64,000 bases of DNA. Source: Microcystis sp. BLCC-F210 (GTDB lineage: Bacteria; Cyanobacteriota; Cyanobacteriia; Cyanobacteriales; Microcystaceae). Under the pieces are notes generated by a model. The model had not been told where the DNA came from and did not search any database. It saw nothing but the letters and a program-made list of their open reading frames with translations. The DNA is taken from NCBI RefSeq assembly GCF_042134685.1, contig NZ_CP169647.1, positions 1,550,585 through 1,614,584 on the forward strand, read 5' to 3'. Position numbers and translations under genes: made by a program. Below, piece by piece: positions 1-64,000 of the stretch; within the stretch, counting starts at the first letter, position 1, and every line of letters starts with the position of its first letter.

Positions 1-1106
1 GTATTCTTGCTCAGTTTCTGGCGATAAAGGGTTTAAAAAATCGCTTTTTTTGATCGCTTCCGGATTGACAAGTAAAGGATTATTTTTAATATCTGGGGAA
101 ATTTGGTCGGGATTTTCAGTGAGAATTAGGGGAGATAATCCGGAGGTAAATAAAGAAATTTTAGTAGCGGATTCTGGTTGCCAACAAAAATCAATCCATT
201 GCTGGACAAGAGAATTAGGAGTAGTTAAAACTGGTTTTACCCACACATCTGACCAAAGAGAAGTTCCAGATTTGGGGACAACAACTTTAATTTTATTATA
301 GCGATCACTCACTGGTAAAATATCATTAGACCAACCCACAGACAGCCAGGCATCACCGAGTATTAGGGGTTGTAAATAATGTTGAGAACTATAAAATCTT
401 ACCTGTTTTTGTAAAGCGAATAGCTCGTTTTTAAGTGCCGTCACTTGCTTTAAATCACTGGAATTATAAGAATAACCCAATTTTTTTAGGGTTAAACCGA
501 TGACTTCGCGACGATTATCAATTAGGGCAATTTTACCAGTTAATTCTGGTCGCCATAGATCAGACCAATCCTGTGGCCGCCAGTCAAATTGAGCGAATTT
601 TTCCTCATTATAGGCAATTACTGTCATTCCCCAACGGTAGGGCGCACCCCAGACTTTACCCTCTGTTTGCGGTTGTCCTTGGCCATTGCGAGTCATATTT
701 TCTTGCCAACGGGGGGGCAGTTTTGACCAATTAGAGAGTTGAGAAGTATCTAGGGGTTGAATTAAACCGTTAGTAATCGCTTTTCCTAGCCAAGCATCCC
801 CTAGGGTGACTACATTACCCATCGCTGGGTTCTGTTCCCTAAAAGGGATAGGAATCGGAAATTGTGAGGCTGGTTGATCCTGATTTTTTAACCATTTTTC
901 CAACAATTTTAATAGCTCTTTCAGCTGCCTTTCCGACTGAAAATTGACTTTTTTTTCGGCAATAGTTTTCCGAAAATCTGTTAGTAATCGCGGCGGAATC
1001 GAACCGGATAGGAGAAAAATGCTCAGATTGCCGCTTCCAGAAGCGCAGCCACTTAAACCTCCCGCTAAGGCGATTGTACCTAATCCTTGCAAAAAAGAAC
1101 GTCTAT
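1..1106 (-). CDS. ABC-type periplasmic solute-binding protein (family-1 SBP, PotD/PotF polyamine-binding-like); the 3' end runs off the window
   Basis: Reverse-complement translation from the ATG at the complement of 1104-1106 gives MLNRRSFLQGLGTIALAGGLSGCASGSG..., open to position 1. It has a Tat-type RRxFLxG motif and a lipobox-like LSGC. It is absent from the supplied track because there is no in-window stop, and it explains why the plus-strand ORFs at 50..301, 944..1144 and 1074..1256 are antisense artefacts. Confidence 0.6.
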
Positions 1107-1345
1107 TTAACATATCGCCCGCCGATTTTCAACTTCAACATTAATAATTGTCAGTTTCTAGCCTTAAATTATTATAGGACGATTTTTAACGGTAAATTTG
1201 ACCTCAAGCGCTGGCTGGGAATCTTGGTACAATCAAGGGGAAATAACCCAGTTTAAGCGGGTTCCGGTGGACTGAAGGTTATTTTTGTCAAAAAAGTGAT
1301 TTCTATGGGTGTTATGATTGATTTTGAGGCAATACGGAGATTTTT

Positions 1346-1954
1346 TTGGCTATGACCCCTGAATTAATCACTTTTGGTCGGTATCTCGCAGGTGAATTTG
1401 AAAATCAACGGCAAGCACAAGCAGAACCGGTGTGGTACGTTCACCTGCGTTTATGGTTGCGTCCGTTGCCTTTATTTCGGGAAGACAGCATCGCTCTTTT
1501 TGCCGAACAGGCCAGTATAATCAATTTAGACCAACCCTACCGACCGCGACTGTGGCGATTAACGCACTCGGAATCGGGAGGGTTAGAGGTTAGGCATTAT
1601 ATGTTTAATGACCTGAAATCCGTGCAAGGTGTGGGCAAAAATCCCGATATTCTGCGAAAAATTAGCTTAGAAGACCTAACTTTCCTGCCTACTTGCACTT
1701 TAGCGGTCAAAGTCCATACCCTCGCTGATCATCAATACCAGTTTATCGCCCAACCGCAACCAGAACAGCGCTGTCAATTCACCTATGAGGGTACAACCTA
1801 TCAGGTGTCTTTAGGTTTCGAGGTGACGAGTCATAGCCTAAAAACCTACGATAAAGGTCTAGATCCCAGCACCGGTAAGGGAATTTGGGGCGCTCTGCTC
1901 GGTCCCTATCAATACGAGAAAAAACAGGATTTTTCGGCAGAATTGGAGGTGTGA
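1346..1954 (+). CDS. cpcT: Phycobiliprotein chromophore lyase, CpcT/CpeT (T-type) family
   Basis: The N-terminus FGRYLAGEFENQRQAQAEPVWYVHLRLWLRPLP and the C-terminal FEVTSHSLKTYDKGLDPSTGKGIWGALLGPYQYE follow the conserved CpcT pattern. Length 202 aa. Confidence 0.65.
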   Translation: MAMTPELITFGRYLAGEFENQRQAQAEPVWYVHLRLWLRPLPLFREDSIALFAEQASIINLDQPYRPRLWRLTHSESGGLEVRHYMFNDLKSVQGVGKNPDILRKISLEDLTFLPTCTLAVKVHTLADHQYQFIAQPQPEQRCQFTYEGTTYQVSLGFEVTSHSLKTYDKGLDPSTGKGIWGALLGPYQYEKKQDFSAELEV

Positions 1955-1965
1955 GGAAGATTGCA

Positions 1966-2226
1966 TCACATTAGATCAAAATGACGGCAGATAACACCGC
2001 AAACAGCCGCTAAAGCGGTAATTCCTAAAGCTGTACCGATGTCTTGTCCTTGATTGACAGCAAAGGAAGTGACGATTCCCGCACCTAAACCGGCTGTGAT
2101 TGCCGCTCCGAGAAAATCTTTATCTGAGTTTTTATACATAGAGATAAGGCCAAATTTCCACAAAATCGTGTTTTTCACCTTATCATCCTCTTTTGAGCAA
2201 CTAATCACCCGGGGGCGGAATTGCAA
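1966..2226 (-). CDS. Small glycine-zipper membrane protein (hypothetical)
   Basis: C-terminal GAAITAGLGAGIVTSFAVNQGQDIGTALGITALAAVCGV is a Gly-zipper-like TM pair. The start codon is uncertain. Confidence 0.25.
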   Translation of the reverse strand: MQFRPRVISCSKEDDKVKNTILWKFGLISMYKNSDKDFLGAAITAGLGAGIVTSFAVNQGQDIGTALGITALAAVCGVICRHFDLM

Positions 2227-2346
2227 TCAAGCTTTAGATTTAGCCACGTTTCTTAACATTAAGTCGGGTCAGATAGATAGGGGGTAAAATCGATTAAATT
2301 AGCTAAAATCTCTTTTTATGGCTTTTTAACCCTGATTATCTCCCTT

Positions 2347-2661
2347 TTGCTAATACTGAGTTTTGTTAATGCCAGCCAGGCCCAATCGGATACGGCGGTA
2401 AGATCGGAGTTAATTAGTCTCCGCAATCGCGTCGAGCGCCTTGAAAGTCAAGTCCGAGGAATAACCATCCGCGGGGAAAATGCCGATCCCATTCCCCAAC
2501 GGCGATCGGGAACGGGTATAGTAAATGGGGAAGTAGTCGGGGAAACTGACCCACTGTTCCAGCGTTTGGCCACTTTAGTAATTGAATTAAAGGAAGATTT
2601 AAAAAAGCTGGAGCAACGGGTGCAAATCTTAGAAAAAGAAACCGTTAGCCAGAAATCGTAG
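2347..2661 (+). CDS. Secreted coiled-coil protein (hypothetical)
   Basis: Signal-peptide-like N-terminus (LILSFVNASQA/QS), then heptad-rich LISLRNRVERLESQV ... LKEDLKKLEQRVQILEKE. Confidence 0.35.
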   Translation: MLILSFVNASQAQSDTAVRSELISLRNRVERLESQVRGITIRGENADPIPQRRSGTGIVNGEVVGETDPLFQRLATLVIELKEDLKKLEQRVQILEKETVSQKS

Positions 2662-2692
2662 TCAATTGATGCTATAACGATCGAAAGTTAAA

Positions 2693-4516
2693 TTGATTTC
2701 AACTATGCAGTTAATTGATTATGTAATTGTGCTGCTCTATCTGGCAGGAACCCTAATAATCGGGATTATAGCCGAGAAAAAAGCTTCTCAAGGTCTAGAA
2801 TCCTACTTTTTAGGTAATCGCAATTTGCCTTGGTGGATGTTAGGGGTGTCGGGAATGGCAGCTAACACCGATTTAGCGGGAACTATGGTCATTTCTGCCC
2901 TAATTTACGCTGTCGGCCCCAAAGGACTATTTATCGAAATCCGCGGCGGTGTCGTCCTAATTATGGCCTTTCTCATGGCTTTTATGGGCAAATGGAATCG
3001 CCGGGCCCAAGTTATGACCATGGCGGAATGGATGAAATTTCGCTTTGGACCGGGAAAACAGGGAAATTTTGCCCGAATTATTAGTGCCGTCGCCACTCTC
3101 TTATTCTCTATCGGTGCGATGAGTTATTTCTCCGTTGCGGGGGGGAAATTTTTAGGGCAGTTTTTGGGTATGGATGATCGTCTTGCTTCGGTGATATTAA
3201 TTCTTTTAACCTTAATTTATACGGTGGCCAGTGGTTTTTATGGTGGGGTAATTACCGATTTATTTCAAGGGTTTCTGATTTTTGTGGCGGTAATTTATGT
3301 ATCGACAGTGGCCTTTTTTACCGTTAATCTTCCCGATAGTTTCACGGTAGCAATTCCGGGGGCAGCAGAGCCAAAAACTTGGAATTTAAGCGACTGGTCT
3401 AGTATTTTCCCCTCCCTGACGTTGGATTTACCCGGAGATTATGCCATCTTTAATTTGTTTGGTGGGGTGATTTTCTTTTATTTAGTTAAAACCATCATCG
3501 AAGGTTGCAGCGGCAGCGGTGGTTATATGTTACAACGATATCTAGCCGCCAAAAGCGATCGAGATGCCGGTTTATTATCTTTATTCTGGATTATTTTGCT
3601 TTCTTTCCGTTGGCCTCTAGTCACAGCTTTTGCGGTTTTAGGTATTCACTACGGTTTAACTGAAGGCACGATCACAGATCCAGAAAGAATTCTGGCCACA
3701 GTGATTACTCAATATATTCCTGTGGGGATGAAAGGGTTATTAATTGCTTCTTTTTTAGCGGCAGCTATGTCCACTTTTAACGCAGTTATTAACGCTAGTG
3801 CTGCCTATTGGGTAAAAGATATCTATCAAGCTTTTTTGAAACCGAATGCGGGAGAACAGGAGTTAGTTTTTCAAGGTCGTTTAGCCTCGATTTTTGTGGT
3901 CGCAATTGGCTTAGTTTTGAGTTTTAATATTGAAAATGTCAATGATATTTGGGGTTGGTTAACCACGGGATTAGGGGTGGGATTAGCAGTTCCTCTCCTA
4001 TTACGTTGGTATTGGTGGCGCTTTAATGGTTATGGTTTTGCTGTGGGAACTTTAGCGGGAATGATTGCGGCTATTGCCTCACAAGCGATAATTTTACCTT
4101 TCTTTCGTCACAGTCAATATCAGGAAATTATTCTCTTTCTTGTGCCGAGTTTGTTCGCTTTAGCTGGCTGTGTTATCGCTACTTTGTTAACTCCTCCCAC
4201 CGATAGTTTAGTCATGGAAAATTTCTATAATGTTACCCGACCCTTTGGCTTTTGGGGAGAAGTCCGTCACAGTGTTAAACCTAACCTACAGGCAAAAATT
4301 AAAGCGGAAAATCAACGGGATATCATCGCCGCTTTTCTCACTGTTCCTTGGCAATTAGTCCTGTTTATGATGGGGATTGTTTTAATCATCAAGCAGTGGC
4401 AAAGTTTGAAGATTTTGGCTTTGGTTTTTCTTTTGCTTTCCATCGGTCTCTATTTTACTTGGTATCGACATTTATCTAAGGAAATTACCGTCACTAAAGA
4501 CCGAGATTTAGGTTAG
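2693..4516 (+). CDS. Sodium:solute symporter (SSS family) permease
   Basis: 607 aa polytopic protein. N-terminus MQLIDYVIVLLYLAGTLIIGIIAEKKA ... YFLGNRNLPWWMLGVSGMAANTDLAGT is typical of SSF transporters. Confidence 0.8.
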   Translation: MISTMQLIDYVIVLLYLAGTLIIGIIAEKKASQGLESYFLGNRNLPWWMLGVSGMAANTDLAGTMVISALIYAVGPKGLFIEIRGGVVLIMAFLMAFMGKWNRRAQVMTMAEWMKFRFGPGKQGNFARIISAVATLLFSIGAMSYFSVAGGKFLGQFLGMDDRLASVILILLTLIYTVASGFYGGVITDLFQGFLIFVAVIYVSTVAFFTVNLPDSFTVAIPGAAEPKTWNLSDWSSIFPSLTLDLPGDYAIFNLFGGVIFFYLVKTIIEGCSGSGGYMLQRYLAAKSDRDAGLLSLFWIILLSFRWPLVTAFAVLGIHYGLTEGTITDPERILATVITQYIPVGMKGLLIASFLAAAMSTFNAVINASAAYWVKDIYQAFLKPNAGEQELVFQGRLASIFVVAIGLVLSFNIENVNDIWGWLTTGLGVGLAVPLLLRWYWWRFNGYGFAVGTLAGMIAAIASQAIILPFFRHSQYQEIILFLVPSLFALAGCVIATLLTPPTDSLVMENFYNVTRPFGFWGEVRHSVKPNLQAKIKAENQRDIIAAFLTVPWQLVLFMMGIVLIIKQWQSLKILALVFLLLSIGLYFTWYRHLSKEITVTKDRDLG

Positions 4517-4780
4517 GCAGTTCAGGAGACAGGAGACAGGAGGCAGCTATCAGTTTTTTTCCTGCTCCCCCTGAATGGTTACTCTGTTTCTAGTTGATAA
4601 TCCTGTCAATTTATGGAAAACCTGAAAATTTAAATTTTTGAATCGGAGAGTTATATTATGATTAAAATATCTATTTTAAATCTCAATATTATGTTAGGAT
4701 TGTTAAATGCAAGTGTAACTATTTGACAGTCGTAGAATTTCGTAAACTATTATGATTGCGATAAAATTTTCGACTCAGCC

Positions 4781-6148
4781 CTAGATTTGATGATTAATTA
4801 CATAAGCTTTAAAAACAGGATTCAAACATAATAAAGCGTTTTCATCTTTTGCCACTATTATTCGTCTGATTAGAGATTGAATGACTTTCAAAGAATCTGT
4901 ATAAGCTAGAGAAGTTTGGTCGATCATTTCTTTAATAGAAATAGGTTGATTAAAATTTGCTAATTCTGTTAGCATTAGTTTCTCTGATTCTGTTAAATTT
5001 TGTAAAATACTTAATAAAGTCTGCTCTAAAGTTTCCTCGGCAATCGGGTATTTAATCTCCAAAAAGTCAGCCACCTTACCTAAAAATGTCTCTTGAATAA
5101 AACTAGCAACTAATTCTAACCAAAGAGGATGACCTTGATAACATTTAATTAAGGCTTCCCAACTGTCTTCATTTAATAGATTATGATGGCGCAAAATTTC
5201 TATGGCATCTTCTCCTAAACCTTCTATGATTAATGTTTTAATGAATTTATTTTTCTGCCCATAAAAAGTCGTATCAATAGGTTTTTCTTGACTCAACAAC
5301 AGTAAACAGCCTTGATGATTGACTTCAGCAATGCTGTTAAACAATAGTTGATAATTTTGGTACTCTTTTTGATAATTACCTGCCAGTTTTTTAGAATCAA
5401 ATAGACTTTGTAAATCATCAAGAATAATCAAGCATCGATGACTTTTCATTAATTGTAAGAACAAATTTAATTGCCTTTCAAGACTTTGAGAAAGCTTCAA
5501 TTGAGGATTGATAGATTGTAAAATTTCACTTAAAAGTTCATCTAGTTTTGGACAAAAATACAAACTTCTGCGAATAACATAGTTAAAATTATCTTTGATT
5601 TTATCAACCAGTTTCAGAGAAAGTGTAGTTTTACCAATTTCTTTTAAACCTAACACATTAACCAAGCGGTATTTGTCTGCAACTATACAAGTTTGCAGGT
5701 TATTTAATTCGGTAATTCTTCCATAAAATTGAGTTATTTCAGGAGTATGACCTAAGTCTAAATAGGGTTGATCCTGCGTGATTTCAGACGGATGATTATT
5801 CTTGAGGGAGGATGGATTATGATCACAAATATGAACATTATTAAAAGAGACTAAATCTCGTCCCATATTATTATTTATGAAACTATGTTTCTTTAAAACT
5901 GCTCTAATATTTGATTTAGTAATATCTTCCCCTAAAACCTCTGACAAAATCTTCCATAATTCTGAAGCAGTATCTCGAACATGACCTTCACTAAGATGAG
6001 ATTCTTTGGCAACTTCTGAGTATTTGTAACCTTCTAAAGTCGCTTCTAAGATAGTTTTTTGAAGATAGTCTAGATGTTGATCTGTTTTGGCAAAAACCAA
6101 CTCATCTAAGAGATTTAACACCGTATTAGATAGATTAGCTTGAAACAT
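4781..6148 (-). CDS. STAND NTPase: N-terminal helical (HTH-like) domain plus NB-ARC module, with no C-terminal repeat sensor
   Basis: Walker A GLKEIGKTTL, Walker B CLIILDD, sensor-like GCLLLLSQE, and a GxP-type motif GHPLWLELVASF. The N-terminal 85 aa (LDYLQKTILEATLEGYKYSEVAKESHLSEGHVRDTASELWKILSEVLGEDITKSNIRAVL) resemble the leader domain found on many cyanobacterial multidomain STAND proteins; this last point is from memory. Confidence 0.7.
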   Translation of the reverse strand: MFQANLSNTVLNLLDELVFAKTDQHLDYLQKTILEATLEGYKYSEVAKESHLSEGHVRDTASELWKILSEVLGEDITKSNIRAVLKKHSFINNNMGRDLVSFNNVHICDHNPSSLKNNHPSEITQDQPYLDLGHTPEITQFYGRITELNNLQTCIVADKYRLVNVLGLKEIGKTTLSLKLVDKIKDNFNYVIRRSLYFCPKLDELLSEILQSINPQLKLSQSLERQLNLFLQLMKSHRCLIILDDLQSLFDSKKLAGNYQKEYQNYQLLFNSIAEVNHQGCLLLLSQEKPIDTTFYGQKNKFIKTLIIEGLGEDAIEILRHHNLLNEDSWEALIKCYQGHPLWLELVASFIQETFLGKVADFLEIKYPIAEETLEQTLLSILQNLTESEKLMLTELANFNQPISIKEMIDQTSLAYTDSLKVIQSLIRRIIVAKDENALLCLNPVFKAYVINHQI

Positions 6149-6594
6149 GGACTATAGATTAGGTATGTGAAGGTAGAGCAGACAGTGATGCAATTCAGAC
6201 TTGAATTGGCGAGTTTTTACGCGATGTGTAACTAAAAACGACAGAATCAGGGTTCCCGATGATACTTTATCACTGCTGATTTCTGAGAGCCTTGTAAATC
6301 AAGACTAAAAATATAGTTGCACACGGGGTAGTTTTTTACTTATTCTAGCTGACATTTCCGATATTTCAGATCAATTGTTTGGCTGTAAGTTCCGACTTTT
6401 CCGACTTACTAAACTCAAGACTGCGATGTATCCTAAGTAATTAAGCAGTTTCAAGGCTTTATTTAGCCAATCTAAAGAAAATGTGAAATAGTACAGGTTC
6501 TAGCATATCACAGTCAGGATGCTTAAGGTGGCTTTAGGCAATGTAGCCCGGGCCGCACGATCAACCAGTACACAAATCAAACGGGGAGGAAAAA

Positions 6595-6981
6595 ATGACA
6601 TCAAGTTCTAAAGAAAATGTCTTAGTTGACAACTGTTTTGGTATTGTAACGAACAAAAGACTTACCTATATGGCGAAGAAAAGCTGGTTTAGTGGTGGAC
6701 GAAGAGAAGATGTTCCTCTCAAGCAAGTTGTTTCAGTTCGATATGAAATGGATAGGAAAGTTGTTGGGGGACTATTCCTTGTTGTTTTAGGAATTGTCTT
6801 GATAACTGTAGTAGTGGGTATTATTCCCTTGATTTTTGGTGTTCTATTGATGTGGGGATCTCCAACGGTAAGTGTGGTTACGGCCGGAGGAACAGCAACT
6901 CCTGTCACTGGATTGCCATGGCAAAAATCAGAAGCAGAGGCGTTTGTAAACGCTGTCCACAGTCAATTATTTGGTGAGTAA
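6595..6981 (+). CDS. Membrane protein with a bacterial PH-like (bPH/DUF304-type) domain
   Basis: GIVTNKRLTYMAKKSWFSGGRREDVPLKQVVSVRYE is followed by a double-TM hydrophobic stretch. It is divergent from the STAND gene, and a GGAGG RBS lies 8 nt upstream. Confidence 0.45.
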   Translation: MTSSSKENVLVDNCFGIVTNKRLTYMAKKSWFSGGRREDVPLKQVVSVRYEMDRKVVGGLFLVVLGIVLITVVVGIIPLIFGVLLMWGSPTVSVVTAGGTATPVTGLPWQKSEAEAFVNAVHSQLFGE

Positions 6982-7070
6982 ATCGAGGGACACAAATTGT
7001 TGAAATTTACTCAATCTTGCTGATACTTTTATAACTTCGGAAAATTAAAAAGTTAGCTGGAGAATTTTTT

Positions 7071-7614
7071 ATGGATTTGGCAAATCGTTTGCTAATAATG
7101 CCTCATTACTTGAGTTGTTTAATTTCATATTTCTTTTTCGGCTCTTCTCGGCTTTGTGTGATAATTTTTGTTTATGGAATCGTGAAATGCTTACTGGACA
7201 AAACTTTTAAGACTATTTTACGGATATTCTATCAGTATAGACCTCGTTTTCACACAGAAACCAGAAGAGCCCTTTTTCTTCTATGGTGTATTACTTGCTG
7301 TTGTTGGGTTATTTGCACGGGAATTAGTTGCCCAAGTCTTTCTAAATTGGCATATACTTATAGTAATATTTTTTCAGTTTCTTTTACAGATGTTTTTAAA
7401 CCAATCATCACAGGAACAACTTCTGATGACTTTGGCCAGAGACATTGCATTATTGGCTTTCGGAATGTTACCAAGTATAGTGCCTACCAGTAATTTTCAA
7501 GAGGGTCTTCTCGTTTTTGTAATTTCGGGATTTTTTATGGTCGGAATCCTTGACTCAGAAGTAGTTAAGAGTTGTGGTACTTTCGAGCAATTGCTTGAAA
7601 TGTTTGGTCGCTAA
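7071..7614 (+). other. ORF(s) behind a duplicated ~75-bp leader: possible degenerate paralog or frameshifted small membrane-protein gene
   Basis: Positions 7003-7080 and 7636-7708 share the leader ...tttactcaatcttgctgatactt...ttagctggagaattttttatggatt(t/g)gg. The frame in register with the leader (7071..7493) gives a Cys-rich, low-complexity product. The overlapping frame 7390..7614 is more hydrophobic and protein-like. Confidence 0.25.
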
Positions 7615-7698
7615 ATAATATAGATTTTTAAGATTTACTCAATCTTGCTGATACTTTCATGACTTTAGAGATTTACAAACTTAGCTGGAGAATTTTTT

Positions 7699-8133
7699 AT
7701 GGATTGGGGAAATGCTTTGAGAAATGTTTACGATGGGATCGTAAAAGCTGTCTCTGTTGGGTTTTCATTGATGGCGATTTATTTGGGATTTTGGGGATTT
7801 TTTGCACAAGATGCTGGAGCAATATCCCTACTATTTATAGTAGGTACTAGCTTGACTATTCTAAGTTATGCTATAACACCTGTACTAGGCTTAAGTTTAG
7901 ATATATCTGCAATTTTAACTGATTTATTGCTTGTTATAGTATCATATTTTGTGGCACATCTTTTTTTATCTGGTGCTTCTTCATATTTCGGAGTTCCCTA
8001 TTCACCATTTCTTGTTAATATAATGTTTTTTGGAGCTATCGTTATGGTTAATCTTCGCCGAATAGCGGAGGTAACTTGTTTACCACAACTTGCACAAATA
8101 TTCAGTTTTTCTATTAATCATTGCCTACGCTAA
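7699..8133 (+). CDS. Small polytopic membrane protein (hypothetical); uses the second copy of the duplicated leader
   Basis: 144 aa with 4 predicted TM segments (AVSVGFSLMAIYLGFWGFF, ISLLFIVGTSLTILSYAITPVLGL ...). Its start codon lies inside the duplicated leader. Confidence 0.5.
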   Translation: MDWGNALRNVYDGIVKAVSVGFSLMAIYLGFWGFFAQDAGAISLLFIVGTSLTILSYAITPVLGLSLDISAILTDLLLVIVSYFVAHLFLSGASSYFGVPYSPFLVNIMFFGAIVMVNLRRIAEVTCLPQLAQIFSFSINHCLR

Positions 8134-8809
8134 TTTTTTTATGACGAATATTTATGTATTCTAATGATAATAAAAGCTCCATATTTAAGGCTTTAACTAA
8201 AGATTACTTTGTTATAAACATCTGCCATCTCTACCTCAATCCTCAAAGATTTTAAAGGAACAATAATGTTGGTTTCATAAGCGGTAAAAAAACAGCGATC
8301 TCGCAGAGATCCGCTTTGCGGTGCGCCTTCTTCTTGAAAATGTTCAATATAACATCGCCAATTGAAGTCTGAATTGGCAGTTATAGTCATTTCAATTAAG
8401 ATTGAGAATATCAATGCTAGAGTTAATCAGGGTTTCATCGGTCTAGAGCGTATCAGACTTATCTGAATTGGCAGTTATCAGTTTACTGTCTTCCCACTCC
8501 CCAATTCATAATTCATAATTCATAATTCCCCAAACCCTCACCGCTCAAGGAATTAGAAGTTTCACAGCATAATTAGGAGAGATCCCTTGACTTTTGCGGC
8601 GGCTTGGCTTATGATTTTCTTATAATGGGACTTTTGTGATCACATTTAAGTTGTTATATTTCCATTATTAGTAAACTCTTTTAAAAATATTGTCCCAAAA
8701 TCTGCCAAAAAAAGCAAGCAAAATTTTGCCGTCAATTGTTAAGTTTGGTTAAGAAAAATAGCAAGAGCGGCAAGGAATATAAATCCCTTACCGTTGACTT
8801 TGGCCGGAC

Positions 8810-9247
8810 TCACCACTTCTTATAGGGTAAAAACTTACCCGACATGGTAATTTTAACGCGATCGCCTTTAGGGTCTTCCTCCTTATCCACGTCGAGGGTA
8901 AAATCGATCGCACTCATAATACCATCGCCGAATTTTTCATGAATTACCGATTTTAGGGGCATTCCATACACCTGCATGATCTCGTAGAAACGATAAATCA
9001 GGGGGTCAGTGGGGACAACCGGACCCAATCCCTTGACAGGATACTCGGTTAAGGAGGGGATGTAGGCTGGTCCCAGTCCCAAAGCTGCCACAATTTTCGT
9101 TGCTTCTTCTGGGGAAGCGCTCGCTTGCCGGTAAAAAACAGCGGCAATCCACACCTCATCTCGTCCTAGAATCGCTTCTAGGTCAGCGAAACTGAGGCCT
9201 TTTTCCTTCTTCGCTTCCAATAGTTTTGCGGTAATTTCGGGTATCAT
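8810..9247 (-). CDS. cynS: Cyanase (cyanate hydratase)
   Basis: 145 aa. The [25 protein letters not shown] and C-terminal [18 protein letters not shown] stretches match the CynS family. Confidence 0.85.
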
Positions 9248-9346
9248 TGCTTATTTTTGCAGAATTTGTCTGCTTCTAGTTTACCTTAACATCAATTATA
9301 TAAGTAAAAGTTATGACGTTGATAAAAAAACATTCCTTAAAACCCC

Positions 9347-9375
9347 TTTACATAACTATAAAAACCCGATAGTAT
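9347..9375 (+). promoter_or_regulatory. Candidate sigma-70 promoter of psbA
   Basis: -35 TTTACA (9347-9352), a 17-bp spacer, and -10 TAGTAT (9370-9375). This would give a ~50-nt 5' UTR, which is typical for psbA. Confidence 0.4.
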
Positions 9376-9432
9376 TGATTCATGTCAAACAAAGAACCTT
9401 GACAATTAAATACATACAGAAATCATTCAACC

Positions 9433-10515
9433 ATGACCACCACACTACAACAGCGCGAGAGCGCTTCCCTGTGGGAGCAGTTCTGCCAGTGGATCACCAG
9501 CACCAACAACCGTCTATACATCGGTTGGTTCGGTGTCATCATGATCCCCACCCTGCTCACCGCCACCACCTGCTTCATCATCGCCTTTATCGCCGCTCCT
9601 CCCGTAGATATCGACGGTATCCGCGAGCCTGTAGCTGGTTCTCTACTCTACGGAAACAACATCATCTCCGGTGCAGTTGTTCCCTCCTCCAACGCGATTG
9701 GACTCCACTTCTACCCCATCTGGGAAGCAGCTTCCTTAGATGAATGGTTATACAACGGTGGTCCTTACCAGTTAGTCATTTTCCACTTCTTACTAGGTGT
9801 CTTCTGCTACCTCGGTCGTCAGTGGGAACTGTCTTTCCGTTTAGGAATGCGTCCTTGGATTTGTGTAGCTTACTCTGCACCTGTATCCGCCGCTACTGCT
9901 GTATTCTTAATCTACCCCATCGGACAAGGTTCCTTCTCTGATGGTATGCCTTTAGGAATCTCTGGAACCTTTAACTTTATGTTCGTGTTCCAAGCAGAAC
10001 ATAACATCCTGATGCACCCCTTCCATATGTTAGGCGTTGCTGGTGTGTTCGGCGGTTCCTTGTTCAGTGCCATGCACGGTTCCCTAGTAACTTCTTCCTT
10101 AGTGCGTGAAACCACTGAAATCGAATCTCAGAACTACGGTTACAAATTCGGTCAAGAAGAAGAAACCTACAATATCGTTGCCGCTCACGGTTACTTCGGA
10201 CGTTTAATCTTCCAATACGCTTCTTTCAACAACAGCCGTTCTCTGCACTTCTTCTTGGGTGCATGGCCGGTAATCGGTATCTGGTTTACGGCAATGGGTG
10301 TTAGCACCATGGCGTTTAACCTCAATGGTTTTAACTTCAACCAGTCGATTCTCGATTCTCAAGGTCGTGTAATCGGTACTTGGGCCGATGTGTTAAACCG
10401 CGCTGGTATCGGTATGGAAGTAATGCACGAGCGCAATGCTCACAACTTCCCCTTAGATTTGGCTAGTGGTGAACAGGCTCCTGTAGCTCTGATTGCTCCC
10501 GCTATCAATGGTTAA
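9433..10515 (+). CDS. psbA: Photosystem II D1 protein
   Basis: 360 aa, the full canonical D1 sequence ([24 protein letters not shown] ... [13 protein letters not shown]) with a C-terminal processing extension. Confidence 0.97.
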
Positions 10516-10530
10516 TTCCTAGTCTGAACG

Positions 10531-10562
10531 AAAAGGCACTCCCGCAAGGGGGTGCTTTTTTG
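10531..10562 (+). terminator. Rho-independent terminator of psbA
   Basis: GC hairpin GGCACTCCC-GCAA-GGGGGTGC followed by TTTTTTGTTG, 15 nt after the stop. Confidence 0.6.
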
Positions 10563-10604
10563 TTGTTAGAATAGAAGGTGGTTTTTTGGGTTTGAGGTTG
10601 AATT

Positions 10605-10820
10605 ATGATTAGTTTAGAACAAGCTTTAAATACTGTTGAGCAACTATCTTTAGAACAACAGGAAATGTTATTAGAAATTTTACAAAATCGTTTACTTGAT
10701 ATTCGCCGTCAAGAAATTGCCAGAGATGCTAGGGAGTCAATTAATGCTTTTCATCAAGGAGAATTTAAACCTCAACCCCTAGAAATTATTCTGAGAGAAT
10801 TGAGAGAAACTTTAGAATAG
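10605..10820 (+). CDS. Type II antitoxin partnered with a RelE/YafQ-type toxin
   Basis: 71 aa acidic helical protein. It sits 5 bp upstream of the toxin gene and is paralogous in arrangement to 14345..14554. Confidence 0.55.
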   Translation: MISLEQALNTVEQLSLEQQEMLLEILQNRLLDIRRQEIARDARESINAFHQGEFKPQPLEIILRELRETLE

Positions 10821-10825
10821 ATATT

Positions 10826-11107
10826 ATGAGAGAACTGGTTTTAACGCCTAAATTTAAGCGGACTTTCCATAAGTTTGTTCTCAGAAATCCTCAACGACAG
10901 AAAGCGATTGAGAAGACATTGGCACAAATGAGGGAAGATATTTATTTTTTGAGCTTGGGAACTCATTCATTAAGAGGGGAATTATCGGGACTTAAAGCTT
11001 GTTCTTGCGGTTATGATTGTCGGATTATTTTTTCTATAAAAATTGAGCCAGACACCCAGAAGGAAGTTATAGTCATTTCAAATAAGTGTGAGACGAGGGA
11101 AAAATAA
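10826..11107 (+). pseudogene. RelE/YafQ-family toxin gene whose 3' end was severed by IS630 insertion
   Basis: KFKRTFHKFVLRNPQ ... ACSCGYDCRIIFSIKIEP...EVIVI is a RelE/YafQ signature. The last 9 codons (SNKCETREK) are read from the IS630 terminus. The authentic 3' end (...LLDIGTHDEVY*) lies at 14085..14126, immediately after the IS630 right end. Confidence 0.6.
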
Positions 11108-11394
11108 GGTAAAATGAAGAGAAACGAGCAATCCATACAGAAAAATGTCTTATAGCCTAGACTTGAGAAAAAAAGTGATCGATTATGTAGAGAATGGGGG
11201 AAGCATAACCAAAGCCGCCGCTCTATTTAATATAGGAAGAGCGACGATATATAGATGGCTAGGTAGGGAAAAACTGGAAGCAACAAAGGTAAAACACCGT
11301 CAGAGAAAGCTGGACTGGAAAGCACTGTCAAAAGATGTCCAAGAAAATCCCGAGGCAAGATTAAGAGACAGAGCCGAGAAGTTTGGGAGCATCT

Positions 11395-11566
11395 CACTTA
11401 CGCGATGAGTAATTATACTTAGCCTAAAAGCCACTCTTAATCGTGTCTTGGAACGAAATAGAGGCTTTTAAAGACCGCGTACATGGAGAATTAAAACAAG
11501 AATTACCCTCGAAAAGCCTATTTTTCTACTAAGTATTTATGCTTATTGCAAAGGTGAGATGCTCCC
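11395..11566. mobile_element. MITE (family G: TIR GGGAGCATCTCAC, 8-bp TSD) inside the IS630 transposase gene
   Basis: 13-bp perfect TIRs GGGAGCATCTCAC/GTGAGATGCTCCC. Flanking direct repeat AGAAGTTT (11387-11394 and 11567-11574). A near-identical copy is at 42274..42455. Confidence 0.7.
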
Positions 11567-11887
11567 AGAAGTTTGGAGTGAGACCAAGTGCCATTTGCTA
11601 TGCCTTAAAAAAAATGAAAATTACCAGAAAAAAGAAGGAACTTCGTTATAGAGAAAGAAACCGAGAAGAAAGAATGAAATACTACAGAGTGCTGAGAGAA
11701 TTGATTAAAAAATATGGAAGTGAAAGCCTTGTATTTATTGATGAGTCAGGGTTTGAAGAATTTCAAGCCTGCCTTTATGCTTGGTCAAAAAAAGGTAAGA
11801 AAGTATTGGGAGATAGACAAGGAAAACGAGGAAAAAGAGAAAACCTTGTCGCCGGGAGAAGAAAGGGAAAAAAAGACTTTATTGCAC

Positions 11888-13752
11888 CAGCAATTCTCAT
11901 TTTGAAATAAATAGAGCATTAACCCCGATTTTGGCAGGGAAAATATAGTACGAAGCAACTATTTTCTAGAAGAGGCGAACAATAAAAAAAACAATTGGCT
12001 AGACAAATTAAGTATAAATACTCAAGCAATCAAAGAGGTTGGCTGAGAACGAACGGGGTTAAATCAGGAAGATAGTTCTGTTTTTAGAATAGGGAATTCA
12101 AGGGAAATAAAAATTTATAATTATTGTCAGCTAAGGTAAAATGGGTGAGATAGAAATCCACCAGCACGTCAAATTATTCCAAGATGGCTCAAAAAGCGGC
12201 AACCCTAGAAATTTCGGAATTAATGCAATTTTTCCATCAAGAATTAGATGATTTACCCGATGAGAGGAAACCTGGAAATAATAGAAAATATGAGATAAAA
12301 GATGCCGTGATGGCTGCATTTTCAGTCTTTTTTACTCAGTCGCCGTCTTTTTTAGACCATTAACGTTTAATGAAAAGCAATAAGGGAAAAGATAATGCTG
12401 AAAGTTTATTTTCAATTAAAAAAATTCCTGGGGATAATCAAATAAGAAATTTGTTAGATCCAGTGCCAGCATCTAATATCTCTAGGACTTTTCAAAAAGT
12501 CTATGAATGGTTAAAAGAAAAGGGAGTTTTGAAAAAGTTTCTCTACTTAGATGGAGAAATATTAGTGGCGTTAGATGGCACAGAATATTTCTCATCCAAG
12601 AAAATTAATTGCCCTCATTGTAACTGTCGTAATCATCGAAATGGAACTACAACTTATTTTCATGGCTGTGTCACACCGATAGTAGTTTCTCCTAAGCAAA
12701 AACAAGTAATTAATTTAGAGCCAGAATTCATTAAAAAACAAGATGGATATCAAAAACAAGACTGTGAAAATGCGGCCGTTAAAAGATGGTTAAATAGGAA
12801 TCATAAAAATAAGTATGGTTATCCTGTAACTCTTTTAGGAGACGACTTATATTCTCACGAACCTGTTTGTGAATTAGCGATAAAACAAGGTTATAATTTT
12901 ATTTTTGTTTGTTTGGAAACGTCGCATAAAACTTTATATGAATGGCTAGAATTTTTAGAAAAAAGTGGCGAAGTTAGGACCGTTGAAAAGAAACAATGGG
13001 ATGGACGAAAAAATCTAATTTATCGTTATCGTTATGCTTCTAGAGTTCCCTTAAGAGAGGGGGACTCAAGTCTCGAAGTTAATTGGTGTGAAGTGACTGT
13101 TATTAATGAAAAAACCCAGAAAACTATCTACCAAAATAATTGGATAACTAATCATAAAATCAAGGAAAATAATGTCGAAGAAATTGTCAAAGCTGGACGT
13201 AGCAGATGGAAAGTTGAAAATGAAGGCAATAACGTTCTTAAAAATCACGGTTATAATTTAGAGCATAACTTTGGTCACGGTCAGAATCATTTGTGCGAGT
13301 TCTTATTGTCTTTGAATTTACTAGCTTTTTTATTTCATACCGTGTTGGATTTAGTTAATTACACCTATCAAAAGATTCGTGAGCTATTAGTAACTAGGAC
13401 TTCTTTCTTTAATGATATTCGTACCCTATTAAAATTTATTTGGTTTAAGAATTGGTCGGAATTTTCTCATTTATTCTAACCGAATATGTCCCATTTAAAA
13501 AAGTAGATTCTAGTTGAAAATGTCAGAACTCTTGAAGGAGAAAAAGAAAATTGTTTATAAAAAAACTAAAAATTTTGTTAGAATTTCATCCAGATTTATG
13601 AGTTGAAATCGATTTTTCGTGGACAAAGTTCTTAAAACCTGTATATCTCCAGCGTTGGATGATAATTATCTGTCAAAAAATAATGCTTCTACACAAGTTC
13701 TCTATTTAAATAAGAGAATTTTATCTGATTTTTTTCAAAATGAGAATTGCTG
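11888..13752 (+). mobile_element. CA-ended IS (IS4-family-like), copy 1; transposase inactivated by a nonsense codon
   Basis: 20-bp TIRs CAGCAATTCTCATTTTGAAA / TTTCAAAATGAGAATTGCTG. 9-bp flanking repeat TTAT(T/C)GCAC. The 5' leader of ~295 bp is shared with the copies at 16517 and 18293..20353. Confidence 0.65.
12184..13479 (+). pseudogene. Transposase of the CA-ended IS with a premature TAA (CAA>TAA at 12361) relative to the intact copy 18528..19862
   Basis: Residues 1-59 (MAQKAATLEISEL...SFLDH) are read 12184..12360, then a stop. The remainder (12370..13479) matches the intact copy colinearly. Confidence 0.6.
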
Positions 13753-14084
13753 TTATCGCACCGATGGTATTTACGAGAAGCCTGAATGCCGAAGGTTTTG
13801 AAGGGTGGTTATCTTTATATTTATTGCCCTCTCTAACCATAACATCAGTATTAATTATGGATAATGCACCAATTCATCGGAAGACAGTCATTAAACAACT
13901 GGTAGAAGAAGCAGGTCATCAGGTAGTGTTTTTGCCAAAATACTCTCCTGATTTAAATGATATCGAACATGATTTTAGTGCATTAAAGAGGGCAAGAATG
14001 TATGCTCCTGTGGGGACAACCCTTGATGAAATTATTCGTACTTATTGTGTCGCCTAGTGTCTCGTTCTTATTTGAAATAACTAT

Positions 14085-14126
14085 ATCATTTTACTTGACA
14101 TTGGTACTCATGATGAAGTGTATTGA
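14085..14126 (+). other. Displaced 3' end of the IS630-disrupted toxin gene
   Basis: Reads I-I-L-L-D-I-G-T-H-D-E-V-Y-stop, parallel to the intact toxin C-terminus EVIILLIDIGSHDQVYRK at 14557..14844. Confidence 0.5.
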
Positions 14127-14129
14127 TAA

Positions 14130-14213
14130 AATAGGAAAAACTAGAAAGCGATCCTGCGGGTTTCGGCGTTGCGGTACACATATATTTATAATAAGATAAA
14201 TTTGGCTCTCTTA
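14130..14213 (+). repeat. Conserved ~84-bp 3' flank of the RelE-type TA modules (copy 1)
   Basis: aaataggaaaaactagaaagcgatcctgcgggtttcggcgttgcggtacacatatatttataataagataaattt is repeated at 14840..14913 with about 90% identity. Confidence 0.5.
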
Positions 14214-14344
14214 GGTTTGGTGGGTAAAATGTATTCTAAGATACAGTCCTGGTAGGACACAAAGATTGATCGCTCCTATATAAGTTAAACTGATCACACA
14301 AAGAATAAGAGATCCCAGGTTTTTATCGAGAGTTAAGAGGTAAA

Positions 14345-14554
14345 ATGATGACTTTGCAAGAAATGATCAAATCTTTTGAGAATTTATCAGAGGATGAACA
14401 AGAGTCATTGTTAGAGATTTTGTGTCAATATAGAGCCAAAGCAAGAGAAAGAGAAATTTTAGCTAATTTTAAGGAATTGAAACAGGCGATCGCTGCTGGA
14501 ACGGCCAGAAGGGGAACCGTAGAAGATTTGATTGCTGATTTGAATGAGGATTAA
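14345..14554 (+). CDS. Type II antitoxin of the second RelE-type TA module
   Basis: 69 aa helical acidic protein. Its stop is 2 bp before the toxin start. Confidence 0.55.
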   Translation: MMTLQEMIKSFENLSEDEQESLLEILCQYRAKAREREILANFKELKQAIAAGTARRGTVEDLIADLNED

Positions 14555-14556
14555 CA

Positions 14557-14844
14557 ATGGATCTAATATGGAGTGATGGGTTTAAGCGTTCGTTTAAGAA
14601 GCTAATCAAGAAAAATTCCCAGTTAAAACCTAAAATTTTCGATGTACTTAGAAAACTGGCAGAAGACCCATTTACACTGTCTTTAAAAACCCATAAGTTA
14701 AGTGGTAATTTAGAAGGGTTATGGTCTTGTACTGTAGCTTACGATTGTCGAATTATTTTTAGTTTTTCGGAAGATGGAGAATATTTAGAAGTTATCATCT
14801 TGTTAATTGATATTGGTAGTCACGATCAGGTGTATAGAAAATAG
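14557..14844 (+). CDS. RelE/YafQ-family toxin (intact paralog)
   Basis: 95 aa. FKRSFKKLIKKNSQLKPKIFDVL ... SCTVAYDCRIIFSFSEDGEYLEVIILLIDIGSHDQVYRK. Confidence 0.65.
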   Translation: MDLIWSDGFKRSFKKLIKKNSQLKPKIFDVLRKLAEDPFTLSLKTHKLSGNLEGLWSCTVAYDCRIIFSFSEDGEYLEVIILLIDIGSHDQVYRK

Positions 14845-14913
14845 GATATACTGGAAAGCTATCCTGCGGTTTTCTGCGTTGCGGTACACATATATTTATA
14901 ATAAGATAAATTT
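14840..14913 (+). repeat. Conserved 3' flank of the RelE-type TA modules (copy 2)
   Basis: See 14130..14213. Confidence 0.5.
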
Positions 14914-16393
14914 TTCCCAATCGTTAGGATTTATTTTAAGATAGGATTTAAACACAGGATTAATAGGAAAATAGGACGAGGTTTCTGATGGTAATTTATC
15001 CATTAAACAGCGTCTCATTAATGATTGAATAGCTGCCCAAAATTGGGATTGAGAAAGGTCAAGATTAGCAGTTTTGGGAAATTTTTCTACCGCTTCAGTT
15101 TGATTAGCTAACCAGTGCATCACCTTTTTTTCTGTTGCGGATAAACGCTGTAAATGACATTCGATCGAGTTTTCTATAAGTAGTCGTGCAAAATTAATTT
15201 CCTAGTCAAGATAGGCAAAAGGCAAGAGGCAGGAGGCAAGAGGTGGTTAGATATGTGTAATTAATTTTGCTTAGGTACTTATCCCCTAAATAAATTTCAT
15301 TGTTCATTTGTTCTAAAAATAAGGATACTTCTCCATCAAATAGTTCAATAATGGTTGAGGAGATGATATTTAACCAGTTAGGATGACCTTGATAAAGTTC
15401 CCTCAGTTCTGTCCATTTATCCTCGTTTTTTAAACCGTATTCTTTGAAGATTTCTTCAAATTCTGTTATTAAACCTTGCAGGTATAAAGTTTTAATTTTA
15501 TCGGATTTTAAGGTGACAAAATCTCTGGGAAGTTCCCAACTAATTAAAATTAAACAATTTTGATGAGATGTGGTAGCGATTTGCTGAAAAAATTTATGAT
15601 AATCCTGACAGTCGCTTAAATATTTACCTGCTAATTCCCCCAGTTTAAAAATATTCTGCACATCATCAAGAATAATTAAACAACGATAGGAGCTTAGATA
15701 ATCTATTATATCGGGTAAGGGGGTTGATAGAGATTGGTTGAAAAACTGTTTTAGATCATCTTTGAGAGCGATTAATTGAGGAATATTTTCCAGACTGCGA
15801 TAAATAATATAATCAAATTGTGTGGCAATTTCTGAAATTAATTTAAAGGTTAAAGCTGTTTTTCCAATTCCAGTTAACCCATAAATAGTAATTAATCGAG
15901 TTTTATTATCTAGCCATTCTTTTAAGGTTGATATTTCTACCTTACGTCCATAGTTATACCTTAATTCTGAGGCTTTTGTTAGGTCAATTATTGGGTATTG
16001 ATGATCATTATCTGGAAAATTTGAAGACTTTTTTAAGTTTTTTTCTGAGTAAGGGTTATTTTCTCTACAGATATTAATGCGACTGTTACTAATGTTATTA
16101 CTGTTAGGAGAGTTAACAAAGTGATAAATAATAGATGAAGCTTTATTTTATAAAATAGAACGAACATTAGACTTTTTTATATCTTCTTCAAAAACATCTG
16201 ATAGCAGTTGCCATAATTTCCATGCTTCTTTTTTTATATGGTCATAACTGCGCTGATTATCTTTGGCAATTTCTTCGTAATCTTGATGTTCCCAAATACC
16301 CTGTAAGATGGATTCTTGCAATGAATCAAGATGTTTACCGGTTTTCTCTAATACCTGTTTATCTGTCCATTCTAAAAGGGTTTGAATATCCAT
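14896..16393 (-). pseudogene. Decayed paralog of the NB-ARC STAND NTPase (N-terminal leader domain, P-loop, C-terminus in at least 3 frames)
   Basis: 16148..16393 encodes the N-domain paralog (…DYEEIAKDNQRSYDHIKKEAWKLWQLLSDVFEEDIKKSNVRSIL) and ends in a premature TAA. The reverse complement of 15846-15899 encodes RLITIYGLTGIGKTALTF (Walker A). 15206..15661 and 14896..15123 (…FPINPVFKSYLKIN) match the C-terminal parts of 4781..6148. Confidence 0.55.
15175..15288. repeat. Dispersed ~110-bp repeat (family K: aggcaaaaggcaagagg array plus ttagatatgtgtaattaattttgcttaggtac)
   Basis: Near-identical inverted copy at 62106..62210. Diverged partial copy at 52421..52500. Confidence 0.5.
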
Positions 16394-16516
16394 ATAAGTA
16401 AGTGGTAGAACATTTATATTGCTGGTTGGTATAAGGGAACATATTTTAGGTTTCTTGTTTTTTTATCAGACTAATAATCATTTTACTTCCCTCTTGCAAG
16501 AGATCAATGTATTGCC

Positions 16517-16992
16517 CAGCAATTCTCATTTTGAAATAAATAGAGCATTAACCCCGATTTTGGCAGGGAAAATATAGTACGAAGCAACTATTTTCTAGAA
16601 GAGGCGAACAATAAAAAAAACAATTGGCTAGACAAATTAAGTATAAATACCCAAGCAATCAAAGAGGTTGGCTGAGAACGAACAGGGTTAAATCAGGAAG
16701 ATAGTTCTGTTTTTAGAATAGAGAATTCAAGGGAAATAAAAATTTATAATTATTGTCAGCTAAGGTAAAATGGGTGAGATAGAAATCCACCAGCACGTCA
16801 AATTATTCCAAGATGGTTCAAAAAGCGGCAACCCTAGAAATTTCGGAATTAACGCAATTTTTACATCAAGAATTAGATGATTTACCCGATGAGAGGAAAC
16901 CTGGAAATAATAGAAAATATGAGATAAAAGATGCCGTGATGGCTGCATTTTCAGTCTTTTTTACTCAGTCGCCGTCTTTTTTAGACCATCAG
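16517..16992 (+). mobile_element. CA-ended IS, copy 2 (5' fragment only), truncated by the ISAs1-family insertion
   Basis: Begins with CAGCAATTCTCATTTTGAAA and encodes transposase residues 1-60 (16813..). Homology stops at ...FLDHQ, where the ISAs1-family sequence begins. Confidence 0.6.
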
Positions 16993-18292
16993 GGTAAGAG
17001 CATCTCAATTAGGCTTGACAAAAGGCTTTCAGCACAGCCATCATATAGTTATTATCCATGGCCGCCCGTTTACTTTTTTGTGCCAGACTACGTCGGTAAG
17101 TGGATTCCTGGTTAAGAGCGTTAAGTGCTACTCGTCTCAAGAAGGCTCCCATTACGAGGGCTGTGGCCCGAGCGAATCCGACATTTATCTTCATTAAAAG
17201 TAACATCTAAAATCCAATGAGCCTGATTTTCAATGCCCCAATGTTTACGAATAGCATTACCTATTTTTTGAGCATCAGCAGGGAGAGAACTGAGATAGAA
17301 TTGGACTTCACAAGTGGTTTTATTCCAAAGATGACGAACTCGTTTAACCATGATAATACTTTGAAGTCCTTGCCATTGAGCCTGTTGATAAAGACCGCCG
17401 AAAGCTTCTAAGGGTACAGCCCAACACCAACATTTTTCGAGACGATGATGACCCTTTTCCAGACGGTAATCATAACTAAATTGAATACCATCAAATTGAT
17501 GTGCTTGAGCTTGCTCAAACCAGTTTTTGACCTGAGTATAAAGAGTCGGATGATTAGCTTTAAGGGCGACAACGTAGTTAGCTTTTTTGGCTTGAATATG
17601 ATTAATAATCGCCGTTTGAGTTCCCATAGCATCAAGGGTGATAATTGCCCCTTGAAGGTCTAATAGTTCTAATAAAGCGGGAATAGCGGTAATCTCATTG
17701 GATTTATCTTCCACCTTGACTTGTCCTAAAACTAATTTCTGCTCCCCCGCCCAAGCCGTCACTAAATGCAAGGCTTTAATTCCTTGATTACGGTCGTAAG
17801 AACCTCTGAGACTTTTCCCATCTATGGGAACTATTTCCCCCGAAAGAGAACCGATTAAATGGGGCAGCCATTGAGACAAAACTTTGGTCAAAGCTTCCGG
17901 GTTAATCCGTTCAAAAACCCGCCGAAAAGTATCATCAGAAGGAATGCCATTAGGTAATTCTAAAAACTCAGATAACCAAGACTGCTTACTGAGTCCATAA
18001 TTTTCCATATCTTCCCAACCTTCGGCTCCTGCTATAACTGCTAAAATAGCAATGACTAAAATATCGGTTAATAAATGTTTTTGGGTTCGGGACACTCTCG
18101 GGTCAGGAATATCTTGAAGATAAGTCAATAAACTAGCTTGAATTTCATTGATTGATGTTAAAGGAAGCTCAGGTTTTAGTTGAGCTTTATTTCCGGTGGG
18201 AAGAACGGGAGCAAAACCTTTCCCCATGAGCTATTTCCTCGCTAATTTTCATGAACAACAGTGAGACTAAGGCTAATTATAAATTATACAGA
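16993..18292 (-). mobile_element. ISAs1-family insertion sequence (boundaries approximate)
   Basis: It lies between the broken IS copy 2 and the right TIR of IS copy 3. Imperfect terminal repeats fall around caattaggcttgac (17015) / gactaaggctaatt (18256). Confidence 0.5.
17121..18227 (-). CDS. ISAs1-family DDE transposase
   Basis: 368 aa. The C-terminal KHWGIENQAHWILDVTFNEDKCRIR is the hallmark of the ISAs1 / H-repeat transposase family. Confidence 0.75.
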   Translation of the reverse strand: MGKGFAPVLPTGNKAQLKPELPLTSINEIQASLLTYLQDIPDPRVSRTQKHLLTDILVIAILAVIAGAEGWEDMENYGLSKQSWLSEFLELPNGIPSDDTFRRVFERINPEALTKVLSQWLPHLIGSLSGEIVPIDGKSLRGSYDRNQGIKALHLVTAWAGEQKLVLGQVKVEDKSNEITAIPALLELLDLQGAIITLDAMGTQTAIINHIQAKKANYVVALKANHPTLYTQVKNWFEQAQAHQFDGIQFSYDYRLEKGHHRLEKCWCWAVPLEAFGGLYQQAQWQGLQSIIMVKRVRHLWNKTTCEVQFYLSSLPADAQKIGNAIRKHWGIENQAHWILDVTFNEDKCRIRSGHSPRNGSLLETSST

Positions 18293-18527
18293 CAGCAATT
18301 CTCATTTTGAAAAAAATCAGATAAAATTCTCTTATTTAAATAAAGAACTTGTGTAGAAGCATTATTTTTTGACAGATAATTATCATCCAACGCTGGAGAT
18401 ATACAGGTTTTAAGAACTTTGTCCACGAAAAATCGATTTCAACTCATAAATCTGGATGAAATTCTAACAAAATTTTTAGTTTTTTTATAAACAATTTTCT
18501 TTTTCTCCTTCAAGAGTTCTGACATTT

Positions 18528-19862
18528 TTAACTAGAATTTACTTTTTTAAATGGGACATATTCGGTTAGAATAAATGAGAAAAATTCCGACCAATTCTTA
18601 AACCAAATAAATTTTAATAGGGTACGAATATCATTAAAGAAAGAAGTCCGAGTTACTAATAGCTCACGAATCTTTTGATAGGTGTAATTAACTAAATCCA
18701 ACACGGTATGAAATAAAAAAGCTAGTAAATTCAAAGACAATAAGAACTCGCACAAATGATTCTGACCGTGACCAAAGTTATGCTCTAAATTATAACCGTG
18801 ATTTTTAAGAACGTTATTGCCTTCATTTTCAACTTTCCATCTGCTACGTCCAGCTTTGACAATTTCTTCGACATTATTTTCCGTGATTTTATGATTAGTT
18901 ATCCAATTATTTTGGTAGATAGTTTTCTGGGTTTTTTCATTAATAACAGTCACTTCACACCAATTAACTTCGAGACTTGAGTCCCCCTCTCTTAAGGGAA
19001 CTCTAGAAGCATAACGATAACGATAAATTAGATTTTTTCGTCCATCCCATTGTTTCTTTTCAACGGTCCTAACTTCGCCACTTTTTTCTAAAAATTCTAG
19101 CCATTCATATAAAGTTTTATGCGACGTTTCCAAACAAACAAAAATAAAATTATAACCTTGTTTTACCGCTAATTTACAAACAGGTTCGTGAGAATATAAG
19201 TCGTCTCCTAAAAGAGTTACAGGATAACCATACTTATTTTTATGATTCCTATTTAACCATCTTTTAACGGCCGCATTTTCACAGTCTTGTTTTTGATGTC
19301 CATCTTGTTTTTTAATGAATTCTGGCTCTAAATTAATTACTTGTTTTTGCTTAGGAGAAACTACTATCGGTGTGACACAGCCATGAAAATAAGTTGTAGT
19401 TCCATTTCGATGATTACGACAGTTACAATGAGGGCAATTAATTTTCTTGGATGAGAAATATTCTGTGCCATCTAACGCCACTAATATTTCTCCATCTAAG
19501 TAGAGAAACTTTTTCAAAACTCCCTTTTCTTTTAACCATTCATAGACTTTTTGAAAAGTCCTAGAGATATTAGATGCTGGCACTGGATCTAGCAAATTTC
19601 TTATTTGATTATCCCCAGGAATTTTTTTAATTGAAAATAAACTTTCAGCATTATCTTTTCCCTTATTGCTTTTCATTAAACGTTGATGGTCTAAAAAAGA
19701 CGGCGACTGAGTAAAAAAGACTGAAAATGCAGCCATCACGGCATCTTTTATCTCATATTTTCTATTATTTCCAGGTTTCCTCTCATCGGGTAAATCATCT
19801 AATTCTTGATGTAAAAATTGCGTTAATTCCGAAATTTCTAGGGTTGCCGCTTTTTGAGCCAT
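18528..19862 (-). CDS. DDE transposase of the CA-ended IS (IS4-superfamily-like; exact family unverified)
   Basis: 444 aa. CxxC..C cluster KINCPHCNCRNH; C-terminal RSRWKVENEGNNVLKNHGYNLEHNFGHG (R-W-x-E-N...K, as in IS4/IS5-type DDE enzymes). Confidence 0.6.
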   Translation of the reverse strand: MAQKAATLEISELTQFLHQELDDLPDERKPGNNRKYEIKDAVMAAFSVFFTQSPSFLDHQRLMKSNKGKDNAESLFSIKKIPGDNQIRNLLDPVPASNISRTFQKVYEWLKEKGVLKKFLYLDGEILVALDGTEYFSSKKINCPHCNCRNHRNGTTTYFHGCVTPIVVSPKQKQVINLEPEFIKKQDGHQKQDCENAAVKRWLNRNHKNKYGYPVTLLGDDLYSHEPVCKLAVKQGYNFIFVCLETSHKTLYEWLEFLEKSGEVRTVEKKQWDGRKNLIYRYRYASRVPLREGDSSLEVNWCEVTVINEKTQKTIYQNNWITNHKITENNVEEIVKAGRSRWKVENEGNNVLKNHGYNLEHNFGHGQNHLCEFLLSLNLLAFLFHTVLDLVNYTYQKIRELLVTRTSFFNDIRTLLKFIWFKNWSEFFSFILTEYVPFKKVNSS

Positions 19863-20055
19863 CTTGGAATAATTTGACGTGCTGGTGGATTTCTATCTCA
19901 CCCATTTTACCTTAGCTGACAATAATTATAAATTTTTATTTCCCTTGAATTCTCTATTCTAAAAACAGAACTATCTTCCTGATTTAACCCTGTTCGTTCT
20001 CAGCCAACCTCTTTGATTGCTTGGGTATTTATACTTAATTTGTCTAGCCAATTGT

Positions 20056-20241
20056 GGCTCTTCGGGACTTGGTATGGTTCGATATGGGAGCATAAATCGA
20101 CTAAATCCTTATCTGGCAAGAGACTTAATTGATTAGTTCGCTCTAGATCAAAAATAATTGACAAAAATCACTAAATGCCTTTCTATATAAGGGTTCCATC
20201 CCTTATAACCCCTGTCCATTGCATAACAGAAACCCAAGAAC
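20056..20241. mobile_element. MITE family W (TIR GG(C/T)TCTTCG, 8-bp TSD), copy inside IS copy 3
   Basis: Flanked by the direct repeat CCAATTGT (20048-55 and 20242-49). Removing it restores the sequence seen in IS copy 1. Other copies at 42809..42995 and 52197..52383. Confidence 0.6.
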
Positions 20242-20385
20242 CCCAATTGTTTTTTTTATTGTTCGCCTCTTCTAGAAAATAGTTGCTTCGTACTATATTT
20301 TCCTTGCCAAAATCGGGGTTAATGCTCTATTTATTTCAAAATGAGAATTGCTGAGAAAAAAGCCGAATACTGACTTCTAACCCCA

Positions 20386-21513
20386 TCAACAAACTTTTTC
20401 AGCCAACCCTAACTTACCGCTTAACATTTCCCTGACCATTTGAGCGGTAGCAGGGGCCAATAAAACCCCGTTACGGTAGTGTCCCGTGGCCAGAATAACG
20501 TTATCGTATCCGGGCAAATATTCGATGATGGGAGCGGATTTTTTCTCCGGTCGCGGTCGCTTACCGGACCAAGTACGCACGATCGCCCCCCCGGCCAAAG
20601 AGGGACAAAAAGCGATCGCTTTTTGATACACTTGTTCTAACAGGGCAGTATCGGGGATAATTTCGCCCTTTTCGTCCATAAATTCCACCGTTGCCCCAAT
20701 CCAGTATTCCGCTCCAGCCAAAGGCAGAATATGCAGGTCATTTCCCGTTAAAATCGGCTTAAAATCGGAACTTTCTAAAGCTTGCGTTAATTTTATCTGC
20801 AAAGCCTGCCCTAAAACCGGTCGGATCTCCACTGGATGGCTAAGAGTTTCGGTTAAAGCAGTGGAACCGATTCCCGCAGAAAGAATCAAAAAGTCGCTTT
20901 CCTCTATACCATTGAAAGTATAAACGTGGGTGCATTGCCTCAAATTAGAGCCTTGAAGCTCTGTTTTCCCCAAATTTTCAACTTTTAACCCAAATTGACA
21001 TTTAACCCCCCTTCTTGCCGCAGCATCGACGAGAGCCTCCGTGAGCAGGGCCGGATTAATTTGATGATCCCTGGGAGAATAGATAGCACCATGGAGATGC
21101 TCGCTGGCCACTTGGGGACATTTTTGGTTTAAAGTCTCTTTATCCCAAATTTCTAGACAATATCCCTGTTCTTGGCGGATTTGCGCTAACTTGCGCCAAT
21201 TTTCTTCGTCTTCAGCACTCGATCGCAGGAGGACAATGCCATCACGGTTACAAGGAATAGTCAGTCCGGTGAGGGATTCTAGCTCAGGAAGGAGGGTTTC
21301 GTAACGTTTTAAACTTTCTTGCCGCAGTTTCCAGGCTCTACCTTTAGTTTTATGGCTGATAATCCCCATTAAAATCCCTAAAGCTGCCCCGGTTGCTCCT
21401 TGTCCCGGTTTTTTTTCATCGATGAGGGTAATTTCTAATCCTTCGATGGCGCTTAATTCGTAGGCAATAGTGGCTCCTACTATCCCCGCACCGATGATGA
21501 CAATTTTAGTCAT
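20386..21513 (-). CDS. FAD-dependent oxidoreductase (DAO / glycine-oxidase ThiO-like family)
   Basis: N-terminal Rossmann MTKIVIIGAGIVGATIAYEL. 375 aa. Confidence 0.6.
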   Translation of the reverse strand: MTKIVIIGAGIVGATIAYELSAIEGLEITLIDEKKPGQGATGAALGILMGIISHKTKGRAWKLRQESLKRYETLLPELESLTGLTIPCNRDGIVLLRSSAEDEENWRKLAQIRQEQGYCLEIWDKETLNQKCPQVASEHLHGAIYSPRDHQINPALLTEALVDAAARRGVKCQFGLKVENLGKTELQGSNLRQCTHVYTFNGIEESDFLILSAGIGSTALTETLSHPVEIRPVLGQALQIKLTQALESSDFKPILTGNDLHILPLAGAEYWIGATVEFMDEKGEIIPDTALLEQVYQKAIAFCPSLAGGAIVRTWSGKRPRPEKKSAPIIEYLPGYDNVILATGHYRNGVLLAPATAQMVREMLSGKLGLAEKVC

Positions 21514-21841
21514 AAACTCCAGAGGCTATTTTTCTAGCAGCAACAGGACTAAAAAAGGGTTGAGGCTGCATCTCATATTTGCAGAAATACGGACAATCAG
21601 CAATTATCAGTGATTCTTAAATTATCACAGATATATCAGCAGCTGCGTGTAAGCATCCCACCGAAAAACTAATGCGCTCCGGGGTTTGGGGGGTAGAACC
21701 ACCCAAAGACTTGGATTGAGTGATAAAATCGGAAGTAATGACCAATTTTAGAAGACAGTTTACATTTAAAAATCCCAACTCAACAGATTGACAAAAATGA
21801 GATGCACCCAGGGTTGAACAGATTTCAACCCCGATAATTAA

Positions 21842-22186
21842 TTACAGAACCCGGAAAATAAAAGGATAACGGAAAACCTTATAAGCATCGTTCCAGACTT
21901 GCAGGATAGCAAGAATGGGGAGAACAATATTCACCACAGCAAGAATCGCTAAGATCAAATAACCGATTAAAACCCAAAGTAGAATCCCAGCAATTAGGTA
22001 GTATAACCACATATTCAGGTGAAAGTTTAAAGCTTCTTTGGCGTTTTCCTTCACTGTTTCATCATCAGAAATGAAATAAATAGCTAAGGGAATTCCCACC
22101 GATACCAGCGTAGCACTCAAAAAGATCGAAGCATGACAAGCCACGGATAGGAGTCTTTTTTTGGTTAAATTTTCACTCATGACCAT
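21842..22186 (-). CDS. Hypothetical small membrane protein
   Basis: 114 aa with three hydrophobic segments. Confidence 0.35.
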   Translation of the reverse strand: MVMSENLTKKRLLSVACHASIFLSATLVSVGIPLAIYFISDDETVKENAKEALNFHLNMWLYYLIAGILLWVLIGYLILAILAVVNIVLPILAILQVWNDAYKVFRYPFIFRVL

Positions 22187-22199
22187 CGGGTTTATCCCC

Positions 22200-23204
22200 C
22201 TAAAATTGTCGTAGAAAGCGGATATCGCTATTATAACAACGGCGAATATCGTCTATCTCATGTAATACCATAGCAAATCTTTCCACGCCAAAACCAGCAG
22301 CAAAACCCGTATAGATTTGGGGGTCATAACCGACTGCTTTTAAAACATTGGGATCCACCATACCACAGCCCATCACCTCCAACCATTTGCCTTTCCACTG
22401 TACATCTACCTCGGCCGAGGGTTCGGTAAAAGGGAAGTAGGAAGCGCGGAATTTAACCGGTAAATCGGCCCCAAACATTTGCTTAAGAAATTCTTTAATT
22501 GTTCCTTTCAAATCCGTAAAAGTTAATCCCTTATCTACCGCTAATAATTCCACTTGATGGAAAACCGCAGAATGGGTTGCATCCACGGTATCACGACGAT
22601 AAACCCGGCCCGGGGCCACAATCCGAATCGGGGGTTCGTGACTTTCCATGTAGCGAATCTGCACCGGGGAGGTATGGGTCCGCAATAAACGACCATCCCT
22701 CAAGAAAAAAGTATCCTGCATATCCCGGGCCGGATGGTCAGCAGGGATATTTAAAGCCTCAAAATTATAATAATCGCTTTCTACCTGTGGTCCAGTGGCG
22801 ATGCTGTAACCCAGACCGACGAAAATATCGATCATGCGATCAACTGTGCTATTTAAGGGGTGAATTCGCCCTAAAGGACGGCTAAGAGCAGGTAGGGTGA
22901 CATCGAGGGTTTCCGCCGCTAATTTCGCTTGAATTTGGGCATTATTTAGACTTTCTCGCCGGGATTCCAGCAGCGATTGTACTAATTCTTTGACCTCATT
23001 AGCGATTGCACCGAGGTGAGGTCTCTCTTCGGGGGTTAATTTGCCCATTTCGCGTAAAATCTGCGATAATTCTCCTTTCTTACCCAGATAATTCACCCTT
23101 AGCTGTTCTAAGTCTTCTAGGGTTGTTGTTTCTTCGATGGAATTTTCCGCTTTCCCGGCCAGGGTTTTTAGGGCAGTTTCGATCGGATGGGGGGATAAAC
23201 TCAT
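22200..23204 (-). CDS. pheS: Phenylalanine--tRNA ligase alpha subunit
   Basis: 334 aa. Class II aaRS motifs, e.g. [36 protein letters not shown]. Confidence 0.92.
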
Positions 23205-23446
23205 AATTAGGGCATTTTCTAGGGCAGCATTCTAGTCTAGTTTATCTGCTCCCGTGGCGAGACAGGCAGAATCGATCAAAGCTAATAGCTATGTGCTAGG
23301 ATGGAGGTTGAGAATAAAAGTCGGCACTGCGGCTCGTTGTCAGTATTAATGGTCAAAGCGTTTCTGTTTAGTATTGGTTCAGCTAGTTCCCGAAATCTTG
23401 GTTCTCTACAAATCTGTTGTTTTTATCTGTGCAAGGATAGGTTTTA

Positions 23447-23739
23447 TGTCAATTTATGTTGGTAATCTCCCCTTCGAGGTTGACCAAGACGACGTAGTTG
23501 AGGTTTTTAACGAATACGGTAAAATTAAGCGCGTTCACCTCCCCATGGATCGGGAAACGAAAAGAAAACGCGGGTTCGCTTTCGTGGAAATGGAAACCCC
23601 AGAGGAAGAAGCGAAGGCTATTGCTGCTCTTGACGGCGCTCAATGGATGGGACGAGAATTAAAAGTCAATCAAGCTCGTGAAAAAGAACCCAGATCTTCT
23701 TTCGCTGGTGGTGATCGCAATCGAGATCGTCGCTACTAA
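23447..23739 (+). CDS. RRM-type RNA-binding protein (cyanobacterial Rbp family)
   Basis: MSIYVGNLPFEVDQDDV (RNP2) and KRGFAFVEM (RNP1). The start is taken at the internal Met matching family N-termini; the upstream extension of track ORF 23374 is unlikely. Confidence 0.85.
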
Positions 23740-23851
23740 TCCCTGATCGTAACCATTCTAGGCTATGATTACCTAACTTGTTTTCATTGTCAACAGGGGA
23801 AGCGATCGCTCGTTTCCCCGCTTGTCTATCTAATATCCCAAGGAGATTCTT

Positions 23852-24016
23852 GTGGCTAAACGTCGTAATTTGAAAAAAGAAAAAGCGGAACGCAACCGTG
23901 CCTACGCTCGTCAATTCCGGGCTGCTTCTAATCGTACCACCACCAGAGGAGGTAGAGGCGGTTATTCCAGCGATCAAAGACAATCTTCGGAAAATGAAGG
24001 GGCAGCCGATACCTAA
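23852..24016 (+). CDS. Candidate small basic protein (54 aa), GTG start
   Basis: AAGGAG lies 7 nt upstream of the GTG. Translation VAKRRNLKKEKAERNRAYARQFRAASNRTTTRGGRGGYSSDQRQSSENEGAADT. Missed by the ATG-only ORF track. Confidence 0.3.
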   Translation: MAKRRNLKKEKAERNRAYARQFRAASNRTTTRGGRGGYSSDQRQSSENEGAADT

Positions 24017-24220
24017 TCTGTTGACTTAGTTAGGGTCTGCGGCAAAAAGTTTTTCGTGGGGACAGGGTGTAGGGTGTGGGGTTTTACCGATTCTCATCTG
24101 GTCAATTACCTAATTTTCAGAGAAAAAGTCCCAGAATTTTCCCCCTATCTCTCCCACAACTGGTACTTTTTGATTGACAAAAAGTCTAAAAGTCTTACCC
24201 AATAAGGTTTTTAGATTTAT

Positions 24221-26917
24221 TCAGCAAGCCCGAGTTAATCTAGCAATAAAAGCCATAGCTTCGCTTTTATTGCTGACTATTCCATCTAAAGTCGCCCCCA
24301 ACACCGCCGCGAGTAACAATTTAAACTGGGGACCCGGTTGATAACCCAAAGCTTTTAGGTCATTGCCGTCGATAGGAGCCTCAATCTGCGACCATTTAGT
24401 TAAATATTGCCAGATTAAAGCCCGCATCCTAGTCTGACTCCTCACCGCCACCAATAACAAACTAGGAACCTGATAACCCTTGAAAAAGCTGACAATTTGA
24501 CTAACGGGTTGATCATAAGCAAAATTATTGCTAATCTCCCTTTCCATAACTTCTAGTTTTTGTAAACGCTCCACACTATCTTTGGGCAATTGTAAATTAT
24601 TAGCGATCGCTATTCTTTCCCCCACAGCCAGAGAAGCGATTAATAATTCCAACCGCATTAACCAGGCATTCACCGGCAATTCCAGACTTAAACAATCTAA
24701 CCAACGACTGAGACAGCGCAATTGTCGCCATAAAGCCCGATTTAAACTTAAATCCCCGTGTAAACAGTGCAAAGCCCCCAAATCGGCCAACTTTTCTAAG
24801 GCACTTTCCCAGTAATCCGCCTCTAAAATATAATTCAACTCCGCTTTTAAACGGGACTGTAAAGCGGGTGCATTCTGATTTTCTTGCCGCGACCGATCAT
24901 AAACCCCACTTTCGATCGCATACCTAATATAGTTTTCTGTCAAGGGTTCAATAACAAATCCTAACCGAGTAGCAAAACGCACCGCTCGATAGATGCGCGT
25001 CGGATCCTCGATAAAACTATTAGCGTGTAAAACCCGGATTTCTTGAGCGCGTAAATCCAACATACCGCCAAAAAAGTCGAGTAATTCCCCCTCTTTCGGC
25101 GAAGTTAGGCGAATTGCCAGAGCATTAATTGTAAAATCCCTTCTATACAAATCCTGTCGAATCGAACTAGCTTCCACTTGGGGATTACTGGCAGGATAGG
25201 GATAGAATTCCGTGCGTGCCGTGGCGATATCCACCCATAACGAGCCAAAACGCTCATCTTTGTGCCATAACAAAGCCGCCGTCTGAAATTCCCCGTGAAT
25301 CGATAACCGGGCCTCCGGATAAATTTCCTGTAAACAATTAGCCAACTCTACCCCCGCACCCACACCGGCGGCACGATGGCAGCCATCCACCACTAAATCG
25401 ATATCCTGTAACAATAAACTATCCCTTTCTGTGGCTAACAATAAATCCCGCACCGCACCCCCAACCAGATAGAGATGCCAACCGCCTTTTTGAGCGGCAG
25501 CGGCAGCAGCTTGCAGGAATGACCATAAAATCGGCTCTAAACGCTCTTTAATCGCCGGTAAAAGACAAGAAACCAAAGCAACCCCTTCAAAACGCACCCG
25601 CTCATTTTGATGAATCTGTCTTAATACATCTGTACGAGTGACGATACCGACTAACTGCCCATTTTCTAGTACAGGTAAACGCCCCAAATCATACGTTACC
25701 ATCAGCGACTCGATTTCCTGAAGAGAAGTGTCGGGGGTAATAGTTTTCGGATTACAAGTCATGTATCCCTTCACGGGAGAGCGAGAAAAGCCGTGATGGA
25801 GAGCTAAATCGAGGTCACGACGAGAAATCACCCCAACTAAGCGATCCTGCTCATCTACCACCGATAACCCCGAATGGCCGTAACGGAAAAGGATGCGCTC
25901 GGCTTGAGATATGGAAGTATCGGGACGAATTGTCCGCACTGGAGAAGACATTAAATCCCTAGCAGTGGGAGAAGGGGGAATTTGAGCAATTAAGTCCCCC
26001 AGCAGTTGATTTAACTGTTGAACTGGCTGAACATTGCGAAAACTCACCGAAGCGGCCTGAGCATGACCACCACCGTTATAGGGGGAAAAAAGCTGATATA
26101 GATTCACCCCATCGATTCTAGAGCGACCAATCACAGTTAAACGCTGTCGGGATTTATCTTCCTCGTCTTTACTATAACTATGACCAAAAAGTAGCGCATC
26201 ACTATCGGATAATTCCAGTAGGCGCTCGGCCACACTAGACAAACCCGGGATAAAATCGGCAGTATGGAGGAGAACGTGGGCGATTTTACGGTCATGGATC
26301 GTTTTAATCTCTAGATTTTCCCAAGCAAGGCTAAATAACTCCTGTAAGCGCGGAGAAAAACTCGGTTGACAGTATTGGGCGATCGTTTTAATGTTAGCAG
26401 CACAGGTCATTAACCAAGCCAAAGCATAGGCATCCCTGGGGGTACTACCGGCAAAAGTCAGGGAACCCGTGTCAACATGAATACCGAGCGCCATTACCGT
26501 CGCTGCCATCGAGTTTGGTTTAATCTGGGCTTTTTGTAAAGCTTCAACAATTAAAGTCGTGGTGGCTCCCACCGCTTCTAAATGGACGCTAGAGGCATGA
26601 ATATCGCTTTCACTATCTAAATGATGATCATACAATTCGATCGCCTGTAAATGCCCTAAATCGAGCCACTGGGAGGCTTTTCCCAGACGCTCTCGCCACT
26701 GATTATCAACGATAATTAAAGAGCGAATACTGGCCAGATTGACACTACGCATTTCAATCAAAGCGAACTCATCCCGATGCAGGGCCAAAAATTCCCTCAC
26801 CGTCGGGTGCGCTCCCCCCGTTAACACAATACGACTACCCGCTTTCAGCAACGATAAACCCACCGCTGCCCCCAAAGCGTCAAAATCCGCCGTTTGATGA
26901 CATAAAATTAAATCCAT
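24221..26917 (-). CDS. Multidomain CCA-adding tRNA nucleotidyltransferase / poly(A) polymerase-family protein with N-terminal DHH-DHHA1 and a CBS pair
   Basis: 898 aa. Nucleotidyltransferase head YLVGGAVRDLLL...DIDLVV. CBS-like segments around residues 320-440. DHH-type N-terminus. Confidence 0.7.
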   Translation of the reverse strand: MDLILCHQTADFDALGAAVGLSLLKAGSRIVLTGGAHPTVREFLALHRDEFALIEMRSVNLASIRSLIIVDNQWRERLGKASQWLDLGHLQAIELYDHHLDSESDIHASSVHLEAVGATTTLIVEALQKAQIKPNSMAATVMALGIHVDTGSLTFAGSTPRDAYALAWLMTCAANIKTIAQYCQPSFSPRLQELFSLAWENLEIKTIHDRKIAHVLLHTADFIPGLSSVAERLLELSDSDALLFGHSYSKDEEDKSRQRLTVIGRSRIDGVNLYQLFSPYNGGGHAQAASVSFRNVQPVQQLNQLLGDLIAQIPPSPTARDLMSSPVRTIRPDTSISQAERILFRYGHSGLSVVDEQDRLVGVISRRDLDLALHHGFSRSPVKGYMTCNPKTITPDTSLQEIESLMVTYDLGRLPVLENGQLVGIVTRTDVLRQIHQNERVRFEGVALVSCLLPAIKERLEPILWSFLQAAAAAAQKGGWHLYLVGGAVRDLLLATERDSLLLQDIDLVVDGCHRAAGVGAGVELANCLQEIYPEARLSIHGEFQTAALLWHKDERFGSLWVDIATARTEFYPYPASNPQVEASSIRQDLYRRDFTINALAIRLTSPKEGELLDFFGGMLDLRAQEIRVLHANSFIEDPTRIYRAVRFATRLGFVIEPLTENYIRYAIESGVYDRSRQENQNAPALQSRLKAELNYILEADYWESALEKLADLGALHCLHGDLSLNRALWRQLRCLSRWLDCLSLELPVNAWLMRLELLIASLAVGERIAIANNLQLPKDSVERLQKLEVMEREISNNFAYDQPVSQIVSFFKGYQVPSLLLVAVRSQTRMRALIWQYLTKWSQIEAPIDGNDLKALGYQPGPQFKLLLAAVLGATLDGIVSNKSEAMAFIARLTRAC

Positions 26918-27030
26918 GTTTTTTAGTAAGGAGAATACATCGAGATTTTTTCTGTATCTATTGTTACCGAATACTCGGAAATAGCCTAGTCAAGGACTAT
27001 AAGTTAGCAAATCATGACCGAGAGAAACCC

Positions 27031-27486
27031 ATGTTATTCAAAATTTTAGTAATTCTCCACACCCTAGGGGCGACCGTCTGGGCCGGTGGACATTTATTGT
27101 TGGCAGTCACCGTTCTACCCCAGGCCCTCAAAAACCGAGAAGCAGACCGAATTCGTCAATTTGAGCAATATTTTGAAGGTTTTGGGTTGTCTGCGCTATT
27201 GTTGCAGGTAATAACAGGCCTAGGACTGACTTGGATTTATTTGCCCAGTTTTCGTGATTTTTGGTCATTTGATAGTTTTTTGTCGGTTTATATAGGAATT
27301 AAGTTAGCTTTACTGCTATTAACTCTCATCTTGGCCCTTCATTCCCGCTTTTTTCTCCTTCCTCAACTGAGCGAGGAAAACTTAAATTTCCTCGCCCTGC
27401 ACATAGTCGCCGTCACCACTCTAGCAGTATTACTCGTCATTTTCGGTGCCGGCATCCGTTTGGGGGGCTTGACCATTAGCTTTTAA
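27031..27486 (+). CDS. Hypothetical polytopic membrane protein (CopD-like fold possible)
   Basis: 151 aa with 4 TM segments. Confidence 0.35.
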   Translation: MLFKILVILHTLGATVWAGGHLLLAVTVLPQALKNREADRIRQFEQYFEGFGLSALLLQVITGLGLTWIYLPSFRDFWSFDSFLSVYIGIKLALLLLTLILALHSRFFLLPQLSEENLNFLALHIVAVTTLAVLLVIFGAGIRLGGLTISF

Positions 27487-27849
27487 GTAGTTTAGCAGTC
27501 TGGAGACCTTTCTAGGCTAGGTTTGGCGAAAACGCGAAAATAGGCTAATCTGGGAAAGGGATCACAGAGAGTCCCTTTCCCCACCTAACCCTTGCCCTGC
27601 TGCTGTTGGCAAGGATAGACAATGGAAAAAAGTTTTCAGCCCCCCTGCGGCTAGGTAGTCACTAGCAGTAAAATTAATATGCTCGAGGATTCGGTCTGAC
27701 GGGCATATCTCCTTGTAAACCCTGATTCGGGGAGGACTTAGAGAAAGGATCGTCCAGTTAAGTTGAGTGGAAGCGAGTATCTTCCCTACAAGTATCAAAT
27801 CTGGGAGAATTATCTAGATAAAGATCAACTGCTTTAGGAGAACCCAATC

Positions 27850-28038
27850 ATGTCTATTGTTTTTCAATTTTTTCTCATTGCCCTAGTTTTATTTTCCTTG
27901 CTGATGGTGATTGGTGTCCCCGTTGCCTATGCTTCCCCCCAAAACTGGGATCAATCGAAACCTCTCCTCTATGTGGGTTCGGCAATTTGGGCGATTTTAG
28001 TCGTTGCCGTCGCTATTTTAAACTTTTTAGTGATTTAG
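27850..28038 (+). CDS. psbZ: Photosystem II reaction-centre protein Z
   Basis: 62 aa. [21 protein letters not shown]...LNFLVI matches PsbZ. Confidence 0.85.
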
Positions 28039-28210
28039 TTTCGATCAGGGGAACGGGAGTCAGGAGGAGGTAGGGTGATAGGGTTTTGGGCTTCGGCCGT
28101 GAGCTCAGGCTTCGACGGTGAGACTTCGGCGTGAGCTCAGTAGTTCGACAGGCTCACTAACACGAACGCTCAGCCGAACCGCCGAACGGGTGATAGAGTG
28201 ATGAGACAGC

Positions 28211-28285
28211 TTCCCCCACTTCCCCACTTCCCCACTTCCCCACTTCCCCACTTCCCCACTTCCCAATTCATAATTCATAATTCCC
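28211..28285. repeat. Tandem micro-repeats: (CCCCACTT)x6 followed by (CATAATT)x2
   Basis: Direct reading. A related array (cataatt)x3 is at 8508-8535. Confidence 0.8.
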
Positions 28286-28305
28286 ACTCCTAACCCCTTC
28301 TACCT

Positions 28306-28851
28306 ATGACTGTTTTTGAGGGAAATTTTACCGAAGATATATCGTCCTTGCGCTTTGCGATCGTGATTGGTCGTTTTAATGATCTGGTCACTGATAAACT
28401 GTTATCAGGCTGTCAAGATTGTCTCAAGCGTCACGGGGTTGATGTCAATCCCGATGGCACGCAAGTGGATTATATCTGGGTACCCGGTAGCTTTGAAGTG
28501 CCAATGGTAGCCCGTCAAGTCGCCCTTTCCCACCGTTACGATGCCGTTATTTGTCTAGGGGCAATTATTCGCGGACAAACGCCCCATTTTGATTACGTTG
28601 CCGCCGAGGCCGCTAAGGGTATCGCCGCGGCCGCTTTTCAGACAGGTGTTCCCGTTGTCTTCGGTATTCTCACCACTGATACTCTACAACAGTCCCTCGA
28701 ACGGGCCGGTATTAAAAGTAATTTGGGCTGGAATTATGGTCTATCTGCCCTAGAAATGGCTAGTCTCATGCGTCAATTGCGCCCCCGGAATGAAGATAAA
28801 CCCCTAGAATTATTGCAAAATAATCCCCAACAGGCACTGATAGAAGGCTAA
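28306..28851 (+). CDS. ribH: 6,7-dimethyl-8-ribityllumazine synthase
   Basis: [21 protein letters not shown] ... [11 protein letters not shown] ... [22 protein letters not shown]. Confidence 0.9.
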
Positions 28852-28974
28852 GAAAATTCCCCCGGCATTTGGAATTTTAGTTGTCCCCACTCCCCGCTCT
28901 CGAGAGAATCAAGACTCTGGAATTAGATTTAGAACCAGAGGGGCGGATTACGGCAGCTTTTGACGCTATGGAAC

Positions 28975-29096
28975 CAGCAATTCTCATTTTGAAACGATTT
29001 TGCGTTGTTTCAGCGATCTAGAGATTCGTTAAGAATTATTAACCCCTCTAGGTGCAAGGGTTTTAATGTCATGAAACCTTAAAATGAGAACTGCTG
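28975..29096 (+). mobile_element. MITE family C (~122 bp; TIR CAGCAATTCTCATTTT(G/A)A), copy A
   Basis: Its termini are identical to the TIRs of the CA-ended IS. Other copies: 37166..37287, 37387..37508, 42662..42783 (inverted), 60110..60231 (inverted). Confidence 0.7.
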
Positions 29097-29340
29097 CTAT
29101 GGAACGGCATATAGATGAAAAATTCGCCGCAGTGGATGAAAAATTCGCCGCCATTGACAAGCGTTTTGATCGCTTGGAACATCAGTTCAACCGACTAGAG
29201 GCTAAGATAGAAGTGGTTATCGAGGCTATTACCGGTTTGGGGGATTGGCCAGAACATGAATTATTGTAAAAAAATGCTCCAAACCACTTGACAAATGTTC
29301 TGAGATTTGGCATGATTGGGGAAGTGTAAAAAAACGGCTT

Positions 29341-29412
29341 GCGGGCATAGCTCAGTGGTAGAGCGTCACCTTGCCAAGGTGAATGTCGCGCGTTCGAATC
29401 GCGTTGCCCGCT
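29341..29412 (+). tRNA. tRNA-Gly (GCC)
   Basis: Acceptor GCGGGCA/TGCCCGC. Anticodon stem TCACC/GGTGA with loop TTGCCAA. T-arm GTTCGAATC. No encoded CCA. Confidence 0.85.
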
Positions 29413-29582
29413 TAGAAAAATCATAAAATAGACCTTAAGATTGGGATGAATAACACAGGGATATCCTTTAAGATGAGAGTTATCCGTGGGCAATAGGGTT
29501 GAGGATTTTCTGCAACCGTTGAATCCCTTAGCTATTGACCACGCACGACTAAAAACAACTGTTTATAAACAAAATTTAGCTT

Positions 29583-30014
29583 GTGCGACCGCATAAATAT
29601 ACCAAAATCGACCAATACCAAGACTACCCGTGTCCCTGTCGTCGGAAAGGGACATTATGCCCGATTTTATTGACCGATGCCTTTGGTTGCGATCGCTGCC
29701 AACAGATATTTGTGCTACAGGAAAACGGTCAAATTATCGAACAGTTAGCCCCCCACTATCCCTACAAACGTAGTTGGCGCTGGACGGGATTTCGTTGGGT
29801 GAGTACCAATCAGCGCCTTGGACAAGAGGTGTTACCCCTGATGGTGGGGATAATTCTGTTATTATTGATCGTTTGGCTACCCTTAATTTTAAAATCACCG
29901 CCCCTTCGACTTGGCTCAGGGCAAGCGGGGGTAAGTGTGATTTTTGGGGCAATTCTAGTTATGCTATTAGTTGTTTTGCCCGCGTTAATCTTTTGGTTAG
30001 CCTATCGACGCTAG
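29583..30014 (+). CDS. Hypothetical protein with N-terminal Cys4 zinc-ribbon-like motif and C-terminal TM helices
   Basis: CPCRRKGTLCP ... CDRCQQ, then two hydrophobic helices. Confidence 0.4.
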   Translation: MRPHKYTKIDQYQDYPCPCRRKGTLCPILLTDAFGCDRCQQIFVLQENGQIIEQLAPHYPYKRSWRWTGFRWVSTNQRLGQEVLPLMVGIILLLLIVWLPLILKSPPLRLGSGQAGVSVIFGAILVMLLVVLPALIFWLAYRR

Positions 30015-30024
30015 ACAAGAATCT

Positions 30025-31272
30025 ATGATCGAAAGTTCCCCGAAAAACCCCCTAACGATCTTTAAGCAAGCATATAATGCTTTTCTGGCTCTAGGTCAAT
30101 TTAATGGCAACGAAAGAAATCGTGGAGTAATTGCGATCGCTAATGCCATTAAAACTGGCTTTGATCGTATTTTAGAAGCCAATACCCTCGATTTAGAAGT
30201 CAGTCGAGAGATGGCTGTCTCAGAACAAATGATTCGCTGGTTACGATTAACTCCCGAACGTTTAGAGACGACGGTGGAGGTATTACAACAACTAGCGGAA
30301 GCATCGGATCCGCTGCAACAGGTAATTAACGCGGCCTATCAACTTAATCCTTCCCAAACTTATTGTCAAAGGATGCCTTTAGGAGTGATTGCCTTCGTCT
30401 ATGAAGGTTTTCCCGAATTAGCAATGGTAGCGGCGGGATTTTCCCTAAAAAGTGGCAATAGTTTGATTATTCGCGGTTCCAATGCCTCTAGTCATTCCGA
30501 TGGGGTGATTACGGAAATTATCCAAGAAGCATTAGAAGATGTAGGTTTACCGGTGGATTGTGTCAGTGGTTTACCCTGTGATTCTAGTCCCTCCCTAGAG
30601 GAGTTGCTGACCCAGGAAAATTATGTTAATTTGATTATTCCCTACGGTCGGCCTAGTTTAATCGGTCGGGTGAGTCAATTGGCCACGGTTCCCGTTTTGC
30701 GTGCGGCCATGGGAAACTGTTATTTGTATTGGTCTCCTAGTGGCGATTTGGAGTTAGCTCGTCAGGTAATTATCGATAGTCATGGCAGCATACCGGATCC
30801 AGTTAACGCGATCGAAAAAGTTTTAATTAGTCCCCATCAGAATTCTTCGACTTTAAGTCGTTTGTTTAAAAGTTTGCAGGAAAAGGGCTTTAAATTGCGG
30901 GGAGATACCCGATTAGCGGCGGATTTTCCCGATCATTTAACCATTGCTACCGATAATGATTGGCAAAGACCCTATTTAGAAAAAACGGTGGCCTTTAGGT
31001 TAGTGGATACCCTTACTGATGCGATCGCTTGGATTAATAAGTATAGTAGCGGTCACGCGGATTGCATTGTCACCGAATCCTATCGAGAAAGTCGTCAATT
31101 CGCCATGGAGTCCGATAGTGCTTTAGTTTATATCAATTCTTCACCTCGATTTGATCGCAATCCCAAACAGGGAGAATCGGTATTTTTGGGCATTTCCAAC
31201 CAAAAAGGCCAGCGCCGGGGGTTAATCAACCTAGAAACCTTTACCACCCTTAAACAGGTGGTGCAGGGCTAG
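30025..31272 (+). CDS. Gamma-glutamyl phosphate reductase (ProA)-like protein, apparently lacking the catalytic Cys
   Basis: Colinear with ProA (PLGVIAFVYEGFPE ~ PLGVIGVIYEARPN; ALVYINSSPRFDRN...GIS ~ AVYVNASTRFTDG...VS). The position of the ProA active-site Cys (STCNTVE) reads PDPVNAIE. Confidence 0.55.
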   Translation: MIESSPKNPLTIFKQAYNAFLALGQFNGNERNRGVIAIANAIKTGFDRILEANTLDLEVSREMAVSEQMIRWLRLTPERLETTVEVLQQLAEASDPLQQVINAAYQLNPSQTYCQRMPLGVIAFVYEGFPELAMVAAGFSLKSGNSLIIRGSNASSHSDGVITEIIQEALEDVGLPVDCVSGLPCDSSPSLEELLTQENYVNLIIPYGRPSLIGRVSQLATVPVLRAAMGNCYLYWSPSGDLELARQVIIDSHGSIPDPVNAIEKVLISPHQNSSTLSRLFKSLQEKGFKLRGDTRLAADFPDHLTIATDNDWQRPYLEKTVAFRLVDTLTDAIAWINKYSSGHADCIVTESYRESRQFAMESDSALVYINSSPRFDRNPKQGESVFLGISNQKGQRRGLINLETFTTLKQVVQG

Positions 31273-31358
31273 TTTTTTTGAAGTTGGGGTGATGGGATGA
31301 TGGGGAGAATAAATAAAATAATCTACTGAATCCTTACTCCTGTCTCCTGATCACTGCT

Positions 31359-32702
31359 TCAAGAGGGCAATTGTTTAAAATCAAAATTTGTCTCCTTACC
31401 CTTGACAGATGGCTCGGTTTGTGCTATGCGATTGGCCATTTGTACCAGATCCACTCCGGTAGCTTGACGCAATTGTTCAGCAAAGGCAGTCATTTTCGGG
31501 ACAAGATTACTATCACCCCCGTCCACTACCGTCACCGTTTGCACCTGCACTTCTGGCACACTGGCGGCCATTAATTTCAGTAATAACTCCAATTTTTGAT
31601 ATAAAAAGATGTTTTTAGCGTTATTTCCTGCTCCTTGCCAAGAGGCTGCTAATTTTTTGGTTCCTTCCGCTTGCGCTTTCCCCTGTTCGATAATTTTGGC
31701 CGCTTCCCCCCGGGCTTTTGCGATCGCTTGTTGACATTCCGCTGCTGCCGGGGCGATCACATCTGCTTGTAATTGCTGTTTCACCTGCTTAATTCGGGCA
31801 GTTTGTACGGCCACTTCTGCCTGTACCTTAGCTAAATCGGACATAACCACCGATTCTACCTCAGCAATCATGGCGCCGCGTTTAGTTTGAGTGTCGCGCA
31901 CCCGTTTTTCTGCGTCAGCTTTGGCTATTTCTAAATCTTTTTGGATACGACGCAAAGCGGTTAGACGTAGATTCTCGGAATCCTTGATAATCGATGTTTT
32001 TCGGGCTTTTGCTTCGGCTATCCGGGCATCTCTCTGTAATTCGGCTTTTTGCTTCCGTCCGATCGAATCCAGATAACGCACCTCATCGGAAATATTCTGG
32101 ATCTGCAAACTATCCAAAACTAAACCCAATTTTTCCAGATCCTGTTCCGCTTCTTCTAGGAGACTTTTAGCGAAAGCAATCTGATCGGAGTTAGCTTGTT
32201 CTGGGGTTAAATTCGCCAAGACACCGCGCAAATTCCCTTCGAGGGTTTCTTTAGCCAATTGTTCAATTTCCTTGCGTTTCTTGCCCAATAAACGCTCGAT
32301 CGCATTATGAATAATCGGTTCTTCCCCGGCAATTTTAATATTCGCCACCCCAGTGACGATCAACGGCACACCGCCCTTAGAATAGGCATTAACCACCCTG
32401 AGATCGATGATCATGTTGGTCAAGTCCATTCGATACACTTGTTCTAGCATCGGTAAACGAATACTGCTGCCCCCTTTTACCAAACGATAACCGATGGTTT
32501 TGCCCGTGGCCGTGGGACGACGACTACCGGCAAAAATTAAAACTTCACTCGGTTGACAGATGTGGTAGTAGTTACGGATGACTAATAAACCCGCACCTGT
32601 CCCTAAACCGAAAACTCCCAGTAAAACAGCGATAATTTCCATAGATTTTATTACGGTCGATGCTCGGATCAAATTAACTAAATTGTATCCGTCAATTTTC
32701 AA
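31359..32702 (-). CDS. Flotillin / SPFH (band-7) domain membrane protein
   Basis: N-terminal TM, SPFH core, and a long Ala/Glu/Lys/Gln-rich coiled coil. The true start is probably the internal MEIIAVLLG. Confidence 0.7.
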   Translation of the reverse strand: MKIDGYNLVNLIRASTVIKSMEIIAVLLGVFGLGTGAGLLVIRNYYHICQPSEVLIFAGSRRPTATGKTIGYRLVKGGSSIRLPMLEQVYRMDLTNMIIDLRVVNAYSKGGVPLIVTGVANIKIAGEEPIIHNAIERLLGKKRKEIEQLAKETLEGNLRGVLANLTPEQANSDQIAFAKSLLEEAEQDLEKLGLVLDSLQIQNISDEVRYLDSIGRKQKAELQRDARIAEAKARKTSIIKDSENLRLTALRRIQKDLEIAKADAEKRVRDTQTKRGAMIAEVESVVMSDLAKVQAEVAVQTARIKQVKQQLQADVIAPAAAECQQAIAKARGEAAKIIEQGKAQAEGTKKLAASWQGAGNNAKNIFLYQKLELLLKLMAASVPEVQVQTVTVVDGGDSNLVPKMTAFAEQLRQATGVDLVQMANRIAQTEPSVKGKETNFDFKQLPS

Positions 32703-32864
32703 CTTTGACAGACCAGTAGTCTAGTAGGGTGTAGGTACATCGAAAATTAAAGTAAGTTAATGATAGAGTAAAATCCCCTAGTTTTATCTTGAATTCAATC
32801 AAATTGCTTCTAAAATCCACACATAACTTTATTCGTAGAGCAAATTATTCAATGATATGAATAA

Positions 32865-32999
32865 TCTCAAAAAATCTCTCGGCATTTGTTGACCGTCGCT
32901 TCTTCTGCTGTGGGTGTCCCTGAACCTACGAGTGTTCTTAGTTATATCCCACTGGGCGGTTTAATGCTAGGGGGTGCTGTCCGCAAAGCGAGAAAATAA
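32865..32999 (+). pseudogene. 3' remnant of a PEP-CTERM protein gene
   Basis: Open frame from a TAA at 32862 with no Met. It ends ...VPEPTSVLSYIPLGGLMLGGAVRKARK*, which is 90% identical to the tail of 34108..34878. The downstream hairpin and the Uma2 gene end are duplicated too. Confidence 0.55.
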
Positions 33000-33005
33000 T
33001 GTCCC

Positions 33006-33041
33006 AGAGAGAGGAGGCGCGGGTTTCCTCTCTCTTTTTTG
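33006..33041 (+). terminator. Hairpin plus T/G-run after the PEP-CTERM remnant (duplicate of 34888..34923)
   Basis: AGAGAGAGGAGG-CGCGGGTTT-CCTCTCTCT followed by TTTTTGGGGGGG. Confidence 0.45.
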
Positions 33042-33055
33042 GGGGGGTTTTAGCT

Positions 33056-33850
33056 TCAGGTTTCAGGATCTATCCCTAATTCCCGCAATCGTGCCGCTAG
33101 TTGTTCTGCTCGTTGTTTAGCCGCAGAAGCCTCTTGTTTAGCCGCAGAAGCCTCTTGTTTAGCCGCAATTAACTCCTCATCGGCAAGAGGAATCAACTCT
33201 CCCTCCAGCGTCAACCAGCGCAACCATAGCCGCTCAATCCCCCGATAGGAACCTTGCCACAAACCCAAGCTCAATTCCAGTTGAGGAATCGGTAAGCGTC
33301 CCTCCACTAAGGTCACGGGTTGGTAATGACCGCCTACCAGTTCAAACGCTTGAAGTTGGTTAGTATAGCGGCTAAAAACTACATAGTAGGGAACCTGCAA
33401 AATCTGTTCATAAACTGTCCACTTAGTTGGCGGTTCTTCTGGTTGGCGTAGTTCTTCTCCTAAATCTTGATTTTCCGTACCTGGAGACAATAATTCCACC
33501 ACAATCCCAGGGGAAACCCCTTCCTGCCAAATCACATAACTTAAGCGCAGGTCATGGCCATCGTAGAGACGAGGAACACCAACCACCCCAAACCAATCAG
33601 GACGCTTGTACCATTGAGGGTGTCTGACATCGTAGTAAAGGTTAAGGTCAGCGGCGCTAAAAACTAGCTCTGGTTCCCAGTTGGGAGGCTGAAAAGTCAG
33701 CAGTAATAACTGAGGTTGTAATAGGTGAAATTCGTCAGGCAAACCGGGTTCAAGTGGATTATCACTAGGTAAATCGTACATCGTCGGCAGGGATTGCCGG
33801 GGGGAAAGGGAAGGGTCAGATTGGGGAATGGTGAAGGTAGGTGTAGTCAT
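33056..33850 (-). CDS. Uma2-family (DUF820, PD-(D/E)XK) endonuclease, intact paralog
   Basis: The LPTMYDLPSDNPLEPGLPDEFH...QPQLL..TF N-terminus is typical of the cyanobacterial Uma2 family. 264 aa. Confidence 0.7.
   Translation of the reverse strand: MTTPTFTIPQSDPSLSPRQSLPTMYDLPSDNPLEPGLPDEFHLLQPQLLLLTFQPPNWEPELVFSAADLNLYYDVRHPQWYKRPDWFGVVGVPRLYDGHDLRLSYVIWQEGVSPGIVVELLSPGTENQDLGEELRQPEEPPTKWTVYEQILQVPYYVVFSRYTNQLQAFELVGGHYQPVTLVEGRLPIPQLELSLGLWQGSYRGIERLWLRWLTLEGELIPLADEELIAAKQEASAAKQEASAAKQRAEQLAARLRELGIDPET
33121..33162. repeat. 21-bp coding VNTR (2 units) in the Uma2 gene (AAKQEAS repeat)
   Basis: ccgcagaagcctcttgtttag x2. The paralog at 35071..35133 has 3 units. Confidence 0.8.
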
Positions 33851-34107
33851 TTCAGTTATCAGTTATCAGTTATCAGTTACCACTCAGACCTCTCAAACAT
33901 TGTAACTGTGATTACTGTAGCGGCGTCAGCCCCTGGGGAAAAGAATGTAAATATTTATTAAATTGTAGCTTTTGATACAACGCGGGGGGGGAAAGTGTGT
34001 ACCCTCTTGAATGTTAGGTTCGCTGGTCATTGTTTTGGGTTGCCCTATTGCTTAACCCAAATCTAAATGTCCTAAGCACTCAAATCATCTACCATTAACC
34101 CTTTGTT

Positions 34108-34878
34108 ATGAAATTACAACTCGGCATTGTCTCCGCCGGGGTTGCCCTGGCAACTCTGGGAACCAGTGCGGCACAAGCTGCTTTCGTGGTCGTCCCTACT
34201 GACTTGGCTCCTGGCGATCAGTATCGTTTGGTGTTTGTGACTGCTGGCACGCGGGATGCCCAGTCCCTCAACATCGACGACTACAATACCTTTGTCACCA
34301 ATCAAGCCACAGGAGGAACCCCAGGGATTGATACGGCTCTCGATACGGCTTTAAATGGGGCAGGATTTGACCTTAGTACGATTACTTGGAAGGCGATCGG
34401 TTCTACGAGCGCAGTCGATGCTCGTGATAATACAGGTACTAATCCATCGAGCACGGGTGTTCCCATCTACCTGATAGATGGCAACCGGGTCGCCAACAAT
34501 AATGCCGATCTCTGGGATGGGTCTCTCCAACACCCCATAAATCGAAATAACCTGGATGAAATCTCCTCTCATAACAGAATCTGGACAGGATCTAACGAAA
34601 CGGGCCAGCGGACGAATTTATCTGGTTATGCTGCGTATCTGGGGTCGGATAGTACGCTGGGCGTTCGGACGGGGGACCGCTCCCTTACCGATTCGGGTTG
34701 GATCGCCAGGAGCTCCTCGCTCTTTTTTAGCTCGTGGGGTTTATATGCGATGTCGAGTGTGTTGACCGTGCCCGTCCAGCCTGAGCCTGTAACTGTCCCC
34801 GAACCCTCGAGCCTTCTTGGTTATATCACACTGGGCGGTTTAATGCTAGGGGGTGCTGTCCGCAAAGCAAGGAAATAA
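34108..34878 (+). CDS. Secreted PEP-CTERM sorting-domain protein
   Basis: Signal peptide (AGVALATLGTSAAQA), then a C-terminal PEP motif, hydrophobic helix and basic tail: VPEPSSLLGYITLGGLMLGGAVRKARK. Confidence 0.75.
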   Translation: MKLQLGIVSAGVALATLGTSAAQAAFVVVPTDLAPGDQYRLVFVTAGTRDAQSLNIDDYNTFVTNQATGGTPGIDTALDTALNGAGFDLSTITWKAIGSTSAVDARDNTGTNPSSTGVPIYLIDGNRVANNNADLWDGSLQHPINRNNLDEISSHNRIWTGSNETGQRTNLSGYAAYLGSDSTLGVRTGDRSLTDSGWIARSSSLFFSSWGLYAMSSVLTVPVQPEPVTVPEPSSLLGYITLGGLMLGGAVRKARK

Positions 34879-34887
34879 TGCCTACAA

Positions 34888-34923
34888 GGGAGAGGAGACG
34901 CGGGTTTCCTCTCTCTTTTTTTG
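34888..34923 (+). terminator. Rho-independent terminator of the PEP-CTERM gene
   Basis: GGGAGAGGAGA-CGCGGGTTT-CCTCTCTC followed by TTTTTTTGGGGGG. Confidence 0.5.
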
Positions 34924-34988
34924 GGGGGTTTTTAATTCCTGGTTCCAAGGCTCTGCCTTGGAACCAAACATTTAGGCTCTGCCTAAAT

Positions 34989-35881
34989 TTAAAAGTCAAT
35001 CTGAGGAATAGTTTCAGGATCTATCCCTAATTCCCGCAATCGTGCCGCTAGTTGTTCTGCTCGTTGTTTCGCCGCAGAAGCCTCTTGTTTCGCCGCAGAA
35101 GCCTCTTGTTTCGCCGCAGAAGCCTCTTGTTTCGCCGCAATTAACTCCTCATCGGCCAGGGGAATCAACTCTCCCTCCAGCGTCAACCAGCGCAACCATA
35201 GCCGCTCAATCCCCCGATAGGAACCTTGCCACAAACCCAAGCTCAATTCCAGTGGAGGAATCGGTAAGCGTCCCTGCACTAAAGCTACGGGTTGGTAATA
35301 ACCACCTACCAGTTCAAACGCTTGAAGTTGGTTAGTATAGCGACTGAAAACCACATAGTAGGGAATCCGCAGAATCTGTTCATAAACTGTCCACTTAGTT
35401 GGCGGTTCCCCGGGTTGGCGTAGTTCTTGTCCTAAATCTTGATTTTCCGTACCTGGAGACAATAATTCCACCACAATCGTCGGGGAAACCCCTTCCTGCC
35501 AGATCACATAGCTTAAGCGCAGGTCATGGCCATCGTAGAGACGAGGAACACCAACGACCCCAAACCAATCGGGACGCTTGTACCATTGTGGGCGTCTGAC
35601 ATTGTAGTAAAGGTTAAGGTCAGCGCCGCTAAAAACTAGGTCTGGTTCCCAGTTGGGGGCTGGAAAGTCAGCAGTAATAACTGAGGTTGTAATAGGTGAA
35701 ATTCGTCAGGCAAACCGGGTTCCAGTGGATTGTCGCTAGGTAAATCGTACATCGTCGGCAAGGATTGCCGGGGGGAAAGGGGAGGGTCAGATTGGGGAAT
35801 GGTGAAGCTAGGTGTCGTCATAATTTTATTTGAGAAAACGGGTTTCTGAAATAAACCCGTCTTTTGGGGAGCATCCTGCAC
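34989..35881 (-). pseudogene. Uma2-family endonuclease paralog, frameshifted (fragments 35636..35881 and 34989..35507)
   Basis: The N-part and C-part are in different frames. It carries 3 units of the 21-bp VNTR (35071..35133). Confidence 0.6.
35071..35133. repeat. 21-bp coding VNTR (3 units) in the Uma2 pseudogene
   Basis: gccgcagaagcctcttgtttc x3. Confidence 0.8.
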
Positions 35882-35882
35882 G

Positions 35883-36293
35883 CTAGGGTAATTTCTGAAA
35901 CCCGGCTTGCAGGAAATGATTATCTAAGCTGAGAGCCGTGAAAATGCGGCGGTTTTCCATCACGATAAATGAGAGACAATCAGTCAGAGAGTAAGATTTA
36001 TCTTGATATTTTTGAAAATATTGCCAACCTCGGTCGAACAAATCTCGGTCAATTTCTATTAATTCGATGTCGGGACTTTCCCGCAGCCGCTTCCCAATTT
36101 CAACCGCTTTACCGTGAAGATTTCTACTGTTAAAAAAGGTGACAGTTTCATCAAAGACATAAGTGGTAGTCACCAAAAAGGGTTTAGACAGGGCGAGAGT
36201 AAGCCAGTTTTGTAGGACTTGCTCATGAGCATCTTCATTTGCTATTTCTAGGGCAATGATATAGCTGGTATCGAGGAAATAGCTCTTGTTCAT
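35883..36293 (-). CDS. vapC: PIN-domain toxin (VapC-like)
   Basis: FLDTSYIIAL ... DETV...D...D..S pattern of PIN acidic residues. 136 aa. Confidence 0.65.
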   Translation of the reverse strand: MNKSYFLDTSYIIALEIANEDAHEQVLQNWLTLALSKPFLVTTTYVFDETVTFFNSRNLHGKAVEIGKRLRESPDIELIEIDRDLFDRGWQYFQKYQDKSYSLTDCLSFIVMENRRIFTALSLDNHFLQAGFQKLP

Positions 36294-36499
36294 TGTCCGT
36301 AGAGGTAGCGGTCGTGGTGAATTGCCCCGTCTTTGACCTCACATTCGACCGGATTCTTGCCTAAATCCCAGATTGAGGTCTGGCGGGGGGCGGGGGTAAT
36401 AATAATTTGACCTTCTTGTTGAATTAATTCGACTTCTTGGCTTTCGCCCAATAATTCTTTAGGAATTAGCAATCCTTCCTCTGTGACTTTCAATTTCAT
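36290..36499 (-). CDS. vapB: AbrB/SpoVT-like antitoxin (VapB-like)
   Basis: 69 aa. MKLKVTEEGLLIPKELL swapped-hairpin type N-terminus. 4-bp overlap with the PIN gene. Confidence 0.55.
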   Translation of the reverse strand: MKLKVTEEGLLIPKELLGESQEVELIQQEGQIIITPAPRQTSIWDLGKNPVECEVKDGAIHHDRYLYGQ

Positions 36500-36500
36500 C

Positions 36501-36971
36501 CTATTCTCCTTTTCGGGTTTGATAATAGCTTGATTTTGACATATTAGTTGGCGGTTCCCCGGGTTGGCGTAGTTCTTGTCCTACATCTTGATTTTCCGTA
36601 CCTGGAGACAATAATTCCACCACAATCGTCGGGGAAACCCCTTCCTGCCAGATCACATAGCTTAAGCGCAGGTCATGGCCATCGTAGAGACGAGGAACAC
36701 CAACCACCCCAAACCAATCGGGACGCTTGTACCATTGCGGGTGTCTGACATTGTAGTAAAGGTTAAGGTCAGCGCCGCTAAAAACTAGGTCTGGTTCCCA
36801 GTTGGGGGGCTGGAAAGTCAGCAGTAATAACTGAGGTTGTAATAGGTGAAATTCGTCAGGCAAACCGGGTTCCAGTGGATTGTCGCTAGGTAAATCGTAC
36901 ATCGTCGGCAAGGATTGCCGGGGGGAAAGGGGAAGGTCAGATTGGGGAATGGTGAAGCTAGGTGTCGTCAT
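36501..36971 (-). pseudogene. Uma2-family endonuclease paralog truncated after ~140 codons at the vapBC cassette junction
   Basis: Identical to the other paralogs up to ...LRQPGEPPT, then it diverges (NMSKSSYYQTRKGE*) exactly where the vapB upstream sequence begins. Confidence 0.55.
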
Positions 36972-37165
36972 TTCAGTTATCAGTTATCAGTTATCACTCA
37001 GACCTCTCAAACATTGTAGTTTTGTAGCGACTGTCTTGATTGTCAAGGGGTAACTCAAAAAACAATCAAGGAGTTGCTGTCGAACCTAAAATCTCAAGCC
37101 AGAAAAAAGCGCAGCAAAAACTAAGTCGCTCAGGTTAAACCAAAGCAAGCGCAACCCTTGATCAG

Positions 37166-37287
37166 CAGCAATTCTCATTTTGAAACGATTTTGCGTTGTT
37201 TCAGCGATCTAGAGATTCGTTAAGAATTATTAACCCCTCTGGGTGCAAGGGTTTTAATGTCATGAAACCTTAAAATGAGAATTGCTG
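37166..37287 (+). mobile_element. MITE family C, copy B
   Basis: See 28975..29096. It is in tandem with copy C, separated by a palindrome AAAACGGGTTTCTGAAAGAAACCCGTTTT. Confidence 0.7.
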
Positions 37288-37386
37288 TTGATTCATAAAT
37301 CAACCCTACCCGAAATCGTAGAGCAGGGGGGGTGGGAAAGGGGAGTATTTAGAAAACGGGTTTCTGAAAGAAACCCGTTTTCTAGG

Positions 37387-37508
37387 CAGCAATTCTCATT
37401 TTGAAACGATTTTGCGTTGTTTCAGCGATCTAGAGATTCGTTAAGAATTATTAACCCCTCTGGGTGCAAGGGTTTTAATGTCATGAAACCTTAAAATGAG
37501 AATTGCTG
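37387..37508 (+). mobile_element. MITE family C, copy C
   Basis: See 28975..29096. Confidence 0.7.
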
Positions 37509-37568
37509 TTTTCTAGGGGTGGGAGTATGTCAAACTAAAAAGTAAAGCTTAGACAGCCTATCTTTATC

Positions 37569-39083
37569 ATGCCAGATCAGCCAATCTCGATCGCCCAATA
37601 CTACCACGAGCGGACCAAATACGACCCCCAGACGATCGCCTCAAAAAGTAAAGGTCTTGATTGGAGTCAACAACCCTATCCCTTCAAAGAATACAAAATC
37701 GGTCAGACTTTCGATCTCAAACCCTACCTCTCCCGTCAAGCAGTTCCCCAAAAAGGAGACTTTTGGCGACGTATATCGCGAATTTTGGGCTGTAGCTATG
37801 GTTTAACTGCCAAAATCGCCACTATGGGTAGTCCCTTGTACCTGCGTTCCGCACCCTCTGCTGGTGGATTATACCCCGCCGAGGTTTATCTGATCTCCCG
37901 TGGTACGGAATTTTTACCCGCCGGTCTCTACAGTTATCAAGGTCAAAGTCACTCGCTGCTTTTATTCTGGGAAAGTGATGTCTGGACGAACCTACAATCT
38001 GCTTGTTTCTGGAATCCTGTTTTAGAAAATACCGATATCGCTTTAGTTACCAGTGCCATTTTTTATCGATCCGCTTGGCGCTACGAAGATCGAGCTTATC
38101 GGCGTATTTTCCTAGATACAGGGCATTTATTGGGCAATATTGAGCTATCAGCCTCGATTAATGACTATCGCGCTCATTTAATCGGTGGTTTTAACGATAG
38201 TCAGATGAATGAATTGCTTTATCTCGATTCCGAGAAAGAAAGTGTCATGACGGTGATTCCTTTGGCAGATCTGCTCAATATCCAGCAAAATCTCCCCCCT
38301 AGTACCACGGCACTCCCTTCGGCAACCACGACTCTTTATCCCAAAATTGCCGAGGGAGAATTATTAAACTCTCTACACCGAGCGACTATCATAGCCACAG
38401 ATGAGAAGATAGAAGCAAATATTACCCCCTCTAATTGGGAAGATAAATATAATTTTCCTTTTTGTCTAAAAGTTTCCGTGACATCCCGTCCCGTCAATTG
38501 GGGGGAAGATTTAATCGATCTGGAAAGTACGATGCTTAAACGCAGATCTACCCGCGCTTATAGTGGTGCTAGTCTCAGTTTAGACGAATTGCGAGCGCTG
38601 CTGCATTTTACCTATCAACCCCAAGATTATACCGACCAAAATCTCGATCCCAATCCCGATTATTTTGATCTAGACTTATTGGAAACTTTTATCGCTGTTT
38701 CGGCAGTAACCGGATTAGAGGAAGGCTGTTATTATTATGCTCCTAAAGCTCAAGAATTGCGGCAAATTCGCTTTAAAAATTTCCGGCAAGAGTTACATTA
38801 TCTCTGTTTAGGTCAGGATTTGGGACGGGATGCGGCTGCTGTGGTTTTTCATACGGCGGATCTGTCAAAAGCAGTGGCTAAATACGGCGATCGAGTTTAT
38901 CGTTATCTTCATGCAGATGCGGGTCATTTGGGACAGAGATTAAATTTAGCGGCTATTCATCTGGGGTTAGGGGTTAGTGGTATCGGTGGTTTTTTTGATG
39001 ATCAAGTTAATGAAGTGTTAGGAATTCCCTCCGATGAAGCAGTTATCTATATCACTACTTTAGGCCGACCGAAGGTTTTTTAG
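37569..39083 (+). CDS. SagB-type dehydrogenase / tandem nitroreductase-fold protein
   Basis: 504 aa. N-terminal YYHERTKYDP and LRSAPSAGGLYPAEVYL (SagB-type signature). The second half has KRRSTRAYSG (nitroreductase RRSxR motif). Confidence 0.6.
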   Translation: MPDQPISIAQYYHERTKYDPQTIASKSKGLDWSQQPYPFKEYKIGQTFDLKPYLSRQAVPQKGDFWRRISRILGCSYGLTAKIATMGSPLYLRSAPSAGGLYPAEVYLISRGTEFLPAGLYSYQGQSHSLLLFWESDVWTNLQSACFWNPVLENTDIALVTSAIFYRSAWRYEDRAYRRIFLDTGHLLGNIELSASINDYRAHLIGGFNDSQMNELLYLDSEKESVMTVIPLADLLNIQQNLPPSTTALPSATTTLYPKIAEGELLNSLHRATIIATDEKIEANITPSNWEDKYNFPFCLKVSVTSRPVNWGEDLIDLESTMLKRRSTRAYSGASLSLDELRALLHFTYQPQDYTDQNLDPNPDYFDLDLLETFIAVSAVTGLEEGCYYYAPKAQELRQIRFKNFRQELHYLCLGQDLGRDAAAVVFHTADLSKAVAKYGDRVYRYLHADAGHLGQRLNLAAIHLGLGVSGIGGFFDDQVNEVLGIPSDEAVIYITTLGRPKVF

Positions 39084-39177
39084 GGTGAGTTTGAACCACT
39101 GAAGGGATGACAAGGAGGCTGAGGTCGTAGTAATCTGTACCTTGACGGATGCACTTTCTCGCTGGGACGTATTTTGT

Positions 39178-40095
39178 TTAAAGGTTAATCCAACTACGCA
39201 CCATTTGTCGAGGTTTTCCTGAATTTTTAAAAGCGGTTCTATTGTGGCATAAAAAGCGATTATTAACGTAAAATATATCACCTTTTTTCATTTTGAAGCG
39301 GACTGTATTTTCTGGTTCTGAAAAAAAGTTGTCGATGATGTCAAGTGTTTTTGTGATAGCTTCTGGTTGCGCTATTTCTAGTTTGGAGTAAGCAACTTCA
39401 ATCCAGTACCGCATATAACGAAAAACCAGACCCCGAGAATCTGTTGAGAATAAGGGGAAATTATTATTTTGAATAGCTTCTTGAGAATTAATCTCTCCCG
39501 GGGTAATCACATCCCGCGCCAAAGGTTCGTAGAGACAGGGAACTAGGTCTGTATGGTTTTGCCAGAAATATTGATACAAATTGGCGGCGTTTACTACCAG
39601 GGAATCTCCTCCCTCATCCGCGGCAGCAAGACAGAGTAAGCCAACAATATCAGGGAAGTAGTTTTTGTCTGTACTATCGGTATGATAGCCAGTTTCTGCA
39701 TTCGTCATCGAAACGGGTATAGCTTCTTTAGTGTAATCCATTCCTCGATCGATTACATCAAAAAAATAGCCATAGCGGTGGTTTAACAGTCCAAAAATGC
39801 AAGAAATAAAAGCATAAATTAACCGCATTTCTGTTTCTGTTAATGCTGAATCTAATCGAAAAAAAATTATTCCTGGTTCCTGGAGCAATTTCTCACGAAA
39901 CGGTAGAAACAAATCAAGATTTTTATTTACTATTTCCCGTCCTATTTCGTTGGGTTTTTCAAGCCATCTCTGATTGCTTGTTTTTAGTAAATCCAAGACT
40001 AATGATTTGGGTAAACTAAAAAATAGTTGAGAAGGATCGGGCAATTTTTTCCAAGTCAGTAATGAAATATTAGAATCGGAAATTGGTATAATCAT
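39178..40095 (-). CDS. Fe(II)/2-oxoglutarate-dependent dioxygenase, TauD/TfdA-like
   Basis: 305 aa. HxD (GYHTDSTD) and a distal His (RFLCHNRTAF) about 145 residues apart, as in TauD. Confidence 0.55.
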   Translation of the reverse strand: MIIPISDSNISLLTWKKLPDPSQLFFSLPKSLVLDLLKTSNQRWLEKPNEIGREIVNKNLDLFLPFREKLLQEPGIIFFRLDSALTETEMRLIYAFISCIFGLLNHRYGYFFDVIDRGMDYTKEAIPVSMTNAETGYHTDSTDKNYFPDIVGLLCLAAADEGGDSLVVNAANLYQYFWQNHTDLVPCLYEPLARDVITPGEINSQEAIQNNNFPLFSTDSRGLVFRYMRYWIEVAYSKLEIAQPEAITKTLDIIDNFFSEPENTVRFKMKKGDIFYVNNRFLCHNRTAFKNSGKPRQMVRSWINL

Positions 40096-40853
40096 TTTTG
40101 AATTTTGAAGGCAACGTGAAGGGGAAGGTCAATAAGCGGAGTAAAAAATTCTGGGTCTAGTTCTAAATGTTTCTGATTAATTTTTAGTTCATAAACTTCT
40201 GGCATTTTTGTGAATGTTGCTAAACGAAGAGATGTGAAGTAATCTTCCATAGTTTTATGAACACATTGCACGGCGACGGCTTTTCTATCTCTACGCCAAA
40301 TCTCACCAGGGAATAATTGATCGCGTCCAGAAAAATAGCCAGCTTCCGGTTTAAAATAAAAGGGAAACTTATCTTTTTTCAGAAAAGGTAAAGAGGGATG
40401 GGGGACAGCGAACAGGAAATACCCACCCAACTTTAAAAGTTGGTAGGCTTTCTGCATCGTGCTAATAGTTTCTGAAACATTTAAGTAGTTGAACAGGAAC
40501 ATAGCCAGAACTAAATCGTATTGTTCGGACTCAGTGACCAGAAAATCACGAATATCACCAGTTTCATAAGAAGCATTAGTAATCTGATACTCGTTTTTTT
40601 GAATTAAGGCCTGCTCGATCATTTGCGATGAAATGTCAATCCCATGAACATATTGAGCGCCTCGGTTAATTAACTCTCTTCCTACATAACCTTCCCCACA
40701 GCCTATATCTAATATATTCTTGTTGACAATCGGTTCACATAAATCAATGACAAACGGACGCGCAGAGTAATCAGAAAGCAAAATCGGTTCTACTCGTTTC
40801 CAGTCTGCTGCGCTTTCGTCGTAAAGTTTTTTGGTTTCTTGTGTTGCTTTCAT
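40092..40853 (-). CDS. Class I SAM-dependent methyltransferase
   Basis: Motif I ILDIGCGEGYVG; acidic loop HGIDIS. It overlaps the downstream gene by 4 bp (ATGA). Confidence 0.7.
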   Translation of the reverse strand: MKATQETKKLYDESAADWKRVEPILLSDYSARPFVIDLCEPIVNKNILDIGCGEGYVGRELINRGAQYVHGIDISSQMIEQALIQKNEYQITNASYETGDIRDFLVTESEQYDLVLAMFLFNYLNVSETISTMQKAYQLLKLGGYFLFAVPHPSLPFLKKDKFPFYFKPEAGYFSGRDQLFPGEIWRRDRKAVAVQCVHKTMEDYFTSLRLATFTKMPEVYELKINQKHLELDPEFFTPLIDLPLHVAFKIQK

Positions 40854-40879
40854 ACCTATCTAACGGGATAAAATTTGCA

Positions 40880-42581
40880 CTAATTTTGTTTTAGTCTAGC
40901 ACTGTGTAAGTAATTACCCATAAAACTTTTGCCAGTTAATCCGAAATCAGCTATCGCCAAGAAAATTAGCTCTTCTTCTCCTAAGTTCACACATTGATGC
41001 ACACACCAACGGGGAATAACAGCAAAAGTACCCGGTTCGACTTCGTTTTCGTATTGATCAACAATAACCTTTCCTTGACCCTGAAGAAATACAAATACGG
41101 TTTCATGTGCGTGTTTGTGCATTTCATTCGCCTTTCCTGGCTTGACTATAACTAGGCGTGCATCTAAAACTTCTAGAGCAAATGGCAGCCGAAATACGTT
41201 AAAATCAATATTAAGTTTATCAACCTTGTTGTTGTACAAAGCTTCTAAGTTGCTGGCGCTGATTGTTGAAATAAGCTCTTTACCTTCTCGGACATAAGTT
41301 AAGCTTTTTTGTTGATTAATTTTTTCGGTCAATGCTCCTAGTCGCAGCGTTTGAAAATCATGGTAAAGTTGTGATGCAAGCCTTAATATTGTTGGAGAGC
41401 ATTGGCATTCACCAGATGGATCCACAAGCCAATCTAACAAGTTTATAACTTCTTCCCTGTGCTTTTCCCTTTGCATCCCGTATAGCAAAAGTGAACTCAA
41501 TCCGGGTAGTAGTTTTTCCACTGGAACAGTAGATAAGTCTGCCGTCAATCCAATCCGCGCATCATTGATTTGATGCAATAAAAGTTCCCGTTCCTGATTA
41601 GACAGCTTTTTGCTTTTAATTATTTTAGTAAAAAGCGTAACAATCCTGAGTTGGTCTGATGATGTCAAAGATTTATCTAGTGCCAACGCACGTTCATACA
41701 TATTGTCCCAGTAAGCAGCACGTAGATTTAAGGCTTTTAACATTCCTTTCCGTAATTCCAGAACAGCCTGTTCGCTTTCACTGGCTAATTCCTTAGCAAT
41801 CTCAACTAAAGTTAAGCTGTGTTCATCCTCCACTTCTGTGTGTAAAGGAAAAAATACATATTGCTGCAAGGATAATGATGTATGGTTTTTAATCGCTTTA
41901 ATAATGTGTTTGTAGATAAATTTAACAATAGATTCAGTCCCTAAACCTATCGCTCCAATAGCTTCGAGTGAACTTCCATTCTGGAGCAGTGACAAGAATG
42001 ATTCACGCCAGATTTTTGCTTCAACACAAGGCGTTTGCGTGCTATCTACTCCCATAGCTTCTTGAAAACGCTTGAATAACTTTGGGTGAGGGATTTCCTG
42101 TACCCACTCATCCTTAATACCTAATTTACGGATTGCTTCCAGATCTTGATCGTATAGATGTCCGTTTTCTTCAGCTAAGTTCTTGAGCAGATGATTTCGA
42201 TGAGCGGGATTTTCTAGCTTTGATATTACTGCTGTTAAATAGCGGGAAAACCACTCACTATAAGCTCCGTATTGGGAGCATCTCACTTACGCGATGAGTA
42301 ATTATACTTAGCCTAAAAGCCACTCTTAATCGTGTCTTGGAACGAAATAGAGGCTTTTAAAGACCGCGTATATGGAGAATTAAAACAAGAATTACCCTCG
42401 AAAAGCCTATTTTTCTACTAAGTATTTATGCTTATTGCAAAGGTGAGATGCTCCCTCCGTATTGACTGGCAAAATCTTTCAAAACTTCATCAATATGTTG
42501 AAATTCTCCTTTTTCTAAAGCCAGTAAATACGGGTGATTAATTGCTCGATGGTTTAGTGCTTCCTTGATTAAATTTTCCAT
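40880..42581 (-). pseudogene. Heme-oxygenase-like di-iron (HDO; CADD/PqqC-like) domain fused to a C-terminal 3-His cupin; the gene is split by a MITE after codon ~42
   Basis: Joined N-terminus: MENLIKEALNHRAINHPYLLALEKGEFQHIDEVLKDFASQYG | AYSEWFSRYLTAVISKL...LLKNLAEENGH...LHTEVEDEHSL (HDO helix-bundle carboxylate/His ligands). Cupin motifs MHKHAHETVFVFLQGQG and PGTFAVIPRWCVHQCVN. The MITE lies at 42274..42455. Confidence 0.6.
42274..42455. mobile_element. MITE family G (TIR GGGAGCATCTCAC), copy inside the HDO-cupin gene
   Basis: 13-bp TIRs. 8-bp TSD TCCGTATT (42266-73 and 42456-63). About 95% identical to 11395..11566. Confidence 0.7.
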
Positions 42582-42661
42582 TTTTTCTCATTCCCCGATA
42601 GCCCCTCCTTTTTAGGTAATATCACAAAACTGGCCAATTGTCGATAGCGTTTCAGATGCGC

Positions 42662-42783
42662 CAGCAATTCTCATTTTAAGGTTTCATGACATTAAAACCC
42701 TTGCACCTAGAGGGGTTAATAATTCTTAACGAATCTCTAGATCGCTGAAACAACGCAAAATCGTTTCAAAATGAGAATTGCTG
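42662..42783 (-). mobile_element. MITE family C, copy D (inverted), ~80 bp upstream of the HDO-cupin start
   Basis: See 28975..29096. Confidence 0.7.
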
Positions 42784-42808
42784 CAGATGCGCTTACCCTC
42801 GGTTAAAT

Positions 42809-42995
42809 GGTTCTTCGGTTTGTATTATGCAATGGACGGGGGGTATAAGGGATGGATCCCTTATATAGAAAGGCATTTGGCGATTTTTGTCAATTGCTTT
42901 TGATCTAGAGCTAACTAATCATTTAAGTCTTTTGCTAGATAAGGATTTAGTCGATTTATGCCCCCCTATCGAACCATACCAAGTAACGAACAACC
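42809..42995 (-). mobile_element. MITE family W, copy C (inverted)
   Basis: 8-bp TSD GGTTAAAT (42801-08 and 42996-43003). It contains track ORF 42887..43102, which is therefore rejected. Confidence 0.6.
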
Positions 42996-43102
42996 GGTTA
43001 AATATAGCCAAGCTGACAGTTTTCCGTCAGGTTATCTTAGAAGGACTAAGGATGAACCACACAGGCACAAAGAACACAGAGAGGAAGATAGATCATTCTT
43101 GA

Positions 43103-43501
43103 TTAAGATTCTCTGAGACTTTCCCTCTCTAATTCGATTAAATTATCGATTTTCTTTAGCTTGGTATCCCCAGCAAGATAACCGATCCCGCGATGTAAAT
43201 GTAAGCGAAATTGTTGAGTTAGAGTTTCTTTATCGGTTCCTAATCCGTCTTGATGACAACGTTGTTTAAGGGCAATTAAGAAAATATCGGCCATTTCTCC
43301 CCCGAATATTTTCCAGGATAATTCTACATTGCTATCGGCAGGAATGGGAACGGGAGAGGGGAGACTCGGTTCAGCAAGGGAACGACAAAAAGCCCAACGA
43401 CAGAGAATATTCCATTGGTCAATTTTCGTGTAGCGTTTTAATTTTATGAGGCTATCTTTGGCAGTTTGAGATAGTCGAAAACGTTCGATCGGTGATTCCA
43501 T
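43103..43501 (-). CDS. DndE-like (DUF1832) small protein, orphan
   Basis: RFRLSQTAKDSLIKLKRYTKIDQWNILCRWAFCRSL ... CHQDGL ... LHLHRGIGYL resembles DndE-family proteins as I recall them. No dndBCD genes in the window. Confidence 0.4.
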   Translation of the reverse strand: MESPIERFRLSQTAKDSLIKLKRYTKIDQWNILCRWAFCRSLAEPSLPSPVPIPADSNVELSWKIFGGEMADIFLIALKQRCHQDGLGTDKETLTQQFRLHLHRGIGYLAGDTKLKKIDNLIELERESLRES

Positions 43502-43791
43502 AATCTACAATTTTACCTAGATCTGACTGATGATAAAATAGTTAGTCATTCTCAATCCTGTTTAATAAGAGAGTGGGAAGTGGAGAGCTTTTTTTTCAGT
43601 GTTCAGTAAGCAGTAATCAGTTTACTGATTACTGTAGTTTATGAACGTATTTCCGCGCTTTTATCGCTGTTTCTTATGTAGGATGATGACGTGGGGAGGG
43701 AGTGCCGGAGGTGGTAGCGGGGAGAAAAAAGCGGCCGTAATCATCATAAGCCACGACCGAGGCGCAAATACGAGATACACCCCAACAATAC

Positions 43792-44229
43792 CTAGGGATT
43801 CTCACCACCCACAGCGATGCCACTACCATAAGTCTGAGCATTTGTCAAGTTAATTCTCTCCATTGATGCACCCGTCACATCAGCATCATAGATCATGGCA
43901 CTGGTGAAATTAACGCCATTGAGATTAGCTTGATTTAAACTGGCATTAGTCAGAAAAGCTGCGGTCAAATTTGCGTCTTCTAGGTTAGCATCGGTCAAAT
44001 CTGCGCCTTCTAAGTTAGCTTCCTCTAGATTAGCTCCCTGCAAATTCGCTTTTCTCAAATCTGCACCGATTAGATGCGCCCCTCTTAAATCTGCACCCCG
44101 GAGATCACAGCCCGGACATTCCCGCGTATTCAATAATTGTTGCACTTGTCGGGGATTTTCCGCACCGACGGGGTTAATTAGCAGTAAGGAAGCTAGGGAA
44201 CCTAGGGCAATCATTAAAGTCCGTTTCAT
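43792..44229 (-). CDS. Secreted pentapeptide-repeat protein
   Basis: Signal peptide MKRTLMIALGSLASLLLINPVGA, then A(D/N)LxG pentapeptide repeats (ADLRGAHLIGADLRKANLQGANLEEANLEGADL...). Confidence 0.75.
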   Translation of the reverse strand: MKRTLMIALGSLASLLLINPVGAENPRQVQQLLNTRECPGCDLRGADLRGAHLIGADLRKANLQGANLEEANLEGADLTDANLEDANLTAAFLTNASLNQANLNGVNFTSAMIYDADVTGASMERINLTNAQTYGSGIAVGGENP

Positions 44230-44343
44230 CGTTTTAGCCTCCTCTTTCATTTTCTTCTCTACTTTTAGGATAGGAAAAAAGCTGCTAACCAACTTCCCCC
44301 GATCGGGCTAATTCTCCTTTTATCTCAATTTTTCTTGCTTTTG

Positions 44344-45816
44344 CTAGTCGATCTCTCCTTTTATTACTGTTGCGATCGCATCTCGGGCATTTTCCTTAAA
44401 TTCCTTGACATCAACGCGACTTAATAACCAAACTGCTAGGATCATTCCCAATGCTTGCACGAGAAAAACTAAGCCATAGGCTAAAACCGGACTAGAAAAG
44501 ATAACTTTACCGATATTTAAAATCGTACCCCCTAAAACCGTGGCTAATCCCCGTGCGATCGCTTGTGATAATCCCCAAGCGCCGATAAAAGTTCCCGCAG
44601 TTTCGGCAGCGGTTAAATCTAACATTAAACTGGTAGCTCCAGCGGTAATCATTCCCGAAGCTAAACCGAAAAAGAGCAAGCTTGATTTTAATAAACTTTG
44701 ACTAGCAGAAAAGCCAGCAAAAATCAACAAAATAAAACAAATTGTTGCAAAAATACAGCCATATTTAGTGGTTTTTTGTTTACCGACGCGGGGAATGAGC
44801 ATAAATCCCGTGGCAGCGATACCAAAAAGGGTTCCAGTTCCCCAAAAAGCGTTTAATTGGGTGGTTTGGGCGATACACATCCCAAAAACCTCGCCCCCAA
44901 ACGGCTCCATAATTGCATCCTGCATAAATAAACTCAAAGTCATCATCAGCAGAAAGGTAAAAAATAAACCGGTTTGCCGACTAGCGGTGAGAACCTGTAA
45001 CGCATTCTTGAAGGTAATTTGATCCTCTCTTTGCACAAGAGTGGACCGACTACTAAAACGAGAATATTTGTTTTCTACGCCAAAAGTCGCTAAAATACAG
45101 AGAAGGAAAACGATAGCGGGCATAATCGTGAACACAGGGTTAATTGTCGCCTGTAGTTGCGGAATATTGGCTATAGGGGCTGATTGAGTTGGATCATAGG
45201 TCAAAATATTTGTACCGCAGATATTGGGAGTATCCAGCAAACGAGAACTAACGATCGCCCCGACGACAATTCCCACCATTAGCATTGACCAAACTATACC
45301 AACTAATTGCGATCGATTATCTTCATCGGACACATCCACCAACAGGGCAGCAAAAGGGGTAGAACTGGCGCTTAAAGCGAGTCCGTAGAGGGCGAAAATT
45401 AAGGCTAAGAGGGCAATCCAAGCATAGGAAATGGTATTCCATCCCGAAGTTTGAATACTAAGTCCCAATTGCCAGACTACCTGCAAAGCAATAAAAGCTA
45501 AAGCGGTAAAAACTGCCGCCCCAATCCAGACATAACCGCTGCGATGATGACCAAAAATAGTTTTACCGTCGGATCTTTGTCCAAACCAGATGCGTGCTGG
45601 ACTAACAAACTGGTGCATAGCGATCGCAGCTGCGGCAAGAAAGGGTAAAACTTTTAACTCATCGATCATAATCCGATTGAGAACCCCCAAAGTCAGCAGG
45701 GACATAATACCTAGTCCCATCTGAAAGAGTCCTAAGCGAAACATGGTGAAAAGTCCCAGTTTTGGCAGAGGTTTTGGGGATGAGTGAGCAGAATTGGAGA
45801 TATCGCTAGTAGCCAT
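44344..45816 (-). CDS. BCD-family MFS protein (PucC/LhaA-like)
   Basis: FRLGLFQMGLGIMSLLTLGVLNRIMIDEL is the conserved PucC-family N-terminal motif. 12 TM helices. Confidence 0.7.
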   Translation of the reverse strand: MATSDISNSAHSSPKPLPKLGLFTMFRLGLFQMGLGIMSLLTLGVLNRIMIDELKVLPFLAAAAIAMHQFVSPARIWFGQRSDGKTIFGHHRSGYVWIGAAVFTALAFIALQVVWQLGLSIQTSGWNTISYAWIALLALIFALYGLALSASSTPFAALLVDVSDEDNRSQLVGIVWSMLMVGIVVGAIVSSRLLDTPNICGTNILTYDPTQSAPIANIPQLQATINPVFTIMPAIVFLLCILATFGVENKYSRFSSRSTLVQREDQITFKNALQVLTASRQTGLFFTFLLMMTLSLFMQDAIMEPFGGEVFGMCIAQTTQLNAFWGTGTLFGIAATGFMLIPRVGKQKTTKYGCIFATICFILLIFAGFSASQSLLKSSLLFFGLASGMITAGATSLMLDLTAAETAGTFIGAWGLSQAIARGLATVLGGTILNIGKVIFSSPVLAYGLVFLVQALGMILAVWLLSRVDVKEFKENARDAIATVIKGEID

Positions 45817-46049
45817 GGTTAAATCAATACGGGAAAAAAGCCAGTATTTAAAAATTTAACGCAGGACGAGCAGACATCTTCTGGGGATTTGAAGTTTCTA
45901 TCTCCGTTGACACTCCCCGGACACTGAGCGCGAGGAATTCTTGGTTCATCAACTTTCCTCAACCGGACAGGACGTATGCAACCAAAGCTGAAATTTCCCT
46001 ATCCCCCTGAATCCCCATTTCCCTACCTCTCCATTTTCCGAATAATCAA

Positions 46050-47882
46050 TTAGTTTTTCATAATCGCCGCGCCATTGCCAATACCAGAATAAATCAAACC
46101 CCGTTGAGCATCGAGACTAATAATCACCCCTTCGCGGATAATTTTCGTAGCATCTTTAACCCCGACAATAACAGGAATACCCAATTTTAAACCGATAGTA
46201 GCGGCGTGATTGTTCATCGCATTATCTTCGGTAATAATTCCGCCCGCTTTCCGCATCATATCCACATATTCGGCGCTGGTGGTGGGAACGACTAAAATCT
46301 CCCCACTACTAAAACTACCCACTTCCCGGGCATTATGAGCCACTCGCGCCCGGCCACTAGCCATACCCTGGCCGATACCCGTACCTTTACCCAAAAGGGA
46401 TTTTACCACTTCCACCTTAATTAAATCCGTGGAACCAGCCACCCCTTGCAGAGTTCCCGCCGTCATCACTACTAAGTCACCATCCGCGAGGAAGTTATTT
46501 TCCTGGGCAAGATTCATCGCCACTTGAAAAGTTTGGCTAGTGGAGGGTAAATCGAGCAATAACATCGGTTTTACCCCCCAAACTAGCTGTAACTGCTGTG
46601 CCACTTCCCGATGGGGGGTAACGGCTAAAATCGGGGTTTTGGGGCGAAATCGGGAGACATTACGGGCAGTAGAGCCAGTTTTTGTCAGTGTAATAATTGC
46701 CGCTGCCCCCAATTGTTCGGCAATTTGACTGACTGCCGAGGAAATAGCGTTAGGAATCGATTGTTTATTGTTAGAGCGAGCGGCACTATTGATCGGTTCC
46801 CGTTCGATCCTTTCGGCAATGCGGGCCATGGTTGCCACCGCTTCGATGGGATAATGACCCACAGCCGTTTCATTGGAAAGCATGACCGCATCAGTGCCAT
46901 CTAAAATCGCATTAGCCACGTCCGAAACCTCGGCGCGGGTGGGACGAGGATTACTGGCCATACTGTCAAGCATTTGAGTGGCGGTAATAATCGGGATGCC
47001 TAGCTGATTAGCAGTATTAATCAGGCGTTTTTGCAGGATTGGCACGTCTTCGGCTGGTAATTCTACTCCTAAATCCCCCCTAGCCACCATCACACCATCA
47101 CAGAGGGATAAAATTGCCTCCATTTCCTCGATCGCTTCGTGTTTTTCAATTTTAGCGATCACGGGGATAGATTTACCCGCACTGGCGATTAATTCTTTAA
47201 TTTCGAGGATATCTTGGGGATTACGCACAAAACTAAGGGCGATCCAATCCACATCCCACAGCAGTCCGAACATTAAATCCTTTTTGTCCTTATCGGTTAA
47301 AGCTTTCACCGACAGATAGACGTTGGGAAAATTTACCCCTTTATTACTGGATAAGACACCCCCAACCACCACGCGACAGGAAAGATCACCTTTCAAACGA
47401 TCCACTGATTCCACCCGCATTTCGACTTTACCATCATCGAGGAGAATTCTCGAACCTTCTGGGACTTCTTGGGCCAGCGAGGGATAGCTAATGGAACTGA
47501 TTTCCTGATTACATTCCACATCCCGAGAAGTAAGGATAAAGGGTTCCCCCGGTTTTAGGGTAATCGACCCACAGGCAAATTTACCTAAACGAATTTTTGG
47601 ACCCTGTAGATCCTGAAGGATGCCAATCGGTTGATTGAGTTCAAAGGCTAACTGACGGATCAGGTTAATGGTGTGACGATGGTAATCGTGATCGCCATGG
47701 GAAAAGTTTAATCTAAATGTCGTCGCCCCCGCCTTGATCATCTGACGTAATGTTTCCTTATTTTGCGAGGCTGGGCCAATCGTGGCCACAATTTTAGTGC
47801 GACGGGGGAAAGACAGAGAGTGCATAGATAAGCAACTAAATAGGCGAAGTAAATATAGCAGCGTTTGGGACGCTTCGCCCAT
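46050..47882 (-). CDS. pyk: Pyruvate kinase with C-terminal PEP-utilising (mobile) domain
   Basis: RRTKIVATIGPAS...FRLNFSHGDH and MVARGDLGVE. C-terminal ...ILVVPTTSAEYVDMMRKAGGIITE. The likely start is the internal MHSLSF. Confidence 0.9.
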   Translation of the reverse strand: MGEASQTLLYLLRLFSCLSMHSLSFPRRTKIVATIGPASQNKETLRQMIKAGATTFRLNFSHGDHDYHRHTINLIRQLAFELNQPIGILQDLQGPKIRLGKFACGSITLKPGEPFILTSRDVECNQEISSISYPSLAQEVPEGSRILLDDGKVEMRVESVDRLKGDLSCRVVVGGVLSSNKGVNFPNVYLSVKALTDKDKKDLMFGLLWDVDWIALSFVRNPQDILEIKELIASAGKSIPVIAKIEKHEAIEEMEAILSLCDGVMVARGDLGVELPAEDVPILQKRLINTANQLGIPIITATQMLDSMASNPRPTRAEVSDVANAILDGTDAVMLSNETAVGHYPIEAVATMARIAERIEREPINSAARSNNKQSIPNAISSAVSQIAEQLGAAAIITLTKTGSTARNVSRFRPKTPILAVTPHREVAQQLQLVWGVKPMLLLDLPSTSQTFQVAMNLAQENNFLADGDLVVMTAGTLQGVAGSTDLIKVEVVKSLLGKGTGIGQGMASGRARVAHNAREVGSFSSGEILVVPTTSAEYVDMMRKAGGIITEDNAMNNHAATIGLKLGIPVIVGVKDATKIIREGVIISLDAQRGLIYSGIGNGAAIMKN

Positions 47883-47976
47883 CTTCTCATAAATGGTTAT
47901 ATCCAGTGAAAAGTTAAAAGCAAAAAAACGGTGAGATCTACAAATCCCACCGTTTTTTCAAGTCCGTCAACTTAGC

Positions 47977-49671
47977 TTAGAAACGGAAAGTTGTCCGGAG
48001 AACACCGACAAAAATGGTGTCGTTATTACGGTTATTAGCATTGAAGATCGCATAAGCACCGGGGGTAATCAAGATGTTTTTGGTGACGGGGAACTTATAC
48101 TGAGCTTCTACCATGTAGGAAGTGCCATCTTCCTTGTCGGAACGGGGTACTTGACCCCCACCGAAAGAAAGGGCTGCACCTTCGGCAAAGAGGTCGAGAA
48201 CGGAAAGGTTAAGGTTCCAAGACCAGATGCTAGTGTTATCATCTCCGATCGCATTATTGACACCAGTGGCCGAGGCATTGGCATAACCCCCCCAGGCTGC
48301 TATGTTTAAGACTCCTGGGATAACCTGGGCGCTCGCTTGAAGACCGAAACGGTCAGCAGTAGTACCAACGTTGCCGAAGGGACGCTCAGTCAGAGGGCTG
48401 CTGACGTTACCGAATAAACCTGAACGAATATCGGCAGCAGTTTGATAACTGCGAACATAGACGAAGTTAATATCGGCAAATTTGATGAAGGAGAAACCTA
48501 CTTGCGCGCCAGTACTGAAGGAACCGTTAAATAAACCGCTACCAGGGTTAGGATTGCTGGCACCATTAGCGCCACCATTAGCTAGGTAGGTTCCTGTGAC
48601 TTGGAAAACATCCCCGATCTTAAATCTGACCGCCGCACCAACACCATCCGGACCGCGGAAGACGATGTTATTGTAGCGTTGACCGCGAGATAAAGCACCT
48701 GTACCGCTATCGGAAAGGAAAGGGTTAGCAGTGATGAAAACGTCATCTAGGTTTAACTCGTTAGCACCAACCCAAAAGGTGATGTTACCGAAGGGAGTGG
48801 CAATGGGAGCCCTGTACCATAGGTCATCGATGGTGATATCGTTGTCCCGACCGTTATCGTATGCCAGACGGGTCATGTTGGTTCCCGTCGGACCGTTTTG
48901 GTTGAAAGTGGTGTTAAAGTTACCTGCTTGTAAACGGGTTCTTAACAAATCTTTACCAGTGAAACTGGTTTCAAAGTTGAGTCGTACCCGGTTATTAAAC
49001 ACTGCTTGAGTTTCATCTCGATTGCTGCCATCAGTCACTGTACCGTTGGTATTAGTAACGGAAGCTTGACCACCCCAGCTATCGGCGATACTGAAGATCA
49101 CCTCACCTCTGAGTTTGGTGGTGGTAGAAAATTGATTGTTTTCCAAGAAAGAAACCCGCTGTTCGAGGTTATCTACTCTAGCCCCTAAAGCCGCTAGTTC
49201 GGTCTCAAATTCTTGAACAAGACGTTTTAATTTATCGATATCTTCTCTGAGTACACCCACACCATCTTGAATTAAACGTTCCATGACGTTTAAACAAGCG
49301 TTTAAACCAGCGGCAAATTCCCAACGAGTGGTGGCGCGATCACCGCGGAAGGTACGGTCAGGAAAACCCACGATACAACCGTAACGTTCTACAAGGCTTC
49401 TTAAGGCTTCGTAGGCCCAAGCGGTGGGGGATACGTCCCGCAGTTGGTTAACGCTAGTCACCTGGGACATGGAACCCTGATAAACACCCGTATTAATCTG
49501 CTGACTATTTTGGGCGCGCTGAATACGATCAAGTTGCTGCTGCGCAGCTGGATCAACTTTAAGTTGAGGTGTACCGGGCATAGTTTGAGCCACTGCGCTG
49601 CCAGCAGCCGCGACGGAAGCACCTAAAACTAAAGGAGTTACCTTGACTAAATTCTTGAATAGCTTTGACAT
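47977..49671 (-). CDS. Outer-membrane porin with N-terminal SLH domain (SomA/OprB-like)
   Basis: Signal peptide, SLH motif (WAYEALRSLVERYGCIVGFPDRTFRGDRATTRWEFAAGL), a coiled-coil linker, and a beta-barrel ending ...F. Confidence 0.8.
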   Translation of the reverse strand: MSKLFKNLVKVTPLVLGASVAAAGSAVAQTMPGTPQLKVDPAAQQQLDRIQRAQNSQQINTGVYQGSMSQVTSVNQLRDVSPTAWAYEALRSLVERYGCIVGFPDRTFRGDRATTRWEFAAGLNACLNVMERLIQDGVGVLREDIDKLKRLVQEFETELAALGARVDNLEQRVSFLENNQFSTTTKLRGEVIFSIADSWGGQASVTNTNGTVTDGSNRDETQAVFNNRVRLNFETSFTGKDLLRTRLQAGNFNTTFNQNGPTGTNMTRLAYDNGRDNDITIDDLWYRAPIATPFGNITFWVGANELNLDDVFITANPFLSDSGTGALSRGQRYNNIVFRGPDGVGAAVRFKIGDVFQVTGTYLANGGANGASNPNPGSGLFNGSFSTGAQVGFSFIKFADINFVYVRSYQTAADIRSGLFGNVSSPLTERPFGNVGTTADRFGLQASAQVIPGVLNIAAWGGYANASATGVNNAIGDDNTSIWSWNLNLSVLDLFAEGAALSFGGGQVPRSDKEDGTSYMVEAQYKFPVTKNILITPGAYAIFNANNRNNDTIFVGVLRTTFRF

Positions 49672-50306
49672 GGGTCAATCCTCACACCTTATTCTATGGA
49701 TTGAATGGACTATGAATACAAACAGACTATGTGTTTAGCCTGAATTATACTCACATTCTATGCTAATTCCCTCTTGGCTAGGTTAAGTTAATTTTATGAT
49801 ATGACAGAAAAATTTCTGTCTGATCTTATTAAAATTGGAACTTACGCACTTGACAAATTAACTATGATGTGCCTTAGTGAAAATCCCTTCTTTCACTTCT
49901 GGCGATTAACTTCCCAACGATAGCGATCGCTCAAAAGCCATCCAGAAATCACGTTACAATGTCCAAAACCTCTCTTTCACATTTAGTCAATCCTGTCAAT
50001 AGGCAAATTCTAAAGATTTTGTTAAAATCGCAGCCGTCAGCCTTTTCAGTGATCAGTTATCAGTGATCAGATGTGAGTTTTCAGTTGACTGATTACTGTT
50101 TACTGATCACTGATAAAATCTCCCCACCTCCCTAAAAATAGTTGTTTAAACTAGGCTTGATCGAGTAAGTTAGAATCGAGGATGATAGATGGAGTTAGAA
50201 TATAGCTCGACTCTAGAAGTTAAAAACAGCAGGATTGCTTGTGAAAGCTGACGGCTATAGATGAAGACTCGATTATTGAATTTAAGCACCGAGAAGGGAG
50301 ATAAAG

Positions 50307-51128
50307 ATGGTCAATTTTGGGCTGAATTCGGCCAGTATCTTAGGAATTTTTCTGGCAGTGGCCGGAGCCGGGTTATACTTCCTGCGCTCGGTGCGGCCGG
50401 AACTTTCCAGGGATCATGATATATTTTTTGCCGCCGTTGGTTTACTGTGCGGTTTAATTCTACTTTTTCAAGGGTGGCGACTGGATCCGATTTTGCAATT
50501 CGGACAATTTTTGCTGACTGGGGCAGCGGTGTTTTTTGCCTTCGAGACGGTAAAACTAAGGGGTTTAACCACGGAACAGGCCCGCCGCGGCACGTCTTTT
50601 GTGGATGAACGTCCTGTGAGTCGGGAATATCGGGCCGAATTGGAACCCCTCGACACCTACGAACCAGAGGAACGTTACGAAGATAATCCCCGTTTACGCG
50701 GTTACGAGGATCCCCGCTCTTCGCGCACTTCTACTTCTAGTTATCAGGATGAGGAACCCCGTAGCACCCGTACCCGTCGGCCGGCCGATACTAGCAATCG
50801 CAAAACCAGTAATCGTCGTCCCCGCAATAGTTCCCCCACTAGCGATCGAGATGTTTATGATCAGCGCCGTAGCGGTGATGATTGGGAAGAAACCAGTTCC
50901 CGTCCCCGTCGTCGTCCCGCTAGTGAAGAGACGAGCAGTAAACCGCCCCGCACTAGCCAAAAACGTCGTCCTCGCCCAATAATTGAGGATGATCCACCAT
51001 TTAAAGGGGAATACGTCGATTATCAACCGATCGATCCTAGCGATACGAGCGATCGAGAAGATTGGCAGAGACCGGATAATAGTGAACGGGAGTCGAGTAA
51101 TGATCATCCGACTAGGTTTGATTATTAA
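50307..51128 (+). CDS. ycf66: Ycf66-family protein
   Basis: MVNFGLNSASILGIFLAVAGAGLYFLRSVRPELSRDHDIFFAAVGLLCG...WRLDPILQFGQ matches the Ycf66 N-domain. The C-terminus is disordered and R/S/D/E-rich. Confidence 0.8.
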   Translation: MVNFGLNSASILGIFLAVAGAGLYFLRSVRPELSRDHDIFFAAVGLLCGLILLFQGWRLDPILQFGQFLLTGAAVFFAFETVKLRGLTTEQARRGTSFVDERPVSREYRAELEPLDTYEPEERYEDNPRLRGYEDPRSSRTSTSSYQDEEPRSTRTRRPADTSNRKTSNRRPRNSSPTSDRDVYDQRRSGDDWEETSSRPRRRPASEETSSKPPRTSQKRRPRPIIEDDPPFKGEYVDYQPIDPSDTSDREDWQRPDNSERESSNDHPTRFDY

Positions 51129-51140
51129 GGAGTAGGTCCG

Positions 51141-51677
51141 ATGACCAAAGCTCCCTTTTTCCTGTTTATCTGCTTGTTTTTAGGGGTTATAGGCGGTTGT
51201 AATCTCAATAACCCCGGTTTATCTACAGGAACCCTCAATAGTCGCTATAATGACGAAAAACCTGCCCTGAGCGGTGATGGTCGTTGGCTGGCTTTGCTGT
51301 CTAATCGTCGCGGTAGTAATCAGATTCTGCTGTATGATTTGCAGACAAAACAATACCAAGACCTAGGGGGATTATATACGGGTCAAGAAATTACCGATAG
51401 CCCTAGTTTAAGCCAAACGGGGCGTTATCTGGCTTATGTGGTGATTATTGAAGGTCGTCCCGTCATCGCTTTATATGATCGCATTACCGATCGTTCTGAG
51501 TTATTGAGTCAAAATTATCGCGGTTGGTTGCGAAATCCCCGTCTTAGTCCCGATGGTCGTTATCTTGTCTTTGAGTCAGCTCGTCGGGGACAATGGGATG
51601 TGGAGGTTCTCGATCGCGGTCCGAATATCGAGTTAGATCTTCCCGATGGCAGTCCCGTTGAAAGTCCCAAACCGTGA
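51141..51677 (+). CDS. TolB-like PD40 beta-propeller lipoprotein (paralog 1)
   Basis: Lipobox GVIGGC. Repeated S.DG..LA / S.RRG pattern of PD40 blades. Confidence 0.55.
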   Translation: MTKAPFFLFICLFLGVIGGCNLNNPGLSTGTLNSRYNDEKPALSGDGRWLALLSNRRGSNQILLYDLQTKQYQDLGGLYTGQEITDSPSLSQTGRYLAYVVIIEGRPVIALYDRITDRSELLSQNYRGWLRNPRLSPDGRYLVFESARRGQWDVEVLDRGPNIELDLPDGSPVESPKP

Positions 51678-52192
51678 AACGTTATTTTTTTATTAGTCTT
51701 GTTGCTGTCATTAGTTTGTTAACTGGATGTGCGGGTTATCCCAGTTTATTGTCTTTTCCTTTCGATCGAGGGGGGAGAAGTTTAAATAGTGCTGCTAGTG
51801 AATTAACTCCCTATCTTGCCTCTCGCTATCTCGTTTTTGCCTCCGATCGCAATGGTTCCCAAGCTATCTATCTTTTTGATGCCATCGATCGCCGTTTATT
51901 GCCTTTACCCGGCCTAAATTCTCTCGATCAGATCGCTTCTAGTCCTTCCATTAGTGAAGATGGTCGTTATATCGTTTTTACTGCTAGTCGTCAGGGAAAA
52001 ACGACTATTTATCTGTATGATCGACAAACTCAACAGAGAAGGGAAATTGCTCCCGATCTCCTCGCGGAAGTACGCAATCCGATCATCAGTGCCGATGGTT
52101 CTAAAGTGGCTTTTGAAGCGGCAAAAAATGGGCAATGGGATATTATGATTTACGATCTATCCGGACGGGTATTAGTCAATGAAAATCAGTGA
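51674..52192 (+). CDS. TolB-like PD40 beta-propeller lipoprotein (paralog 2)
   Basis: Lipobox LLTGCAG plus PD40 blade repeats. 4-bp overlap with paralog 1. Its stop codon lies in the TSD of the downstream MITE. Confidence 0.55.
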   Translation: MKRYFFISLVAVISLLTGCAGYPSLLSFPFDRGGRSLNSAASELTPYLASRYLVFASDRNGSQAIYLFDAIDRRLLPLPGLNSLDQIASSPSISEDGRYIVFTASRQGKTTIYLYDRQTQQRREIAPDLLAEVRNPIISADGSKVAFEAAKNGQWDIMIYDLSGRVLVNENQ

Positions 52193-52196
52193 TTAT

Positions 52197-52383
52197 GGCT
52201 CTTCGTTACTTGTTATGGTTCGATAGGGTGGCATAAATCGACTAAATCCTTATCTGGCAAGGGATTTAATTGATTAGTTCGCTCTAGATCAAAAATAATT
52301 GACAAAAATCGCTAAATGCCTTTCTATATAAGGGTTCCATCCCTTATAATCTCCGTGCATTGCATAACACAAAACGAAGAACC
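52197..52383 (+). mobile_element. MITE family W, copy B
   Basis: 8-bp TSD GTGATTAT (52189-96 and 52384-91). Confidence 0.6.
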
Positions 52384-52531
52384 GTGATTATTAAGTAATA
52401 GGACAAAATTAACTTCTTAGTTAGGAAAGGCAAAAGGCAAGAGGCAAAAGGCAAAAGGTAGTTAGATATATATAACTAATTGTGTTTAGCTACTTATCAC
52501 CGCCACCAAGAAGAACTTTTTTTAGCAAACC

Positions 52532-53629
52532 CTATCTTAAACCCATAGCTTTTAGTCGATGTTCTAGAAACTGTTTTCCCTGTTTTTCGCCGTCAGCGAT
52601 CAGACGCTGGATATTGGCAGGAGAGCGATCGAGTTTACTTTCATAGTTGAGACTATTGGCTAATTCCGCCGACATTTCGATCATAGGAATATGGTAATTC
52701 TGATCGGTATCTTCTGGGAAAGATTTAGGAATTTTTAATGGTTCTGTTAATCCGATCTCGCTCAAAAATTCCTCTTTAAAGGCTCCTTTGAGAAATAATT
52801 GATTGATCAACTCAATCTGATCGAGACCTTGAAATAGGGAAACATTGCCTTCTAATTCATTACGGCGATCAGCAATATCATCGGATTGCACGGGGATCTT
52901 GTCTCTGGAGGTGGGATTAATTTTAATTACCCAAATTTCATCGGGAATATTTTCGATTCCAACAAATTCACGGCGAATTAAAGAACGGATAGGGGGATTA
53001 TCAGAAAACAGTCCATCCCAGTAGGCCATAGTTTCAATAGTGACAGCAGGAAAAATGTTAGGAACACAAGCAGAAGCTAGGATATGTTCAATTTTAACTG
53101 CTTCTTGGCGCGAGTTAAATTTACTTAATTTTCCTGTTAGGACATTACAGGCCCCAATTAATAAAATTGGGGGTTCTGGTTTAGCTCCCCAAGTGGCTAA
53201 TTCCGAGAAGTCAATATGCGCTCTTAGTAACTGATCAAAGTTGGTAAAGCGACTGCGTAAACCGTAGGTAGCTATAGAAAATAAGGTTTTAGTAATTGGA
53301 GAGGAAGGACTGAGATTATACTGGGGAATTAATCCTTTGCTGGCTAATTCTAGAGCTTTAATAGCTGAGTCATTAAATAGTTGTTCTTGGGGAGTTCCAG
53401 CGCTATTATCTTCCCAAAAATCAATCATTCTTTTCCAAACGACGCTATCACCTTTTTTGAGAGCATACCAAGTGAAAAAGGCACAGATAGCACCTCCAGA
53501 AGTACCACTGAGACTGACAATATTAAAGTAATCTTGCACTTTATTGTCAAATAATGCTTTCAAGGCGCCGGCAGTAAAAGCAGTTTGACTACCACCTCCC
53601 TGACAAGCGATCGCGATTTTGGCTTTCAT
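52532..53629 (-). CDS. Patatin-like phospholipase
   Basis: Oxyanion-hole GGGSQTAF, nucleophile elbow GTSGG, and a later DG[LF] (WDGLFSDN) for the catalytic dyad. Confidence 0.75.
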   Translation of the reverse strand: MKAKIAIACQGGGSQTAFTAGALKALFDNKVQDYFNIVSLSGTSGGAICAFFTWYALKKGDSVVWKRMIDFWEDNSAGTPQEQLFNDSAIKALELASKGLIPQYNLSPSSPITKTLFSIATYGLRSRFTNFDQLLRAHIDFSELATWGAKPEPPILLIGACNVLTGKLSKFNSRQEAVKIEHILASACVPNIFPAVTIETMAYWDGLFSDNPPIRSLIRREFVGIENIPDEIWVIKINPTSRDKIPVQSDDIADRRNELEGNVSLFQGLDQIELINQLFLKGAFKEEFLSEIGLTEPLKIPKSFPEDTDQNYHIPMIEMSAELANSLNYESKLDRSPANIQRLIADGEKQGKQFLEHRLKAMGLR

Positions 53630-53892
53630 AAATATCCTTGTCTCCTGAATGGCTTCTATCTAAGTCCTAGGACTTTAATTTAAGGTTAACTGAAAACCTA
53701 GAATCGGATGCAAAAATATAGAAATTTTTCTGATTTTCAGAAGAGCTGATCGGGAGATTTTGCTATCACTTCTAGAAAAGGATAGGATTTCAAGGGAATT
53801 GTCTAGGTAATTAGCTGAATCCATCAGCCTGCGGCTATATCCAAGCGATAATAACTAGAAAAACTGATAACTGATAACTGATAACTGATAGA

Positions 53893-55242
53893 TTAAATTA
53901 CCGTCCCGTCGGGAATAGTGGCATTTTTGAAAATAACCACGATGCCGCTGCGAACATAGAAACCTAAATCTTCGCGATTAGATTCTTCCACACGATCTTT
54001 GTTAACAATTAAAACATTGGAACCAATGCGAGCATTTTTGTCCACAATTGCCCGACGAATAGTGGAACCGGGGCCGATACCCACGGGAATTTTGCCATTT
54101 CCGATCAGACTTTCCCGTTCGGGGAAAGACTCATAAAAGTCCGATCCCATCAGCATTGTATCCTCGATCGTGCAGTCTTTGCCCACTCGACTACGAATAC
54201 CTAAAATCGAGTGATGGATGCGAGATTCTTTAAGAATACAACCTTCAGAAATCATCGATTCTGTCACCGTACAATTGAGCATTTTTGTGGGTGGCAGATA
54301 GCGAGAACGGGTATAAATGGGTGCTTTTTCGTCGTAGAAACTAAAGGCGGGATTTGGTTGTTGGGTCAAGGCGAGATTCGACTCATAAAAGGCTTCAATC
54401 GTCCCGATATCTTCCCAGTAACCCTTAAATAAATAAGCCTGGAGATTGTAATCTTTAGCCGCCGAGGGAATAATTTCCTTGCCAAAATCGGTCTGTTCTT
54501 TATTGGCATCGAGCAGATCGATTAAAACATTCTTTTTAAAGACATAAATTCCCATGGAAGCGATGTAGGGACTTTGACGAGCTTGGTCGGGACTTAAGCC
54601 TAAAATCGTCGTATCTACCCGCATTCTTTCCAATTCTGCCCCTTTGGGTTTCTCATAAAAATCGACAATTCGCCCCGAATCATTGATTTTCATCACCCCA
54701 AAAGCGGAGGCGCGACGTTCATCGATGGGAACCACCGATAAAGTGATATCGGCGTTAGTTTCCCGATGGCGTTCGATGAACTTGCTGTAGTCCATGCGAT
54801 AGAGATGATCTCCGGAGAGAATGAGATATTCATCGATATCCCAATCCTTCATCGTCCAGATATATTGTCGTACTGCGTCGGCTGTGCCTTGGAACCATTG
54901 AGGATTCTCCATGGTTTGTTGAGCCGCCAAAACTTCCACGAAACCATCACTAAAACCCGTAAAATTATAGGTACGATTGAGGTGACGATTGAGGGAAGCG
55001 GAATTAAATTGCGTCAACACATAGATTTTGTCAATCTGGGAGTTAATACAATTGCTGACGGGAATATCGATTAGGCGATATTTTCCCGCTAGGGGGACGG
55101 CAGGTTTGGCCCGCAGTTTCGTTAACGGATAAAGGCGAGTTCCAGCCCCGCCACCCAAAATAATAGCTAATACTTTTTTCACGCGCGTAACCCTCGCGAT
55201 TGGCTGTTTCCTTCTCAAAGTAAGTGTAGGATGATAGCGCAC
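53893..55242 (-). CDS. glgC: Glucose-1-phosphate adenylyltransferase
   Basis: Near-identity to cyanobacterial AGPase along its length ([47 protein letters not shown] ...). The true start may be an internal GTG. Confidence 0.95.
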
Positions 55243-55295
55243 CTTATTGATAGAGGGGAAACAAAAATCTAGATCTAAAAGTCATCAAGAGGGAA

Positions 55296-56753
55296 TTGAT
55301 CGGAGTCTTTGCGGATAAATTCGCTAAAATCATGAATTTTTGGGCTAAATCATTAATATTCACCTTTTTTCTCCCTTTACCGTACCTGGTGACTGCCACG
55401 GTGACGGGCGATCGCTGTTCTTGGTTAGCCCAAGGTTCCGATGTACAGACTTTCGGTAAACAGGGCCAAAGCGGGAAAGCTGGCAAGGTCGGCGGCCAAG
55501 GCAAGAATAGTGACAGTTTAACCCTTTTTCTCGATGGTTCTCCCCTAAAACTCGATATTTCAGGACAAAAAGGGGTCGATGGTGAAAATGGCAGCAACGG
55601 CAGCGATGGTAACTGTAGCGGTCAACCTAGCAACGTCACCAGAAATCTTCAGGCTGCCGGTGGTGGCAACGGTGGCAATGGGGGTAATGGTGGTGATGGG
55701 GGCAATGGCGGCGCTTTAACCCTCTATGCTACTAATTTAGATTTTTTAAGACAAGTAACGGTCAATGCGGCCGGAGGTGCTGGGGGTTTTGGGGGTCAGG
55801 GAGGTCAAGGGGGCAAGGGTTGTCGCTGTTCCCAACCTTTCTGGACAATTCAAACCTGTAGCGGTAGGCCAGGGGATGCCAATTATAGCTGTACCACCAG
55901 AGAATTTAGCTGTCAGGATGGTCTGGATGGGGCGACGGGTAATAGTGGTCGTAACGGTCGCGAGGGACGTTTAGGACAGTTAACTTTAATTCAAATCGAT
56001 CGCCCTTTAACTGCCGATCAACCGAGCGCAACTGTTCCCCTTTCGGAGTTAAAAGAACGGGGTTATATTCTCTCTAAAAATAGTTGGGAAACTCGCACCG
56101 GGGCAATGTCTTTATTTTCTCCCGGTTCCCTGATCGATGATCAATATCGGATTTTAGTAGATCGAGTGGAACGTTCTTTTATTTTAATTTGGAATGCGCC
56201 CCAGGAGTTTAACCGATTTGCTAATCAGCGTTTTACTTTAACCCTTGATTCTCAAAAGGAAATGAAGATAACTGTCCCCAGTGAATTGTGGATCGAGGGA
56301 ACCACTCAAAAACGCAATAATGTTACGGAATTTGTCGTTTACAATGCTGTTTTTGAACGAGATGTCACCCAATTAGAAGCAAAAGGTATTACAGGAAATG
56401 GTACTGATTTAAGGCTTTTTCTCGAAGATAAAGCTTCCCAATCGAATTTAATTGGCACTAAATTTAAGGTGCGTTATCGCGTCACTCGTTGGCAAGCAGA
56501 CGACCTGCAAACCAGTCCCAGAACTGATTTTGTCACTCGCTACGAAGGAGATATGCCTGCTAATTTAGTCCGACAGGAGGGCAATCAATTTATTCTGGAT
56601 ATCGGTCAATTACCTTTACCTGTGGAATCTTTGCGATCGGGTACGGGGGTAGAAATCGAGTTACTTGCTACTCGTTCTTTTGCTGGTTATTCCAAAGAAC
56701 AAAAAATCGTCATCCGCGACACGATTAGAGGGGCAAATATACCACGGAGATAA
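55296..56753 (+). CDS. Secreted protein with collagen-like Gly-X-Y / Gly-Gly-Asn tracts and a Cys-rich segment (hypothetical)
   Basis: GKQGQSGKAGKVGGQGKNS, GQKGVDGENGSNGSDGN, GGGNGGNGGNGGDGGNGG. Probable signal peptide at the internal MNFWAKSLIFTFFLPLPYLVTA. Confidence 0.45.
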   Translation: MIGVFADKFAKIMNFWAKSLIFTFFLPLPYLVTATVTGDRCSWLAQGSDVQTFGKQGQSGKAGKVGGQGKNSDSLTLFLDGSPLKLDISGQKGVDGENGSNGSDGNCSGQPSNVTRNLQAAGGGNGGNGGNGGDGGNGGALTLYATNLDFLRQVTVNAAGGAGGFGGQGGQGGKGCRCSQPFWTIQTCSGRPGDANYSCTTREFSCQDGLDGATGNSGRNGREGRLGQLTLIQIDRPLTADQPSATVPLSELKERGYILSKNSWETRTGAMSLFSPGSLIDDQYRILVDRVERSFILIWNAPQEFNRFANQRFTLTLDSQKEMKITVPSELWIEGTTQKRNNVTEFVVYNAVFERDVTQLEAKGITGNGTDLRLFLEDKASQSNLIGTKFKVRYRVTRWQADDLQTSPRTDFVTRYEGDMPANLVRQEGNQFILDIGQLPLPVESLRSGTGVEIELLATRSFAGYSKEQKIVIRDTIRGANIPRR

Positions 56754-56838
56754 GTCAAAAAAGTCCTCTTCTCCTTTCTCCGGTGCAGTCTTAACCAGTA
56801 ATTTAGATAGTCAACTTACCAAAAGGCTCTAAAATATC

Positions 56839-57897
56839 TTGAGAGGAAGACTGGTTATTTTCTGGGGTTCACCAGAGAATGTCCCGATCAGCGAAAAAAT
56901 CAAGGGAAAGATGGGCAGTATTTTAAGTGTGGCGCCGATGATGGATTATACCGATCGCCATTTTCGCTATTTTTTGCGACAAATTAGCCGTCGTCCCCTT
57001 CTCTACACGGAAATGATCACGACGATGGCGATTAAACACGGCGATCGCTATAAGTTGCTGGGGTTCTCCCTAGCAGAAAAACCTCTAGCTTTGCAGTTAG
57101 GGGGTGATAATCCCTATCTTTTGGCAGAATGCGCTAAAATAGCCGAAGATATGGGTTATGACGAGGTAAATCTCAATGTGGGTTGTCCTAGTTCTCGGGT
57201 AAAAGAGGGCAATTTCGGTGCTTGTTTGATGGCTAACCCGGAATTAGTCGCGAGGGGAATATCGGCAATGAATCAAGCTGTATCGATTCCCGTGACTGTA
57301 AAACAGAGAATTGGCATTGATGATCAGGATAGTTACCAAAATATGGCCAATTTTGTCCGTATTGTCGCGGATGCGGGTTGTCAACGTTTTACCATCCATG
57401 CGCGGAAAGCTTGGTTACAGGGATTAAGTCCCAAGGAAAATCGCACTGTCCCCCCCTTACGTTACGATGATGTTTATCGCCTAAAAAATCAGTTTCCCCA
57501 TTTGTTTATTGAAATTAATGGCGGTATCATTAATTTAGAACAGGCTAAACAACATTTACAATTAGTAGATGCAGTTATGATCGGTCGGGCAGCCTACGAT
57601 AATCCCTATTTATTTGCCACAGTCGATCGAGATTTTTATGGGGAATCGGTTACTCCTCCTACCCGGGAAGAAGTAATCAAAAAAATGCTTCCCTACATCG
57701 ATGAGTGGGTGAGTAAAGGTTATAAATTACACCAGATCAGCAAACATCTTTTACAGCTTTTTGCCGGTCAGCCAGGAACTAAGGCCTGGAAGCGTTATAT
57801 TAGTGAAAATAGCCATTTTCCTGGGGCCGATTCTGGGCTAATCTGGCAAGCTTTACAGCAGGTAAATTCCCTAAATGATCTGGCCAATTCCCATTAA
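56839..57897 (+). CDS. dusA: tRNA-dihydrouridine synthase A
   Basis: LSVAPMMDYTDRHFRYF...EVNLNVGCPS...TVKQRIGID...FTIHARKAWLQGLSPKENR. The likely start is the internal MGSILSV. Confidence 0.85.
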   Translation: MRGRLVIFWGSPENVPISEKIKGKMGSILSVAPMMDYTDRHFRYFLRQISRRPLLYTEMITTMAIKHGDRYKLLGFSLAEKPLALQLGGDNPYLLAECAKIAEDMGYDEVNLNVGCPSSRVKEGNFGACLMANPELVARGISAMNQAVSIPVTVKQRIGIDDQDSYQNMANFVRIVADAGCQRFTIHARKAWLQGLSPKENRTVPPLRYDDVYRLKNQFPHLFIEINGGIINLEQAKQHLQLVDAVMIGRAAYDNPYLFATVDRDFYGESVTPPTREEVIKKMLPYIDEWVSKGYKLHQISKHLLQLFAGQPGTKAWKRYISENSHFPGADSGLIWQALQQVNSLNDLANSH

Positions 57898-57912
57898 TTT
57901 ATTTTCTTTTCT

Positions 57913-58725
57913 ATGATTACCCAATCCTCAATTACTGCCGGGGTAAAAAATTCAGCTATGGCGGATTTTGTTTATCAACCTCCCCCGGCAGCTATCACAG
58001 CTAAACGTATTTTAATTAAACCTAATTTAGGTTATCCTGTGCCACCACCGGTAACGGTTAGTCTGCCGGTATTAAGTCAAGTTTTGCGAGGATTGAGAGG
58101 GGTAAATCCTGGGGCAGAAATCATCTTATTAGAGGGAGTTTGTTCTGCTATTTCTTTGAGAGAAATTATCGATATTTTGGAGGTAAAATCTATTCTCGAT
58201 ACTGGAATAACCATCCTTGATGCTGATAGTTTACCCCAGCAAGAATATCCGAATCTTTCTCCTTTTCCTGTGCGTTTTCCCTCGATGTTTGCCCCTAAAA
58301 TTATCGAAGAAGTGGATTGTCGGATCACCATTGGAACCTTAAAACGCACCCATTTAAAGGATAAACCCTTGATTTCTGCTTCTTTAAAAAATCTCTATGG
58401 ACTCTTTCCCCGTAGTCATTATAAAGCGCGTAGTCCTAACTCCCGGGGGCAATTACATCGCCCTTCCGTACCGCTAATTTTACAGGATGTTTATTTTTGT
58501 ATTGGTCATCTTTTTGATGGGGCAGTGGTGGACGCTAATCTCAAATATTTTAGTAGCAATTGGCGCCCAGATCGAGGAAAATCTATTCCTCTCGGTCAAG
58601 TGTTTTGGGGTGATGATATGATTAGCGTGGATCGCAGTGCTTGCCTGTTAGGTAATGAACCAATGCCAAGTTATTTAGATGCGATCGATTTGCTTCGTTC
58701 TCAACTTTTAAACGGAACTAATTAG
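57913..58725 (+). CDS. Conserved hypothetical protein (DUF362-like)
   Basis: 270 aa. ILIKPNLGYPVPPP. Assignment is tentative. Confidence 0.3.
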   Translation: MITQSSITAGVKNSAMADFVYQPPPAAITAKRILIKPNLGYPVPPPVTVSLPVLSQVLRGLRGVNPGAEIILLEGVCSAISLREIIDILEVKSILDTGITILDADSLPQQEYPNLSPFPVRFPSMFAPKIIEEVDCRITIGTLKRTHLKDKPLISASLKNLYGLFPRSHYKARSPNSRGQLHRPSVPLILQDVYFCIGHLFDGAVVDANLKYFSSNWRPDRGKSIPLGQVFWGDDMISVDRSACLLGNEPMPSYLDAIDLLRSQLLNGTN

Positions 58726-58981
58726 GGTTTACTGAAAAAGTTTGTTGGTGGGGTTAGGAGTCAGGAGCCGGTCGTCAGGAGGGGAAGTCAGAATAACAGA
58801 ATGACCTCGCGCAATCCTGTTTAAAAAATATACAGGAGAGTGGGGATCACCGGAGCGGGGGGAACAATCCATAACTGGGTTTTTACGGAAGCGAGCGAGG
58901 TGCGTTTGGCATTCTCCTAGATTAACCCATTGTCGAGTGAACTACTCTTTACCTTGCCCAAAAACCCCCCTCGGTGAGCGG

Positions 58982-59332
58982 TTATGCGTCTATCCAGATG
59001 CTGCCGTCTTCGATGCGAAGGGGATAAACGGGTAAAGCTTGGGGTTGAGAAACTGCCGCCATCGCTTTGTTAACCACAGGGGGCCAGGTAATCCAGTCTT
59101 TGACAGCACCACTACAGAGATCAAACGAACTACGATGCCAGGGACAAACGATCGCGCCGTCCTCGGTAATTTTGCCCTTCGTCATCGATAATTTTAAATG
59201 AGGACAACGGTTGCCGACGGCGTGGAATTGACCGTTATTATTAATCAAGAGAATGGAATTTTCCCCCACTTTTACCACTTGACGGGCGCCGGGGGCAAGG
59301 GAATCTACAGATAATACTTTTGTCCAACTCAT
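58982..59332 (-). CDS. Rieske [2Fe-2S] domain protein
   Basis: CPH (NRCPHLKLSM) and CPWH (IVCPWHRSSF) boxes. Confidence 0.75.
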   Translation of the reverse strand: MSWTKVLSVDSLAPGARQVVKVGENSILLINNNGQFHAVGNRCPHLKLSMTKGKITEDGAIVCPWHRSSFDLCSGAVKDWITWPPVVNKAMAAVSQPQALPVYPLRIEDGSIWIDA

Positions 59333-59340
59333 ATTTTTAT

Positions 59341-59922
59341 TTAACCAAGGGAGAGATCGAGAATGGTTTCGGGGTAATTTTGGGCAATAATGTCCTGTTT
59401 AGCCCATTGTTGGTAATCTTGCAGCAATTGACTCATTAAACGCTGTTTAATCCGCAATAAAACCCCTTTTAAGAGACTATTACCGGCGATTTCTAACAGC
59501 GGACGCGGGGTTAACCATAATGGTGGTGGTAGGGCAACTTTCACCTCAAGATTGGCTTTTCCCGCTAGATAGGTTTGATTATTTTTTTCCACAGGAGCGA
59601 GTTTGCCTTTAACATTGAGGCTAAAGCGATCGTTGATATAATCAATACCTTTGATCTGACAGTCTTCTGATTGCAAAAATATCGTCCCCCCAGAGGTAGC
59701 CCAGACATTGAGGATAACCGTGGGCTGAAAATAGTACAAATCCAAAAAGTTTAGGGGACGCATTTTCAGTCGAAACCTATGCTCAGACAAGTGTTCCGTT
59801 AAGCTATTCTCAACGATAGCCTGTACTAATCTTTGCGGTTGACGCAGATAATGCTGAATCGGGATGGTTTGTTCAGCAACAACAATTTCTAGGGATTCGG
59901 CAGCGGTAAAAGTTACTTCCAT
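59341..59922 (-). CDS. Conserved hypothetical protein (DUF1997-like)
   Basis: 193 aa. It sits in an apparent operon with the Rieske gene, 9-bp spacing. Confidence 0.3.
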   Translation of the reverse strand: MEVTFTAAESLEIVVAEQTIPIQHYLRQPQRLVQAIVENSLTEHLSEHRFRLKMRPLNFLDLYYFQPTVILNVWATSGGTIFLQSEDCQIKGIDYINDRFSLNVKGKLAPVEKNNQTYLAGKANLEVKVALPPPLWLTPRPLLEIAGNSLLKGVLLRIKQRLMSQLLQDYQQWAKQDIIAQNYPETILDLSLG

Positions 59923-60109
59923 ACGTTGGTTATCTTAAATTTGTCTCCCTTCTTAATTTTACTTTACAAAACTTATGCTTTTCGACGATCCAGATGTAGA
60001 AATTTTACCGCTAAGAGGGGACACAAACCAGATTTTTGCCCAAAGTTGGGCTTTTTTCAGTGATCAGTGATCAGTGAGGGGTTTTAAGTCAAGAGTGGGG
60101 GGGAGCGGG

Positions 60110-60231
60110 CAGCAATTCTCATCTTAAGGTTTCATGACATTAAAACCCTTGCACCTAGAGGGGTTAATAATTCTTAACGAATCTCTAGATCGCTGAAACA
60201 ACGCAAAATCCTTTCAAAATGAGAATTGCTG
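60110..60231 (-). mobile_element. MITE family C, copy E (inverted)
   Basis: See 28975..29096. It is preceded by (cagtgat)x3. Confidence 0.7.
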
Positions 60232-60684
60232 CCCCAACTAGGCCTACAAGAGCGGCATCGCACTTTAACCCCACATTCCGCACCCTAGTCGTTGAAATCA
60301 AAAGTTGCTCTAGCCCTTGTATAGTAAGACTTTTAGCGATTACTAAGAATTATGAAGTGTCACACTCTAGTCAGCGATCGCCAGCTTAATGAGAGTTTAT
60401 CTCAATAATTTGGTATCAGAGCTATCAGATTTTTAGGGCTAATTGTGCATCTGCTAGACAAACAAATTAGCCTGTAATTCAGAGCCAGCAATCGTTTTGA
60501 CGATTTGGATAAAATTTTCAATGTGACACTTTAGGGTGCGGAATGTGGGTTAAACCCACAGCTTCAGTCCATGGGCATGGTGCGTTCCCCAAAATCGATC
60601 GCTGGAGCGGTAGGACTTGCATTAGGGAACGCACCCTACAAGATCGGCGATTGCGCTGAATACGGTCGGTGTGCAACAGTATTG

Positions 60685-61857
60685 TTAGCCTTTCGGTCGA
60701 ACTATAAATTGCAGCAATCTATAAAGCCATCCAACCACATCAGGAAGAATTTGCTCCCAAAGTTTCTTAAAAACTTCAGCAATCAATTGCCGAGTTTTTT
60801 TAAAGGAAAGTATGAGAACTACAATTGATATTGAAATTCCTAGTAAGAAGCTAGTAATCGGACTTGAAAACAATTTATGAATGAAGTTAACAACTTGATT
60901 AAAGCTAAAATCACCTCCGATTCCCTCAGATTCTGGTTTAGAGTAATTTTGCTTTAAGAATTTAATGTTGTCCAATACGTTAGAGGACTTGAGCGTTTTA
61001 TCATTGATAAGATGTATTAGCTTACTCTGTCCAGCTTTGACTATAAGACCGTAACTTTGATCCTTCAGGTACTTGGGATATACATCGTAATTATTTTTAA
61101 GAACACTATCTGTCTCCAAAATACCTTTTAATATAATGTAGTCGCTACCATAAGCTCCTAATAAATCGCTCTTTAATGCAGCAATCGCTTCAGGCCGAGA
61201 CTGATAAGATTCCAAACTTTCATATCTTTTGTCTTTAACAAGCCAATCATAAGTAGTGGTTCCTGAGACTACTCCAACCTTCAAATTTCCCAACTCTGCC
61301 TCATTTTGAGAAACTTTTTCAAGGTTATCCTTTTTTGCTAATAAGCTTATACCTGTACTAAAAAACGGATCTGAAAATTCAACTTCCGTATTATATTGAA
61401 TTGAATTCGCACCACACTCAACATCTATCAAACCTTTTATGACACCATCAAATCTCTTACCTTGAGATAAATTGACAACTTGAGTCTTAGTAAGAGAAAT
61501 GGCATTGACTTTGCTATCTATTTCTAGAGGAGAAAGGTTTTGATTTTTCCGAAATTCTGATTTTAGATGGTCTTTCAGGTCTGCAAAAATTTGATCGGCA
61601 AAAGTATTACAGAATCCATTGTAGGTTTTTGAAGTGGGAAGAACTGAATTTGGGTCTATAAAGCTGATTGGATATGATTGTACTCTGAATCCAATCCTTA
61701 GCTCATTTTTTCTTCCGTCAATAAAATCTTTGATTATATCAGCACTTGGATTTGTTTGTGCCAGTAAAGTATTGTCAATAACCGAGTTAGCAATGATACA
61801 AAACAAAACCGTTAAAATTAAAACTCTTGAGAATTTAAAATACATGGCTTTAAGCAT
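60685..61857 (-). CDS. Family-3 solute-binding (SBP_bac_3-like) domain protein with N-terminal signal/TM and C-terminal TM segment
   Basis: 390 aa. The region 60.3-62.1 kb is visibly AT-richer than its surroundings. Confidence 0.4.
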   Translation of the reverse strand: MLKAMYFKFSRVLILTVLFCIIANSVIDNTLLAQTNPSADIIKDFIDGRKNELRIGFRVQSYPISFIDPNSVLPTSKTYNGFCNTFADQIFADLKDHLKSEFRKNQNLSPLEIDSKVNAISLTKTQVVNLSQGKRFDGVIKGLIDVECGANSIQYNTEVEFSDPFFSTGISLLAKKDNLEKVSQNEAELGNLKVGVVSGTTTYDWLVKDKRYESLESYQSRPEAIAALKSDLLGAYGSDYIILKGILETDSVLKNNYDVYPKYLKDQSYGLIVKAGQSKLIHLINDKTLKSSNVLDNIKFLKQNYSKPESEGIGGDFSFNQVVNFIHKLFSSPITSFLLGISISIVVLILSFKKTRQLIAEVFKKLWEQILPDVVGWLYRLLQFIVRPKG

Positions 61858-62105
61858 GAGTCAATAGTTAGTGTATCGGTAAAAATGACTTTCTAGAGTA
61901 TCTCGCTCAGATGAATAGTCCTTAGTGCGTTACCCTGCTAAAACTTGAAGGCTAACTACATATTATAGGTCAACTTTCTGTATAAAACTCTGCAGCGTAA
62001 CGATATGGCTCTTCTGGTTTCTGTGTGGAAACGGGGTCTATACTGATAGTTTGTTCAGCAAAATAGTCCTAAAAGTCTTTCCAGGTAAATATTTCACGAT
62101 TCTAA

Positions 62106-62210
62106 GTACCTAAGCAAAATTAATTACACATATCTAACCCCCTCTTGCCTTTTGCCTCTTGCCTTTTGCCTATCTTTACTAGGAAATTAATTTTGCACGA
62201 CTACTTATAA
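62106..62210. repeat. Dispersed repeat family K, inverted copy
   Basis: Reverse complement matches 15175..15288 at about 93% identity. Confidence 0.5.
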
Positions 62211-62621
62211 GCAAAAATTATCACACAAAGTCGAGAAGAGCCACGATATGGGTCAACTTTCGGTATAACAATCCATTTAGGCGCAATCGCCGGAACTTTT
62301 CCCTATATCACCCCCAAAAGCCTGTTAGCCAGATTAGCATATTGCCAAAAACCTTGTTTAACTAAATTCCTGACAATTTAGGCTCATTCTAGCGATAATT
62401 CCTCTGTCTGACCACACCCCTTGACAAAAATTTATAATTATTCGACCTTTAGCGATCGCTATCAGGGGATAGTTGTTTTTTGTTACAGCAGTGGGGAGAA
62501 GGGAGCGGGTTTTTCAAGTGGGATTGGCAGTTAATCATACTATTAAAAACCGATTCAGTATAATGAACCCGTTATGCCGTGTCCCTACAGATAGAATTCA
62601 ACGGCTCTAGCATTCGGCGCG

Positions 62622-63017
62622 TCACGGAATAAAAATGCGTCTTGCGCCTTGATAATCTTCAATATCAACTACAATATCAACCAAACGGTTAACGCAACGA
62701 TCGCGATAATCTGGCTCGGCAAGTAGTCGCTCAATATTACCGATTGTCACGACGGGTAATGATGTGGGGGTATTTTCCTCCCGCATCACTTGCTCCAGGG
62801 AATCTTTGCCTTTCATGCTTCGGTTAGCGGTGATCAGGATCATCTGATTGGCTTGGGCATACCGCCAAACAACGCGATCATCGCTCGTGACAGCTAACCC
62901 AACTTCTTCAAACAGAATAAAGCGAATCGAGATCAAGTCAAGCCAACCACTCGCAGCAAGGCTCCCGGCGAGGACAACAGAATGTCCTCGTAAGTTATGA
63001 TCAACTAGAAAATTCAT
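62622..63017 (-). CDS. DUF5615-type (PIN-like) putative toxin
   Basis: 131 aa. It partners with the upstream DUF433 gene with a 4-bp overlap. Confidence 0.45.
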   Translation of the reverse strand: MNFLVDHNLRGHSVVLAGSLAASGWLDLISIRFILFEEVGLAVTSDDRVVWRYAQANQMILITANRSMKGKDSLEQVMREENTPTSLPVVTIGNIERLLAEPDYRDRCVNRLVDIVVDIEDYQGARRIFIP

Positions 63018-63394
63018 GCCCGTGATGCAAACTTGGCTTTTTCCGCTTGAAGTTTTGCTCGAATGGCTTCTGTGCCTGGTTTTGGCGGCTTAGCAGCAAT
63101 ACGGGCAACTCGCTCACGATTTTGTTCTTCGTAATACTGTCGCAATTCTTCGGCTTCCTTCAGGACAAGCTGATACTCTGCCTCAACTTCCGCACGGTAT
63201 GTCTCAATATAAGATAGCGCAGCATTTACCTGCTCATTAGTAAGATCAAGCATGGCACGGATAAACTTTGGTGGATAGTGTTCCGTTACGTAATCCATCA
63301 CATCGTAGAGGGTGATGCGAGTACCTGCGATCGTTAATCCTCGCTCTGTACGAATGATATCAGTTTTTCCATTAGATGCTGGAGCCATAGCCAA
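63014..63394 (-). CDS. DUF433-domain putative antitoxin with C-terminal coiled coil
   Basis: GLTIAGTRITLYDVMDYV..HYPPKFIRAML is the DUF433 core. Confidence 0.45.
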   Translation of the reverse strand: MAMAPASNGKTDIIRTERGLTIAGTRITLYDVMDYVTEHYPPKFIRAMLDLTNEQVNAALSYIETYRAEVEAEYQLVLKEAEELRQYYEEQNRERVARIAAKPPKPGTEAIRAKLQAEKAKFASRA

Positions 63395-63587
63395 AGCCTC
63401 CTAATATCTGCGTTCACTGACTTGTATTCTATCAAAAATATAAGGGTGAGCTACGCCCACCCTTACACTGGTCGCTCAAACACCCGAATTAACAGGTTTG
63501 GTCAGAATGACTCAGATTTATCGAGAATCGTTGAATATCGGCAAATACGCCTACAAAAACGCATAAACGCTATCCCTAATTATACAC

Positions 63588-63938
63588 TTATTCAAGTGCT
63601 CGTCCAAGTGTCATAAGCTCTTCTGCATCTGAAGGCTTTTGAACTGGTGATATGTCTATCACAATAATATGAGGAGAATTATCATCTGCTGGCGGCAATG
63701 CCCTCACTTGGGCTTGGATTTTTCGAGATGCGATTACCCGTCGGATACTTTCAGCTATTTTTAATGCTTTTTCGTCAATCAGTCTCTGGAAGAACTCTTT
63801 TAGCCGCCTGTGAAGCTCGCTATTTTTATAGCCATCACTGAAGGATTCCCCAATTGTCTTGTCCAATACGAAATAGCCAACCGCTGCGATCAGCCCAAAG
63901 AGTTCAAGAGAACCTGGACGAGCCGATTCTAACAACAA
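63588..63938 (-). CDS. Hypothetical protein (may extend beyond the window end)
   Basis: ORF only. Confidence 0.2.
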   Translation of the reverse strand: MLLESARPGSLELFGLIAAVGYFVLDKTIGESFSDGYKNSELHRRLKEFFQRLIDEKALKIAESIRRVIASRKIQAQVRALPPADDNSPHIIVIDISPVQKPSDAEELMTLGRALE

Positions 63939-64000
63939 TCGTTTATGTCGATAATGTCTGAGCCTCTCAAGACAGGCATCTCTTTCAACTGACCTAATTT

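Follow-up and report, generated by a model that had tools for sequence, protein, structure and literature searches.

A repeat-less NB-ARC-type STAND NTPase of Microcystis with a sigma-region-4/LuxR-like N-terminal domain: a putative autoregulated switch beside a strain-variable cassette

Does the NTPase gene at 4781–6148 of a 64,000-nt stretch of the Microcystis sp. BLCC-F210 genome (hereafter, the window) act together with the divergent membrane protein genes next to it in defence against phages, as a first-pass annotation had proposed, or does it encode a protein of another kind? To our knowledge, the literature treats STAND/NLR-type ATPases chiefly as immune sensors, and few transcription factors (MalT, AfsR, GutR) are known among them. 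The reading that we favour, with moderate confidence, is that the NTPase is an autoregulated nucleotide-gated DNA-binding switch, resembling AfsR and MalT but lacking a sensor arm, and that the neighbouring genes constitute a non-obligatory, strain-variable cassette. The gene and its parts are the following:

4781..6148 (−): HTH-STAND NTPase gene, intact, 455 aa (open reading frame, profile and model)
residues ~6–87, nt ~5885–6148 (−): HTH_VMAP-M9, a sigma-4/LuxR-like HTH, part of the NTPase
residues 89–125: linker of low model confidence with a conserved C108
residues ~136–455, nt 4784–5743 (−): NB-ARC-type NOD (NBD-HD1-WHD), part of the NTPase

The features originally ascribed to the 455-aa protein, namely Walker A and B motifs, a GxP motif and the absence of sensor repeats, were all confirmed. 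The Walker A (G167-LKEI-G172-K173-T174) and Walker B (CLIILD244-D245) residues are invariant in alignments of 18 and of 102 homologues, and the GxP motif (G339-H-P341) is conserved in homologues. The NB-ARC profile matched residues 151–259 with 26.5 bits (Pfam cut-off 23.5). The best PDB profile matches were the NB-ARC domains of Sr35 and ZAR1 (2e-9; 2e-9 to 1e-6 for Sr35, ZAR1 and MLA13), and AfsR was one of the weak matches to the NOD. In the AF2 model (pLDDT 83.4), NBD-HD-WHD stand alone; a Foldseek search with this model retrieved plant resistosomes, Apaf-1, CED-4 and archaeal ATPase_2, with MalT (8bob) also listed. On sequence grounds, the NOD is nearer to NB-ARC/AP-ATPases than to MalT. 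Neither Pfam profiles nor the AF2 model revealed TPR or other repeats or a C-terminal sensor arm, and no effector domain (nuclease, protease, TIR etc.) was recognisable. The sensor-I arginine (TTR/TSR) is absent in the family, which has S-[QW]-E288-K-P (SQEKP or SWEKP) instead, and the MHD position of the WHD reads L-N443-P, with no MHD-type histidine. These two residues are hallmarks of the clade and not a strict requirement for STAND or NB-ARC membership; since both are missing, the handling of nucleotide by the NTPase may be atypical. Compact, NLR-like STAND proteins without a sensor form a large family in cyanobacteria, to which the 455-aa protein belongs; the family has many paralogs per genome and is expanded in filamentous cyanobacteria.

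The N-terminal helical domain, initially noted as a segment of about 85 aa, was identified as Pfam PF26355 HTH_VMAP-M9 (~88 aa) on the basis of precomputed Pfam matches for the exact protein and all of its homologues; this domain occurs in 1263 representative proteins. Its model (pLDDT 86) is all-helical and, as computed, folds like the HTH of sigma-70 region 4 and LuxR-type proteins. Foldseek matches included ECF sigma region 4, among them sigmaE region 4 on -35 DNA (2h27), as well as TraR, GerE and LiaR, with probabilities of 0.9–0.97 and rmsd of 2–3 Å over ~60–65 residues, yet with E-values of 0.3–1.7, the domain being small; nearly all of the top 50 matches were of the sigma-4 or LuxR type. 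Sequence matches were all weak: Sigma70_r4_2 (E 0.015, below the cut-off), TIGR02937 sigma70-ECF (E 0.005), and the GerE and DesR models (E 0.4–0.6). The recognition helix is the most conserved stretch of the domain. A relative encoded adjacent to a bPH gene has a homologous NOD (26% identity, E 1e-22), while its N-terminal domain is swapped for an Xre-type HTH, which fits a DNA-binding role for this position.

Upstream of the gene, two features were found:

6342..6404 (−): putative promoter and operator of the NTPase gene, with TCGGAA in three direct copies and then the -10-like TAGAAT
6166..6329 (no strand assigned): insertion of 164 nt that separates the NTPase start codon from the promoter, recognised by comparison with other alleles

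The 5' ends of the TCGGAA units lie at 6404, 6395 and 6361, at spacings of 9 and 34 nt, and 8 nt separate the last of them from the -10-like box at 6347–6342 (TCGGAA-ATGTCAGC-TAGAAT). The triple is common to other Microcystis alleles and Crocosphaera; within the 64-kb window, such a three-unit cluster occurs only at the NTPase promoter. Computational comparison of family promoters showed strand-specific direct-repeat arrays with a period of 9–11 nt that abut the -10 box. The heptamer TCGGAAA was present in 39 of 76 family upstream regions versus 0–1 of 69 control regions, and upstream of family genes it occurred 76 times in the sense and once in the antisense orientation. Array positions are fixed, with the consensus TGTCGGAAATGTCGGAAAGATCGGATATAAT, i.e., TCGGAA-N17-TATAAT, and a -10 box ~28 nt upstream of the ATG. 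Among the 69 arrays found across 1.2 Mb of loci, 51 lay at the family's own promoters; about one third of the family loci, chiefly those of the HKN class described below and some others, had no clear array by simple criteria. The 164-nt insertion of the window is missing in the Microcystis alleles of the 456/457-aa type and in the family norm, and it contains a terminator-like hairpin at 6260–6246 on the sense strand of the NTPase gene. Insertion and hairpin set the promoter of this particular gene apart from its ATG, which counts against autoregulation.

In silico, the repeat unit also matches the recognition helix. Residues 56/58/59 pair with the unit in four classes, HRD with TCGGA (33/34 loci), HRN with TCA[GT]A, i.e., TCAGA or TCATA (11/13), YRV/YRI with GTTA[TG], GTTAT for YRV (15/15), and HKN with GTACG (2/6; GTAC for H-K-N/K). 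This match is weaker evidence than independent covariation, because the 5' end of the coding region adjoins its promoter and the two would co-segregate through recombination or inheritance as a block, with no other cause needed. In a tree of the NOD only, the classes do not form separate groups but are interleaved, and paralogs from the same genome differ in class. An intact Microcystis paralog, the 456-aa protein of M. panniformis FACHB-1757, carries the helix SESHIKK and has a promoter with GGTAC-type repeats ending in GGTATAAT. Judging from these sequence patterns, the sigma-region-4-like head of each family member probably recognises the short direct repeats of its own promoter.

Alternatively, the arrays could be promoter elements that some other protein reads, such as an ECF sigma factor, whose -35 consensus is GGAAC-like, and the N-terminal domain could be a protein–protein or sensor module that does not bind DNA. 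Distal repeat units are often TCGGAACTTTT, like ECF -35 boxes, and the class match could be explained through block inheritance. A sensor role also has a precedent, since the VMAP-M9 family was first defined in vWA-MoxR conflict systems, in which VMAP-M domains are read as variable sensor modules and not as transcription-factor heads (Kaur et al. 2020, PMC7159879). We nevertheless consider this explanation improbable: the repeat unit shifts with the first-turn residues of the encoded recognition helix in four classes, family promoters have up to 5–7 tandem units running into the -10 box, unlike a single -35 box, and conservation of the domain peaks at the recognition helix itself. The first-pass annotation had named a DNA-binding regulator domain of a known transcription-factor family with mapped targets as one finding that would speak against a defence role; the evidence goes part of the way, since the modelled domain resembles a sigma-4/LuxR-type HTH and has a candidate target, the repeat array of its own promoter.

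In the autoregulatory switch that we favour, the HTH would read short direct repeats (here TCGGAA) arrayed in the promoter of its own gene; the arrays extend over the -35 position and the spacer as far as the -10 box. Neighbouring protomers would occupy an array side by side, so that occupancy would depend on the oligomeric state, which in turn would be set by the nucleotide-bound state of the NOD. Since the sites cover the core promoter, autorepression would be the most likely default effect; activation in a sigma-adaptation mode, as in AfsR, could be proposed instead. We infer DNA binding, nucleotide gating, the sign of regulation and any regulon past the NTPase gene itself from these computational results.

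The closest known systems include two groups of regulators. MalT undergoes ATP-dependent oligomerisation and binds cooperatively to direct-repeat arrays of asymmetric MalT boxes. Like MalT and the LAL proteins, the NTPase joins a STAND module to an HTH, in its case a predicted one, of the LuxR/sigma-4 class; however, the HTH of MalT is C-terminal and that of the NTPase N-terminal, and the SUPR/TPR arm by which MalT binds maltotriose is missing. AfsR and the large SARPs of Streptomyces (SARP-NOD-TPR) share with the NTPase the domain order, in which a DNA-binding domain (putative in the NTPase) precedes an NB-ARC-type NOD. The AfsR DNA-binding part consists of an OmpR-type winged HTH and BTAD instead of a sigma-4/LuxR-like HTH, and AfsR is ~990 aa long with a C-terminal TPR arm, in contrast to 455 aa and no sensor arm; Pfam searches of the NTPase returned no match to Trans_reg_C, BTAD or TPR. 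In the target promoters of AfsR and other SARPs, direct repeats reach into the -35 region, and 8 bp lie between the 3' repeat and the -10 box (PMC10936776). The same distance is seen in the window (8 nt), a resemblance that is functional only. SARP repeats recur every 11 or 22 bp, those of the NTPase family mostly every 9–11 nt. AfsR acts on other genes (afsS), whereas the only target detected for the NTPase is its own promoter. In cyanobacteria, a domain census listed proteins with a sigma-70 r4_2-like domain N-terminal to NB-ARC (r4_2*NB-ARC*TPR_MalT, the 'SigR' pattern), for which no cis element or function was described (PMC11119718). Those proteins have TPR_MalT repeats and score as Sigma70_r4_2, while the NTPase family lacks repeats and gives no better than E 0.015 with that profile.

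Beside the NTPase gene lie the following features:

6511..8526 (no strand assigned): strain-variable cassette (bPH, A, B and Uma2 remnant), delimited by comparison with other Microcystis
6595..6981 (+): bPH-like membrane protein, 128 aa, a weak domain interrupted by a two-helix TM hairpin
6996..7091 (+): leader copy 1, with a promoter-like region, GGAG, ATG and codons 1–7 of gene A
7071..7614 (+): gene A, small multi-TM protein, 134 aa if intact, disrupted here (5' part 7071–7139, 3' part 7272–7614 in another frame)
7140..7271 (no strand assigned): MITE, 132 nt, recognised from TIRs, TSD, an empty site and a second copy
7624..7719 (+): second copy of the leader (84% identity with the first)
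7699..8133 (+): gene B, 144-aa multi-TM protein
8190..8357 (−): Uma2-family gene reduced to a remnant, with 50% identity to residues 94–141 of the intact copy in other strains

A membrane protein gene indeed lies divergent to the NTPase, but its assignment as a PH-domain protein is weak: bPH_3 matched the product with E 0.011 and 16.6 bits (cut-off 23), and 23 of 31 homologues also had sub-threshold matches (best E 0.0015). The family is conserved (40 clusters, with invariant REDxP and PW motifs). Homologues of gene B were found in Microcystis only, and profile searches assigned its product to no family. An NTPase allele 99% identical to that of the window (P0006) is accompanied by bPH-A-B in some Microcystis and by a 267-aa lipoprotein-like gene and an intact Uma2 gene in others. 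The locus is thus a mosaic, and bPH, A and B are a strain-variable cassette beside the NTPase, not its fixed partners.

These data bear directly on the proposed defence role, in which a two-part abortive-infection module would sense an invader through the STAND NTPase and activate or induce the divergent bPH/2-TM protein, causing membrane damage, with A and B as accessories. The NTPase shares with Avs, bNACHT and the conflict STANDs of Kaur and Aravind a NOD core and a location in variable, TA-rich DNA, and its many paralogs per genome are likewise reminiscent of conflict systems. Of eight contexts of bPH homologues (50–66% identical) beyond Microcystis, one of them cut at a contig end, three have an NB-ARC-type STAND gene in divergent orientation to the homologue, which encodes, respectively, a 455-aa HTH_VMAP-M9 type protein (33% identical, with three TA pairs inserted between the genes), a 423-aa STAND of the HTH_3 (Xre) type, and a 793-aa EAD4-NB-ARC-TPR protein. 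In a fourth, a NACHT-TM protein is encoded 1.6 kb upstream. A functional link between STAND and bPH proteins is therefore possible.

However, a coherent defence locus did not emerge. PADLOC detected no significant defence model: for the NTPase, the only match of note was PDC-S27 (E 1.6e-5, 22 bits), confined to the P-loop region; the small ORFs gave a single below-noise match (PDC-S01, E 0.026, to the 74-aa ORF 7390–7614), and bPH, ORF 7071–7493 and gene B gave none. PHROGs yielded no match for the locus. In 80 NTPase-family loci of other cyanobacteria, neither a conserved neighbour nor a bPH, A or B homologue was present within 8 kb, and next to the same NTPase allele in other strains the cassette is missing. 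The genes 3' of bPH are unrelated between all lineages, some bPH homologues have no STAND gene nearby, no conserved motif was found upstream of bPH genes, and no TCGGAA array precedes bPH, A or B. Unlike Avs, bNACHT and similar proteins, the NTPase family has no effector domain or C-terminal sensor, its N-terminal domain being an HTH with a putative cognate promoter array. We therefore regard a defence module as rather unlikely. In favour of the original proposal are the TA-, IS- and Uma2-rich, variable surroundings and the bPH–STAND pairs of three lineages; against it are the cassette swap, the disrupted gene A and the orphan gene B.

The surroundings also contain the decayed paralog reported earlier near a TA module and IS elements:

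14938..16381 (−): decayed NTPase paralog, a pseudogene with 39% identity over residues 9–364

Its reading frame is broken by a single stop codon near 16147 and a single frameshift near 15200–15300, whereas in M. panniformis FACHB-1757 this paralog is intact. Nested elements of the IS630/IS4 type and a TA pair of the YafQ/ParE type lie next to it, in agreement with the earlier annotation. One could suppose that the whole neighbourhood is accidental, an assembly of decaying accessory genes in a hypervariable island in which the NTPase has no current function in this strain; the MITE in gene A, the insertion in the NTPase 5' leader, the pseudogene, the Uma2 remnant and the nested IS would all fit. 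This is highly improbable, as the NTPase ORF is intact and 99–100% conserved in many Microcystis assemblies and keeps every catalytic motif and family-invariant residue.

Extending the favoured autoregulatory switch to the whole family is more tentative and, in our view, somewhat short of probable. The HTH_VMAP-M9-NOD proteins could represent minimal NLR-like transcription switches of a class not described so far, in which residues 56/58/59 of every paralog read a direct-repeat 'code' that is private to its own promoter, so that several insulated nucleotide-gated circuits would coexist in a genome, coupled in some lineages to a divergent bPH gene as input or output. The family, with hundreds of cyanobacterial members, combines a minimal NOD and an HTH resembling sigma-4 with promoter repeats that can be read as a code. 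If the proposal is true, it would offer a simple system in which nucleotide-driven oligomerisation leads to DNA occupancy, provide natural orthogonal protein–operator pairs for cyanobacterial synthetic biology, and be a warning that context only is a poor ground for calling a compact STAND gene of a variable island a defence gene.

For the window itself, the gain is a corrected model of the small ORFs. The reported duplication of their leaders is real and extends over 96 nt with 84% identity (exact cores of 25 and 24 nt, 0 expected by chance), and the likeness of the A and B products ends after ~7 codons. The first ORF as originally called is an artefact: the 140-aa reading frame 7071–7493 was rejected as a gene product, since the protein is 134 aa long elsewhere and the 132-nt MITE shifts the frame here. 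The element has 25-nt TIRs (80% complementary) and a 7-bp target duplication (CTTTTTC at 7133–7139 and 7272–7278); its site is empty in other strains (L004, L090), and a longer copy lies at 62007–62242 (−).

The gene at 4781-6148 on the minus strand encodes a 455-aa protein (hereafter the NTPase), 100% identical to a Microcystis sp. BLCC-F210 protein annotated as an 'ATPase' and sharing 99% identity with proteins of M. aeruginosa. Its Walker A (G167...G172-K173-T174), Walker B (D244-D245) and GxP (G339-H-P341) motifs are unvarying in comparisons of 18 and 102 homologues, and its score against the Pfam NB-ARC model, 26.5 bits, lies above the cut-off of 23.5. The nearest solved relatives found with a family profile are the NB-ARC domains of the plant CC-NLRs Sr35, ZAR1 and MLA13 (2e-9 to 1e-6), and the AlphaFold model of the NTPase (pLDDT 83.4) can be superposed on those of resistosome NLRs, on Apaf-1 and CED-4, and on repeat-less archaeal ATPase_2 proteins. 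The protein ends with a winged helix, with no domain C-terminal of it. Motifs, NB-ARC score and model agree in confirming the first-pass annotation of a repeat-less STAND NTPase with Walker A/B, GxP and a winged helix. The repeat-less build is family-wide, being shared by hundreds of cyanobacterial homologues of 453-480 aa, and the family deviates from canonical NB-ARC proteins at the sensor-I position (S-Q/W-E-K-P) and the MHD position (L-N-P).

The N-terminal domain (N-domain), which precedes this nucleotide-binding oligomerisation part (NOD), is assigned to PF26355, HTH_VMAP-M9, in precomputed Pfam data; HTH_VMAP-M9 is among the variable middle domains defined by Kaur et al. in vWA-MoxR systems (PMC7159879). 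Local searches gave sub-threshold matches to Sigma70_r4_2 (E 0.015) and a sigma70-ECF model (E 0.005), while all PDB matches of the N-domain profile were LuxR/GerE-type HTHs (E 0.4-1.3). The model of residues 1-95 (pLDDT 86) resembles ECF sigma region 4, including sigmaE region 4 on -35 DNA, and also matches TraR, GerE, LiaR and EvgA; these structural matches have probabilities of 0.9-0.97 and an rmsd of 2-3 A, but weak E-values, the domain being so small. We take the N-domain to be an HTH of the sigma-4/LuxR class. Fusions of r4_2, NB-ARC and TPR have already been noted in a cyanobacterial census (PMC11119718). When the N-domain was searched for in other architectures, the 150 best representatives belonged to the same ~455-aa family or were fragments, with one 541-aa exception. 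This metagenomic protein, P0165, consists of five tandem HTH_VMAP-M9 copies, an architecture that would suit tandem direct repeats.

Direct repeats were found in the promoters of the family. When k-mers in the 400-nt regions ahead of family genes (n=76) were compared with those in control regions (n=69), GTCGGAAA was present in 34 of the 76 upstream regions and in none of the 69 controls. The heptamer TCGGAAA occurs upstream of family genes 76 times in sense versus once in antisense orientation, at fixed positions. An alignment of the promoters on their -10 box gives ...TGTCGGAA-ATGTCGGAA-AGATCGGATATAAT, with 2-7 units spaced by 9-11 nt and, 34-43 nt upstream, a distal pair. One unit lies exactly 17 nt 5' of TATAAT, which is the -35 position, and the -10 box is ~28 nt ahead of the ATG. 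In the window, the NTPase promoter shares this design and carries TCGGAA on the minus strand at 6404, 6395 and 6361, followed after 8 nt by the -10 box TAGAAT (6347-6342), which a promoter scan found as well. Across 1.2 Mb of loci, 51 of 69 arrays are located at the family's own promoters. The arrays were also considered as regulon markers of neighbouring genes, and this was rejected because they lie almost only at promoters of the family itself. A two-unit TCGGAA cluster at 936-973 falls within a coding region.

In Crocosphaera and in the 456/457-aa Microcystis alleles the TCGGAA triple lies at -92, -83 and -49/-50, whereas in the window allele it lies at -256, -247 and -213, since it is displaced by an insertion:

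6166-6329, 164-nt insertion in the NTPase 5' leader, 17 nt upstream of the ATG

The window shares the insertion with the alleles of the related loci L090, L003 and L006, whereas the 456/457-aa Microcystis alleles lack it. On the sense strand it contains a terminator-like hairpin (6260-6246) and a hairpin CAATTCAAGTCTGAATTG, and it might attenuate expression.

Family loci lacking TCGGAA have an equal promoter architecture built of different repeat units, and the unit varies with residues 56/58/59, located where the recognition helix begins.

Repeat units in family promoters by residues 56/58/59 of the protein
HRD: unit TCGGA, 33/34 loci
HRN: unit TCA[GT]A, 11/13 loci
YRV or YRI: unit GTTA[TG], 15/15 loci
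HKN: unit GTACG, 2/6 loci

The Microcystis paralog of the NTPase, in its intact form, has the helix SESHIKK and GGTAC repeats with the end GGTATAAT. Block inheritance contributes to the association of unit and helix, because the promoter borders on the 5' coding end. In a NOD-only tree the HTH/operator classes are interleaved, and paralogs of one genome are mostly of different classes. The same-genome paralogs at the compared loci L010/L017, L036/L088 and L050/L056/L070 have near-identical NODs and different HTH/operator classes, which suggests gene conversion of the NOD with private promoter-HTH modules kept.

The most economical reading of these sequence data would be that the NTPase family acts as an autoregulated HTH-NOD switch, in which several protomers would bind side by side on the promoter repeats and the nucleotide state of the NOD would gate their oligomerisation. 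Autorepression appears the likelier sign, given binding sites that extend over the -35 position and the spacer and onto the edge of the -10 box; activation by sigma adaptation, as in AfsR, is a possible alternative. An autoregulated switch of this kind would resemble AfsR and the large SARPs, which likewise combine an N-terminal DNA-binding domain with a NOD and direct repeats in the promoter, the 3' repeat lying 8 bp from the -10 (PMC10936776), and it would work like MalT too, but the NTPase belongs to neither family. The family would count among the STAND transcription regulators. Both the repeat code of the promoters and its fit to the recognition helix are directly testable.

The first-pass annotation had proposed a defence locus comprising the NTPase and the genes divergent from it, which together with a Uma2 remnant form a cassette at 6511-8526; the genes that flank the locus are housekeeping genes:

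2693-4516, sodium:solute symporter
6595-6981 (+), bPH, 128-aa membrane protein
7071-7614 (+), gene A, small multi-TM gene, disrupted
7699-8133 (+), gene B, small multi-TM gene, 144 aa
8810-9247, cyanase
9433-10515, psbA

The bPH product belongs to a small, conserved family whose domain is interrupted by a TM hairpin; the earlier description as a membrane protein divergent from the NTPase stands, and that as a PH-domain protein corresponds to a weak bPH_3 signal only. With PADLOC, proposed earlier as a check, none of the genes here could be assigned significantly, nor could any with PHROGs or NCBIfam. Gene order, another suggested check, proved to be kept in part: the arrangement is the same in every Microcystis contig with exact bPH or B copies, whereas other strains with a 99%-identical NTPase have a 267-aa lipoprotein-like gene and an intact Uma2 gene in the cassette's place, homology stopping at window position 6510 and restarting at 8527. 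The latter strains also carry, across the NTPase from this gene pair, a 1.1-kb insertion with a HicB-like gene and a 311-aa gene. An inverted repeat was considered as the cassette ends:

6191-6219 / 8348-8376, 29-nt inverted repeat, 86% complementary, flanking bPH, A and B, only two copies in the window

Its left arm lies within the 164-nt insertion, and its right arm abuts the truncated end of the Uma2 remnant.

Among the best 80 loci from other cyanobacteria (of at least 553 family relatives, with no Microcystis among these 80), the NTPase family has no conserved neighbour, the commonest being Uma2 (15/80) and HicA/B, and none of the 80 contains a homologue of bPH, A or B. The NTPase therefore does not require bPH, since NTPase loci and alleles occur without it. 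In three lineages other than Microcystis, however, a bPH homologue is found divergent from an NB-ARC-type STAND gene.

STAND partners of bPH homologues outside Microcystis
Partner 1: 455-aa HTH_VMAP-M9 protein, 33% identical to the window NTPase, three TA pairs inserted between
Partner 2: 423-aa Xre-HTH protein, NOD homologous to that of the window NTPase (E 1e-22)
Partner 3: 793-aa EAD4-NB-ARC-TPR protein

Further bPH homologues have no STAND neighbour, and upstream of bPH genes no motif except the RBS is conserved across lineages. An affinity of bPH for STAND genes is thus suggested, and the proposed defence locus has partial support only: the pairs in three lineages speak for it, and the lack of a PADLOC match and of conserved neighbours speaks against it. 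The STAND architectures beside bPH homologues in the compared loci include NACHT with C-terminal TM helices (L116, 1339-3414), EAD4-NB-ARC-TPR (L124, 2215-4596) and Xre HTH-NOD (L114, 3284-4555), and in L113, L116, L117 and L124 the gene after bPH encodes a two-TM protein of 97 aa.

The leader duplication noticed ahead of the two small genes is real (6996-7091 versus 7624-7719, 96 nt, 84% identity), but the first gene model is not: the ORF called at 7071-7493 is an artefact, gene A encoding 134 aa in other strains. In the window, gene A has 139 extra nt, of which 132 form an element (7140-7271) bounded by 25-nt terminal inverted repeats and 7 are a target duplication. A second, longer copy has an internal extra segment of ~105 nt, and its terminal repeat is the same but for 1 mismatch in 22 nt:

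62007-62242 (-), second copy of the 132-nt element, ~236 nt

With its terminal repeats, target duplication and further copy, the element is a MITE, and it disrupts gene A. A and B were rejected as paralogs (BLASTP E 4); they have only the leader and ~7 codons in common, their products are unrelated multi-TM proteins, and B is an orphan restricted to Microcystis. A 25-nt leader core was found, in the window and metagenomes, at this locus only, always paired and 489-492 nt apart; therefore, the leader is not a dispersed element. Searched as an RNA element, it had no Rfam match, the window giving only a distant tRNA. This tRNA gene, at 29341-29412 (+), is the sole Rfam match at the gathering threshold in the window.

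A decayed NTPase paralog beside a TA module and ISs had also been reported, and is confirmed. The stretch 14938-16381 (-) aligns with the NTPase at 39% identity and is broken by one frameshift and one stop, whereas M. panniformis FACHB-1757 has the paralog intact. Next to it are a TA pair of the YafQ/ParE type and nested elements of the IS630/IS4 type:

11145-14057, IS630-family transposase gene (HTH_Tnp_IS630 + DDE_3), split by a nested IS
12184-13479, nested IS with a DDE_Tnp_1 transposase, inside the IS630-family gene
16760-17115, partial copy of the DDE_Tnp_1 IS, cut by an IS4-like element (17121-18227)

Two-gene modules at 10605-11107 and 14345-14844 resemble an antitoxin with a YafQ/ParE/RelE-type toxin. 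The toxin of the former had no Pfam match in the window scan and its counterpart in related loci has a weak precomputed YafQ_toxin match; that of the latter matches YafQ_toxin at 9.8e-11.

Follow-up and report, generated by a model that had tools for sequence, protein, structure and literature searches.

A 182-bp MITE that shares its termini with ISKra4-type elements splits an HDO-cupin gene and an IS630 transposase gene in Microcystis

In the window, by which we mean the whole 64-kb stretch of Microcystis DNA analysed here, the reading frame of an HDO-cupin gene, a fusion of heme-oxygenase-like and cupin parts, is broken by a 182-bp segment, and a nearly identical segment breaks the gene of an IS630-family transposase. 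The locus therefore raises the question of what this segment is, how it came to lie within both genes, and which transposase could have moved it. Our comparisons of the sequence with other genomes lead us to conclude that the segment is very probably a MITE with the termini of ISKra4/ISMich2-type ISs, moved in trans by the transposase of such an element and recently inserted into both genes.

The two copies of the segment are each 182 bp in length and lie in the same orientation. Copy 1 occupies positions 11385..11566, within the IS630 transposase gene, and copy 2 occupies positions 42274..42455, within the HDO-cupin gene; no strand is assigned to the copies or to the TSDs that flank them. Alignment of the two copies together with their flanks showed that they are identical at 181/182 positions without gaps, that the similarity ends precisely at the TIR termini, and that flanking duplications are present at both sites. 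A preliminary description of this DNA had reported perfect 13-bp TIRs and exact 8-bp flanking repeats, and both are borne out by direct reading and by natural empty sites in other strains. The positions that it gave for copy 2 and for the end of copy 1 (11566) were also correct, but copy 1 begins at 11385 and not at 11395, a slip of 10 nt.

The left TIR of copy 2 (42274..42286, plus strand) reads GGGAGCATCTCAC, and the right TIR (42443..42455, minus strand) is its exact reverse complement. Exact occurrences of this 13-mer in the window number four, and these are found solely at the four MITE termini. When up to 2 mismatches were allowed, 5 matches were found against 0.85 expected. The TIR is perfect over 13 bp, an imperfect inverted repeat reaches ~46 nt into the element, and copy 2 folds as a long hairpin (z = -4.5). 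The element is short and lacks a transposase ORF, and just incidental short ORFs cross the 182 bp. A search of Rfam matched no family in and around the MITE. A promoter scan returned one sigma-70-like site within copy 2 that matches at 10/12 positions (42329..42301, minus strand) and faces the truncated HDO-cupin ORF. Sites of this type in the MITE region are not more numerous than in shuffled sequence, and thus we do not claim a read-out promoter for the element.

The insertion in the HDO-cupin gene can be read to the nucleotide. Copy 2 is flanked on the left (42266..42273) and on the right (42456..42463) by TCCGTATT, which on the gene strand is AATACGGA and corresponds to codons 40-42 (QYG). 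The 5' fragment of the gene (42456..42581, minus strand) holds codons 1-42 in 126 nt and runs 7 codons into the MITE before reaching a stop, which accounts for the ORF at 42432..42581. The 3' fragment (40880..42265, minus strand) holds codons 43-503 and the stop codon, with the Haem_oxygenas_2 and Cupin_2 domains. Removal of the MITE and one TSD from the minus strand restored an ORF of 503 aa with both domains. The insertion point lies after codon 42. The proposal that the MITE splits the gene at about this codon, with the frame restored on excision, is thus supported by the 503-aa ORF and also by an empty site found in nature.

This empty site was found at the locus (L102) of an intact M. aeruginosa orthologue, P0001, which is 503 aa in length, aligns to the restored protein at 95% identity without gaps, and stands for a cluster of 434 sequences. 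P0001 crosses the insertion site uninterrupted (...KDFASQYGAYS...), and its gene order is that of the window: DndE, HDO-cupin, methyltransferase, TauD, nitroreductase. The empty site reads CAGTC-AATACGGA-GCTTATAG, with the 8-mer single, versus duplicated in the window. Whether the 182 bp might belong to the gene as part of its own coding sequence was likewise checked against orthologues, and the intact 503-aa P0001 is without them. The truncated ORF of the insertion allele is on record in just two sequencing-run assemblies, in both of which the contig breaks within the MITE. The presence of the truncated ORF in these two assemblies only fits a recent, strain-specific event.

As judged from the reading frames, the HDO-cupin gene, which now consists of a 49-codon stub and a 5'-truncated ORF, is most likely inactivated, because it is split and the remaining long ORF can start only at a GTG within the TIR. 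The start of that ORF (40880..42286) is the GTG at 42286-42284 on the minus strand of the left TIR; its annotated N-terminus had been called an artefact, and the location of the start codon within the TIR confirms this. The first 42 residues are lost by the insertion, and the TENA/THI-4 profile match of the restored protein begins at residue 9. The biosynthetic cluster around the insertion encodes the HDO-cupin protein, a SAM methyltransferase, a TauD-type dioxygenase and a nitroreductase. A probable strain-specific pseudogene at this position, together with an ORF annotation artefact, matters for inferring natural-product capacity from this genome.

Similar evidence was obtained for the second gene. 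The remnant of the IS630-family transposase gene (11145..11887, plus strand) is split by copy 1 and is cut at 11888 by a 1.87-kb IS with the TIR CAGCAATTCTCATTTTGAAA. Copy 1 is flanked by AGAAGTTT on the left (11377..11384) and on the right (11567..11574). When the MITE and one TSD were removed from the plus strand, a continuous IS630 N-terminus was recovered that matches HTH_Tnp_IS630 with E = 9e-47. Among the fetched genome loci we found only fragments that do not span the junction, and the plasmid collection gave a spanning copy. This intact IS630, on plasmid p1FD4 of M. aeruginosa FD4, aligns with the restored sequence as a single block, at 98.6%. Its empty site contains a single AGAAGTTT, and the flanks in the window overlap by exactly those 8 bp. 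The restored N-terminus and the p1FD4 empty site together substantiate the claim that the same MITE splits the IS630 transposase gene.

In order to treat the segment as a MITE we applied a size criterion of <600 bp together with the lack of a transposase ORF. In addition to being short and noncoding, the segment has TIRs, has TSDs with a corresponding empty site, is present in multiple copies in unrelated flanks, and shares its termini with an autonomous type of element. An intron, intein or native stretch of coding sequence is ruled out as the nature of the 182 bp by the TSDs, by both empty sites and by the multi-copy spread.

This spread was surveyed with the terminus of the element. A 22-nt terminus query was scanned against one genome per species, both MITE ends fitting GGGAGCATCTCACYTWYGCRAT, and at least 100 stretches were matched in cyanobacterial genomes. 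Nearly all of the matches listed are from cyanobacteria, namely Microcystis, Cyanothece, Chlorogloea, Nostocales, Acaryochloridaceae, Thermosynechococcaceae, Phormidesmis, Pseudanabaena, Hormoscilla, Gloeocapsa and Geitlerinema. Many of them lie ~100 nt from contig ends, the pattern expected of a high-copy repeat. Paired TIRs define two size classes of element, one of 122-186 bp and one of 1219-1263 bp. Among the short elements (n=31), the TSD is exactly 8 bp in 14 and exactly 9 bp in 6; the long elements with the MITE TIR have TSDs of 8 or 9 bp, the same mix as the short ones.

A search for further copies and for empty sites had been suggested for this element, and both were found: natural empty sites for each of the two insertions, as described above, and copies elsewhere in Microcystis. 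Other genomes of the genus hold at least 7 full 182-bp copies, in addition to many partial copies at contig ends; 182-bp copies are found, for instance, in Microcystis sp. T1-4 and NIES-4325. The 182-bp copies elsewhere in Microcystis are identical to each other and 97% identical to the copies in the window. The window copies have 4 private substitutions in common and differ from one another by 1 nt, which indicates that they are sisters amplified within this lineage. When plasmids were searched with the MITE, a degraded 5' fragment from Anabaena cylindrica PCC 7122 was the sole match.

The exact MITE TIR also bounds the long elements, which are found in many cyanobacteria, Microcystis NIES-843 included. 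These elements encode a protein of ~310-325 aa that matches the NCBIfam model NF033572 (ISKra4-family transposase) at 258 and 250 bits, above the cutoff of 205 bits; no Pfam model matches this transposase. Homologues number more than 2000, many of which are named "ISKra4 family transposase" in cyanobacteria by their source records. Among the best 120 of these, none is named Microcystis. All ends of the partner elements and of the MITE start with GGG, and the TSDs are 8-9 bp. For the ISMich2 group, which belongs to the ISKra4 family, the ISfinder family table lists direct repeats of 8 bp and ends with GGG.

The similarity between the MITE and its partner lies at the ends. The right end of the MITE matches the end of the Microcystis partner IS at 27/28 positions, and its left end has an exact 15-mer in common with the partner. 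Each common terminus leads into a subterminal palindrome of the form AAGYA...TRCTT. The likeness is confined to the terminal 35-40 bp, and no similarity to the Microcystis partner IS could be detected over the inner ~100 bp of the MITE. Since the inner part is unrelated, the MITE is not a simple internal-deletion derivative of this partner. Within the 64-kb window no ISKra4 transposase was found (best tblastn E = 0.7), which suggests that the MITE depends on a transposase supplied in trans.

The partner elements also resemble the ISMich2 group in their coding layout. In three lineages of the partner IS, the main ORF is preceded by a short ORF that extends into a T-run. For the element at locus L043 and for that of NIES-843 the run is T7 and the main ORF is reached by a -1 shift, and for the element at locus L088 the run is T6 and a +1 shift is needed. 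Within the ISKra4 family, the ISMich2 group is marked by a conserved layout of two ORFs joined by a -1 frameshift (Guérillot et al. 2014, PMC3942029), and the transposases of this group are p-MULT 4 Mutator-like DDE transposases (PMC3942029). The text of the supplement to that paper contains no ISMich2, Microcystis or TIR string. The partners are thus like members of the group in being plain ~1.2-1.26-kb cyanobacterial ISs with an NF033572 transposase, two ORFs and a -1 shift at T7. They differ in the additional +1 shift required by the Microcystis partners, and the window MITE differs in being without a transposase; the placement in the group is by layout and profile, not by an ISMich2 reference sequence.

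Based on these results, we propose how the MITE may have reached its present sites. The MITE end, made up of the 13-bp TIR and the short subterminal palindrome over a total of ~35-40 bp, corresponds to the terminus of a cyanobacterial IS of the ISMich2 type. The DDE transposase of such an IS, made elsewhere in the genome, would bind the MITE ends in trans. The MITE would then move by cut/copy-and-paste, with staggered cleavage of the target generating the 8-bp, and sometimes 9-bp, duplication. In this manner it would recently have entered an IS630 transposase gene and, in a small biosynthetic cluster, codon 42/43 of the HDO-cupin gene, the function of which would presumably have been lost.

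Two other transposase families had to be considered as the source of mobility. The preliminary description suggested the ISAs1-family element of the window (16990..18292, minus strand), which is cut at 18292 by another IS. This element does encode a true ISAs1 transposase (17121..18227; NF033564 at 389 bits, DDE_Tnp_1_assoc and DDE_Tnp_1), it begins with GGG as the MITE does, and the 10-mer GAGCATCTCA on which the suggestion was partly based is indeed common to the MITE and the ISAs1 terminus, at 16998-17007. The ends themselves differ, however. The ISAs1 element begins CAGGGTAAG at both ends, and three intact copies, taken from metagenomes, have the inverted repeats CAGGGTAAGAGCATCTCAATTAGG and CAGGGTAAGCTCATCTAATTTGG. 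The 10-mer is present in one of these repeats only, where its distance from the tip is 4 nt greater than in the MITE, and the other repeat reads ...GCTCATCTAATTTGG. Furthermore, 3/3 of the intact copies have 10-bp TSDs (AATTATCAGG, CTTTTTTAAG and GATAAAAGAC) versus 8 bp for the MITE. The window ISAs1 transposase has no exact match on record, and no copy of the element was present among the fetched genome loci. Because a partner with the exact TIR exists in a different family, ISKra4, and because neither the inverted repeats nor the TSDs agree, we reject the ISAs1 element as part of the MITE system and regard mobilisation by its transposase as highly improbable.

The other family is ISL3. A 187-nt MITE of Microcystis PCC 7806 with the ITR GGCTCTTCG has been attributed to ISL3, generates 8-bp duplications and is active in laboratory cultures (PMC11448079). 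It is a short hairpin-forming element of the same host and of similar size whose targets include genes and through which transcription can proceed, and it is present in three copies in the window, so that the 182-bp element might be taken for a member of the same family. The two are unlike in their termini (GGCTCTTCG, PMC11448079, vs GGGAGCATCTCAC), in the ISL3 parent and in sequence, between which there is no similarity: a search of the window with the 187-nt element recovered only its own three copies and missed the 182-bp MITE. Membership of the 182-bp MITE in the ISL3-mobilised family consequently has almost nothing to recommend it.

A different objection is that the MITE may be a dead relic, with copies that were passively inherited or duplicated by recombination and with no transposase in Microcystis able to move them. 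The state of the partner transposase gene lends this some weight. Of the full-length Microcystis partners examined, 4/4 carry a second, atypical +1 change near TGTGCG-C-GAAGG that is not needed in intact homologues, which leaves the gene doubly frame-shifted. The protein database yields nothing but fragments of 43-94 aa as close Microcystis C-terminal homologues, and several partner copies are interrupted by other ISs. No obviously intact source of transposase in Microcystis was seen among the 4 full-length copies or the close homologues in the protein database. The elements themselves argue for movement. Each window copy has its own exact TSD and an empty site in other strains, and the two copies are nearly identical with private substitutions in common. 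The complete NIES-843 genome holds two identical 1263-bp partner copies with perfect 13-bp TIRs and TSDs of 8 or 9 bp (TTTTAATT and CAATTGGTG). Nested in a partner copy in AP019314 is a 182-bp MITE flanked by a 9-bp TSD of its own, and once the nested MITE is removed this partner copy is 100% identical to those of NIES-843. The 1263-bp partner is therefore 100% identical at three loci in two strains, which indicates that it moved very recently. Taken together, the TSDs, empty sites, near-identity, nesting and identical partners point to recent transposition, and we consider the relic interpretation quite unlikely, with somewhat more in its favor than either the ISAs1 or the ISL3 proposal.

Transposition in trans by an ISKra4/ISMich2-type transposase is accordingly the interpretation that we prefer, and it leaves two options for the enzyme: either an intact transposase source exists that was not seen here, or the partner transposase is expressed in an unusual manner. 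One version of the latter would be that there is no intact copy and that transposase is produced by recoding twice in succession, with shifts of opposite sign, or else functions as a split protein, driving a burst of both IS and MITE copies. We view this version as doubtful, if marginally less so than the relic interpretation.

The element appears to be among those already catalogued for this genus. Kaneko et al. (2008, PMC2779907, Table 1) listed the MITEs of NIES-843 in eight groups, MaeMITEc (182 bp, 44 copies) and MaeMITEb (187 bp, 132 copies) among them. The window MITE is probably MaeMITEc, the match being by length, multi-copy nature and host and not by sequence. The likeness extends to the genus, the length of exactly 182 bp, the multiple copies and the inverted repeats, and the 182-bp copies are nearly identical across Microcystis genomes. 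Similarly, the 187-nt ISL3-associated element is possibly MaeMITEb, which has the same length. No parent IS was assigned to MaeMITEc (PMC2779907). In the searchable literature we found neither the TIR string GGGAGCATCTCAC nor a published link of any Microcystis MITE to ISKra4/ISMich2.

Insertion of a MITE is ordinary for Microcystis, a genus known for its load of ISs and MITEs, and will come as no surprise to the specialist. The connection of a catalogued MITE, probably MaeMITEc, to a likely transposase family, ISKra4/ISMich2, is the only mildly new point. The locus exemplifies how very heavily Microcystis is loaded with mobile elements and how its genes continue to be inactivated, and in practical terms the consequences are real though small. 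Nezha and other cyanobacterial MITEs of Anabaena/Nostoc (listed in PMC3184786) are separately named families in other hosts, set apart from the present element by name and host rather than by sequence. They are similar to it in being non-autonomous cyanobacterial elements with TIRs that show insertion polymorphism between strains.

The presumed parent of the 182-bp MITE, the element that splits the HDO-cupin gene, is represented in Microcystis by a 1263-bp ISKra4/ISMich2-type IS. This element was found at three loci in two strains, two in NIES-843 (L105 and L106, each at 1991..3253 of its locus) and one in AP019314 (L104, 1800..3253), and was 100% identical among them. Despite this identity, its transposase requires two frame changes, one of −1 at a T7 run and a second of +1, and in the protein database the C-terminus of this transposase was represented only by fragments of 43–94 aa. 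The full-length copy in L104 itself carries a nested 182-bp MITE (L104 2783..2964), which is flanked by a 9-bp TSD, TGGTCAGAG. The resulting 191-bp insertion by chance returns the downstream part of the transposase to the frame of the main ORF.

Members of the 182-bp MITE's family were also identified outside Microcystis. A degraded 5′ fragment lies on plasmid pANACY.04 of Anabaena cylindrica PCC 7122 (L001 337..447), where it retains 85.6% identity over 111 nt, with the TIR altered to GGGAGCATCCCAG, and is positioned immediately upstream of a WD40-repeat gene. Its presence there shows that the family predates Microcystis. In a MAG from Gloeocapsa sp., an unpaired GGGAGCATCTCAC end is followed by a gene for a phosphotransferase of the APH family (PF01636, E = 2e-26) and by two tandem 185-bp MITEs of the family (L032 4643..6210), an arrangement that may represent a cargo-carrying cassette bounded by TIRs. 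The family is otherwise cyanobacterial, but one 186-bp TIR-bounded copy comes from a MAG that bears the name Tatlockia sp. (Legionellales; L035 2080..2265); this may reflect either horizontal transfer or a mis-binned contig.

A distinct 187-nt MITE, with termini GGCTCTTCG and GGTTCTTCG, is present in three copies in the window (20056..20242, 42809..42995 and 52197..52383), each flanked by an 8-bp TSD (CCAATTGT, GGTTAAAT and GTGATTAT). This is the ISL3-associated element whose activity was reported in PCC 7806 (PMC11448079), and it is possibly MaeMITEb. Two inverted pairs of the motif GGCTCTTCT, at 7140..7271 (132 bp apart) and 62007..62242 (236 bp apart), could represent additional short MITE derivatives of the ISL3 type, with the number of such motifs across the window being at chance level.

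Between 11 and 22 kb of the window, ISs are nested one within another. A ~1.87-kb IS occurs here three times; its TIR is CAGCAATTCTCATTTTGAAA, and it matches IS4/DDE_Tnp_1 weakly. Copy A (11888..13752) contains an in-frame stop and truncates the IS630 remnant, copy B (16517..16991) is interrupted at 16991/16992 by the ISAs1 element, and copy C (18293..20353) is intact with a 444-aa ORF, yet carries an inserted 187-nt MITE.

The 187-nt copy at 42809..42995 lies between dndE and the split HDO-cupin gene, 228 bp 5′ of the latter's start codon. The small conserved cluster adjoining dndE (37569..42581; also in L102, where the HDO-cupin gene is intact) encodes the HDO-cupin fusion (503 aa), a SAM methyltransferase (253 aa), a TauD-family dioxygenase (305 aa) and, in divergent orientation, a nitroreductase-family protein (504 aa). 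Beyond Microcystis, HDO-cupin homologues match only in the HDO half, which in many of them is joined to a cNMP-binding domain (PF00027) in place of the cupin.
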